Of a DNA stretch of 64,000 nucleotides, positions 1 through 64,000 are shown piece after piece. Both the position numbers and the translations under genes were made by a program. The DNA is taken from contig NC_058131.1 of the NCBI RefSeq assembly GCF_016433145.1, forward strand, positions 642,406,862 through 642,470,861, given 5' to 3'. The notes under the pieces are model-generated. The model was not told where the DNA came from. It worked only from the letters and a program-made list of their open reading frames with translations, and did not search any database. How positions within the stretch are numbered: position 1 is the first letter of the stretch; each line of letters opens with the position of its first letter. This stretch comes from Gracilinanus agilis (taxonomy: Eukaryota).

Positions 1-499
1 CTGACACATGCCTGTTGTGTGATCCTGGGCAAGTCATTTAACCTCTTATTGTCCCCAGGCAATTCTAAGATTATCAACTGCAGGGCAGGTACTAATCTTC
101 TTTGGTAGGGGGGCCAAGGAAATCATAGGTCTGCTCTAAAAAATATACAGTTCCTTAATAATAGTAGTTTCCCTCACATCCCACACCAAAGCCTCTGCCA
201 AGAAAACATAAACTCTGGTAGGCCCAGACAAACTGGAAAGGTTCTTAGCATTCACATAAGAACAGGCTCTGTCTTTGCATTCTCAGGACCTAACACAGTA
301 TACAGCACAGAGAAAGTGCTCAATAAATGAACTGAATTGATTCTCTGGTATGATCTGTAGTAATAGAGGAATCGCTCAAATCAATGAAAAAACATGTTTT
401 GAAGAATAATAGCAATATTAGATACTTTAGAGTCTGATCCCTAGAAATGCATTTATTCTTCATAGTTGCAAGGTCATCTGTCATAAGCTGCTCCTTTCA

Positions 500-1895
500 T
501 ATTCCAAACATAAAAACCCTTGACATCCCATTCTATTTTCTCCTGCTTTGTTCCAAAGAGATGGCAATTCTTTTTCCAGCCAAAGCCAAATCCTTTACCT
601 GTATCCTTGGTTATATCCCCTCCTGTCTCCTATAGCAACTTGTCCCTTTAGGTACCAATACTAACACCTAATTTTAAATCTCTTCTTGCCTATTAACTCT
701 TTATTTACTCCCTAAAAATATACCTACTAGTCTTTAAAAAACTTTATTCTCTCACACTCTCAAGCTATCATCCTATACATTTTCCCTTCCCTTCCACAGT
801 CAAATGCTTTTTGTCTTTCTCCTCCTATCTGACCACTACTCTCCTTTCCCAGATCATGTCTTGTCACCATTTATAATTATACTTGAGAGCTATCCCTAAC
901 TCTTCTTTCCTCCTCACTCCACACCATTCTTGGTGATCTCTTCATCTGTCATGGGAATAACCATCTTTATAGAGATGATGCCTAGAACAATATATCTCCC
1001 TCTAATTTCCTTCCTAAACTCTAATAATACATATCAGTAACTACCCATTGGAAATCTCTAACTGGGTATCCCTTAGGTATCTCAAACTCAATATGTCTAA
1101 AATAGAATTCATCTTTTCTACCAGATTTACTCTTCTTCTAAATATCTTTCTATCTACTTAATCACCCAGATTCACACCCTTGGAACTAGATTCAGCACTT
1201 TCATTTTCTCCAGTCCCCAAACTCCCACCTCAACACAAATCCAACTTGTATCCAATTATTGTTTTTACCTCCACGGTATCTCTTGAATGCATGATTTCCT
1301 CTCCACTTATATGGCCACCACCTTAGTTCAGGCCTTAGATACCTCTCACCTACTCTATAGCAATGCCCTCCAAAGTGGATTCCTGGATCCAGTCTTCCTC
1401 CCTCTTCAACAACTCCACAGAGCTACAGATTTGATTGTGTCAATTCCCTGACATCAAGGACCTTTGAGAATTTCTTATGTGTCTAGAATAAAACACAAAC
1501 TCTTCAGTTTGACCTTTAAAGTCCTTTAGATATGGGTCCACCTCAATTTTCTAGGTTTATTGTATATAATTCTCCTTCATGCTTACTACTCAGGTGTACA
1601 GGTCTATCTGCTGTTTCTAAACTCAGTATTCCCTTCTTCTGCCTGTATATCCCTCCTTACATTCATTCCTTAGAATGCCTAACTTCCTTCAGGGCTTAGC
1701 TCATGTGCACCTTCTTTTGGGAAACCATTCTTCATACTCCTTGTCATTGGTAACCTTTTCTTCATCTAATCATCATGAATATACTTGTGTTTCCACACAG
1801 AACGTAGTTCTTTGGGGGTGGGGACCATCTTTTTTCACTTTTCTATCACCAGGCAAAGCATAGTGACTTGTATACAATAGGTTAGTATTAAATAA
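500..1895 (+). mobile_element. L2 remnant with 3' end
   Basis: Pyrimidine-rich L2 ORF2-like sequence (catctcaaactcaatatgtctaaaatagaattcatc) ending in gcatagtgacttgtatacaataggttagtattaaat. Confidence 0.7.
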
Positions 1896-4800
1896 GCGAC
1901 AGATTAGAAGGGACCTTACCTTAGAGATCACTTAATACAACCTATGTCAGAGTAGGAATCCCCTCAACAGGATCCAACTACCTTGTCACAAAGGAATTTG
2001 TAATAATGTTCAATGCAAGCAAAGGATTTGCTGGCATTCAGAAATTATTATATACAGTAAAGAATGTTCACTAGCTTGCAAGTAAGGAACAGGAATTTTG
2101 GTTAAATTTTTTAACTCAGGCTTAATGCAGAAAAGCCCATTTCTAAATTTCTGAAATATGCTAGAAGACTTTCCAGCTTAGTAGAAAAAAAGTTTGGGAT
2201 AATTTAATCCTTTTTTTTGAAGATTAATAAAATTTCAGCATCTCGTGTCAATATTACACAGCAGGTAAACATTTTACAGTCCTACAAATGGTGAAACCAC
2301 TTGCCTATATATCATTGAGAGAAAATATATAGCTGGTTAAGAGTTCTAGCTAATTGAGGCTTTACTGTGGCAAGTTAAATGCAAGTGAAAACCCTCAGTC
2401 AGAGAGAACAAAAATATTTTGTCTCAGTAGCCAACTAAGAAAAACGTAAAAATTTAAAAAAAAATAATTAAATAAACTAAAGTGAGGGATGCTGCCATAC
2501 CTTGAAAATTGATGCCTGACTCTACTCACAACACACTATTAGGCTCAGACTGTTACCTTGAAGAGGTACTAGACAGACTAGACTAGTGGGTACTGCTCAT
2601 AGAGATGGAGCTCAGAAAGTTGTTTCATCTTAAAAATTTTAATTTATAAATAACTTCAGAAACCTTATCACCAACCAGAAAATTACTAGTCTTTTTTCTT
2701 AAAGCCAAACCTCCTGCCAGCTGGATTTTCATCATTCTTGTGTCCAATCAACCTCTTGCTGTCAGCTGTATCTCTTCCTACTTTCTAAAATACTCAGACT
2801 GGTGTCTCTGTAAACAAATCAACATAAACAAAGGCAAAACTGGAAATGAGCTTATTTCCTGGGAAAACAGAGCTTTGAGGACATCAGTGTTTTCTATCAA
2901 TGCTATCTGAGCTGCTAAAGTGTACCTAGAACGGGAAGCTTCCCAAACAGTAGACATCTGCCTTACTATCCTGACCACATGGTGTTTTACAGTAGGGTGA
3001 CATGATTTTGGAGCAAGTCTTTGAAATAAGAAAGGATGAGTCCAAAAAACAAAATAAAACACAACAAAAACCTCGAGAGAGCTGGAAAGGACCTTGACTT
3101 TGATCTAGAATAAGACCCTCATTTTAAAGAAAGCTCACTTACATTAAAAAAAAATAGCAGTCACAAAATCAAGAGAAAAAAGTATCCAAGTAAAACAAAT
3201 CCAAAGGGAATTCAAAAGCAAAGGATGTTTATATTAGCACACATAAACATTGTTTATAAAAATTGTTAATAATATGGAGTTTGTGATTTTGCACATTAGT
3301 TTTTTATTTGTTATTTAAATGTTTTTCGGTGGTGGTGGTGTTTATTAAATATATAATTTTAAAAACTGAAGAAAAAATAAAATAAAGACAGCTCACATTT
3401 ACATATTGAGTTACAGGTTTATAACCCTTTTACGGAAAAAGGTGCTGTCCAGAGAAATTATTTGCCAAAGATCACCCACCGACAGTGGTAAATCAAATAT
3501 TAGAAGCCCAATTTCCTAAGTGCCCACCCAGTTCTCCTTCTCTGCCATGACAGTGCTTCTTAGTTCATTATGACTGGGGAGACTGATGCAGAAAATCTCA
3601 TGCTAATTCCCTTTTCAGAGATATGTTCATTTCCTAACTAGATAAAAGGATTAAACATTTGCAAATGGTTAACTAGGATATGTAAAAAGACAAAAGGCTA
3701 CTGGGCCAGAGTTGGAAGTGGAAGTTAGGAAATGTAACTTTAACTGGTATAACCAAGATTTATATCTAAAAAATTTTTGAAATGTACCCCACCCTCTTGT
3801 CCTGAGATGGGAGATTATGGGTATGGAATATCACACATAGGGTTAGACATGAATATTGTGAGGTTCTCCCCCAATATTTTTTTTTTTTAATTCATGACAG
3901 GGCTCGTTGGAAAGACGAAATTGGTAGACACAACAAATGATAAAACAAAACAAAACAAAATGTCATTATATGAGACTATCCTCCTAAGAAGATGTGACTT
4001 TGAATTTGGTTGCTGATAAGATGAAGTCATCTTCCCAAAATCCCAGAGAGATACCAATCAAAGATATAACAAATTCATGAAGAGCTGTGTCATCTTGGTA
4101 TTTTAGCCTATAATGGTAAATACAAAGAGGAAGGGAGTGTTCTGCAAAAAGGCTAAGAAAGGACATTCAACAAGGATTTATCAGTGTACCACTGGGCAGG
4201 GACGGGGGGGGGGGGGGGAGAAGAGGGGGGAAGGGGTAGATGACCTTCCACCATGCATATGCTGATCCATTTGCCGAGTATACCCCCTAGGATGGATTCA
4301 CATTAGCTGACATTTATACTGCATAACATCCTGAAGTTTGGAGAGCACCTTACATAACACATCTCATTTGATAAGCTACTATCATAGGTTTATGATGGTA
4401 CTGCTTCAGGTAATCCAATTTCCTCTCTTGCACCTCTGTTGTTACCAAAATGCCACCTGCTCTAAATGTGACCCCCCCAAAAGGCTTTCCCAGCAAGAAG
4501 ACAACATGCTGACCAGATGATATAAGTTTTCTGGTTGCCTTAGCAGTTAAAACATCCCTCAAGTAGACTTAGACCATGGCATTCTCATTTATCATTCACT
4601 CTCCCCTTAGTTTGCTTAGCTTAAATCAGTTCCCCAGAGCCTGGTTAGCACCAGATAAACTAATTAAAAAAAAAAACATGCTTCTGAAACTAGGTGGTTT
4701 TGGACTCCACATGGTCTTTCTATGGCACAGGTACCCCTCAAGGCTCTAGTCTTCAACCCGGTAGGTTTCTTTGTACAGCTATATTAAGAAGAGATATGAG

Positions 4801-5469
4801 GCACACAGTAACAGTCATGTTAGAAGGAACTTCTACAATGGAATCAATTCTATTTAGACCCAGATAGTATACTATTAAAAGACTTATTTTCCAACAAGAA
4901 AAACTGAAATATACACTGCAAGTATTCTAGCTTGGGGGATGGGGGATACTGAAAAAAGCGTAATAATAGGAAATTATGCTATTAAAATGTTATGGGTGAT
5001 TTAATGGTACTAAGCTCTAATACCAGTTCTAATAGAAGGAAGTATATTGTTTCAGAACTAATCTATTCCAAGAATATTGGACAAGTGACAAGACTCATTG
5101 ATTAATCACAGTGTTCTTGATTTTCCTTCCTCTGCATGCATCAATACATGAGACTTAAGGTTTCTCAGAACAGCAAAAGTCTAGATGTTATTTTTAGAGG
5201 CTTTTCTATCACTTTCCCCCAAAGGTTTGCCTCTTGTTATTAGAGATACAAGTGTTGGTCATGAGGTCTAACAGCAACAGCTCATCTATCCTCTTAAGCT
5301 CAATCTATCTTTCCTCCAATTCCACACCACATCCCCACTCTCAGCACCTTCCAACACTATCAAATAGCCCCCCACTTCAAATTACAAATAGTTAGTTACT
5401 AAAAACTGTATTATCTATTTGCTTTAGCTAACTGAAGTCAGTGTTATGGTAGCAACAATAATAAAAAGG

Positions 5470-5906
5470 TAAACCTGAGGCTGCTTTTGCTACATTGGAA
5501 TTTCAACATGGGAGATGTACGCAAGTAACTAGTTAGAAGGGATAAATAAAAAGACATGTCAAAGATGATCACCAGAAGAATGGTGGTATATCTGACCCCC
5601 AAAAGGAAGGTGGAAAGATGAACTGCTTAGGAGAACCAAGATTTCAGTTTTAATTATCCTCTATTTGAGGTATTGAAAGGATATCCAAATGAAGATGCTG
5701 AATGGTCAGTTGGAAGTGCTAGATTAAATGTAATTAGAACATTTTTTAAGTATGTAACTGGCATTTGGGATAAAAAGACAAAAAAAAATAGTCCTTGCCC
5801 TCAAGAAGTTTACATTCTACTTAAAGGATACAGTATGTGCACATGCAAATATTTAGCATATGCAAATGAAAAATAAAATATTTTTAAAGTAATATCAAAT
5901 AATTTC

Positions 5907-5960
<54 letters not shown>

Positions 5961-6560
5961 TAATATAACAAGAGGTAGGGAGGGAAGAAAATCAGGAAAG
6001 GTCTCAAGGAAGAGAAGGTCCCTTGGCTATACCTGGAGACTGAAAAACAGGTGGAGAAAGAAAGAGTTAGACCAAAGATGCAGAAGTAAATGCTCTTGAG
6101 TTGAAGCCATAGAAGTAAGTTTACTAAAGAAGTAAGCTTAGAGAAGAAAGAGCAGAAGAGCAAGAAGGAAAAAAACCTGGAAGACACCCCCCCCCATTAA
6201 AGGACATAAATATTAGGAAGAATCAAAAAAAATAGAAAAGGAGTTTGTTACCAGTACAAGAGAAAAATCTAGAAGTTATAATATTGAAGGAGAAAAGGTC
6301 ACTTGAATTTGCCAGAAGGGGATGCACTGGTAATCTTAGAAAAAATATTTTTTGTTAGGCTGGTAAGAACAGACACTAGAGGATGAGCAGTTAAAAAAAT
6401 ATAAGTAGACAAATAGTAAAAGTGGTAAGGATATAGACCATATCAGGGGAAGATGAGAATCAGTAGAACCTAGAAGAATAACAGTATCAATCCAAAAAGA
6501 TAAACATACTTGAACATATTTGAAAATGGATAAGAACAAAAATGTTTAAAAGAGAGAGGC
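5470..6560 (-). mobile_element. L2 remnant(s), minus strand, interrupted by (GA)n
   Basis: Purine-rich inverse L2-like motifs such as gaaaggatatccaaatgaagatgctgaatggtcagttgg. Confidence 0.5.
5912..5957. repeat. (GA)n microsatellite
   Basis: Perfect dinucleotide run. Confidence 0.98.
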
Positions 6561-7435
6561 TGAGGTTCTAAAGGAGTGGATCTTCAAATGTTCTTTTTAA
6601 ACTAGACCTATGACTTAAATGGGTAGGAAACTTAACAATGCAGATTAGAACCTACATTGCAAATAGTAGTCTTAGAGTGCTGTCTGGTCACATAACCATT
6701 ATGTCTAGAGACATGACTCTGAATCCAGATGTTTCTGACACTGAGACTACCCAGTTGTGACTCCAAAGCACTAGTGATCAGCAAATATGAAGCAGCATCA
6801 TATCCCATCCTCTCTGGAGAGTCAGTTGGAGAGTTTGTCTCCCACATAACCACACCTCCACCCCTTTTCTCTGCAATTTGAGCTCCTGGACTCTGCCCTT
6901 CTGAGTCAAGCTGTGACCTTAGTAAATAACAATCTAAATGCACCCATAGCAATAGCTTATGCAGGTGTCATTGAGAAAGTCCCCACACCCATCTGCCCAC
7001 AAGATGCTCACCTCTCTTCTTCTATTACTTCAAGGTTGCAATAGTCATTCATCAGAGGGTGAAGTTTGTTCTCTGGAGAGTATCAGGTGACTATGAGCCC
7101 TATCCCTTTTTCATTTTGAGTGAGAGAGAGTCAATCATGCAGGATAAGTAAGCATAAATGGGTTGCAATCTTCATCCTAGAATTCTTAACATTCTCTCTC
7201 TTCCTAAATTCACCCCTACTCTGAACTTCCCTTCTACTCCTGAGGTACACCATCTTTCCAGTTGCCCAAGTCTAGATCCTTGGGCTCATCTTTGACCCTT
7301 CAACTTTTTCTCTTCCCTATAAAACCAATCAGTTCCAAGTATTGTTATGTCTCTATCCACAACATCTCTCCCCTTTCTTCTACTCATGAACCCCCTGGTT
7401 CAAGCCCTTACTGGCTCTCTCCTAGATGTTAGCAA

Positions 7436-7700
7436 TAGGCTTGAAAGATCTGAGTTTGAATTTTACCTCAGACATTACTAGTTGGGTGACCCAGGGAAAG
7501 TCACTTAACCTCTTTCAGTCTCAGTTTTTCCATCTATAAAATGAAGATATGATAATATTTGCTTCATAGGGTTGGGTTGTTAGGATCAAATGAGGCTAAT
7601 ATATGTTAAGTGCTTTATAGCTTTATTTTTTAAATCTATTACATAATTATTTTTATTACATAGCTTAAAGAGGTATATAAATGTTTTTCATTTTAAAATT
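7436..7700 (+). mobile_element. MIR nested within an L2 remnant (about 7180-8030)
   Basis: Core gtgacccagggaaagtcacttaacctctttcagtctcagtttttccatctataaaatg. Confidence 0.8.
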
Positions 7701-7719
7701 TATTATTATAGAGTAAACT

Positions 7720-7913
7720 CAGTGTTTCCCAAAGTGGGCACTACTGCCCGCTGGTGGGTGCTACAGCAATCCAGGGGACCGGTGATGGCCACAGGTGCAT
7801 TTATCTTTCCTATTAATTGCTATTAAACTTTTAAAAAAATTAATTTCCAAGGGGCTAAGTAATTTTTTTTTTTGGAAAGGGAGTGGTAGGCCAAAAAAGT
7901 TTGGGAACCACTG
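7720..7913 (+). mobile_element. hAT-type MITE
   Basis: TIRs cagtgtttcccaaagt and agtttgggaaccactg. Flanks gagtaa(a)ct and gagtaact form an 8-bp TSD with one indel. Confidence 0.82.
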
Positions 7914-8177
7914 GAGTAACTGGTCTCCCTATCTCAACTGTCTCCTCTAGTCCATCCTCCATGCAGTTACCAAAGTGATTTTTTCCCCACAGCATAGTTC
8001 TGACCATTTCATTCCCTCTAGTCAAAGGGTCTCATCCTTCTAATGATTTCATGCATTTTTAGCTAAAAGATGTTTAGAAGTATAAGCTGGGTTTTTTAAT
8101 TGATTAATTGGGCAGACTAGGCATTTAATCTGGGAGATTTCAACATAGTTGTCTCCCAACAGAATCACAGGGGGGAT

Positions 8178-8862
8178 TGTGAAAGGGAATTTTTTTTTTT
8201 ATTCCCTTTGTCTATTTTAAGTTAATCAATCATGAATTTGAAGTACCACTACTTAACAAAGAGATTTCACATTTAGTCATTAACACTTAGTCCTAAAAGG
8301 CTACACAAGCACTGTCCCCCTCACCCCCTGGGCAGTGCTGGGCAAACTGAGAGACTTTTGATTGGTTCCTTAGATGTGACAGACAAGCCCACAGTGAAAG
8401 GAAGGAGAAACCAGAGAGGCAGGAAGTGACATGGAGAAAACTACTTATAAAAGTCGGCAAAGGGCATTCTGATTCATTTGACTTCTACTGCCTTGGTGGC
8501 TCTTGCTGAAGGAGGACTTCTCCATTGGTACCTCTGCATTGGAGAGATTCTTCTGCCTTGGACTTCTGCATTGGAGATTGAGTCTGAGCTGGTAAGACTC
8601 TTGCTAAAGAAACTACCATGACTCCTGGTTGGAGATCAGGACCTGAGGGAGCTTTGTCAGATTTGAGCTGAATTTCTTTGGATTGGCAATTATAGGGTAT
8701 TTAGCTAGGCAATATTTTCTACCTCCTTCCTACATTTCCCTCTTTACTATTTCCTGCTGTAATAAAGCTACTAACATACTTATAGTTTAATTTTTATAAA
8801 TGGCGACCACAATGATTCTTTTTTAACTCATAAATTTAGTCAAACCATTTTTAACCCTTACA
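8178..8862 (+). mobile_element. Solo-LTR-like element
   Basis: TG...CA termini. In order it contains ATTGG (8361), AGGAAGTG (8421), TATAAAA (8446), a GTAAGA donor (8592) and AATAAA (8761). No TSD was found. Confidence 0.6.
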
Positions 8863-8874
8863 CAGTTTTGTGGG

Positions 8875-9040
8875 GATCAACTAGGTGGTGCAATGGATAG
8901 AGCACCAGGCACAGGTTTGGGAAGACCTAGGTTCTGGCCTCAGATACTTCCTAGCTATATGAACCTACGCAAGTCAGTTAGCCCCATTTGTTTGGTCTTT
9001 GCCTTTCTGTTTTGGAGTTGTTACTAAGTCATAAAAGTTT
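8875..9040 (+). mobile_element. CORE-SINE
   Basis: Contains ctaggtggtgcaatggatagagcaccagg...cagatacttcctagct. Confidence 0.75.
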
Positions 9041-12000
9041 TTTAATGTCGAGTTTTTGTCTAAATTTTTTATTTTACTTAATTAGAATAGTAGTACATAT
9101 AATTTATAAGTAAATAGACACCTGTAGAAGAAGGTGTTCAAAGATGGTTAAATAATAAAGAATATTTGATAAAAAAAAAAAGCTTGGAAATTACCTTATA
9201 ATAATGTTTTACTATAACCCCTCAATTTTAGATATTCAGAAGTGAAAAAAGTTTTGAGAATGGAGAGGTCGAAAGCACCAATATTGGGGCAGTATGGTGA
9301 TGATGGCATTAGGAAATTTATATCAAAATATCTCAATTCTTTATAAAGTGAAAGGAAAAAAATTCTAAAACAAACCATTGTGATAAATTTAGGGTTACTG
9401 ATCTAGAACTGGAAGGTGCTTCGGAGAAATCTAGTCCAGTCCTCTCATTTTACAGATGAAGTCAGTGAGGCTCCAGGATGTTAAATTTGAAAGGTGAGAT
9501 TGTATCTGATTTTCCCTCCTATACCATACTAGATATTCTAGGAAAGACAAGGCTGGTGAAGAGCAGGGAAAGAATTGATGAGGAATAGATGGCACAGTGG
9601 CCAGAGAGCTGGACCTGTAGTCAGAAGATCTGTGTTCAAAGGCAGTTTTAGACATTCACCTTTTCTTCTGACTACAAATAATCTTTAGTTTTGGAGAAAT
9701 TACTGAGAAAAGGAGAGAGGAAGATCTTGGTACACTGGCAGGAGAAATGAGAAAGTCTCTCAGTTGTAAATATGAACCAGGTATTCCAGTGAAGAAGGAA
9801 AGCCTTTGGCAACTTCCCAAATAAGGAACAGCTCCTTGGATGGGAAGTTGGGGAGGGAGAAGGGGAGAGGTTCAAATATATTTGCTCCTTGAGGCAGCTC
9901 TGACTGAAGTGATCTCCTGGGGATCCTTTGGGAGGTGGGCAATTTGACACATATGGGTCACTGGCAAATAAAATATTTATGGGGAAACTATATCATTGAA
10001 TGAACCATGCCACACTTACAATCCCTTTCCTTACAACCCTCTGGAGAGAAGGGGGCATGCTAGCTATCAATCCTTATGGCAAGATAATCAGCAGTGGCAA
10101 CAGGATAGATGGCAATGATGACCAACCTGCATAGTAAATGAACAATTACCCAAAGGCCATTCTTGGCCAGCTAGCTGTGGCTTGTAAACACTTTCCATGA
10201 GAACAATATGAACTTTCCACAGATCTGAAATCTCACTCAAGTCGATACTGCCCTTCCCTTCATCCCCCACCAACCAGTATAGGCAGCAACCCAGTATAAG
10301 ACACACCCTCTCCTCTTATGTCATTCTTGCCTAGATTCTCCCACGAATCCTTCCTACCAGAGCCACCCAATGTAATGGAAGCCTTCCTCTTGTTCTTTTA
10401 ATATTTCACATTTATGAGTCTAATATACTAGGGCTGCTATCCCTCACCCTTAATACGTAACCTCCATTTCTGGTCATGCAAGTACTTAATATGATCTTTT
10501 GCATCACTTTTCTCCTGCAAGTCATTGTTGTTTGTTAATAAGCTACAAGCCTATTTATCCCTTGAGTCACCTATAATTTTAAATCTACTGAAGTTCCATG
10601 AGTCACAGACATATAGAATTACTGGGAGAATTTAGGGGAGAATGCTGGGGATGGGCACCTAGAGACCTGTGATTTTTGACTGGTTGGAAATGCTCATAGA
10701 AGAGGAAACTTCCCCTAAAGAAAAACTAGGACTGTGGTACAACTTAGTGAGTTGTAGGGGAATGGGGGCAATGGAGAATGGTCCTCAGAGATTTAGTGGC
10801 TTCTCAAGGGTCACACAGAGCCAGCAGGCTCAGAAACAGAACTTGAATTTGAGTATTCCTGACCCAGAGACCCAGGTCTCTGTCCATACCACCCCCCTCA
10901 CTGGGAGAATACCTGTGTTCAAAAAAGATGACTTTTATAGTAGAGAACATCTATCATTCAAAACTCCATGCATTTGAAGAATTTGTTTCAGTCTAATTTC
11001 TTTCTCCTGCTGAATTCTAAGCCCAACTCATTGATTATCTGCAACGTCTCTATAGACACTGAGGAACTAACTAAATAGGCTGCCCATCCAACAACATACA
11101 TTATCATGCAAAATGCCTTTTTCATTTCCTTGGTTTTTCTTGTATATTGCTAGGCTTATCTCTTGAGTGGCCATGCATCTCAATGAGAAAATTCCATGGT
11201 TCTATGCAATAAGGTCAATATCATCCACCAACAGCAACATTGATAGAGCCTCTATCATTAATTAGGAGACAGGTAGGGGGAAATCAAAGGGGAAAAAAAC
11301 TTCAAGAAAATTAAAAGGAAAAATGGAGTAGCATGACACCAAAGCAACAGCCTAAATGCAACTGTAGCTGTAATTAAGTCAGAGATTTCTATTTAAGGTT
11401 TCCTCTACAATAAAATTCTGCAATTTGGACTAATTGATGAGAAGGTCATGCTGAATTAGTGAAAAATCTTAATCTTAGAATATTTTAAAAGAAATGCAGT
11501 TTAATTAATTTCAGATACCAACCAGAGCTAGAAGAAGGCTAATAAGGTATTACTTAGTAAAGGTCCTTAGGGAACTTGTTTTCAAAGGCTATGAATAAAT
11601 TGTAGCCAGGCTACTAGCAGCAGTCAGCACGTAAATGGTGATTCCTAAAGTCCTGGGGGTACTTAAAAAGTTTACTCTCAAAAAGTTTAAACATTTCTTC
11701 ACATAACTATTTTTATACCATCAACTTGCTTAATAAACCCATTTGCTGAGAATGCAGAGTTAAATTTTAGTATAGTCCCTAGTTTAATTATTCAAATTTT
11801 CAATTAACTGAGATTTTACTATATTCTCATGTCTACTTTTCAGAAATAAGAAACTTTAAGAGAAAGAGAAAGATTGTTTGGTATTGAATTAACAGATCCC
11901 AACTAAATTCAGAAGTAGAGTATATTTGTGATTCATATATGCATGTTAATTGTTCAATTTATTATATATTTAAAATGAACAGGAAACTGTACTTGATAGA

Positions 12001-12329
12001 AATTAATAGTTTTGCATATAATCATATTTTTCTGTTCCATTTTGCATATGGTAATGCTCATCTCATCTGATACTTACAGATAAAAAAATTTTAATAAAAA
12101 TAGGTAGCCTAGCATAAGGGACAAAGAGAGCCCTCTTGAAGTCAAGAATTGGATTCATGTCCTATCTCTGATACATCCTGATTCCCCCCCAACTACTAGT
12201 GTCCTCCCTCCCAAAATTACCTTGTATAAATTCTCCATATATTCTGTGCAGCATGCTAGGCCATATGAAATTTTTATTAATTTTTTTATTCTTAACTTAA
12301 ACATCAACTAAAATGAGCATTCCCATATG

Positions 12330-12870
12330 CAAAATATATACAAGCTCCTTAAAGCCATATGTAGAAAAATAATCATTTCAGTTCTTTCTCTATTGGCATG
12401 GAACTGGAAACTGGAGGGGAGTATAATTTAGGGAATGGCTAAGCAAAATATAGCATATGAATGGAATGGAATATTATCGTACTATAACATGATAATGGAA
12501 TATTATCATACTACATAACATGCAGACAAACCCAAGGAGATTTCCATGAATTGATTTATGATAAAGGAGAACAAGGAGGATAATTTTTACAGTAATTATA
12601 ATGTTATAAAGATAAAAAAAATTACAATGTTATAAAGATCTCTGCTTAATGCAATGACCAGCCATGATTCCAAAGGGCTGATGATGATCCACCTTCTGAC
12701 GGTTAGGATGGATTCAATGTGCAGAATGAGACAAACATTTCTGATTAGAGACAGTATGGAAATTTGTTTTATTTGACTATGCCTATTTGTTATGAGTTTT
12801 ATTTTTCTTTTCCCTTTTACAATGGGGAGAAATAAAAGAAATACTTGTTAAATAAAAATGAAGAAAATCA
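12330..12870 (+). mobile_element. Degenerate L1 3' end
   Basis: Contains ggaatggctaagcaaaatatagcatatg, aatgcaatgaccagccatgattcc and L1 3' UTR-like sequence. Confidence 0.7.
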
Positions 12871-13078
12871 GGGGCAGCTAGGTGGCTCAGTAGATTGAGA
12901 GCCGGGCCCAGAGACAAGAGGTCCTAGGTTTGAATTTGATCTCCAATACTTCTTATTAGTAACCCTGAGCAAGTCACTCAAACCCCATTGCATAGCCCTT
13001 TGTGCTCTTCCGCCCTGGAACCAATACACAGTATTGATTCCAAGATGGAAAATAAGGGTTTTTTAATATAAAAATAAA
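12871..13078 (+). mobile_element. MAR1/SINE1-related CORE-SINE
   Basis: Head ggggcagctaggtggctcag with an A-rich tail and an approximate TSD. Confidence 0.85.
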
Positions 13079-13612
13079 AATAAAGAAAATGAACTGTTAA
13101 AAGAATGTAAGTTCTTTAAGGTCCTGCAGGGATAGCTTCACTTTGGTCTTTATATCCCTAGCATTTAACATGATGCCTGCAACATAGATATGTGCCTCCT
13201 GGTGGACTGTATAACCCTGAATCTCTCAGTACTGCATTTAATTATAAAAAAACCTCTAAACTGCAGAATATCAGCACACCTGCAATGATAGTTTCCTTAT
13301 GAAAAATTTCCCCCACATGTACAACATCATAATTTAGCTCCTCTCGCCTCTTTTCTTCTGCATTTGATTACGGGTCTAAACACACATTTCTTCTGTTTCT
13401 CTCTGGCAAAATCCTATTTACCTGGTGTTTCATCTCTTACATCAGGACTTTCTCCCAAACAGCACCAAGCATACCACCCTTGTGAAAATCAGAAGGGAGG
13501 AAACAGCTTGACCCAATTGTTCTCTGGCCAAACTTGAGACTCTAGAAAATCTCTCTTCTAACATCCGTCAGATACATTTATCACTTGACATAGAGACAAA
13601 GTAATTAATTCT

Positions 13613-13810
13613 TTTTTTTTTTTTTTTAATTTTTTTAAACCCTTAACTTCTGTGTATTGGCTCCTTGGTGGAAGAGTGGTAAGGGTGAGCAATGGGGGTC
13701 AAGTGACTTGCCCAGAGTCACAGAGCTGGGAAGTGTCTGAGGCCAGATTTGAACCTAGGACCTCCCATCTCTAGGCCTGACTCTCAATCCATTGAGCTAC
13801 CCAGCTGCCC
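13613..13810 (-). mobile_element. SINE1_Mdo-like SINE
   Basis: Full consensus match. TSD is caaagtaa(t/a)taattctt. Confidence 0.9.
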
Positions 13811-15962
13811 CAAAGTAAATAATTCTTATGTATTTTATGCCTTCTATGATGCCAGTATGAGTTATGTGCCAGCCACATCTCCTGAAAGGGTATGACCTTG
13901 CTCAAGTTACTTCTCTGAGTTTCAGTTTCCTCCTCTGTAAAAAAGAGACTATTCACTTCTGGTTCTTGTGAAGAAGTGCTTTGTAAACTTTAAAGAGCTA
14001 CATAAATATGTTATTAGTATTAGAAGCTCAAATCCTGAGCAGAGAGAAAGTCTGTTTTATCTGTTTTATTCTGCTCCAGGGATAGATGGTACCATGCATA
14101 ATTTAGCAGTTTAATAAATTCTTCTTGATGACAATCACTTAGGATTTGATCTCTCCCTGTGAAATTTAGTCAAACAATGCACAGAATTTTTTATATATTC
14201 TGTCAATAAGTATGAAGAACCTTGTAAGGGAAATAATTATTCTCTGCCATAACGTGGGGTTCTGTGCTTTGAACTTTTGGAGGCAGGTTATATGATGAAA
14301 ATCCAATTGGGAGAATTTTGATAGGTTTTTCTCTGGAAAATGCATCTTTCTCTGTCTGGCCACGGCCCCCTGTTCTAAGTTCTGAAGCCTAGAATTCTAT
14401 TCGGTAGTGGAAGAAAGGGAGCCACAGATCATCTATTCGAAAGTGTTATAAAATTTTCTATGCTGGTTCTTTGGTTTCCTCTTTAAAAAGTATTTAAATA
14501 GTAATTGCCTTAAAAAATTAAATATTGTGGAAAACTATCCCTAATCAACAATCCACTAAGATAAAAGTTATTTAAAACTAAATTGTGTTATAAGATTTGG
14601 GGAGAAAAGGAAAAAAAAGAGAATTATTTAAGTTTGAAGAATGAAAATCCACTTAGTCTTTTTATTTAATCCCCATTTTTGTCAACTGGAGAAGAAATAT
14701 TCCCTCAAAGTTAGAGTACTTAATGACATGCATTAAAAATCACACAGCTGAATGAAACCTTTCAAGGTCAAAATATCAGATGATATAAAATATCTTAGGA
14801 GACACGAATGCTACACTCTTATCTTTAGCAAAAAACTTGGGCTTCTTTATCAAAGTAATATAATTTTGACAGCCAAAGGAGAAGTGTGGCCAATAAACAT
14901 ACTAGTTCCAACTAAGTAAAATACAATTTTACTTTGAATAAAATAATAAATAAAATAAAAATATACTTGGTCTTAGAATTCTATTATCTTGACTGACTAC
15001 TCCTTCTCCAAATAGCTGTATGAAATATGGATCATGGATTTCTATAGCAAAGACTTTGGGTTCAATCCTGATTCTGCTATCTACTGCCAATGTGACCCTG
15101 AACAAGAACATTTAACTTCTCTAGGCCTCATTTACCTCATCTGTGAAATGATGGAATTGGGCTATATGTCTTTCTAAGCTCATTTCCAGCTCTATGATCA
15201 TATGACTAAGTATAAGTGGTTTCATTTGATCTGTAGGTTGAGGAAGCAAATAATCTGCTTCCCTTCTTTGCAACTAAGTTCAAGAAACAACTGATTACAG
15301 TTTAAAAGTTTAGTTAATCAACATTCAAGTAACTGGTATTTTTCCAAGGGCAGAAGTCACACGGTAGAAAAAGCCACAAGGGTCACAAAGACTCCAAAGT
15401 CCTTTTGTTCTATACTTAAAAGCTGAAGCCTTCCAACAAGCAAGACCTTGAGAAGTCTCTTTGGAAGATTTCATATATGCTAATAACAATAACAAAACAA
15501 CAAAGTTTCTATTATTACACCAGTGTTACAGTTCCCAAAAGCTCAGTGAAGCACACATTTAATCTACTGATTCATTGTTTTAAAAACAGTAATAGTAGCA
15601 GCAATATTATATTTAGATATGAAAAGGGGAAAAGGGCAAAGCTCTCGGAACTTTTTATATGAAGTACTTCAATTCCTGCCTTATGGCTTCAAGTTTTCAG
15701 AGTTCTCAAATTTCATTATTTCATTTCATTATTCTCAACTGAGAACAAAATAAAAACAAAAGCAAAAAGATGGATTTCCTGCTACAAAAACTGAGGTTAG
15801 GGTTGACAATTTATTTGCCAAATTTCATGGGAAAACAGTTTTATCTTGTGACTTTAGGGGGACAAAAGTAATTTTCATGAGGTTGCATTTCTGAAGTCAT
15901 AGGCACTTACTATCATTGAGTTTAATGTAAAAATCAGTGTGCTCTGAGAATGTATAAAACAG

Positions 15963-16134
15963 TAGTGGTGCCAAACTCAAATAGAAATGGGGTAAGGATC
16001 CCTGTGAGCTGCACAACAACTGAGAACACCATAACATGTTTCTATACTTCTTTTTTTTATTACTACATCAACACATTGAAATCAGATAGGAACAAGATTT
16101 TAATCTGGATCAGGCTGCGTATTTGAGACCTCTG
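15963..16134. mobile_element. Old hAT-type MITE
   Basis: Ends are tagtggtgccaaactc and atttgagacctctg. It shares aaatcagataggaac with the inverted copy at 22286. Confidence 0.55.
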
Positions 16135-16623
16135 AACTACAGGATGACTATAGGGCGTCTGTGAATTAGAATCTACTTAAGAATGGTGACTACAAACACC
16201 ATCACTCTATTATATATTTCTTCTTGGTCAAAGTATGGTTTGAGTACTTGCCCCATGGAAATCTGCTCAACAAAACAAGGTTAGGTAAGCAATTACTAGT
16301 AATCTTTGCTTTTTCATAATAATACTCATTACAATAGACCTGAGTAACAAATGCTGTGTTTTTATTCCTTAGGACTTACTGACATGCCTGTCTGATATTC
16401 ATGGATATTGTTGTAAATTATGGGTGGATTCACAGAACCTTAGAGAAGAAGGAATCTCGGAGATAAGTCCAGATGAGCTACTTCATTTTGGAAATGAGGA
16501 GACTCCCAAGATGTGAGGTGGTTTGCTCAAGATCACACTGCCAATTACCAACACAATTACGACTCAAATCAAGGTTTCCTAATTCTCAAACTACCACTGT
16601 TTTTTAAGTTAAATCAAGCTTGA

Positions 16624-16830
16624 GAGGTGACTAGGTACCCGGGTCAGCAGAGTGAGAGCCAGGCCTAGAGACAGAAGGTCCTAGGTTTAAATTTGATCTC
16701 AGATACTTCCTAGCTGTGTGACCTTGGGTAAGTCACTTAACCTCAATTGCCTAGCCCTTGCCATTCCCTCTGGCTTGGAACCAATATACAGTATTGATTC
16801 TAAGACAGAGGGTAAGGATTAAAAAAAAAA
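16624..16830 (+). mobile_element. MAR1/SINE1-related CORE-SINE
   Basis: Core cagatacttcctagctgtgtgaccttggg and tail ggaaccaatatacagtattgattctaagacag. Confidence 0.85.
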
Positions 16831-16967
16831 TTAAGGCTAAACCACACTTCCATCCATGTAAAAGTGACCAAGGAGTGCTCATTTAAAGTGGCTTGGAAAA
16901 ACCATAAATATTCAGTTAATTTCTATTATCTATGTTGCTGGAAGAAAAGATGGAAGACTATAAGGCT

Positions 16968-17056
<89 letters not shown>
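16968..17056. repeat. (GA)n microsatellite
   Basis: Long near-perfect run about 660 nt downstream of exon 4. It reads (CU)n in the pre-mRNA. Confidence 0.98.
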
Positions 17057-17058
<2 letters not shown>

Positions 17059-17715
17059 CTAAAAGTCTTGGTGTGGCTTAAAGCTATAATAGTATAAAAC
17101 TATACTGAGACTTTTGGGATACCTTGTATATTTCTCATTGTCAATTAACAGTCACTTTGGTTTTAGATTATTTTCTCCCCATTAGGTTAGTGTAAGTTGA
17201 TTATCCAGAGTGAAGTCATTCCTGGGTAAATTGAACAAAATGAGTCCTTGAACTTATATAGGAGAACCAGATTGCAGTGATTCCACAAATGTAGAAAACT
17301 CACCTATAGTCAAGTCTAAAATAACCTGTGTGTATATATAGATTATATATAGATATAGGCTTCACTCGGGCTTTTCCTATAATCTTATTTCTGCTACTTC
17401 AGAAGCACATCAACTCATTTTTCTTTTCCTGTAGGTGGTTATCTTCAGGTCTGAAGCCAATTAAATCAGCACGGAATTTGAGAGTTGAAAGAGACTTCAA
17501 CAGCTATCTAGTCCAATTCATACCCAAATAGCAATTCCCAAAATATGTTGTCTTTAATCACATTAGTATTCCACCTTACATCCAAAAGCTACAGTCAGGG
17601 TCTATAGTCAACACCATTTATTTGCTGGAAGGCTTTGAATTACAATGAACAACTGTAAAAACTAGAAAACATATGCAGACAACTTCTATTTTTAGAGAAT
17701 ATCTCAAACACTTAC

Positions 17716-17772
17716 TGTTAAGTGCCATAATGTTATCTGTTCCTGGGTGATGGAAATTTATTCCCATGCGTC
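17716..17772 (-). CDS. CPEB3: CPEB3 coding exon 4 (57 nt, phase 1-1)
   Basis: Acceptor ttttatttatttatttttAG, then GA CGC ATG GGA ATA AAT TTC CAT CAC CCA GGA ACA GAT AAC ATT ATG GCA CTT AAC A, then donor GTAAGT. Translation (G)RMGINFHHPGTDNIMALN matches the recalled human CPEB3. Confidence 0.96.
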
Positions 17773-20315
17773 CTAAAAATAAATAAATAAAATTTGGTGA
17801 ACATGATGAATAAAAAAAAAGTCTAAATGTTCAAATTAATAGCCTCAGAACTATTATGTACAGAACATCCCAAGGAGCTAAAAAACCACCAAAAAAAAAA
17901 CCCACAAAAAAAAAAAACAACCCAGAAGGTGTTAACATTTTAAATCTGTTGGTGGAAACAAGTATTACAGAGGTTTTAAAAATAAAACCATAAAAGTATG
18001 CATATGCAAGTCTCAGAATCATGCCAAATCCAAGATTAAGCCAGAGACTTCTGTTATAAAACTGAGAATTTAGCAGACTCCAATATGTATTAGTAAATCA
18101 GAATTAGAAATGAAACTCTCTGGATTAAGCTTTTAGTCTATATTTAATTTCTCACCTTGACCTTTTGATCCAAGTAACAAAATGACACAGATAAATAAAG
18201 GTTATGTACTTTGGTACTTGGAAGGAACAGAAAAGGCAGGATTCTCTTAATAATTTAGCATCTAACCATAAGAATAGAGACAGGGAGAAAGGTAACATAA
18301 CAGCCTCAATCTTTGGTATATGGTCAAGAATAGAGTAGTTGGGAAGAGGAAGAGAGATCCATGGCTTCAAAGATAGAGAACTCCCTCCCTACACAGCTAC
18401 AGATAGCTAACTAGACTAGAACAGTCTTAGAAAGTTGTCTGAGACACTGAAAAGTTAACAAGAGTCTTTTCCCAGTCACACAGTTATTATGTGAATTGAA
18501 TCCAAGTCCTACTAAGATCAGTCCTCTAACTTCTAGTCATAATGAGGTATAGATAGCAACAATCAATTATAAAATTTTAATTGAAAGAGGTCATCCAGTC
18601 AAATCTCCTCAGTTTTACAGGGTGAAGAAGCTGAATCGCAAAGTAAAGGAAATAATTTGTCCAAGGACACACTACTACTACTGGTCTGTAGCCAAGTAGG
18701 GAGTGACTCTCAATTCCTGTGATTCACAGTCTATTGCTCTGTTCTACTATATAACCATCCTGACTTCCCCTAAATTTAAGTACTCAGAATTGCTATGTGG
18801 TTTTTGTTGATAGGTTCTTAGAACATTGGAACAATCACTTCTGGACTAATAAAATGGCAACAGCCAGATACTTAGCAATTCTGCTTAAAAGGCATAAAAT
18901 ATGCTTCCTGGAAATAGTGCTTTTAGCTTAAATTTCCCATTTTTACTTTTGGCTTTGCCAGATGGTCTTTGATGACCTCCAGGCTGGTCATAAATTCTCC
19001 AAACAGTATCATGTCTTCCCATCAACCCCAAAGCCAAACTCTTACATATTATGCCTCCCTCATCTAGAGTGGAATTCCTTGAAAGTAGGTTTGCTTTTTC
19101 TATTTAGTTCCCCAGCCCTTCACATCATGCTAGGCATATGGAAAGCACTTAATAAATTTTTTTTAGTTCATTTCACTTATTAGAAGAAATTTTCACTACA
19201 CAGCAATAGAGAAGGGTATTAAAAATTTCCAAAAGATTGGGGATTACTCTTTTAAAAGCCTTTCAGAAATTTAGAATGACTCAAAAGCACCCCTTCAAAT
19301 CTGGCATATGCCCTCTTATGAAAGTGAGACAGAGAGGGAGGAAGGGATAGAGAGAGGGAAAGGAAGGGGAGAGGGAGAGAAAGAGAGAAATACATTATTA
19401 ATCTCAACTTAGAATACTCTGCCATTTTCTGAAACAAGGTCATAGCAGTTCATAAAATATTATGCAATTGTTCAGCAATCCTGTTTAGAAACAAAACAAA
19501 CAAAACCCCCATGCATTCCAATAATCATTTAAATCAGTAAAAGATCATTCCATACTATAGAAGCAATGATATTTGGACCCTCTCTGCATGTTTAAAAAAG
19601 AATTTTAAAGTGGCAATAGAACAGTTTCATCTTGACTTCCTATGCAAGCCTTTAAGCAAGGTTTTAAGAGAAAACTAGAAGGCAGTGGTTTCTTGCAACA
19701 AAAGACTCTACATGACTGAAAAACAGGAGTTTTATTATTTCTTTTATTCTTAATACTTACAGTCTGCTTATAATCACCTTCTAATTTCCTTAGTCTACTC
19801 AAAAACATCATGAATAACCATAAGGACATAAATATCCAATTACTTCTCTTATCATATAATGAAATTGAGATCAAGAGAAAGAAGTGACTTGTCTGATGCC
19901 TAAGAATTGGTTAGAGGAAGAATTAGAACCCAAGTCTCCAGAAGGCTGGGGAAGTAGAAGGCAGAAAACCAATAGTAGTAACCTAATAATGTTTAGATTC
20001 TTCTACCTTTAGTTCTGACTTAATAGGCTTCCACTGAAAGCAAAAAATGAGACAGGGCTGTTAAAATACTGTCTCTGCATCCCTAGTGAAGCACATAACA
20101 TTAATTTGACTTGCCTGTAAAATGTGCATTTCTGAAGCATTGCAGAAAGCATTTAAAAATTTTCCTACACAAAAGTGATTAGTAAATATTGGAAGGGAGA
20201 TATTCCATATAAAATATTAAGAATAAAGGAAAAAAATTCCCTAAACATGTGTGCTCCTACAAAGAACGATAGTATTCTTTTATCAGACACAAATAGCAAT
20301 TTGGAATACCCTTTT

Positions 20316-20520
20316 TAAAAAAACCCTTATCTTCTTGTCTTTGCCTCAGAATCAAAACTAGGTATTGGTTCCAAGGCAGACGAGAGGGAAGGGCTAGGCA
20401 AATGAGGTTAAGTGGCTTGCCCAAGGTCACACAGTTAGGAAGTATCGGAGGCCAGATTTAAACCTGGGACCTCTCATCTCCAGGCTTGGCTCTCTATCTA
20501 ATGAGCCACATAGCTGCCCC
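20316..20520 (-). mobile_element. MAR1/SINE1-related CORE-SINE
   Basis: Reverse core and head. Approximate TSD aataccc/ctttt. Confidence 0.85.
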
Positions 20521-22285
20521 TCAAATACCTTTTTTAATTTTCCTAAGGATGCAGAAGTACTTTTCAAAAAATTCATGTTCAATTCTTATGCTTTCTTCTT
20601 CATTATCTTAAGTCATTTTAGGAGACTTCTAAATAAAAAGAAGTTGTGGACGACTGTAGTAATATTCCACTAGCGTAGAGTCATGACCCTGCTTCCCAAA
20701 ATAACACATCACAGAGAGAAGTCCCATGGCTTTGCATGAATTTATACACATTTTCTGAGGATGGGAGTAGAAACAGTTACACAAAGTTTTCAATAATCCA
20801 CATCAATGTTCCTTTCATCACTGGTTCAGATAATCAAGAGTTCATTTATGTTTATTAATGCCATTTTAACATAGAAAAAATGAATGTTATTGTGTTAAGA
20901 GCTGGAAGGGAACTTAGCTATCATTTAGCTCAATGCCTCCATTTTACAGATAGGGCAACTGAGGCTATAATTTGCCCAAGCTTATGCAGCTAGTTAAAGG
21001 TTAGTTCTGGGACCTGAACTGTCTCCTTATCATTTTCATGTACAGAGCCTATTTCCACTTAATAGGCTCGATCATTTACTCTAAATTAGCTAACAGTCCT
21101 ACTTTCTAATTATTTCAATGCAAATTTGGCATGTGTAGACTCTCAGACTGTTAGAACAGGAAGAGGCCACTAAGAGACCATCAAATGCAAACTTCTCACT
21201 TTGCAGAGGAGGAAAATGAAATCCAAAACTAGTCCAAGTTAATGCAGCAAGTTAGTGGCAGAATCAGACACTAGGGACTTGTATTCCAGACTCCTAGACC
21301 ACTGTTCTGACCTCTTCATCCTTCTTAGATAAGAAGTCAGAGTGAAAATTTTCTCTTGTCAGTTACAAATACTCAAAACTAATCTGTCAAAAGAACTTAA
21401 ATCTCACAATTTTAATCATAAATCAAAAATCCAACAGAAATAACGAGTCATAGACAGTCATATAGCCATAATTTCTATAGAAAAATGAAGAGCTATAACC
21501 CAAGACAATGCCACATTGCCTTAATAGCCCTTTAAAGATTTATTGCCTATGAATGTCAAGAAACCCCTTCTGGAACCCAGTTCAAGGTGCTAATTCCAGT
21601 AATCTATAAATAATCATTTTTTAAGGTGTTTTCCCTTCCGACTTCAAGGGATGCTTCTTCCTGATTCCAGTGTTTCTGAAATTTGTTCAATAAACCAACA
21701 CCTGTTCTATCCTGGGCCCCATAATGTTTGAGAGGTTGATCATCTCTCTCTCTCGGCTTTGCCTTTCTCAACCAAAATGCTCAACCAAAATTTTCATTTA
21801 ACTTCACCCTTAAAAGCAGCTAGCTCTACCCTGTGTTCTTTTCAATGGCCCTAAAAACTTTCACCACCCTTGGGAGCATCCTCCTTGAGAAAAAGCAGCA
21901 AGAAGGAAAATAGTTACCAAGAGTATTAGTCAGTATTTTGTACAATGGTAAATCTCTCTGTCTCTCTCTGTCTCTCTGTCTGTCTGTCGTCTCTCTTCCC
22001 CCCCATACACCTATACCCCCCCCACCCTCCTTCCCTTTTCTGTATGTGTGTGTGTGTGTTTTGGACATTGCCTCACTTTTTGGGGTCAGAGCTGAGTGAA
22101 CAGAATATTAGAACTAGGAAGGAAGTTAGAAATCAGTGGTTGAGTAAGAAGAGCAATAACTTTGTAGACAGAACACCTAGATTCTAATCCTACTTAACAG
22201 TGTTACCTTGGTTAAACTAGACTATCTCTTTGGGACTCAGTTTCCCCATTTGTAAATTGAGGAAAGGGAAGGGTTGGTCTAGATC

Positions 22286-22493
22286 CAAGGTGTCAAACAT
22301 GCAGCCCACAACATTCCTGAGTGGACCCAAACCAGATTATGATATAGTTCCTTTCTGATTTTAATGCATTGATATAGTAATAATAAAAAAAAGGAATACA
22401 TAAACATGGGTGGTTATCTAAGTCCATTTGCATCTTCAGGGATTCTCATGTATGATTTAGTGACTCTGATTCCATTGGAGTTTGAGATCACTG
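22286..22493. mobile_element. Old hAT-type MITE nested in a MIR (same family as 15963, opposite orientation)
   Basis: Ends are caaggtgtcaaac and gtttgagatcactg. It splits MIR sequence between about 22130 and 22530. Confidence 0.6.
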
Positions 22494-22959
22494 GTTTATG
22501 ATCTAAGACTCCTTCTAGTTCTTAATTTGTCACCCTGTGAATGTGTTTCTAATTTCTAAGGCTAGAAAGGTGGGGTCCCCTAAGGCTCACAGAAGCTAAT
22601 TGACTTAACCAAGGTCACAGAACTAGCCAGTTAATGTTGTAACCAAGACCAAAATCCAAATCTCTTCGACTCCTAGACTGGTGTTGTTTCAACTACACAA
22701 TATTGTATATTAGCACAGAATTTGTCATTTTTATAAGTATAGAATTTTTTCAAATTCTGTCCAAATTTTGTATCCTACCATAGTTTTTAATATAATCAAT
22801 AATTAGGTCTCTAGTTTCACTCCATTTTCAAGTTCTATAGTGATTAAAAAGTTGGCATGTTAATAGAAAATAAAGCATACTAAAAAGATAACCTGAATCC
22901 AACTTCAAAATCCAGCTTCCTTTTTTGTCTTCTTTGTCCAACAAAAACTGCTGTTTAAT

Positions 22960-23115
22960 CAGCTACAAAAATAGAATCAAGTGTGTGACATCTGGTGATT
23001 TTGGTTAATGCAGCCTGGTGCTGCTAGTGTGACATTTTGTCACCTGCCCCTGGTCTGCTATTTTTAAATTGTTCCTGTCAGCTATCTTCTAAATGTACTA
23101 TAAAATATAAGCCTT
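22960..23115. promoter_or_regulatory. Candidate intronic enhancer (MEF2 site, TGACA cluster, E-box)
   Basis: CTATTTTTAA at 23058-23067, four TGACA/TGTCA sites (22986, 23030, 23038, 23076) and CACCTG at 23041, all in repeat-free sequence. Confidence 0.35.
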
Positions 23116-23997
23116 CAAGAGCTAGAAAATATACATGGTAAAATGAGCTTGTGGAAATTCTACAATGTGCCCCACTTTCCAACTATATAGTACCCAGAAT
23201 TGGGAGGTCTGGGGGAAGAACAAGCTTTCACAAGATTAATGATGCCAAAAATATGGAGGATCAAGCATACTTTTTAATTTTTACTAATATAAATCTATAC
23301 ATTAAATGAGGTTGGTCATGGAAAGTGTTGACTATTCAAATAGTGTTCTAAGTCACAAAGATCTTAATTACTAAAATCATTTTTTCTAAAAATCTAAAGT
23401 GAATTGGGTTGTTTTTTTTTTAATTTAAAAAATGGGTACAATGCCACTTCACAGTGTTTCAATAGACAAGAAATTTCCTAACAGTCCTCCACTACTCCCC
23501 TCTCCTCAAAGTAGAAATGTATCTAAACTAATGCAACATGTCCTCCTGGTGCCAATACATCTTCCTGAAAAGGCTATCTATAAATAAATATCTATATTTT
23601 CTATACCAAATCTGATTTTCATCTGAATTATCCATTTAGAACTATCCCTAGAGCTAAGGGCCATCTTGTTCAGCCTCTCATTTTACAGAAGAAAAAACTG
23701 AAATCTTGAGGGACAGTGGCCTGCCTACCTTACTCAGGTAACAAGAGTCAAAGCCAGGATCTGAAAGCATGTTCTTTGACTCTGGGAGTGTTATGGGCCA
23801 TTATCTATCATTGTGCCTCGTGCCTCATTGATTTTGACTGTAAAATTGGAGCTACAGCTTCTCCATTATCAAAACACGTAAGAATTGATCCAAAGAATTT
23901 TAAATCATTCTGATAAAAAGATGGCAATTTTTCTGATACAAATAATAATCAAAATATCCAATTGTCTACAGTTATTTTAAATATTTAGTATACTAAC

Positions 23998-24505
23998 CAA
24001 TAGGTGGTGCAATGGATAGAGTGCCAGGCCTGGAGTCAGGAAGACTCAACTTTCTCAGTTCAAATCTGGCCTTAGACACTTCCTAGCTGTGTGACCCTGG
24101 GCAAGTCGCTTACCCCCATTTGCCTCAATTTTTCTTCTGCAAAATGAGCTGGAGAAGGACATGGCAAACCACTCCAATATCTTTGCTAAGAAAACTTCAA
24201 ATGGGATCACAAAGAGTTGACCATGATTGAAAATGAATCAACAACTAGTGAGGCCGCTAGGTGATGCAATGGACAGAGTGAAGGGCCTGGAGTTTGAAAA
24301 GACTCACTTTACTAAGTTTAAATCTGGCCTTAGACACTTCCTAGCTGTGTGACCCTGATCAAGGACCCTGTTTATCCTCAGTTTCTCAACTGCAAAATGA
24401 GCTAGAGAAGGAAATGACAAACCACTCTAATATTTTTTCAAGAAAACATCAAATGGGGTCATGAACAGTCAGACATGATTGAAATGACTGGCCAAAAACA
24501 ACTGG
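23998..24505 (+). mobile_element. Head-to-tail pair of MAR1-type SINEs with RTE-like tails
   Basis: Two copies of taggtg(g/a)tgcaatgga...gctggagaaggaaatggcaaaccactc...gactgaacaac-like sequence, at about 23998-24245 and 24250-24505. Confidence 0.85.
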
Positions 24506-24523
24506 CTTAGGATACACACAAAA

Positions 24524-24608
24524 AAAAGAAAAGAAAAGAAAAGAAAAGAAAAGAAAAGAAAAGAAAAGAAAAGAAAAGAAAAGAAAAGAAAAGAAAAGAA
24601 AAGAAAAG
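24524..24608. repeat. (AAAAG)n microsatellite
   Basis: About 17 perfect pentamer units. Confidence 0.98.
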
Positions 24609-25769
24609 CAGTAGACGGACTGAACTGAAGAAAGTGTGGTAAAAAAAAAAATAGACTGGCTTTCCCCAAGATTATATTGCAGGACTAACTACAGCTTTTT
24701 GGCAGCTCAGAATATGAACCCTTGGAAGTCTGTGGCAATGGTTGGCTTTTAGGCATGAATAGATTAATGAGGAAGAGACCGACACAAATAGAGAGACAGA
24801 GAGTGAGAGAGAGAAAGAGTGAGAGAGGGAAAACTGACACTCAACAGAATTTTTGATTGAATCTAACAGTAAACAAACAAATGGGCCAATCTATATTGCA
24901 TACCTAGTAGAAGGGAACACATTCACAGAAGCACAAGGCCAAGGGAACCACAAAGGTTCTGTAAAGCAAACTTGCCAATGTGTCACCACTGGCAGCTTGA
25001 TTTGTTCCAAAATGGCCCGTTTTTATACATTTAATTTCTGCATAAAGAGGTATGCTATTATAATAACCATGAAAAGATTATTCTTACCTCCTCTCCCCAA
25101 ATCTCTAGCTACAATTTCACTCAGTTTTTGTTCAAATGTACTAAAGAGACTTTAAATGGGTAAATTTACCAGAATAGCTAATGTTTCCCTGGCTGTTTCA
25201 GTATATACATTACATTCTAAAAACAAATCTATTGGTATTGATTCTCCACACACACCTGCTCCTTTCATTTTGCTAATCTCAGTTTCATGGTTTTCTGGTC
25301 AGAATAAAGACAAAGAAAATTTAGCCAGGAAAAAAGTACCCGGTGAGGGCAGATGAAGGAACTCAATTAGAGCCACAATCTTGGGCCATTTGGTTTGGTT
25401 TCTGTATGGTTTGTTTTGCTTTTGTTGTTTTAAACTCCCAATTTAGAGATGTGATAGAGGCAGAATGAGGAGAACATGGCTTATATTAAGTCCTGCAATA
25501 AGAAACCTCCTACAAGAGGCAGATGATTAGTCCTTGAGGGGAGCAGGGCAAATGCCTCAGAGAATCACCTTTGCCTGGCACGTGTTACTGCTGGCAGGGA
25601 ATATGCCACTCACTATTCTTCCTTCTATATTCTGCCCAGGTCTCTTAGTCCTCATTATCACTACCAACTATAGGTGGCAAGATCAAAAATAAAGCTCTGT
25701 CATTTGGAGGAGATGTTTCCTTGCCATTGGGTAGTAGAAAAGACTGTGGTTAAGCAGCTTGATGGAATG

Positions 25770-26130
25770 AAGGGAGAGCACTAGTAATGGACCCAGGAGA
25801 TCTGGGTTTAAGTTCCAACTCTCCCATCTACTAGTCATTTGACCTTGAGTAAGTTTATATGTTCATCTCTATGGGACTTGTGTTCCTCTTCTGTAAAATG
25901 AAGGTAGGTTAGAAAAGGTCCTTATGATCCTTTCAGCTCCCAAAGGTGTGATTCTATAAATGGCATACTCTACATGAAAATACTTTGTAAAATGTAAAAC
26001 ATCACAATAGTCTAAGAGAAAAAGGCCTGACATTGGAGCCAAAAGACATGGATTTAAGATCTAACTCTGTTACTACCTATGTGGTTTGGGGTACTATTTG
26101 GGATTCAGTTTATTCATCTGTAAAATAGAG
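25770..26130 (+). mobile_element. Two adjacent MIR/MIR3 fragments
   Basis: Two core motifs, cctcttctgtaaaatg and ttcatctgtaaaatag. Confidence 0.65.
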
Positions 26131-27155
26131 GGCATACATTCTCCATTTGGCAAATGGTCAAAAGATAGGAAAAAGTAGTTTTCAGATGAAGAAATCAAAG
26201 CTATCAATAATCAGATGAAAAAATGTTCCAAACCACTCTTGATTAGGGAAATGCAAATTAAAACAACTCTGAGGTACCACCTCAAACCTATCAGATTGGC
26301 AAATATGACAGTAAAGACAAGTAATAAATATTAAAGAGGATGTGCAAATTTGGGACACTAATGCATTGTTGGTGGAATTGTGAACTGATCCAACCATTCT
26401 GGAGGCCAATTTGGAACTATGCCTGAAGGGCTGGGCTGTAAGACAATGCATACCCTTTGATCCTATAAAACCACTAGTTGGTCTATATTCCAAAGAGATT
26501 TTAAAAAGGGGAAAGGAATTACTTGTACAAAAATATTTGGAGCAGTTCTTTTTGTGGTGACAAAGAATTGGAAATTTAGGGGATGTCCCTCAATTGGGGA
26601 ATGGCTGAACAAATTATGGTATATGATTGGTGATGGAATACTATTGGGCTGTTAAAAATGATGAACAAGATGATTTCAGAAAAAGCTGGAAAGACCTACA
26701 TGAACTGATGCGGAGCAAAATGAGAACAAGAACACTATACAATAACATCAATCTTGTAGAATGATCAATTGTGAAAGACTTAGCTGTTCTCAGAAATATA
26801 ATGATCCAGGACAATTCTGAAGGACTTATGTCAAAGAATGCTATCCACCTCCAGAGAAAGATCCATTGGAGTTGGAATGCAAAATCAAAGCATACTATTT
26901 TTTACTTTAGTCTATTTGGATTTCATTTGGGAGTTTTGGCTTTATATGTGCATTCTCTTAAAACAATAAACGATATGTAAATATGTTTTGCATGATAATA
27001 CATGTATAGCTCAGAACAAACTGCTTACCATCTTTGGGAAGAGGTAGGAAGTGGGGAGCAACTTGGATCGTATAATCTCAGAAAACTTATGTGGAAAATT
27101 GTTATTACGTGTAACTGGTAAAATAAAATAACTTTATTAAAAATAAAATAAAATA
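26131..27155 (+). mobile_element. L1 3' fragment (ORF2 C-terminus remnant plus 3' UTR and A-rich tail)
   Basis: Contains the L1 ORF2 motifs attagggaaatgcaaattaaaacaactctgaggtaccacctc and tgttggtggaattgtgaactgatccaaccattctgg. The tail is A-rich. Confidence 0.92.
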
Positions 27156-27599
27156 GAGGGAACAGATGACTTCTAAGGTGGTTTGTAGCTCCAAATTAAT
27201 GATTCTACGTGTGAACCAGCATTGATCATCATTATTAATAAAAGTATTGGAGTGAAGGAATTGGTATTATTGGCTCACTTCCCTTTCATTTCAGGCATCA
27301 CAAACCAGAAAACCCAATCTCACCTATGTAGATATTCCCCTGCAGCTATGAGGGAAAGTTACCTTTCCCTTAGTTAAAAAAGCTGGAACAAGATAAACTC
27401 CTCTTTAATAACATCTCTGCCCTTGAATAAGTATTTCAGTAGAGTGTGAGCTACTTGACAAGAAGTGGTTTTCCATTTTGTTTCTGTAGCCTTATGTTAA
27501 GTACAGTACATAGTAAATACTTAAATACTTGTTGGCTAGATATCTTCATCATTTTGCTGTTTTCCTTCCTCTAAAATATATTGTCTTTTCTTGTGTAAT

Positions 27600-27705
27600 C
27601 ACTCTCACTCACTCTCTCTCACACACACCCACGCACATACAAACACACACATACACGCATGTGCTCACACATACACACATGTACACAAAAATACGCACAC
27701 ACACC
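27600..27705. repeat. Degenerate (CA)n-rich tract
   Basis: Imperfect CA/CT repeats. Confidence 0.85.
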
Positions 27706-28821
27706 AGGTACAAAGTATTGGTATTCATATGACAACCAAAAATTCTCAGCTATTTTTCTTCTTTCTCTGTATGGAATGGGACAGCTTTTTTCCTATTCAG
27801 AAAGAAAATTAATTAGCTGTATATTATATTTTCTCAAAAATGTTACCACAAATAACAGACTTGTAAAGGAGTATTTAAAGTTGACCTATGGTTTTAACGT
27901 TGACATAGCGACCTAAAAGTTGGGACACAACAGCTGCTAAAACTTGTTATTTATGCCATCCACAGCTTTGTTCCCTTATTCCCTTCATGCTTCCTCGTCT
28001 CTTTTGCTATATTTTAAAAAGTCCTCATCTCTTTTGCCATAATTTTTAAAAAGTAAAAAAGAAACTCACTCTGTCATATACAATTCTATTTTAAAATAGG
28101 AAATGGGATTACTCTGAGATGTCACTGTCAATTCATCACTATTCTTACCTGAAGTCCAATTGAAGTATTTATACTATAGCAAGCTGAAATTTTGAATTCT
28201 ATTGCCTTATTCTTCACATTATTCAGGAAAACAATTTTGGGAAGCCAATATGATTTTTTTTAGGCTCCAGAGGTATGATTTTATTAGTCTAAAGAACACC
28301 CAGTTCCTTGGAGTTACCTGCTGCTAAGGATACTGATGCAATTGCTCTCAATCTAAAAGAGTCACCTGGGTGCCTAAGGGTTTTAGCAATGTTAACTAGG
28401 GCCAATCAGCCTCTATAATATGTCAGAAGCAGGGTATGACTTTTCCTTACAATCAAGACACTAGATGTTCTCTCTATATGCTGCCTCTCTAAATGAAAAT
28501 GATTTTCTGCACCACAGTGGTACATATGGTGGTATCTTCAAAAGATAAACATTTCCGGAAAAGCATTCTATGACAAATGTAAACTTTGAAGCTTGAAATC
28601 TGTTAGCTTCAAATTAGGATCCATTTCGGAACATTACAAACAGAAGGGATTCTGAAGATCACCTATTCTAACCCATCCAAATTCATACATGGAGGCCATG
28701 GGAGGCAAAGTTACATCAAATAAACAGTCCAAATGAAACAAGAGTCCAGAGTCTCCTAACCCATCCAGAGTTCTTTAGACATCATATTCTCTTGATTGAG
28801 TTCTCAAAATTTTATGGACAA

Positions 28822-29003
28822 GAGACAGCTAGGTGGCTCAGTGGATAGAGCACCAGACCTGAACTCAGGAGGATCTAGGTTCAAATATGGCCTCAGACAC
28901 TTCCTAGCTATGTGACCCTGGGCAAGTCACTTAACCCTGTTTGTCCAGCCCTCATCCTTTTCACTTAAAGTTGTTACTAACAAAGGAAGGGTTTTAAAAA
29001 AAA
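28822..29003 (+). mobile_element. CORE-SINE
   Basis: Head cagctaggtggctcagtggatagag. Approximate TSD aaaattttatgga. Confidence 0.85.
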
Positions 29004-29323
29004 AATTTTTATGGATGTAGCTACTAAGTCACAAACTGAACAGAATCACTTTGGAGCAACTCAGATTTATGGGGATACAGGTTCACTTTAGGTTACCACA
29101 ATAGAAAATCACGCTACATAATCCAAATCTCATGCAAAGTACTTATGTCTCAGAAGACAAATGACTCATGAAGCACCAGAAAGGGTACCCAGAGCATTGG
29201 CACAATTCAGGGTTTGAGTTTCAGAGATTCTGGGAAAGAGATGCCTCATTTTCCCCATTACAACACAAGTTCACTGAGGGCTGAGATTGTGTTTTATTAG
29301 ATTTAAGATTCTTGCCCTCCCTG

Positions 29324-29324
<1 letters not shown>

Positions 29325-29382
<58 letters not shown>
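29325..29382. repeat. (CA)n microsatellite
   Basis: Perfect run. Confidence 0.98.
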
Positions 29383-29385
<3 letters not shown>

Positions 29386-29492
29386 GCTTAAACATAGAAG
29401 GTACTTATCTGCTTTTATTGAATGAGTTTTCCATTTCCTAACTATACTGCGCCCCTACTCCCTGGGTGAATGACTACAGGAAAGCTCGTTAC

Positions 29493-29494
<2 letters not shown>

Positions 29495-29532
<38 letters not shown>
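29495..29532. repeat. (CA)n microsatellite
   Basis: Perfect run. Confidence 0.98.
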
Positions 29533-29534
<2 letters not shown>

Positions 29535-30602
29535 CTCATGATAGATCATTTATGCCATTCCTGATCTCTACTTTCAGTTAGGAAACCTCTAAAACTGTAA
29601 TTATAATAGTATAAACACCAATCAAATGATATATGTGTAAAGTGCTTTGTAAACTTTAAAGGGCCATGGAAATGTTAGCACTTAATCATATTAATGGGCT
29701 CTTCTCAATTCTTGGATTTTCCAGGATGGAAATGGGAATTAAAAAGCAGATTTTGGCCAAACCATAAAACAAGACACTAGTCATTCAGATATCAAAGTCA
29801 TTTGCACTTTTGCTGTGGCCTGGGGAGCAACGATCATAGGTAGCACATGGGAAGGTTCTGGGAGACACAACCTGACTTTGTAAAAGGCTCTTGATAGCCA
29901 GATCTCTCAGTTGAGCAGGCTTGCAGAGAAGCGATCTCATCTTGCCAAGAGTAATGGAGAAACTCGTGGCAAAATGAAGACAAACTATTCAAAGATGGAT
30001 TATCACAGCACAGACAACAGCAAGTCTCCCCTGTGCACTAGCAAACACACACTAACACAGATGAACATATACACAATCTCTAACTTCTTCCTTCAATCGG
30101 CACTGCCTTAATGCCTGCTACATCAATATGGTTAACAATGATACTCTGGATAATTATCTCCTAAATTATAGCCTGGGAAGACTTAAGTTCATTTTACTGT
30201 GAGTTGGAAAAAAGGGGGGGGGGTGCAACAAACAGGGGCCAAGTATTTTAGAAAGAAAGGGGCAGAGAGGCCTGCAGCTATTTATGGAAGAGCTCAGTCC
30301 AAGAAACCTGGCTGTGAGAATTATGGCACAATGACGAACAGTTTTAATAATAGTGATTATTTAAGGCAAATTATACATCTGAGGCCAAATAACATCTTTA
30401 ATATCTTAGTATTTTGGGGGGAGAAGACTGACATAAGGGATAACTTTCAACTTCTTGAAGAGAATATCCTCAATTCTCTTTCCTACATGGCCTGACAACT
30501 GTGTTCTTTTTACTGGGAATCAGGAAATATATAGGATATCCTTTATAACAATAATGTGGAGAGTCAGTTCTGAGTGTGTACCTCAAAAAATCAGGTCCTT
30601 TA

Positions 30603-30798
30603 TTTTTTTTTGTTGTTTTTTTAAACCCTTAACTTCTGTGTATTGGCTCCTTGGTGAAAGAGTGGTAAGGGTGGGCAATGGGGGTCAAGTGACTTGCTCA
30701 GGGTCACACAGCTGGGAAGTGTCTGAGGTCAGATTTGAACCTAGGACCTCCTGTCTCTAGGCCCGACTCTTAATCCACTGAGCTACCCAAGCTGCGCC
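30603..30798 (-). mobile_element. SINE1_Mdo-like SINE
   Basis: Full consensus match. TSD is caggtccttta. Confidence 0.9.
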
Positions 30799-30859
30799 CA
30801 GGTCCTTTACTTTAGAGTCAAATCTTGCTCTTGGGCGTGGATAGATATGATATCTCCAA

Positions 30860-31047
30860 AAGAGGAAAATGTAAAAGATGGATAAATTTCAGGGAGCCTG
30901 TGAACTTAGATGAACAGGAAAAAAAAATCTTTCACTCACTTTGGTTTCCTTTGCCATCCTCCATGTTTTATTTCATATATTAAAAATATCATCTTAAGAA
31001 CGGTTTCAATGGCTTCACCAAACTACTAGAGGAGCCAAAAAGGATTA
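30860..31047 (+). mobile_element. Degenerate Charlie-like fragment
   Basis: tttcagggagcctgtgaactt...ggcttcaccaaact...aaaaaggattaaaacacttg resembles 47324-47561. Confidence 0.45.
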
Positions 31048-32100
31048 AAACACTTGATCAAAATTAGAAATATGCTTGACCCTATGGTTCTCAATTGTTC
31101 GGGTACTCCAACTGATTATGAAGAAGGTGCCACGTATATAACCACTATCAAAACATTTAAATAAATTTGGGCTACAAATTGGCCTTAAGAGGCTATGAAG
31201 TCTCTGTCCTTGTATTTAGGAAAAGTTGACCTAAGCCAGACCAAGCATATCTCTACTGGTTTTAAAGATCTTCAGAGAATTAAGTCCTGATTTTCAGACC
31301 CTTCATGGACAGCAGTCTTCTTTACCATTTTTGGCCAGACCTACAATTTCATTAACATAAGAAACTTTTCAGTGAATTCCCTCTACTAAGGCAGATAAGT
31401 AAGTGTTTTTGCAACTTCTAGTCTTAGCTTAGAATTGTATGAAAATACTGCTTTGCTTGGGATCAAACACCCACTATATGTGGGAAGTAGTTCTTGAAAC
31501 CCAGATTTTCCTGACTATAAGGCACATTCTCTATCACCAAGTCATGCTACTTTTCGCATACTCTTCCTTACATATCTAACCTAAATGAATCTTTTGAAAT
31601 GAATTTAAGTCATTCTTTTTTCTTTTATCAGTGAAAGTAGACAATATCTAATTACCATCTTCTATGTAACTATTTTTCAGATAGTAGAAAACATTTTTTT
31701 CCATCATAAGATGAAACCTTTTTCCTATAAAGTTGTTTCCAGTTGTCTATGGAGATTACTTTCAAATCAGTAATGGTGTCTGACAAAAACACATTGGGCA
31801 TGTTAGTCCAGAAATGACAACACAAGACTAGAAGCTACGTTCCTTCAGCTCTTTTGTTTTGGACTCCTTAGGTTATCTTGGATAAATCATTTTAAGTGGA
31901 GATCATACCAATAACCAACAGATTTTCAAGAGGAATTTGAGAATTAATAATAGTCAACCTTGATTATCTTATACAGTTGAACCAGATTTTTATGAAGAAA
32001 AAAGAAATCAATTTAAAATACATTCAAGGCAATTTACTAGTAGCAAAATCATAGCAATTATTTTTTTTAAAAGCTGATTTTCATTTAAAACACCAAGCAA

Positions 32101-32248
32101 NNNNNNNNNNNNNNNNNNNNNNNNNNNNNNNNNNNNNNNNNNNNNNNNNNNNNNNNNNNNNNNNNNNNNNNNNNNNNNNNNNNNNNNNNNNNNNNNNNNN
32201 NNNNNNNNNNNNNNNNNNNNNNNNNNNNNNNNNNNNNNNNNNNNNNNN
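32101..32248. other. Assembly gap (148 N) covering most of CPEB3 exon 3
   Basis: Run of N. Confidence 1.
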
Positions 32249-32286
32249 GAGTGCAAGTTAAATGTGTCATAGGGCCTATTCCGGTC
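32249..32286 (-). CDS. CPEB3: CPEB3 coding exon 3, 5' part only (remainder falls in the N gap)
   Basis: Acceptor ttttgtgtttctgtttctAG is followed by GAC CGG AAT AGG CCC TAT GAC ACA TTT AAC TTG CAC TC = DRNRPYDTFNLHS (human DRSRPYDTFNLHS), phase 0. The sequence runs into Ns at 32248. Confidence 0.93.
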
Positions 32287-34160
32287 CTAGAAACAGAAAC
32301 ACAAAACAAAAACAGTATATGATAAAAATGACTTCATAAAACATACACTGTATATTTTGCTTCCTAATCCCAATTAAATATATGAAAATATGCAATGCAC
32401 TAATTAGAAGCAAGGACTTCTACTTGACAACACATTTTTAAGCCTAGTCTAGTTATTCTTGTGTGCTTGAGAATAAGACCATAGAGATTCTCTTTGAGAT
32501 AGTCTTTAACTTGCATGTTTCACTCGTTTAGACAGTTAAAATGCTAAAAACATCTTCTCACTTAGTTAACTCCTTGGGCTTTTCCTTTTTCTTCCTTTGC
32601 TCGCCATCCCATGGCACTAATAGGCAACAAAACACCTCACTGAGACAATTACCACCAACATAAGGAAGAAGTATAGGGAGAAATGGCAGTATCACAATCT
32701 CCAAGCTGGACTTCTTTCCCCAGACAAACAAAAGTTGGCCATATTATTAACAAGGATACATTGTCAAATCCATTGTTAAAAAATTAAATAGCAAAACTTA
32801 ATTCTGAGGAAAAAGAAAACTGTTTTATTCATTCCTAACCAGTGGATCATAGGTTTTGGAGTCCAAAAAGAAGTTAAGGCTCATCTTGTCCAATCCCCTC
32901 GTTTTAGAAGTAGGTGAACCAAAGAACCATAGGGATGAAGTGACATATATCCAAAGCAGTCGACTTCAACTTTAACAAATAAAAAAGGCTTATACCCAGG
33001 GTATTATTTTCATAATGATTTATGGGATCATTCAGAAAATAAATAATAGATATCTGATTCAGAAATATAATATTCATACTTGTATATGTTTTAAGGGGGA
33101 GGGCTGAAGTAAGAAAATTAAGTTCTTTAATATTACTCTCAGAAAGAAATGCTATATTTGAATAATATAGATATATGGCATTTCCAAAAACTTGGACGGA
33201 GGTGAGGAACAAAAATTTGGTATAGTGAGTAAGGCACTAAATAAGGACTTGGAAAGATAGATCTGGGCTCAAAATCTGCCTTAGACCCTTACTGGCTAGA
33301 TGCCCTCATATGGGAGAGCCTCTTAACATCCCAGTGCTTCAGATTCCTCACTGGTAAGGTGAGGGGTTGTGTTCGGTGGCTTCTAAGCTTTCTTCCAGAT
33401 CTGTAACTACAACACTATAATCCTCCAAGTACAGTTTTTGGCATATGAGGGACATCCACATAAACCAAAAAACTGGGCTTCTATATTAATATACAAAAGA
33501 GCACTGATCTAAGAGAAGCTCTTAGGTGTTCTGAACTGTTGAAAATGTCAGACTTATGGGGACATCAGATTTTTAGAAGTGTGCATGCAAAGACAATGTC
33601 CCTTTTTTCTTGTACAAAGCATAACAACTGCCTAGGTGAGTTGAGCAAGAAATAGTTGGCCAATGCCTCTGGTGCTATATTTGTTTTTAGGCTAAGTCCA
33701 AGAGAGAATTTGGAAATACTTTCTTCTGGCTATTCAGAAGCTCTCTGGAATACTCACAGAGAGACACAGGATCCTATGTTTTGATCATTTAAAGGGCCCG
33801 TCTATTTCTGGTGGTGGTAAGGTTTGAAGAAGAGCAGGGAGAGGTTGCATTATTGTGGTATCATCAGTGTAGAATACTCTAAGTGTATAAACTCCTTCCA
33901 ATAAAGCAAACATAAAATTCATCTGAAATTTGTCTTAGAAAGTAGTCTGGGGATGATAAATGTTTAGGTGATTTGTTTAATATCGCACAAAGCTGTCAAA
34001 GGCAGGACTTGAACCTGTCACTTCCTGACTCCAAGGCTGTCCCACTATCTATCTTATATATTAACTCAAAGTTCTTCATTTTACAGATAGGAAAATAAAG
34101 TCAAGAGAGATGAAGATAAAGTTGCATGGCAAATAAATGGCTAACTCAAAACTGGATTTC

Positions 34161-34345
34161 GGAGGGGCAGCGAGGTGGCTCAATGGCCTGGATCAGAGAT
34201 CTTGGGTTCAAATTGGTTCTCAGACACTTCCTAGCATCACCCAGGCAAGTCATTTAACTCCAATCGCCTGGCCCTTACTACTCCTCTGCCTTGGAACCAA
34301 TACTTAGTATAGAGTCTAAAACAGAAAGTAAGGGGTTTAAAAGAA
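34161..34345 (+). mobile_element. CORE-SINE
   Basis: Head ggggcagcgaggtggctc and tail gccttggaaccaatacttagtat. Confidence 0.85.
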
Positions 34346-35556
34346 AGATTGTATTTCTATTCTTCTAAATGCAGATCCAGAGTTCTTTTGGCTATGCAGT
34401 GTTGTATGTGTTCACTGGCAAAAGCAGAAGTAGAATAGCTTTCAAATGAGAGGGGCAATGGCTAGAGCAAGCAAAGGAGTAACACAATGGAGAACAACAT
34501 ATTTCCATGACAAGCAAACATGAAAGCAAATATGAAAAGATCTATAAGAGTTGTACAAATGGAGATGGGGAAACGCTGTTTGGTCATATAGATAATTCTC
34601 CAAAGAGGAAATGGAGTATCTGCACTCTGATTTCAAGGATGTAAAAAAAAAGTATATTTATACAGTTTTAAAGATCAAAAGATTATAGTATTCATTTCTG
34701 ATTACAGAAGTGTTGGCACACAAGCTTAATTTTATTACAAATTTTATGAAATATAGAATAGAAAGTATTAGAGACAGTAAAGGTTGTCACATGAATTCAG
34801 ATACTTCTTAATGTCTCTTGGTAACAATTACTAAAAGCTGGCAGATGAAGTGGTTTTTTCTGACAATATTGCCTCTCATTTGTTCCTGCATTCCCCCTCC
34901 CATCTGGAAGATAATATTTTCTTCACTCTCCTCTCACTCTATACAAAGTTAACAAAGTTTAGTCATCCCTTCTCCAAGTTTCAAATTAGGGCACACAACT
35001 ATTACTTAAGAATGTCAAAATTTCCAGAAATTCTGTCTTATTGATCCCAACATATATTACTATATCTTTTTGGGGTGGGGCAAGAAAGTAATAGGTAAGG
35101 GGGAGGTGCAATCAGGAAGCATGATGACAGTCCATTAACTGTACTGAGAAACTTTTAGGAGCTTCTTTTCCTAATTCTTTTGGCCTCACTGCAACCTCAG
35201 TGGCACCAAGAGCATGAGGGGATTTTGAACTCTTGGGAATGGGGGAAGGGAAGAGAAAGAAGCCCATCAACTCCCCTGAATCTTAAAGGAAGAAAAAGAT
35301 GTCAACAGACTGAAATAAGGCAGGCAGGCATGCATCTTGGGCAAGAGGGAATAGTTAACAGTCCAGTTTGGCTGGATCGTGGAGTACAAGGAAGTAGAAT
35401 GAAATTAAGCTGGGAATGAAGGTCAAAAAGTTTACAGAAACCTTTAAATGTCAAATTAAGTAGTTGGTATTCCTTGTAGAAGCTAGCTGCCTGTTACTGT
35501 ATGAACAGCACTAGATATTTGAATTCAGAAGGCCTGGGTTCAAATTCAGATAAGTT

Positions 35557-35727
35557 GGGGCAGCTAGTAGATAGAGAGCCAGGCCTAGAGATGGAAGGCC
35601 CTGGGTTCAAATTTGACCTACTTGTATGACCTTGGGCAAGTCACTTAACCCCAACTATAGTCCTTTCTGCTCTTCTACCTTGGAACCAATACTTAGTATT
35701 GATTCTAAGACAGACAGTAAGGGTTTT
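35557..35727 (+). mobile_element. CORE-SINE nested in a MIR
   Basis: MIR sequence continues on both sides (about 35500 and 35730-35800). Confidence 0.75.
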
Positions 35728-38700
35728 ATCAGGCAAGTCACTTTCCTCATCTATAAAATAAAAAGGATAAATTTGATGATCTCTTAGATTTCAGCTTAAT
35801 CTAAGTCTGTCACCAGAGGCTTTTGAGCCAGGGAATGATGTGGTCCTTGTACATCAGAAAGAATATTTTATCAGCTGTGTGGAATGGAATAGACAGTATT
35901 ACAGCTCAAGCCCTCATCTGCTTGAGCACAGAAGCATGGTTGAATCTGCTGCCCAGGGACTTGTCTAGACTCAGTAGCATTCTGAACAGCTGAGTTTGCC
36001 AAATAAATTTGTGTTATTATATAGAGAGAATATGTTAAGAACCCAAAGTATAAGACAATTCATTTAGACCAATACAGGGACATTATATGTTGGTAAAAGG
36101 CAATTTACTTCTAATTCCAACCCCCTTGGATAAACTGGATAAATGAGCCTGGACTGATTAAACTGTAGAAAGGCAGATTTCAGCTCAATATGCAGAGAAA
36201 CTTTCAAACAATTAGAGGTATTGAAAAATGGAATTTTCCAATGATTAAAGTTTTTAAGGAGAGACTATGTGACTACCTTTTCAGGATGTTAGAGAATTTT
36301 TTTTAATTGTTTTGTGCTTGGACTTGCTGGCCTTTAAGGCTCATTCCAACTCTGAAATTCTCTGATCTCTCTCTCTATCCCTGACTAGAACAGAACAGAG
36401 ATAGGAACAGATGCCAAATGAAACAAGTGAAGTCCTAGAATGGCAGATTGGGGCTTTCAAGCCCACTTCTATTAAGGGCTGATTGTATAAACACAGCTGT
36501 GTCTAGTGTAAGTATCATAATCCATCATCCACCCAATCTCTCTTCAATGGAAAAAAGGAACCTGGGCTCAGATTTCATCTTTGATGCTTAATACCTGTGT
36601 GATTCAGTGAGAAATTTGACGCCTCCTCTGGCCTCAACTTACCCAATTGTAAATGCAAAAAGCAGACTAGATGGCATCTGAGATACCTTACAATTGGAAA
36701 TATATGATCCTATGACTCCACTGCCAGCTCTCCTGGTATAGTCCTCCAGAAATTCCTATCATGAAAGGTCATCTAACCCAAGCTGTCTTGTTTTCTGATA
36801 GGGCAACTAGAGTAAATAATAGTAATAAACAAAAGTCATTGTCAGCCCTCCCCAGTTGCATTCTAATCTCAGCAGATTCCCTAGAAGCTAATCTTTAGTT
36901 CCCTCTCATTGTCACAGACTTCTTAACTGAGGAGCTATTTTCTAGTTTGGAGATATAGTTACAGTATCCTAGAAAGATGACTTTGTAAGGGGCATGTTAA
37001 GCTAGGAGTGAAGGGAAGAAGTCCTGGGGAGAGCATTGTCCTTCAAAGCAGGAACAATATGCTAGCAACAATCTAGGGAAGGTAGATTAGATAGGATGGT
37101 AAGGCTTGCCCCGGGGGGTTGGGTCGGATCCCAAAACCAACTTTGCTGCTTTGCCTATGACCAGCCTTGCACCTGGTGGCCTGAAAGTTAAGGGAAGCCA
37201 GAGAAGCTTCTGTAACAGATTTGGTATACTTCAATGTGTACTCATTTGGAACAAACAAGTCTCTAGAGTTTTGCAATACCCATTCTTATTAGTTTTGCTT
37301 AATACACAGCATATGAAACATAGGATATGTGAAAAGCATGACGTGGAATTTGTAGAAGGTTCTTCACTGAACAAATTTCAATCCTTGGAGAGATTTACTA
37401 AAATTAATTCTAGTCATGCCTAGTCCATTTCCATTTGCCACATACTATTTGTCCATTTTGTTTTACAAGTAGTAAATTTTTCTGACATAACTGAATGACC
37501 TAAAAAGACAACAACATAAGGTTACAATTAGGGAAACTGTGGTCAAATAGTCCTCCTACTCCAACTGATTTTCATTGTGTTGTCACAGTTAATTACTCCT
37601 TATTAAAACTAAGCAATTAGTTTTCATTCAACGACCTATGTTAGAACTGTCCACTAACTTTGAAGTCTCTCATATTCTATTAGCCTATAGAGCAGAAGGA
37701 AGAGGAGCTGAAATCATCATTTTTCAAAAACAGAACAGGAAGTTTCTCAGAACTTTTATCAAAAGAATTCAATGATTGCATCTTATTCTCTAACTTCTGT
37801 ATATGAGCAGCAAAACAGCCCAACTCTTTACAGAGTGAATCAGAAGAAGCCATGCTTAACTATGTTATCTTAGAATGTCAGAGACCAAAAGAGAACTTCA
37901 AGATCTAAGGGATTAGTTTCCAGAGCTAGAAAGGACTCTTGAAGTTCACCTAATACAATCTCCCACCACTTCACTTTACAACTGAGGAAATTCTGGCCCA
38001 GAAAGGTTGAGGGATTTGTCCAAGATCACACAAGGTATAAAATTTGGGGTTATTCAAACCCAGGTCCTTTGATTCCAGAGCAGTATTCTTTTCCATATAA
38101 TGTATAATCAACTCTCATTTTAGAGAGAGGGATACCAAAGTCCTAAGAGACCAAGTGATTTATTTGCTTGTGACAGATAGCTACTTAAATGACAGAACAA
38201 AAACCTAACTTCTCCTTTTTTCAAGTAACTTGAAATCCTCTAGATTCTATAGCCCTCTTTTCTTCAACTTCCTATCATCCTTCCTCTCACCTAACTCTAT
38301 TCCTGAGATATAACCCTTCCCATACAAATTGGCATCTCCCAAACCTATACCCTCACTATAATATATTATACTCAGCTAGCTGCTGATTGACTCAAAAAAG
38401 GAGGCTATAACCATGGTGTTCTCGACCTTTGAGTATGAGGAACCATTTTTAAAGTAAAAAAACCCATTCGTTATTGCCGATATCATATCTGAACTTACTA
38501 CACTGACTAAATATATAACCAGAAGCTACTATGAGTTTAGTAATGTTTTCAAATGCATTTATGATTTGTCTACATATGCTTGAAGAATATTAATATGTGA
38601 AACATTTGCTTTTTCTATAGAAATTGTTTCCTTATTTGTGAATCTATAGATTCCTGGAAGCCTGTAGTCCACAAGTTAGGAAATAAGAACTTTGGCATCT

Positions 38701-39648
38701 GGATGGCATTTGTTGGTACTCTCAGGTCTACCTTCTCCTGCTATTCCCCAGCAGTATAGCAGACCCACCTGCTAACAGACCTATATCCTCTCTAAAGGAG
38801 GCATCAGATAAAAAAAGATGGAATGTATACAGGACATTACTGGATATAACTAGATTTGACATTCAAAGATGAACTTAAAAACTGAAACTGTCATTAAATA
38901 TATGACCTGGAACAACACACTAAATCTCTTGGAACTTCAGCTTCTTCATCTGCAAAACAGATTATGTACTTCAAGGGTTGGTCTATAGAAAGTGGCTTTT
39001 AAAACACAGAGTGCCGCAGAAATATAAATGCTTATTATCCAGGCTTTCTGACTCAGCCATAGAAGCCAATATGCTTTCATTTCCTATCCCTGAGACAAAA
39101 AAATAGATACAACAGCCCAACCAGTCTGATACCACTGTAGCAAAAGGTTAATTTGGGATCGAGCAATTATTGGCAACTATCTGCAAAGGCACTTGGGAAA
39201 ACAGGAAAGTCCTTGCCCTTGTGGAGCTTACAGGGTAAAGAGCAAGCTGACATAAACATAGACAGACTCATCAAACAACTTGTTCTTAGGTCCAAAATTG
39301 CTACAGGGGGGTCTGAGAAGGAAAGTAGTTTAAATGATGAGGTTGTGGGAGTAGGGAATAGAGAGGTACAGAAGAGAAATGTAGCATTTGAGTTCAACTT
39401 CAATAGATAAGAAGAGAAGTCATTCCTGATATAGAATACACACAGCATGAACAAAAGTATGGGGGTAGAAAAGCAAAGAGTTTGTTCATGAAATAGGTAA
39501 TAGGTGGTATGGATAGAAAGTTAGTAGGCAAGAGTATCATAAACATAGCACAGGGTAGATATTTGGCTGAAAATATAGAAGTAGTGAAGACCTGTCACAA
39601 AGCTCAAAATTAAGTTGGATAGAATTGAAGAAAGGTGGCAACTTTTTT

Positions 39649-39844
39649 TTTAAACCCTTACCTTCTGTCTTGGAGTCAATACTGTGTATTGGTTCCAAGG
39701 CAGAAGAGTGGTAAGGGTAGGCAACAGGGGTCAAGTGATTTGCCCAGGGACACACAGCTGGGAAGTGTATAAGGTCAGATTTGAACCTAGGACCTCCCAT
39801 TTCTAGGCCTGGCCCTCAATCCACTGAGCTACCCAGCTGCCCCC
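39649..39844 (-). mobile_element. MAR1/SINE1-related CORE-SINE
   Basis: Full length. TSD is aggtggcaactttttt. Confidence 0.9.
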
Positions 39845-40999
39845 AGGTGGCAACTTTTTTAAGAAAGGGCCCAGAAGAAAATAAGTATTAGAAGGAAAGG
39901 GGTATTTAGTCTTTACCACATGACCCTTTAAATATCAAAAAACATAATGTCAACATCCTACACCTTCCAGTGTTCTCTTTTCAGCCTAAACTTCTCTAGG
40001 TTTCTCAGATCTCATCTGGCATGGTTTCCAATCTCTCTGCTCATATACTGATTGCCCACTGATGTCATTCCAGTCCATCAATGTTTTTCCCAAAATGTGG
40101 CACTTAGATCTCAACTGAAGGAAATATTCTAGATGTAGTCTACACAAGGCAGATCACAGAAGGACTATCACCATTTTTACTCTGCACGCTATCCCAAATC
40201 CACCTGAGGGTAGCTTAGCTTTTTTAGCTATCATGTCAGAGTCTTGAATCTCAACTCTGATCAACATTTAATCACTCTGAGACTGTTTCCTCATCTATAA
40301 AATATGGATAAACCAGTATTATCTATATTCAAAGTAATAACTAGTCATTTTGATTCCTTATCTATGAAACATGGATAATATCAGGAATACTTCAAGGTCA
40401 CAACTAGTCATTTTGACCCCCAATGCCAGCTTCGCAAAAAATAGCCAGGACAAACAGAAGTAGTTTCTGTTGTTTAAAAAGTTAATTTAAGAATGGAAAT
40501 ATATTCAGGTATGGAATTATTGGGTAAGAAGAGAGCCTAAGAAACAAAGTCCTGTGGAAGGATGCCATCTGGCAGTTTCCTATTTTTAAAAAATTTTCTT
40601 GCTAACTATGTACAGAGCTCAATTATTTCTATCCTGCTGAAAGGAATAAAAAAACTATTGCCAATGCTCTCTAAATGATGGTGCCCTGGGACAAAACCCC
40701 AAGTTGCTCTGCTCTAGTTATGGCTCTACCTATTCCTCACATGACTGTTTTGTGACTCAAATGGCATCATGAATATAAAGTGGTTTGTAAAGTTGAAAGA
40801 ACTTTGTATAAAAGTCTGCTATTGCTGTGACCCATGTGGCTGACTCATTTTGATCTTACAATAATCTAAATTCCTAGATAATTTTCTGTACTAACTATTG
40901 TTTAGTTACCTTTCTCCATTCAGGACTTATGAAAGCAATTTTTTTCAGTCCAACTGTAAATTGTATGTTTACCTCCAATACTAACTACTTTTAAAAAAT

Positions 41000-41680
41000 T
41001 AGATTTGACCCAAAGAGATCATAGATAAAAAGACTTGCACAAAAATATTTATAGCTGTGCTTTTTGTGATGGCAAAAAACTGGAAAACGAGGGTATGCCC
41101 TTCTATTGGGGAATGGCTGAACAAATTGTGGTATATGCTGGTGATGGAATACTATTGTGCTCGAAGGAATAATAACCTGGAGGAATTCCATGTGGACTGT
41201 AAAGACCACCAATAAACTGGAGGAATTCCGTGTGAACTAGAAAGGCCTCCAGGAATTGATGCAGAGTGAAAGGAGCAGAGCCAGAAGAACGTAGTACACA
41301 GAGACTGATACACTATGGTAAAATTGAATGTAATGGACTTCTATACTAGCAGGAATGCAATGATCCAGGACAATTCTGAAGGATTTATGGAAAAGAACGC
41401 TACCTACATTCAGAGGAAGAACTGCAGGAGTGGAAACACAGAAGAAAAACAACTGCTTGAATACATGGGTTGATGCAGACATGATTGGGGATGTAGACTC
41501 GAAACGACCACACCAATGCAACTATCAATAACATGGAAATAGGTCTTGATCAATGACACATGTTAAAACCAGTGGAAATAGGGTGTTAGTGGCATGAAGG
41601 GGAAAGTAAGAACATGAATCATATAACTATGGAAAATTTTTCTAAAAAATAAATTTTTTTTAAAAAATAAAAAATTATAT
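41000..41680 (+). mobile_element. L1 3' fragment
   Basis: cacaaaaatatttatagctgtgctttttgtgatggcaaaaaactgg...ggaatggctgaacaaattgtggtatatg aligns to the 26.5 kb copy. The tail is A-rich. Confidence 0.9.
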
Positions 41681-43672
41681 TTGACCCATTGTTTTAACAT
41701 GCATCTTTTGTCCATCTTGATTCTACAAGCTTTTAGTTATCCTTCCTACTTTTATGTGATCTATAAATCAATTAGCATATGCCATCTAAAAATACTGATC
41801 AACACAAATGGATAAGGTCCAGACTGTGTGGAGCACAACAAAAACATATAAGAACAAGAGTCTTTCTCATTCGTGAAACTTCACCTTCTTTATCCTGGTA
41901 TTTAGAGATTAGAAAAAAAGTGAGACTTCAAAAAAGGTCAGTGAAATTTCCATGGTCAAATGTCTGGCTAGTGTCAGAGCCAGAAATGAATGTCCCATCT
42001 CTTTATAAGAACTCCAGCATTCTGCCATAAGACAATTAGTATCCTTGCCTCTTTCTTTCATTGCTCTTGGTTTGAACCTCTCCTTTGCACTGATCACTCT
42101 TCTAATTTGTAGGGGTTAAGTATAATTCCAATATCTTCATCTAGTTTTTTCAGGGCCAGAGAACTGTCCCTACTGTATTCACAATATTACTGATGCCTAG
42201 AATGAGTTCTTCAACACCTACTGAACTCTTGCCTATCTTTTACAATCTCTGATCCCCTCCTTCGTTGTTAATAACTTCCCCATCAAGCCTCAGATAATAG
42301 AGGAACAAAGGATTATAGATTTTTAGCTAGTTGAGAGCTCTAGAGACCAGCCTGCTCATATTACAGATAAGGAAACAGTCTTAGGGAGGTTAAATAACTT
42401 ACCTGGGGTCACACTGTTAGTGAAAAGCAGAGGTGCAATTTGAGCACTCGGTCTTCTAGCCACACGATATCTAATGCATTTATGTAATATAGTGTATCAT
42501 TGTCATCAGCATTCGCCTTACTCCACTGAAAGCTCCATAAGGACAGCAATTGCACCTTAGCTAAACTTGGCATCTTTCTCCAAGTCCTAACGCAGTGCTC
42601 TGAATATATTAAGTGCTCTATAAACATTTGAATGAAGTATTTCAATTCAGTATAACGTTCTGCACATAGGAAACATTTTGTAGAAGTTTGCTGAATTAAA
42701 TCTTAAACATTGTTTTAGACAATTACCCCATGTCAACAGGTTACTAGCTAATGAAACTCCATCTAAGTACCACTGAGTTCCTACTTGGAGGACCAAATGG
42801 CATACATGGTTGATAAATCTTTGTCAAGTTGGCATGAAATTGGTTCTTTGTATGCCAAGGAATTACTCAATATACACATCATGTTCTCAGTAGCAGGCAA
42901 ACATTTTATTTAATTATTATACAAAGGCCAATGCATAGGTAGTTCCTGGTCTTTTTTTCTATGGGATGATTTATTAATATTCATGTCTTATAACTATTAC
43001 TACCATTATTGTGTCCTATTTTCTACACTAAAGTTTCTTTGCAGAGTTTTTACATTTTAAAAGTTACTTTCAGAAGTGACACTAAATGAAAGTCTTGTCA
43101 AGGCACATAGGTGGACAAGTAGGTTGACTCATCTTCTACTAATGAATTTATATATAATAATAATTATTCTTTGAAATCCATCCTCATGTCATACAAGTCA
43201 GGTCAACAGCCTAATACTGACTCTGGCAGCCAAACAAAGGGAAATTCAGTAGCATGATACAAAGCTGTCCAGGATCATCCATCACAAACCATTAAGAATG
43301 CCTCCTCAAAAGTCCTAGAACCAATAAAGGTATACCATCTGTAAAATTTATCTTAAATTTTTATTAACCTTTTTTACATTTTCAGCCAGAACCATCTGTG
43401 GAGATTGAGTTCCATAAATTTATTAAACACTGTTTCAAGGAATATTTGCTTTGATTCAATTCAGACCTTTACTAAGCACCAAGGATATGCAGGATATAGT
43501 AATAGAACTACAAAGATGAAATGCCTGCCTTCAAAGAGCTTGTAATCTAGCATGAAAGTTACAGGATACATAAATAAATATAAAAGAGAAACCATACCAA
43601 TTGGATATTATGAAAAATTTGAGATGAGAGAGATCACTTAGATGCCAGTTAGGGTCAGGATACCCAGGAGGT

Positions 43673-43865
43673 TTTTTGTTTTTTTTTTTAAACCCTTAAC
43701 TTCTGTGTATTGGCTCCTTGGTGGAAGAGTGGTAAGGGTGGGCAATGGGGGTCAAGTGACTTGCCCAGGGTCACACAGCTGGGAAGTGTCTGAGGCCGGA
43801 TTTCAACCTAGGACCTCCCATCTCTAGGCCTGACTCTCAATCCACTGAGCTACCCAGCTGCCCCT
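43673..43865 (-). mobile_element. SINE1_Mdo-like SINE
   Basis: Near-identical to the 13613 and 30603 copies. Confidence 0.9.
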
Positions 43866-44189
43866 GAGGGTTTTTTAAAAATTATTATCCAAGCTCTTAA
43901 TGTCTCATTCATCTCTTCAAAGTCCTTTTTATTATATCAATGTTCATATTTTTAGTGTTTTAGCTTATGTTTTTTCAATACATTCTGAGAAAACCCAAAA
44001 AATTAAAGATCTTTGATTAAAGGAGACAGCTGACAAATGAAGGTTTAGCTCTAAGTTGTAAGGGAAGACCCAGAAATCCTAAGGGTACAGGAGATCATTA
44101 GGGTACCTCCACTGAGCAGATAAAGTCTGAAGGAAATAGTATCAAGGTTGAGAATTTTTAGCTTTTACATTAACTGAATCAACACAACT

Positions 44190-44960
44190 AGCGTAAGAAA
44201 AGAATCTGCCAATTTGCTAAAAAAAAATCTTTGCATCAATTATCTAAGCGTCTGATATCCAGGATATATATAGAATACAAATGTGTGACATCAAAAATCA
44301 TGGCTAAATGGTCAGGTGATCAAAAGATGCAAATTAATAGTTCATTTAAGAATTGCAAATGTAATATTAAAAAAAAAAGATGCTCCAAGTCATTAATAGT
44401 AAGACAGATGCAAATTGAAACAACTCTGACAGCAAAGGTCATACCTAGCAAATTGGGGAAGATGAAAAAAGATGGGAATAGGTGATACAGGGAAGGAGAA
44501 GGGCTATAGAATGAAAGACATAGTAACCCTGCTGGAGGAAATGTGAATTGGTCCAACAATTCTAGAAGACAATTGGCAATTTCCCCAAGTGGCTCAAGTG
44601 CTCAGATTTTTTAACATAGAGGTCCTACTATTGGACATATAATCCAAGGAGGTCAAAAAAAGAAAGAAGTATTCAATGTAAACCAAAATAATTTCAGTAA
44701 TACTTGTAGTATCAAAGAACTAACTGTAAACTGTATACCTCTATTGGACAGTAATGAATAAACTAGTTTTGATATTTCAATATAATGGGATATTATTTTA
44801 ACATAGGAAAAGATGAACATGAAAAATATAGGAACACATGGGAAGAATTATATGTATTGATGTAAAGTGAAGTAATCAGATCCAGAAAAACATTACAGAA
44901 AATGACTATGATAACGTAAATGTCAAAAGTCAATTGAAACTGAACGTTGAGAGTGTCAGA
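44190..44960 (+). mobile_element. Older L1 3' fragment
   Basis: Contains gatgcaaattgaaacaactctg and gctggaggaaatgtgaattggtccaacaattctag, which are degenerate L1 ORF2-end motifs. Confidence 0.8.
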
Positions 44961-46259
44961 TATGATATCCAAGGTCCTTTACAATTCTAAAATCACCATG
45001 CAATGAAATTATGACTATACTACAGGCCCCCAATAATAATAGTTAACATTTAGATAGTACTTTATTGTAAAGAATGTGGCATATGTTTTCATTTTTACCC
45101 ATGAACTAAGTATGAATATTAATCTCCATTTTATAAATGAGGAAATTGAAGCTAAAAGAGCTTAAGTGGCTCACCCAGGGTCACACCACTAATAAATATT
45201 TACAGCTCATCTTGACTTCAATGTACCTCTTTTTTCTTTGCAGAGGTGGCAGAATTCCAGAGGTTTTTGTTGCTTTTTTAAAAATTATTTCCCCCTCCCT
45301 TCTTAATTTTTGTTGTTGTTATTATAAACCCTTTGAGTGGCAGAGGAGAAACATATCAAGAAAAGTAGGTAATATAAAAACAAAAGAAACAAAATTTTGA
45401 AAATATTTTTTCTTTATGTAATTGAGGGTAGAGATTTTATTATTGAACATAAAACAATTCTACCTAGTAAAATGTAAGCTCCTAGAGGATAATTGATTTT
45501 TGTCTTTGTTACCCTAAGAACAAGTACCCAGAACACCAAGTAGGCATTCAACACAGCTCTTAAAAGGAACTGAGTGGAACAAGAACAATGAAAAATTTGG
45601 TTAGATTCTGTTGAAAGGGCTTAAATGTGTAGCTAGGCAGAGTACATTTTGACTATAAGGAAGTACTAGAGGCTTAATATTTTTGTCTTTTCAAGAGAGG
45701 CAGAATGGCAAAGAAGTTAATAAGCTGCTCACTTTGGAGATAAAACCTGAGTACAAGTTCTGCCTTTCACCTATGCAAGCTATATGACCCTAAACAAACC
45801 CTTTAACTTCTTAGTGCCTCCACTCAATTCTCTAGGATTGATGCAGGGCAGGTGATTAGGAAATGGAGTCTTCCTTGCTAGTTCAGGTCCACCCTGCCCC
45901 TCCACCCCCCAAAAATCTATTCAAGATGTTAAAGAGATGTCCCTGAATGACTACAATGTTTTGTCACATAAATTGTAACAAATGGTCAATTATATGTTCC
46001 TAATGAATTAAGGATCCATTTCCATTTAAATGAACTTAACAAATATTTGAATGCTTATTTTGGACAAGGTACTGAGCTTTATTCCATTATTCAATTCCTT
46101 CCGTCTCTATTTTTCTTCTTGGAAATTCCTAGATATGCTTGGAGCTTTTTAACTCCTACCAGATGTGGCAGTGAAGATCCTAGCTAAGGGCTGAGTATAT
46201 GCAGAATAGAGAGATGTCCTGCTACCAAAACCCTTATGCCAATAAATTACAAGCTGTTC

Positions 46260-46515
46260 ACAGGCAGCATAGTAGATAAGAATGCTAGGCTTTGGCAGCC
46301 AAGAAGATTTGAGTTCAAATCCCAATTCAGACACTTAGCTCTGTGACCTCAATAAGTCATGACACCTATTTGTCTCAGTTTCCCCATATGCAAAATGGGG
46401 ATGATAATAATAATAATACAGCACTACCTCAAAGGGTTGCTAAAAGAAAAAATTAAGTAACATGTTCAGTGCTTCACAAACCTTAAAGTTCTACACAAAT
46501 GCAACCTAATATTAT
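46260..46515 (+). mobile_element. MIR
   Basis: Core plus tail cttcacaaaccttaaagttctacacaaatgc. Confidence 0.8.
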
Positions 46516-47323
46516 TAATATTATTGTTACTCAAATCCCACTAGCCTACTATAATGGATTTATGACCTCATCAATAATGGATTTATGATCTCATCAATGT
46601 GGACACTATCTCTATCAAGATCATTACTTAACCATGCCTGTCTATCCTTTTCAGTTCTTGCACATATTCTCTTTTTAAATCCAACATGGGAAGCCACCAA
46701 ACATACCTTGGGTCATCCCTTGTATTGTCTTAAAATTGAGTAGATACCAATGGAACATGGAAGTTTCGCTTATTGATTACCTGGTCTCTACTTGACTATA
46801 GTCTCTACTTTTTCCCATGTATTTCTGATAACAACTCTTTATGCTGAATCTCCTGCAAAAACCTTCATTTATGGCCTACCCATATCCACCATGTTACTTT
46901 CCATTGCCCTTTGAATAATGGACTTCAATTCATCAGAGATCATTGCATTCCATAAATAGACCACAGAATACAACCAAAATTATAATGTTGTTTAAAATGA
47001 GTCTTTGTTTTTAAGGAAGAAGGTTAGGGTCCTCAAAAGAACTTTGTAAATTTCCCTAAAGCCAATCCAACCTGTTCTCTTTCTGTTAAATCCAATGTAC
47101 AGTTGGATGACCTTTATGGACTGCCCCTCCTACTTTCTAGCATTATGTAGACTAAAGACCCTCCTTATCCAATGAGTTTCTTTTCGCCACATGTAGATGG
47201 TTAAGACAAACTCTTTAAGTGATGATAAATAGTATTTAGGAAGTTCTGCAGTGTTCCAAGGCTTGATTCAATTTGCTCAATGTTATCTGCAAAGATGTAT
47301 CTGGCAAAATATACTATTTATAA

Positions 47324-47561
47324 CAAAGGTTCTTAACCTGGGATCTACAGACGCCTTGAGGATCTATAAGTAGATTTCAGGAGCTCTGTGAACTCGGAGA
47401 GGAGGAGGTAGGGGAAATGATATTTGTATTTTCATTAACTTCTAACTGGAATTTAGTTATTTTCCTTGAATTGTTTAAAAACCTTATTCTAGGAAGGGGT
47501 CCATAGGTTTTACCCAATGGCCAAAGGGGTTCGTGATACAAAAACAAGTTAAGAACCTTTG
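47324..47561 (+). mobile_element. Charlie-type hAT MITE
   Basis: Perfect 14-bp TIRs caaaggttcttaac and gttaagaacctttg. The interior aggggtccataggtttt...ccaaagggg resembles Charlie-family MITEs. The TSD is degraded. Confidence 0.75.
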
Positions 47562-49778
47562 CTCTAAAAGAAATCCTATATATGTCTGTATAGGATACTG
47601 AATATCCTCTGGGATGCAAACATGCAAGTAAGCATCTTCCTGTTTTACACCTCACTTAATACATAAAATGTTGAACTCAGTTACATTTCCTAAGGAATCT
47701 TTTATGATTTTACCACATGCACAGCAGATAGCTTATTGAAGGAGAGACTTTATGCATTTAAATTTAGTCTACTCCAGCTGCTTTTCTTGCCTATTTTATC
47801 CAATGAAATTCAGTTTCCTGATATGGCATATCTAGGACTATGACATTAGAGTCCAAATGTAATAATTATACTATCATTTATGTGAACTCTATTTTAAAAA
47901 TATCTTTATAGGTCCTTTTTCTGTTTTTTTTTTGGGGGGGTGCATTTGTTGTCCTGGCTCCATTTTTAAATGCCAGGGGAGGAGTGATTTTGTTTTCTTT
48001 AAATTTATTTTTCCCTCCAGTGCTCCTTGCTCTTTAATGAGGTGAAGCTAGTCATAATGTTTCAATATCCTTCCATTTTATGAACATCTTTTCTCCTTGA
48101 CAAGTTTTCTTTTTGGCTGCCATATCTATGTACTTGGCAAAGCCAAGCATTTATTGGCTGAGGCATTTTCTGGAATCTTTGAGATCTTTAGGGTAATTGA
48201 TTTGCATCCATTAAACTTCCCTAGAAATTAATACAATTTCTATAGATGTCTGATTCTCCATCCACTTTCCATTTTTCCATAGTATATTTTGATAGGTTAG
48301 ACTAAAAATTGTTTTCACTGGATCCTTACCTTTTTCTCATTTGTATTTCTTTTTCTGTTATATTTCTATTTTTTCTCTAACATGTCAATAGTCTACAAAA
48401 CAGCTAATTTGAGAAGAACCCCAACATCAGTAACAAGTAATTTCTTATCTGTTAAAAAGCAATAAATTTCAATTATTGTTATGCTATTTTGTGTTAATAA
48501 TGCGTAGTAACTTCTAATTCTTTTCTTCAAGAATTTTGACATGAGTATAAGAATCTTCTATACTCTGTGCCCTTATATTTCTTTGGAGCTGTGGTCTGGA
48601 TCACTATAGGCTTCAGAAAGCTATCCTAGCTCACAATTACTACAGTGCTTCCAAGATGACACACCGAAAAACCTAAGAATCCTTGTAAGAAGGTAAGGAT
48701 CCCATTATGGGGGAAAAGCTCTAAAAGAGAGATTTCCACAAAGCATTTGAGATAGCCTTTGAGATCTGAAAAGTCATCCAACGTGTGAGTTCTTCAAGGT
48801 TTGCCCCAATTCAGGTCACAGACCTATAGGTTGATTATAGTACATTGTACTACAATGTTCAATAGTAGTACATTGCCACTTTTCTATATAGATGCTATTG
48901 AGAAGCAATTATACAGGAACTCGATTCTGTAACTTCTTGAGTTATTTCACTGGTGGTAATACCTTACTGCTAGCCTTCACACATAAAGATACAGCAACCC
49001 AAGTAGAATATTTCATGGTTCCCCCAATAGTAGTGAATCTAAATCTATAGCCTTGTTTCCAAGTCTCCTTTATGAGCAAATCATTCCTCTTCAAGAAGTC
49101 TAGCTGGGTTTGAGGATATAGTATAAAGCAATAAAAAGCTAACCATACCAAAGAGATAGCTTGTTCTTTGTTTCATTAGTATAGGGCTTTTTCTAGCAAT
49201 GCAAGCTTAATTAGAAAAAAATAAAGTTTATTAATGAAAATATCACAATTATCTCTCTTGGTTGATCAGAATCATCATTTCTCTTCAGTATCTTAAGGTT
49301 TATCATCTCTGACTTATTTTCTTAGAACAACTTTATATTTTCAGTGTTGATCCTGTAATAAGGACCCTTCGATTCATCCATCCTGGGGGCATGGGAATTT
49401 CCTAATGTATATTAGGAATATAAACTAACAAAGATGCAGGAGAAGCTATCACATTGATTTCAATCAAGAGCTATTTTGATAATGATGCTAGATCAGGTTG
49501 GAGTGCTACTCTTCAGGCTTTCACTTTGATGTCATTTTCCTGACTCCAGGAGTTAAATAAAATAGCACTATGATCATTACTGTCTAAATTTGTAAAAGAT
49601 ATGAAAGAAAAACTCCACTGCAAGAGGCTATAAACAAATATTGTCCATGCCAATGATTATAACATATGTGACATTTTGTTATGCCTGGAGCAATAAATAA
49701 ACCCTGATTTCAACAAGATTAAGGCATGTTTGGGATAATTTTGCATTGGCTAGTCACCTCCAGGAATTCTTCACTTAC

Positions 49779-50097
49779 TTTTTCAATCCTTTGTGAATCT
49801 CCTGGAGACAAAGCATACTGAGTGTTTGATCAGTGGACACTCTGGCAAAGATGTCCTATTGCAGACCTTCAGTGTGTTTGTAAAGAAATCATCAGAGTTG
49901 TGAAACAGGGGGTTGAAACCATAATACTCAAAGCATGTCTGTCCTAGTGCTCATTTCAACCAAACAACAGTTGCACCGAGTTGCTGATGAAAAGATGTGC
50001 AGCAGAATTCGCAGATTCCTATGAATCTGACAGGGGCCGCGACGTGAACGCTTCTGCTATGGCCCCCTGTTATCCACTACAACCTCCATATTGCTTT
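49779..50097 (-). other. Candidate cryptic/poison cassette exon containing the ribozyme
   Basis: Acceptor ctttcttcttttcattcacAG at 50099-50098 and donor AAA|GTAAGT at 49778-49773 enclose 319 nt. There is no expression evidence here. Confidence 0.3.
50000..50067 (-). ncRNA. CPEB3 ribozyme: CPEB3 ribozyme (HDV-like nested double-pseudoknot self-cleaving RNA)
   Basis: Minus strand reads GGAUAACA|GGGGGCCAUAGCAGAAGCGUUCACGUCGCGGCCCCUGUCAGAUUCAUAGGAAUCUGCGAAUUCUGCUG, nearly identical to the recalled human sequence. Pairings: P1 G1-C7 with G30-U36, P2 9-16 with 61-68, P3 GCG/CGC, P1.1 C22-G37, P4 CAGAUUC/GAAUCUG. Catalytic C57 is at 50011. Predicted cleavage is between 50068 and 50067. Confidence 0.97.
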
Positions 50098-50699
50098 CTG
50101 TGAATGAAAAGAAGAAAGTTCTATTTATGCAAATAGCTTTGGTCTGAAATAGCATTTCTATGACTATTCACATGTCAATCTGGGCCAGACCCATAGTTCT
50201 GCCTTTTAGAGACTGGATCCAAGCCCTCCAATGAGCCATCCCTACTTCATCTCCCCTTGGTGCTCATGCAGATTCCTGCTGTGTGCCACAGCTATCATAG
50301 CTATTGCCTGCCTACACATCACCAAATAAGGCAGCTCAGATAGTCTTGTCACAGAATGAGGGACAAAAACAAAAGCTACTCAACATATGCCAGGCTGTGA
50401 GGAGAGGTAGGAAAACATCCTCCCTAAAGTGGGAATTAGGGGTAGACAAGCTAGACCCATCTAGAACACAACATGCAAAAGAGTGTCTTGACAGATGCAT
50501 TTAAATATTTCATAAAGATCCAGTTTTCAGTGCCAGAAAATTTTATTCACTATTGCATATGGATATTTACTTTATGCTAAGTTGAATATGCTACAGTGGC
50601 AGTTCAAAGCCTCCAGTAGCCAGTAACACTTCCCATAAAGAAGGAGATATGTTTTAACCTCACCTAGGGTACACAAATGTTTTGATTTGGGCTCCATTT

Positions 50700-50921
50700 G
50701 TTGAAGCCGATGAGAGTTTGGAAGAACAGGTTGTTAAATTTTCAATGTGACCATTGGAATTACCATGGAAATTGGTAAACACTACAAATTATTGTAACTT
50801 TACTGTTCTGTCAACTTTCTAGACTTAAGAAAATTATGGGAAAATGTTATAATGCAGATTAAATTTTAAAATGTGTTGTGCTCAGAAAGCTGGTTGTCAA
50901 ACATTCATAAAGACATCCCTG
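50700..50921. mobile_element. Old hAT (MER63-like) fragment
   Basis: Repeated caggttgttaaa and ctggttgtcaaac motifs ending in catccctg. Confidence 0.4.
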
Positions 50922-51919
50922 GCTCTGTACCTTCTCTACTTCTTAAGTTACCAAACCATTTCCAGGCTGTATAGTATGAGAGGGAAGACAAAATAGATGA
51001 TAAATAAGCTATCCCTATATTACCTGGTTCAAGAAATCTGTAGATTTCAGAGCCGTCACTCCAAAAATATTTATTAAGCATTTATGTGCCAAGAACTGTG
51101 CAAAGGAGTACAAAGAAACACGGAAGCATGGTCCTTGTCCTCAAGAAATTCACATTCTAATGGAGAAAATAACTATGTAACCAAATTTGAATGCGATATG
51201 AAAGTATGATAAAAAAACAAAACAAAAAATGCACATGACAATAAAATGTACAAACCACTTTGTATATTCCAAATTTTAAGATCATAAATTCCTTTCCCTT
51301 CACTCCCCTCCATGACCTTGATAATGGGCTTGAGAGCTGGATAAAGCGAGGAGACAGAGTGATTTAGAGTTAGGCCAAGACAAGATAGGAAGGAAATTAG
51401 AAAACTTCAGGTTTTCCTGAGATCAAAATGAAGGAAGGGAATAAAAAAGAACCAAGTTTCTGAAAAATGTATCAGACAAGAGTGGGGGAAAGGGTAAAAT
51501 ATTCCTCTGCTATAGTAAGACTCTAGGCACCAGTCACCCAAGCAAAACAGAACTGTTGGGCAACCAGATATAGCAGGTAAACCTCTAAACAGGGAGACAG
51601 TGAAGGAGTCAATATTCTAAAGGATAGCTAAGTTCCCAAGGAAAATTAACCACGTGAAATTTGGAGGAAGCATATCAGGTTAACCAAGTTAGTAGACTAT
51701 CACATTATACATGCATGGATTATCACAGAGCAATGGTTTCAAAACCTATAATAATCTGCTATTCATTTTTTCCAAATCCTGAAATCATGAAGGGGATTAA
51801 AGGAGATTGATGGCCAAATTCTTAAGCAAATGTGTAGCAGAGATAATATGAATGATCTAGATGGGATAATTATGTAACATAGCATAGTTGGAGGGGGAGG
51901 GTTACACCATACTTGAATT

Positions 51920-52095
51920 AGAAGTCAGCTCAAGTTACAAAATGAGAGTTCAAATCTTGGCTTTTCTACTTACTAGCTGTGTCACAAGAAGCAAGTCATT
52001 TAAATGCTCTAGGCCTCAGTTACCTTATCTGTAAAATTCAAGGGTTGGACCAAATGATCTCTAAGGTCCCTTCCAGCACTGACAATCTATGATAT
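51920..52095 (+). mobile_element. MIR3-like fragment
   Basis: Contains ctcagttaccttatctgtaaaattcaagggttggaccaaatgatctctaaggtcccttccagc. Confidence 0.75.
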
Positions 52096-52124
52096 TATGA
52101 GTTGCAGTGGTGGAGGGGATATAC

Positions 52125-52609
52125 CAGTGATGGCAAACCTTTTAGAGATGCAGTGCCAGGCCCCATCCCACACCCTAGACCAAGTGCCATGCCCACTGTG
52201 CCCCTTCCCTCCAGAGACCACATGCTGGGTACACCCCACTCCTTACCCCACACAGGGGAGGGAGGAAGCGGTCCCATTGGGCTGCTGGATGGAGGGGTGG
52301 GCAAAGTAAGGAATGTCCTCAGAGAGTTTAGAGAGGGGGAAGGGAATGGCCTGAGCTCTCTGCTCCCCTCTAGCTCTGCTGCCTGTGAGCTGCCCCCTTA
52401 CCCCTGTGCACTCCCATTGGGCTGCTGGGTGGAGGGGCAGAGGATGTGAAAAAATGTCATCAGACACAATAGAAAGGGGGAGAGGAGCAGCTCTGGCTGA
52501 GTCCCTATGCCTTTCTAGTAAGGAATACTGGGAGGAAGGCAGTCATGTGCCCACAGAGAGGGCTCTGCATGCTATCTTTGGCACCCATGCCATAGGTTCA
52601 CCATCACTG
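52125..52609 (+). mobile_element. Non-autonomous hAT/Charlie-type DNA transposon
   Basis: TIRs cagtgatggcaaacct and aggttcaccatcactg. The 8-bp TSD is ggatatac/agatatac. The interior is GC-rich with a repeated cccattgggctgctgg motif. Confidence 0.88.
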
Positions 52610-53533
52610 AGATATACCTTGGGCACTGGAAATTTTAATAGGCCTGGCAACAGTGTGAAGATCTACTATAGACTTCATAACAAAATTTCATGAACACTAG
52701 GCACCCACAACTTCTCATCTTGTGTGCAATTCTAGTTCAGTCTTTCCATAAATCCTCTCCAGAAAAGCTGAACAAAGCATTTACTGCCAGTCTTCTTAAG
52801 ATTTATAGATAACAGTGCACTCCTGGTGCATCTCTCCTCCCTCAGTCTTGCTCCCCCAGTGTCCCCACTTCTCTCTAATCCCATGGATAGATAGATAATT
52901 GACATCCTCCGTCTTATACAACATAGAGCTTTGAAACCTACCAAGATATTCCAGTCTACAAAAGAATTGCTGCTGCAAGGCAGCCTGAAATTACTAGAGC
53001 CACCAGGTGGTCCAGCTGATTTAAATAGTTTGCATTTCTGAGGTCAGGTCTGAAAATAACTGAATCCCTGGCTCACCATGCAAATTACTTGCTAAACCTA
53101 CCCTTCGGGGGAAAAGAAATTAGTTTCTAAGTCTATAATGTTATCTTCTATTATTTAAAACAGGAAGACAAATATTTAACACATAAATTTACATAACTAA
53201 GGATTTTAAGATATGACTTGGAGAAGTCATAGAAAAATTCACTTTGAAATCAATGCCACACAGCATCACCATCTAACCTTTCTTCTTAATCAAGGGAAGG
53301 ATGAGCAGTAGGAATTACTAACTTACTCCACAACTGAAAGTTTTCATCAGTTCTATTACTTTTGAATATGGTTTTTGTCAAGTTGAAGGACAGATATAAT
53401 GACTAGAAGAGATTTTTTTGGTATAGGCACATTCTAGTTATATATACATGTATATCACAGGAGTTCTTAAAGACTTTGTTGTGAGCTTGAGTAGATATGC
53501 TCTACAAATCTATTAATGTACTTAACAAACCCT

Positions 53534-53690
53534 NNNNNNNNNNNNNNNNNNNNNNNNNNNNNNNNNNNNNNNNNNNNNNNNNNNNNNNNNNNNNNNNNNN
53601 NNNNNNNNNNNNNNNNNNNNNNNNNNNNNNNNNNNNNNNNNNNNNNNNNNNNNNNNNNNNNNNNNNNNNNNNNNNNNNNNNNNNNNNNNN
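53534..53690. other. Assembly gap (157 N)
   Basis: Run of N. Confidence 1.
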
Positions 53691-54260
53691 AAACACAATT
53701 ATTTTTAATCCAAGCATAAGAATGGCCACTATCCAATCTAAACTTAGGCCACATATAATTGAAGCAATAACACATGTGACCTACGCAAAGAGACAGCCAT
53801 CAATTCTTAATGATGAATAATGAAAAGGCAGTTGAAATCTCTTATAATTTTCTATCCCAATGTCTCAAAAGAATAACTATTCTTATTTTTTGGAAGTTTA
53901 TTCTTCACGTTAATACTATACTTCATCCACATGTTCAAAGACAGGGTCTAGCACTGGCAAGAATAATTCTAATGGTTAAAAAAAATTGCAAAATTCACAT
54001 TTTCTCTTTACCTATCTACTATTTTAGCAAGCTTCTGGGATGTGGTTCAATTTGGTTGTAATAAAGAGTAATGTAAAAGGGGGCTGAAGGGGAAAGTTGG
54101 AGTCAAATTGTGGAGGGCCTTGGACCCCAAATCAAGGAATATTTTGTTCTAAAGGCAGGTGGGAGTTACTGGGAATTCTCTCAAAGCACTGGCTATTTTG
54201 CAAGTTTTACTGAAGATAGAAAAGACTAGAATTTAGGAATCCAATTGGAGAGACCTAAAT

Positions 54261-54601
54261 TGTAAGCATTCAAATTTCCCCCAGTGCCCAAGTGAATTTC
54301 TCTAGTAAAATCAAGGATTTATAGCCCACCTTATTGGACTAGGATTCCTTCTGGTCCCAAACATCAGGAATCCTAGGGGCCCAGGTAAATTTCCCTTTAG
54401 GCAACCCAATTTCATAAATTCTGTTTAATTCAAAAATCTTTACTAAATTGCCTTTAATCCCAATTTGCCCAAAAGAAAAACAGGGAATGGTTATTTGCCT
54501 TATAAACAGGTCTCACAATACAATTCTTTTAATAGTAAACTCTGCAAAAGGATCTGCAAAAGGCATTTAAAATAATCCACCTTACAAAAACTCAATTTAC
54601 A
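54261..54601. mobile_element. Possible short solo-LTR remnant
   Basis: Begins tgtaagcattcaaatttcccc and ends in ...ttaca. The composition is LTR-like but no TSD was found. Confidence 0.3.
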
Positions 54602-56822
54602 CACTTCCCCAGAACCCATTTACTGTATAATGTGAGGTATCTCAGAGCAAATGAATAATGGAACCTTCGTATTCAACTCTATGCATCTTAAATATAGATT
54701 TTTCTCCCTTGCTAGAATGACTGAATATTGTGATTATCCCCATTCAAAAGAATTTGCAGATGCTTGATGCACTCATAAAAGGAATAAATCTAAGAGGGCA
54801 GTTTCAAGGTATAAATAGATGGATAAAACTGACCAAGGAAAAGATAGGAAATGAAAAAGATGAGAAAACCAAAGTACTAAGATCCTTGTAAACCTAAAAG
54901 CACTTGCTAGCTCAGTAACTATATATCCCCCTCGTCTATCGCCAGCTAATCCATCCTTCACTACACTGCTCAAGTGATTTTTCAAATATGCTACAATTCT
55001 GTTCACATTACTTATCTTTTTTTTTTTTTAATTTCGCAACAGCCAAAGCAATTAACTATTAACACTTGACCAAGGTCTTCAAGGCTTCCTAGAGTCTGGA
55101 TCCAACCTCCCATATTACTGACTTTTTTAACAAAAATTAACTATTCCACTCTCATCCTATCTTCACCTGTATACAAGCCTTGGCCCATAACATTCCCTAG
55201 AAGGGCCAGTTCAGATGCCATACGCTCTCTAAGGTCTTTCCTCATATGTTTACCCCGATATAAGTGACCTCACCCTTCTCAAATTTCTCATACTTCTTTG
55301 ACTGGACCTCTCCTTTGGTTGATCACTTTGTCCCATATATATGACATATATGGGCACCTCCCCACCCACACCCACTAGACTATAAGTTTGTTTAGAATAA
55401 GAAATGTCACTTTGTACCTTAGCACCACACCTTCTACGTGGTAAAAGGTTAACAAATAATTTGTTGAACTGATCATCCAGTGCTTAGGACAGTGGGTAGA
55501 AAAAAGTAGGTTCTTAATAAATGCTTGACTACCTACCTAAACATGCATGAGACAATGAGGAAGTAAGCATTTATTAAGCACCTATGTGCCAGACCCAAAT
55601 TTTAAAAAACACCCAGTTCCTGCTCTTGAGGAGCTCAGAGACTAATAGGAGACAACTGTGTACAAACATGATATATACAGAATAAATTGGAGATAATCAA
55701 GAGAGGGATGGCCCCAAAAGCACTAAGGTCCTTGAATAACCAAATGTAAAAATAATTCAATCCTTCAGTCATAAGACAAGAAAGAGAATTTTTCAACAAT
55801 TTCACTTCTATATTCATAAAAAATTTGAACTGCAATTAATCCGGAACAAAGATCACAAGTCATATGAGAGGGGTGAAATCCAAGTAGCACAGAGAAAGTT
55901 ATTGTTGACAAGGAGTTTACTGACAAGAATCATTGAAAAGTAGTGAGATACATGGTTTCTTGCTTGTAGTTAGAGGGAGAAGTATGAATGTATCAACTGG
56001 GAGTTGAAGATTTGAGTTTCAGTCCCAGTTCTGTGACCTTGGGCAAGTCATCTAAGCTCACTAAGCCTTTGGTTTCTTATCTGTAAAACAAGAAAAATAC
56101 TAGTTTGCACTATTCCAACCCATAGGGTTGTCATTAGGATCAAATAGGATAATAATGCATTGTAAAGTGCTTACATAAAATGAATAGTACTATTATAAAA
56201 GTTATAGAAGGAATTGGCAGGCATTACCTTAAACTCATAGTTGATATGGACAGTCCCTGAAGAAAACAAAGGGGGTAAATATAGTGCCCATTTTAAAAAG
56301 GGGGAGGAGAAAGTTGAAAAATACATGGGAAAAAATAGGGCAAATCACTGAGCAATTTGCAGTCACCAGGAAGAATATAAGGTAGAATAACAATCAGAGG
56401 AACTAAAAATAAATGTTTTTTATCTGATTCTTATTTAAATTTTTTTGGCTAAAACACTTTAGCAGACAACCCCTATATTAAGGCAATTTAAACTAAGGAT
56501 AAGTTAGCTCAAAGATTTCACCATAGAATTATTTTAATTATATAGGGCAGTATTTAAGGTAATGTATGCACTTATTCTTTTTTTAAACATTTTAAGAAAT
56601 AGGTCAAGATAGTCTATCCACTGTCTTAGAAGCCCAGTCTCATCTGTTTCCCAAAGGTCTCACTACAGATTAATTATTAAGATTGATGTTCAATGGTATC
56701 TTCTGGACTGCATGCCGATTTCAATTTGGTAGGGTGGTTTTCAAAAAACGCTTAATGTTTCCAAATGTAAATGTTTTACTAGAGATAATGTACTTATTAA
56801 AAAAACAAAACAAAACAAAAAA

Positions 56823-57209
56823 ATCCTCCTGCCTTTTGTCTTAGAGTCGATACTAAGTATCAGTTCCAAGGCAGAAGAGCAGTAAAGGTCCAGGATGGTG
56901 AACCTGCCAGAGGAAACTGCTCCTTTCCCTCTCTATGGGCACTTGAGGACATTTCTCCCATCACTTGACCCTCTGCCCAGCAGCCCAATGTGAGCACTTA
57001 CTCCCTCCCCTGTGTGGGGCTCATATGCAGTGAGAGGGTTGCAATCTGGGCACTAAAGTCTCTAAAAAGTTCACCATCACTGGGCTAAGCAATTGGGGTT
57101 CAATGACTTGCCCAGAACCACATAGCTAGGAAGTGTCTGGCTAAATTTGAACCCAGAACCTCCTGTCTCCACGTCTGGCTCTCTATCCACTGAGCCACCT
57201 AACTGCCCC
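56823..57209 (-). mobile_element. MAR1/SINE1-like CORE-SINE interrupted by the hAT element
   Basis: The tRNA-like head (ggggcagttaggtggctcagtgg on the minus strand) is at 57209 and the 3' tail is near 56823. The body is split at the gtaagggctaggc motif. Confidence 0.82.
56891..57082 (-). mobile_element. Internally deleted copy of the same hAT family, nested in a SINE
   Basis: Ends are caggatggtgaacct and aagttcaccatcactg. The reverse complement shares ccccacacaggggaggga...cattgggctgctggg...aatgtcctca with 52125-52609. Confidence 0.82.
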
Positions 57210-58099
57210 AATAATGTATTTATTAATACCTATACATGGAAGCAAAATCAATACAGATGAGATTATGATTCCACTGACGTGTAAAAGTATATGGAAATTA
57301 AGGAAAATCTACTTGATAGGGGTAATCTTGGTCTAAGTTTGCACAGAGTGGTTGGGCATTTATCTTTCAAAAATCATAAAGCTTCAGAAGAATAAATGAA
57401 TAAGAGTTGTGAAATAAAGTGAACTGAAGTTATATAAAGTAAATTAATATAATCATATCAAGAGAAAAATGACTAAATTATGAGATTGAATTGTTAAAAA
57501 ATATCAAATTTACCCATACCAACAATGGCTCTGGGAAGATGGAGTCATTCTGTAGCAATTGGTTTCTGTTGGGCAGTAGTAGCAAACCATGTAGATGAGA
57601 GTTCAGTAGAAAGTAAGTTCCTTGAAAGCACGAACTGTCTCACTTTTTTTTATATTCTCAGCACTTAATACGGCACTTTATACTTTCAAAGGTACTTGAT
57701 AAATGTTTGATGGGTTGAAGGAGAAAGCAATAGGCATAAAACTCACACTTCTGATTCTAACATGGAGTAATCTCATTTGCAAACTAGAAAACAGATGCAC
57801 CAATCGTTTTTCAGATTTGGAAGAAATCCTTCTGTGATTTTCATATCTGAAACCAAATTCCTGGTAGAGTTCTTAGAGCAAAGGTATAGTTTTAACATCA
57901 TCAACACTATGTGAAGGTACCCACCATAACCATATTCCCTTAATAGCTCTAGAGGTCAGAAGAACACGTAAGACTACTTGCTGATCTTATATTCTGGATA
58001 GCTTATTAGGGATATCTTTGAGCCTATAGCTAACTCTACCCTGTCAATATGGTTAAGGATCAAAGCACTCTCCTTAGTCTAGGATAAATTATTTTAATC

Positions 58100-58520
58100 A
58101 CTACCTTATAGCCAATAGTATTGCCCTCCTTGTTGTTCCTTGAACCACTGACTCCATCTCCCCATTCCAAGCATATCCAAGCATATCCATTGATTTTTCC
58201 ATTGGCATTTCATGTCTCCCATTTCTATATGTCCCCCAGGCCTGGAAAGCTCTCCCATATATCTCTCCAACTCCTGGTTTATCTGGCTCCCTTCAAGTCC
58301 CAGCTAAAATCCTACCTTCTGCAAGAACCCTCCCCTGATCCCTCTTAATACTAATACCTTCTCTCTGTTGATTATGGTTGAGTTTATTGGGTCCATAGCT
58401 GGTTTACACATATTATTTGCATACTGTCTCCTTGAGAATGGGGACTGTCTTTGCCTTTCTTAAAATCCTCAGTACTTGGCAAAGTGCCTGGCACATAGTA
58501 GGAACTTAATAAATATTAAC
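58100..58520 (+). mobile_element. L2 3' end
   Basis: Contains ttcaagtcccagctaaaatcctacctt and the terminal agtgcctggcacatagtaggaacttaataaat. Confidence 0.8.
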
Positions 58521-60121
58521 TTATTGGGTTCAATGATTGTATTCAACCTCTAGAATTAAGTTCTTGGAAGAAATCCACAATCAAGAATCAGTGATGAAAA
58601 ATGCTCCTCACCACCTGACAGAGGTAATGGATTCAAGATGTCGAATAAAATGTACATTTTTAGATATGGCCAATTTGGAAATTTATTTTACTTGATTGTG
58701 CATATTTGTTACAAAGGTGATTTTCTTCTTTCTTAATGGAGGAATGAAAGGTGAAAGGAAAAGAAAATAAATGCTTATTAATTGAAAAACTTTTCTTAAA
58801 GGTTGTTATATCACAGCCTCCAGACAAAAACACAAGATAGTTTTCAACTCCACAACACCACCACATTAACATTAAGTAGCTCTAAAAACACAGGATTTTC
58901 CCTTTAAAATCTCCAAACTTATGCAACTTTTGACCTATATCCAATCTGCCACTGGCCCAAACCAAATTTATATTAAGCCAAACCCCACATCAAGCCAAAA
59001 GAATTGTGACAAGTTTTAGAGTATCCAAATAAACTCACTAATTCACATGAAAATTGCATCAGAAGGAGAAAAAAAATAACATAACTGGCAAGCCCAGCTT
59101 GACCCATGGAATAGCAATGATGATGGACCCAAGTATCATGGTGTCTCACAGAAAACAACAAACCAGAAATCACAAAGTCTAAGTCCCAGTTCTACAATTG
59201 CTAGTCCATTTTGTGATCTCAGCAAGGCAGTTAACCTTTCCTGCACCTGTTTCCTCTTCTCAGAGGATCAGAGATTTAGAAACAAGAAAAGACCTTAGAT
59301 GCCATCTAGTATGACATCTCATTTTACAAGAGTGGAAACTATGGCTCAGAGAAGTTAATAATTTGCTCAAGGTCACACAGTTAGTAAGCGGTATAAGAAG
59401 GATCTGAACCTGTCATCTGACTCCCAATAGAGCATATATTTAGTCCATTTTACCAAACATCTTTCTACCTATAAAAGGAAGAATAATAGGTACTTTTTCT
59501 AACTCACAGAGATGTTGTCAGGAAAAAGAAAGCACTTTAAAAGCACCAAGTATTATATAATTGTCAACTCCAGAACATTCAACTGGTAAATTTTTATTCA
59601 TAACTATTTTTTTTTCTTTTCCAAGGTACTTTTCCCTTGCCATTCAGTATGTGGACTGTCTCCTTGCATTTGCTTCAACAATGTGAACTAAATTTATTAT
59701 CAACCTAACTTAAATTATTTATTATGCCATTGAAAAAATCCTTCTAAATCAATAACAAATTTGATTATTTTCTATAATCTTCTACTTGCCTCTGTATGTC
59801 CTTCATTGTGGCATGGAAGGATGTTTGGTTGTCAAAGACAACAGCAGCCAAGCACTAGGTCAAGCAGATCTTACCAAGCCTGCCCGGTATTTGCTGTTTA
59901 AGGGCCAGCTCACACAAATACAAGGGTTCCACAGACAAGTTAGTCAAAGAATGATGATTTTGTGGTTTTCTAAACCACAAAAGCTCTCTAATATCAAAGT
60001 TCTAGAATAATTACCATTTTTATCAGGGGTAGAGAATGGAGTTTCTACACTGACAAAATGATTGCTCCTTGATAAATAGATTGCCCATTCTATCCAATGG
60101 TAGAGTAAAAGTTGATGTGGT

Positions 60122-60316
60122 GGGCAGCTGGGTGGCTCAGTGGATTGAGAGCCAGGCCTAGAGACGGGAGGTCCTAGGTTCAAATCCGGCCTCAGACACT
60201 TCCCAGCTGTGTGAACCTGGGCAAGTCACTTGACCCCCATTGACCACCCTTACCAATCTTCCACCTATAAGTCAATACACAGAAGTAAAGGGTTTAAAAA
60301 ATTAAAAAAAAAAAAA
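60122..60316 (+). mobile_element. Young SINE1_Mdo-like SINE
   Basis: Intact A box (60133-60143) and B box (60177-60187), a polyA tail, and a perfect 15-bp TSD aaaagttgatgtggt. Confidence 0.92.
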
Positions 60317-62732
60317 AAAAGTTGATGTGGTCTTAAGTCTCCTCTTGATTGATACTTTTAAACAGAAAAAATAACATGTAGTCACTATGCCCCATCTCTG
60401 GCCTATATTGCGAGTAGGATTACCCACAGTCAGTCAACAGAAACTTGTAAACAATCAACTGTTAGACCCATTCAACATATGTGCCACATATATATATACA
60501 TATATATATATATATATTAACATTTTTTAAAAGTCTTATAAACTACTAAGTGGGGAAAATAGTGTTCTAATCTTTCCAACTTAAGTCCTGACTTTGATTC
60601 TGAGTCAGATCCCCTTGACTTATTTCATAGACAAGGAATTAAAGGATTGTACATCTAGAATGAAGAGGATCTTTAGAAGCCATTTCTACTGGAATATTCC
60701 TTAGTATTATTATTTTTTAAAAGCAAATCTAGGGTTGGAGGATAAAGAAAAGATCATAATTCACTCTCAATTCTATCCAGTTTTGTTTACCCACTGTTAC
60801 TAGACAGATCACAAGAAGCTACTATCTCTCCTCTATGCTATGTCCCTAGCATTAAAGCTCTTCCACCCTCTTACTTACTTTCTCTCCCCAAGTCCAATGA
60901 TAACATAAATTTAATTTGGTTTTTACAATAGGGGGAAATAATAAAAAATTTGGAATATTAATACTTCCAGGTTAAATCAGTTCCTTCAAATTTAAACCAC
61001 TCTGGTACCTTTGCCTAGAAAATCTTAAATGGAGTAACGAAGACTAGGACACAACTGAAATGAATGAACAACAAAATGAATAGAATATAAAGAAGTATAT
61101 AGCAAATTGTCACTTAGAAATGGTCAACTTCTTTGAAAATTAGTTATGTATAGCCTTACAGGACATGTTTTAAGGAGAATATCATATTATAAATTTCAGC
61201 GAATTCCCCTGAATATAATTTAATCTTTTCTTTGATGATTTCACACAAGTGTACAGAGTCCCAAGATCCCAGTTAAGAATAGAATGATCTGCTTATAGAA
61301 CATGTAAAAAAAAATACACTGAATATCTATTGACCCTATGACACACTAGAATCTACTTCTGTGGAACAATCCCTGCAATAGGCTGGCCTCCTTTCTCTTG
61401 TGGAAGAGGAGCTAGGTACAAAATGTACATATGCATAACCTTCTAGACAGTTTGATATGACTGCCTTGCTGCATATTTAATTAATGTAACAAAAACTAAA
61501 ATATTCTTTAATCGTTATTCTATCTCTTTAACAAAAAAAAAAATCTTTACAGCCTTTGTCTTTCCAAGATTCAAAATACGATTGCAATTTCCCTATCACT
61601 AATAGTATGTCCAACATTCCTGTCAGCTTCAGTTTACTCTTCAAAGTCACTTTCGTGAAGTTTAACTATGTAGAAGCATACTTTCCCCTTTAAGAATTTT
61701 TTCCTAATGATTTTTTTCTAGTCTTTCATTTCACCTTCATCAGTAAAAACTTCTGTAAAAAGAATGTTAAGCCAAAATTTTTCTCTAAACCCTGCTTAAC
61801 AGTCCACTTTTCAACAGAATTCAAGGCATCAGCAGCATTATTATATTACATCTTTTATGTTCCTGAGATTAAGAGTTTTATGTAGTGGCCAAATGAATCA
61901 TCAGTTCTTTCAGGAAATCTCTTCTGTAATAACATTTTCATTCTGGATTACACTGGTTCATAGGTCATACTGGCAGGCAAGAGGATAGTAAAAATATCGC
62001 ACAGACAGCTATGCAAGGGTGATATCGGCAACTGGCTAAGCATCAGACTAGTTTTGCTATCAATAGGTAAACCTATATCTCTAAAATATGGTTTTGTCAT
62101 GTCCTTGACCTCAGTTGAGTCCAATCAGAAAATATTCCCAAGTCTTAAATGCTTGGTTAGTCTCTAGGACAATTTTATTTTTCATTCACCAAGTTTTATT
62201 TTCTGATAATTTGTTTTAGGCTAATTTTTTAAAGAACAACAAAAAATAGTTTATTTGGCTTTTTTCTGTTTAAAACCAAAGACTATATTTGATTTTTCAC
62301 AAATGCTGACAAAAGAACTCTACCAAGCTGTCCTCTTATGGGGCACATAAATATGTAAAATACCATACTCTCTTTTCATGAGTATCAACCAACATCCAAC
62401 CAGCCATTAATAATTTTATTTATTATGGTGATTTAACAAAAGAAAATGGTTCCAGGCATCAGATCTTAGTATGCAAAACATCTACTGCTCTTCATAATAC
62501 TGGAGTAACAAGCAGATACAGAAAAATCCTTGGGCTTATTGAGCTTATTTGTCCCTTAACACTAGTTAAAGAATTAAGATGGGAGAGACTCCAGCATCTA
62601 CAAATGGGGAAATACCTCTAAATGCCGTAGGGTTGTTATAGCCCTCATTCTCAATACAGATCACACTCAACATTTCCCAAAAGTTGATTTCATTTTTCAG
62701 CAATTTGGTGGTCAATAGATGGCTAATTTTTT

Positions 62733-62930
62733 CCCCAAAAAATTCTTACCTTCTGTTTTAGAATCAATACTCTGTATTAGTTCCAAGGCAGAAGAGTGGT
62801 AAGGGCTAGGCCATGGGTGGGTGTTAAGTGACTTGCCCAGGGTCACACAGCTAGAAAGTGTTTGAGGCCAGATTTGAACCCAGGATCTCCCATCTCTAGG
62901 CCAGGTTCTCAATCCACTGAGCTGCCCCCC
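62733..62930 (-). mobile_element. MAR1/SINE1-related CORE-SINE
   Basis: TSD is agatggcta(a)ttttt. Confidence 0.88.
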
Positions 62931-64000
62931 AGATGGCTATTTTTTCGACAATATATGGCTAATTTATTGATGCTCTTGGATTGGGGGGAGGGGTAGGAAT
63001 CAGCCTATTTTAGCATTAAAATGTTCCCATTCTTACTCTTTCCAAGATGCATGTGAATTTCATGTTTTATTTTTATCCTCAAAAGACAGACTTTTTCGTT
63101 TCTTAGCAAAGAATGATATTTTTACTTTAAAGAACCAAGTCCATATTGGTTTATCAATGACATAATCCTAGACCACATTACTTTCAGGCAATAGAATTCC
63201 ACTGCCTTTTTTCTACCCTGCCCAACCTACTTCAAGGCTGTAATCAATTTCTCTGCCCCATACCATGCTCCCTTCATCATCCCTTTATTCCCATTACCTG
63301 GATGTTCTAATCAATGCTGAGAGAGAAGGCAAATATTGGAGGCCATTTTTCTTAAGTTTTCTGGTGCTGAGGACCATTACAAGGTTCCTTATGTGCATGA
63401 TTTCCCAAGGAACAAAATATTTTATCATTTTTATGCTACAATTCCATAGTGCTACAGCAAAAGGGTAATTTTTCAAGGCTTAATCTCATCTCGAATACTT
63501 AATTAAGAATATAAAATTATACTACCATCCACTGATCCATAAGTGTCAATTTTATTTTCTTTTTCAAGTTTTCTGGGCATTTTTGATGATTTGGTAATTA
63601 GTAATATGTTATACATATTCTTTTTCATAAAAGAAGTTGTTTTGGGGGGGAGGGGAGGTTTAAGAGTCAGATCAAGAATCAGATGGTGGCAGAATATAGT
63701 AGAGAAGGTTGTTGGATCCAGAGGCTGGGTATTAATCTCATGACTCAGATACTTATGTGTTGAGTGCCTCTGGGCAAGCCACTTGTGGCAAATCACTTCT
63801 TGCAAGAAATAGGTCATGAAGGAGGAGAAAGGGATGGGAGCAGAAAATCTGATGAATGACTCTGGGCAAGTCATCTGTCTGGACCTCAGCTGCCTCATCC
63901 ATAAAATGAGTGGGGTTAGGCCTCAAGTATATCCAAGGTCCCTCTTTAGCTCAATCTATGCCTATGATTTCTAGGTTCCTAGATGCTACAAACTTCAGGA

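What the first reader, a model, noticed from the sequence alone, without database searches (positions are those of the whole stretch)
50000..50067. Intact HDV-like self-cleaving ribozyme in intron 2 of marsupial CPEB3
All helices can form from the visible sequence: P1, P1.1 (single C22-G37 pair), P2, P3 and P4. The catalytic C57 and the G1-U36 wobble at the cleavage site are present. It lies about 17.7 kb upstream of exon 3 on the transcribed strand. Co-transcriptional cleavage could therefore compete with exon 2-exon 3 splicing of a translational regulator linked to memory. This is a known, deeply conserved mammalian ribozyme and not a new discovery, but it is the most important non-coding element in the window.
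Basis: partly seen in the sequence, partly recalled or inferred. Interest (0 to 1): 0.85.

Follow-up and report, generated by a model that had tools for sequence, protein, structure and literature searches.

The report
Known CPEB3 self-cleaving ribozyme, opossum copy
This is a real and intact copy of the well-known self-cutting RNA (ribozyme) found in an intron of the mammalian memory-related gene CPEB3; its 67 published positions match the opossum/koala sequence that has already been shown to cut in the test tube, so it is correct but not new.

Summary
On the minus strand, 50067 (G1) to 50000 (G68) is a complete CPEB3 HDV-like ribozyme. It scores 102 bits against Rfam RF00622 (gathering score 35, E 1.4e-27, full model). 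P1, P1.1, P2, P3 and P4 can all form, and the G1-U36 wobble and C57 (50011) are present.

The 67 published positions match the Monodelphis domestica and koala sequence of Bendixsen et al. 2021 (PMC8233481) exactly; that sequence scored 0.94 for in vitro activity. The 100 nt upstream match the published monDom5 flank at 98/100, so the host is a didelphid opossum.

A strong splice acceptor follows 17.7 kb downstream (exon starts at 32286, reading DRNRPYDTFNLHS). The rest of that exon is masked with N, which I left alone.

The competition between cleavage and splicing was shown in mouse with an antisense oligonucleotide (PMC10919898). Here it is inferred.

Small additions:
- The native leader (ACA) allows the same Alt P1 misfold described for human.
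- The distance from ribozyme to exon (17,781 nt) is 1.8 times the mouse distance, which does not fit a simple conserved "kinetic tuning".
- The splice-site-like bracket around the ribozyme, noted elsewhere by this scan, is within chance (about 3% of positions).

Verdict: real, already known, low interest.

The parts
50000..50067 (-). CPEB3 HDV-like self-cleaving ribozyme, 68 nt, G1 = 50067, G68 = 50000. Cleavage is between 50068 (A-1) and 50067 (G1); the catalytic C57 is at 50011.
   Evidence: Rfam RF00622 scores 102 bits against a gathering score of 35. All helices were checked pair by pair. Positions 1-67 are identical to the published opossum/koala sequence.
50068..50078 (-). Conserved leader (AGUGGAUAACA) that is part of the Rfam model. 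The last three nt, ACA, can form the register-shifted Alt P1 with U36-G37-U38.
   Evidence: Model positions 1-11 align. Base-pair probabilities are about 0.7 for A-1-U36 and 0.75 for C-2-G37, against about 0.25 for G1-U36, with native leaders of 10-100 nt. The Alt P1 description comes from PMC8233481 and its supplement.
50068..50167 (-). The 100-nt upstream flank, orthologous to the published Monodelphis domestica (monDom5 chr1) flank. The two differences lie in the pyrimidine tract at 50098-50120.
   Evidence: I compared it by eye with supplement file 4 of PMC8233481. The 23-mer from the published flank matches at 50098-50120 with 2 mismatches, with 0 matches expected by chance.
32249..32286 (-). 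Visible start of the next downstream exon (CPEB3 exon 3 by the mouse/human numbering). It follows a long pyrimidine tract and AG (32288-32287) and reads DRNRPYDTFNLHS in phase 0.
   Evidence: Sequence and translation. Assigning it to CPEB3 rests on the ribozyme's published position in intron 2 and on my memory of the CPEB2-4 family sequence, not on a search result.
32101..32248 (.). Masked or gap stretch of 148 N that covers the rest of that exon and its donor site. I did not fill it.
   Evidence: N-run listing and sequence.

Best explanation
This is the orthologue, in a didelphid opossum, of the mammalian CPEB3 ribozyme. It is a 68-nt HDV-fold (nested double pseudoknot) self-cleaving RNA, transcribed as part of the second intron of CPEB3. 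Once transcribed it folds into P1/P1.1/P2/P3/P4. C57 in the J4/2 junction, together with a bound Mg2+ near the G1-U36 wobble, catalyses attack of the 2'-OH of A-1 on the A-1/G1 phosphodiester. This leaves a 2',3'-cyclic phosphate on 50068 and a 5'-OH on 50067. Because this cuts the intron before exon 3 has been made and joined, each cleaved transcript is lost to productive splicing, so ribozyme activity lowers the output of CPEB3 mRNA and protein. Shown here: the sequence, the pairing potential, the family match, identity with an assayed sequence, and the position and orientation relative to the next exon. Shown elsewhere: in vitro self-cleavage of this exact 67-nt sequence, and the effect on mRNA and protein in mouse. 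Inferred: cleavage in vivo in this species, and its effect on splicing.
For: Rfam RF00622 scores 102 bits (gathering score 35), E 1.4e-27, over the full model, and is the only hit in the window. All five helices, the G1-U36 wobble, C57 and the 7-nt L3 loop UUCACGU are present. The five differences from the inferred therian ancestor are C9U, which keeps P2 as a U9-G68 wobble, and four changes in loop L4. These are the class of change reported as near-neutral. The 67-nt sequence is identical to the opossum/koala entry, activity 0.94, in supplement 4 of PMC8233481. The flank matches monDom5 chr1 at 98/100. The ribozyme is on the same strand as a strong acceptor plus open frame 17.7 kb downstream. 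In mouse, blocking the ribozyme with an antisense oligonucleotide raises spliced Cpeb3 mRNA and CPEB3 protein (PMC10919898).
Against: Nothing here contradicts the identification. Limits on the functional part are as follows. The published 0.94 activity was measured with a non-native leader. With the native leader the nested-fold ensemble favours the Alt P1 misfold over the catalytic G1-U36 pair, so the native rate may be much slower, as it is in human. P1.1 is a single G-C pair, and crystal structures of the human and chimpanzee ribozymes caught it melted (bioRxiv 10.1101/2022.09.22.508989). The plain minimum-energy fold of the 68-mer is not unusually stable (z = -1.5), which is expected because pseudoknots are not modelled. 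No expression or cleavage data exist here for this species.
Confidence: 0.96

Rival explanations
1. The ribozyme is intact but is part of a cryptic (poison or terminal) exon. The unit 50097..49779 is spliced to exon 2 in some transcripts, and the in-frame TAG 9 nt before the cleavage site ends the reading frame. Self-cleavage would then give a short transcript encoding only the N-terminal part of CPEB3, or would mark it for decay. This is the idea in the scan's other note on this window.
For: A pyrimidine tract plus CAG ends at 50098, and AAA|GTAAGT lies at 49779/49778, bracketing 319 nt that contain the ribozyme. If intron 2 is phase 0, as the exon at 32286 suggests, the unit reads KAIWRL then TAG at 50079-50077. 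A pyrimidine tract followed by AG is also present upstream of the ribozyme in the five other marsupial rows of the published table.
Against: By the same simple definition there are 13 such pseudo-exons on this strand of the window, and 2.9% of positions would be enclosed by chance. In placental rows the nearest AG is at about -17, not -30, and follows a poor pyrimidine tract, so the feature is not conserved in position. The mouse functional paper has no occurrence of 'cryptic', 'poison', 'truncated' or 'nonsense-mediated'. No transcript data are available here, and the donor side cannot be compared because the table gives no downstream flank.
Confidence: 0.07
2. The sequence can cleave in vitro, but in this species it is kept for another reason, such as a DNA-level regulatory element or a splicing or RNA-binding site in a conserved intronic block. 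In that case self-cleavage in vivo is negligible because the native leader traps it in Alt P1.
For: Conservation extends beyond the ribozyme. The block CUAUUUGCAUAAA, which contains the octamer motif ATTTGCAT at 50134-50127 (-67..-60), is shared by marsupial rows and most placental rows. With native leaders the Alt P1 pairs have higher predicted probability than G1-U36. Native upstream sequence slows the human ribozyme about 250-fold, according to Chadalavada 2010 as cited in PMC8233481.
Against: High intrinsic activity has been kept along the whole marsupial lineage, with changes confined to L4 and C9U. That is what selection on the catalytic fold predicts, not selection on a linear motif. 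In mouse the ribozyme is active enough in cells for an antisense block to change mRNA and protein levels. The octamer alone is not rare: there are 8 copies on this strand of the window.
Confidence: 0.05
3. It is a chance resemblance or a decayed pseudo-copy with no catalytic competence.
For: None found.
Against: E is 1.4e-27 with a full-length model match. There is no mismatch in any helix apart from the known U21/U38 opposition. The sequence is identical to an assayed active sequence.
Confidence: 0.005

Closest known systems
CPEB3 ribozyme of Monodelphis domestica (monDom5 chr1) and koala, as listed and assayed in Bendixsen et al. 2021, Mol Biol Evol 38:2843 (PMC8233481, supplementary Mammalian_Ribozymes table)
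   Same: All 67 listed ribozyme positions are identical, including C9U and the L4 loop AUAG. The leader is the same (GUAGUGGAUAACA), and 98 of the 100 upstream nt are the same.
   Different: There are two substitutions in the upstream pyrimidine tract (window CTTTCTTCTTTTCATT, published CUUUAUUCUUGUCAUU). The window is therefore either another individual or assembly of that species or a closely related didelphid; I cannot tell which.
Human, chimpanzee and mouse CPEB3 ribozyme (Rfam RF00622; Salehi-Ashtiani et al. 2006 as cited)
   Same: It has the same fold, the same cleavage site context (ACA|GGGGG), the same L3 loop, C57 and G1-U36, and the same place (second intron, sense strand, upstream of exon 3).
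   Different: Position 9 is U rather than C, so the C9-G68 pair of P2 becomes a U9-G68 wobble. The L4 loop is AUAG rather than UGGU. Position 30 is G as in chimpanzee, not the human A30. The distance from cleavage site to exon 3 is 17,781 nt here and 9,931 nt in mouse.
Hepatitis delta virus genomic and antigenomic ribozymes (Rfam HDV ribozyme family)
   Same: It shares the nested double-pseudoknot topology, the catalytic C at the start of J4/2, the G-U wobble at the cleavage site, and the cleavage chemistry (established knowledge).
   Different: There is no detectable sequence-model similarity: no HDV-type Rfam family matches the site even at E up to 10. P1.1 is one G-C pair plus a U-U opposition instead of two G-C pairs, and L3 has 7 nt with an ACGU palindrome.

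Membership tests
CPEB3 ribozyme (Rfam RF00622) | Score at or above the curated gathering score of the covariance model, over the full model | tested here: met
   102 bits against 35, model positions 1-78 of 78, E 1.4e-27.
CPEB3 ribozyme (Rfam RF00622) | Helices P1 (7 bp), P2, P3 (3 bp) and P4 (7 bp), plus P1.1 between L3 and J1/4, can all form | tested here: met
   The pair-by-pair check found all standard pairs. P1.1 is C22-G37 with U21/U38 opposed, as in human. The nested part (P1, P3, P4) is also the predicted minimum-energy fold.
CPEB3 ribozyme (Rfam RF00622) | Catalytic cytosine as the first residue of J4/2 (C57), and the G1-U36 wobble closing P1 at the cleavage site | tested here: met
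   Position 57 is C (window 50011), and G1 (50067) lies opposite U36.
CPEB3 ribozyme (Rfam RF00622) | Seven-nt L3 loop UUCACGU with U21 and the ACGU palindrome | tested here: met
   Positions 20-26 read TTCACGT. The loop is described in bioRxiv 10.1101/2022.09.22.508989.
CPEB3 ribozyme (Rfam RF00622) | Lies in the second intron of CPEB3, in the sense orientation, upstream of exon 3 | tested here: inconclusive
   The orientation matches a strong acceptor plus open frame at 32286. The flank is 98/100 identical to the published opossum CPEB3-ribozyme locus. However, only 13 residues of the exon are visible, the rest is masked, no paper prints that peptide, and exon 2 is not in the window. The gene name therefore rests on orthology with the published locus.
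CPEB3 ribozyme (Rfam RF00622) | Mg2+-dependent self-cleavage at A-1/G1 | not testable with these tools
   The identical 67-nt sequence scored 0.94 (fraction cleaved) in the deep-sequencing assay of PMC8233481, with a non-native leader. It was not measured for this locus with its native flanks.
HDV ribozyme families of Rfam (sequence-level membership) | Match to an HDV-type covariance model | tested here: not met
   No HDV-type family is listed at the site at E up to 10. The relation to HDV is one of fold and mechanism, not of sequence family.

The most novel reading that the evidence does not exclude
The ribozyme may sit inside a facultative exon (50097..49779), bounded by a real acceptor and a near-consensus GTAAGT donor and carrying an in-frame stop 9 nt before the cleavage site. 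In marsupials, self-cleavage and exon definition would then act on the same 319 nt, giving either a truncated N-terminal-only CPEB3 message or a decay target. Separately, the 1.8-fold longer distance from ribozyme to exon 3 would mean that the proposed match between cleavage half-life and Pol II transit time is not a conserved property of the locus.
Probability: 0.08. Interest if true: 0.5.

Novelty: already known. Interest (0 to 1): 0.15.

Why it matters
The CPEB3 ribozyme is one of the few self-cleaving RNAs conserved across therian mammals. In mouse it sets the level of a translational regulator needed for long-term memory. Confirming an intact copy in an opossum adds nothing new, because that sequence has been published and assayed. 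The locus is still a useful comparison point. The catalytic core is unchanged, while the distance to the next exon is nearly double the mouse value. A measurement of the native cleavage rate in opossum would therefore test whether 'kinetic tuning' between cleavage and splicing is real or a coincidence of the mouse gene.

Tried and rejected
- Independent naming of the downstream exon failed. A full-text search for the visible peptide (PYDTFNLH / RNRPYDTF) found no paper. The protein search tools need longer queries than the 13 visible residues.
- The paper that defines Alt P1 (Chadalavada 2010, PMC2890282) is not held. I took the description from PMC8233481 and its supplement instead.
- A permissive Rfam scan of the site for HDV-type families gave only chance-level hits to unrelated families: mir-302, SNORA79 and SNORD14, at E 4.5-7.
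- A permissive scan of the whole window gave one further weak hit, mir-95-like at 55500-55588 on the plus strand (26.5 bits against a gathering score of 67.5, E 0.75). I treat it as chance.
- No tRNA-like sequences were found.
- No ORF of 90 aa or more on either strand overlaps the ribozyme, and none looks like the large Q-rich CPEB3 exon 2. Exon 2 therefore lies outside the window.
- The minimum-energy fold with a 30-40-nt leader replaces P4 with leader pairing. This disappears with 10-, 60- and 100-nt leaders and the model ignores P2, so I do not build on it.
- The 'poison exon' bracket was tested against the window's own background and is not significant by itself.

Full report
**Observation**

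The minus strand of 50067..50000 reads as a 68-nt sequence that starts GGGGGCCAUAGCAGAAG and ends GAAUUCUGCUG. The Rfam scan of the whole window, both strands, returns one family above its gathering score. That family is CPEB3_ribozyme (RF00622), at 50078..50001 on the minus strand. It scores 102 bits against a gathering score of 35, with E 1.4e-27, model positions 1-78 of 78 and posterior probabilities at maximum throughout. A permissive scan at E up to 1 adds only a chance-level miRNA-like hit elsewhere.

- P1 has seven pairs, including the G1-U36 wobble and C7-G30.
- P1.1 is the single pair C22-G37, with U21 opposite U38.
- P2 has eight pairs, from U9-G68 to A16-U61.
- P3 has three pairs.
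- P4 has seven pairs, closed by the loop AUAG.
- Position 57 is C (window 50011).
- The L3 loop is UUCACGU.

The nested part of the structure (P1, P3, P4) is also the predicted minimum-energy fold of the 68-mer. Its energy is not unusual against shuffles (z = -1.5), which is expected because the pseudoknotted P2 and P1.1 are not modelled.

**Identity and host**

Bendixsen et al. 2021 (PMC8233481) collected about 100 mammalian CPEB3 ribozymes with 100 nt of upstream sequence and assayed them. In their supplementary table, the entries for opossum (Monodelphis domestica, monDom5 chr1) and koala carry the same 67-nt ribozyme sequence as this window, and the activity given is 0.94.

The other marsupials differ in the L4 loop: AUAU in Tasmanian devil, wombat and wallaby, and AUAC in brushtail possum.

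The 100 nt upstream of G1 in the window agree with the published monDom5 flank at 98 positions. The two differences lie in the pyrimidine tract, and the published 23-mer finds the window at 50098-50120 with two mismatches, where none is expected by chance. The flanks of koala, wombat, possum and devil are far more different.

The window is therefore from a didelphid opossum. It may be Monodelphis domestica in another assembly or individual, or a close relative; I cannot decide which.

Relative to the sequence inferred for the marsupial-placental ancestor, the window has five changes. C9U keeps P2 through a U9-G68 wobble, and the other four changes are in loop L4. The paper reports exactly these changes as leaving activity high.

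**Gene context**

On the same strand, a long pyrimidine tract and an AG at 32288-32287 are followed by an open frame from 32286 that reads DRNRPYDTFNLHS. The Ser follows from the visible TC, because every TCN codon encodes Ser.

- From the last ribozyme base to the first exon base there are 17,713 intervening nt.
- From G1 to the first exon base there are 17,781 nt.
- No large Q-rich ORF that could be exon 2 lies in the 13.9 kb of window upstream, so the intron is longer than 31.7 kb here.

Calling this exon 'CPEB3 exon 3' rests on three things:
- the published statement that the ribozyme and its place in the second intron are conserved in mammals;
- the match of the flank to the published opossum locus;
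- my own memory that CPEB2-4 proteins carry this peptide.

A full-text search for the peptide found nothing, and 13 residues are too few for the protein search tools. In the membership table I mark this feature as inconclusive rather than met.

**Mechanism**

The fold and chemistry are those of HDV-like ribozymes. The cytosine at the start of J4/2 and a Mg2+ ion near the G1-U36 wobble promote attack of the 2'-OH of A-1. This gives a 2',3'-cyclic phosphate and a 5'-OH (established knowledge; summarised).

For the biological role, the best evidence is from mouse (Chen et al. 2024, PMC10919898):
- The ribozyme's co-transcriptional half-life is about 2-3 min.
- The cleavage site is 9,931 nt from exon 3.
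- An antisense oligonucleotide that blocks cleavage raises spliced Cpeb3 mRNA and CPEB3 protein and improves object-location memory.

For this species it is inferred.

First, the native leader ends in ACA. The supplement of PMC8233481 says the first three upstream nucleotides form the misfolded Alt P1. With native leaders of 3 to 100 nt, the predicted pair probabilities are about 0.7 for A-1-U36 and 0.75 for C-2-G37, against about 0.25 for the catalytic G1-U36. The centroid of the 108-nt fold shows the same register shift. The opossum sequence therefore has the same misfolding potential as the human one. The 0.94 activity, measured with an unrelated leader, is an intrinsic value and not necessarily the native rate.

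Second, at the Pol II speeds used in the mouse paper, transit from the ribozyme to exon 3 would take 4.3-5.1 min here, against 2.4-2.8 min in mouse. If the half-life were the same, only 17-37% of introns would still be intact when exon 3 appears, against 37-57% in mouse. Either the native rate is slower in opossum, or the 'tuning' is not conserved. This is arithmetic on published numbers and not a measurement.

**The scan's other note on this window (s1-171005)**

That note proposes that the ribozyme lies in a splice-site-defined exon. The signals exist:
- a pyrimidine tract plus CAG ending at 50098;
- AAA|GTAAGT at 49779/49778;
- a unit of 319 nt;
- in phase 0, a TAG at 50079-50077, 9 nt before the cleavage site.

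Against the window's own background, however, there are 13 such pseudo-exons on this strand, and 2.9% of positions would be enclosed by one. In placental rows of the published table the nearest AG is at about -17, after a poor pyrimidine tract. I keep this as a low-probability rival that RNA-seq can test.

**Comparison with HDV and verdict**

No HDV-type Rfam family matches the site even at E up to 10. The relation to HDV ribozymes is one of fold and mechanism, not of sequence family.

The element is in Rfam, and its exact sequence has been published and assayed for opossum. It is already known, so interest is low.

Noticed in passing
window 49779-50097, minus strand: The ribozyme is bracketed by an acceptor-like site (pyrimidine tract plus CAG, unit starts 50097) and a donor-like AAA|GTAAGT (unit ends 49779). 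The unit is 319 nt and in phase 0 reads KAIWRL then TAG at 50079-50077. By the same definition there are 13 pseudo-exons on this strand, and 2.9% of positions are enclosed by chance.
   Followed up: partly
window 50127-50134, minus strand (-67..-60 from the cleavage site): The octamer motif ATTTGCAT sits inside a block (CUAUUUGCAUAAA) that the published upstream sequences show in opossum, brushtail possum and koala and in most placental rows. Conservation therefore extends about 70 nt upstream of the ribozyme. The motif alone occurs 8 times on this strand of the window.
   Followed up: partly
window 53534-53690: A second run of 157 N lies in the intron, about 3.5 kb upstream of the ribozyme on the transcribed strand. 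It is either an assembly gap or a deliberately masked stretch. I did not fill it. The ORFs listed across it are artefacts of X residues.
   Followed up: no
window 32101-32248: A run of 148 N begins 38 nt into the exon that follows the ribozyme. It hides the rest of the exon and its donor site, so exon length and reading frame beyond 13 residues cannot be checked.
   Followed up: no
window 55500-55588, plus strand: A weak mir-95-like covariance-model hit (26.5 bits against a gathering score of 67.5, E 0.75). It is most likely chance.
   Followed up: no
window 50068-50077, minus strand: With leaders of 10 nt or more, GUGGA (-10..-6) is predicted to pair with UCUGC (the 3' strand of P2) in some folds. 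This is a second possible leader-dependent misfold besides Alt P1. It was seen only in nested-fold predictions.
   Followed up: partly
window 5912-5957, 16968-17056, 24520-24608, 29325-29382: Ordinary microsatellites, (AG)n, (GA)n, (AAAGA)n and (CA)n, in the intron downstream of the exon. Nothing unusual.
   Followed up: no
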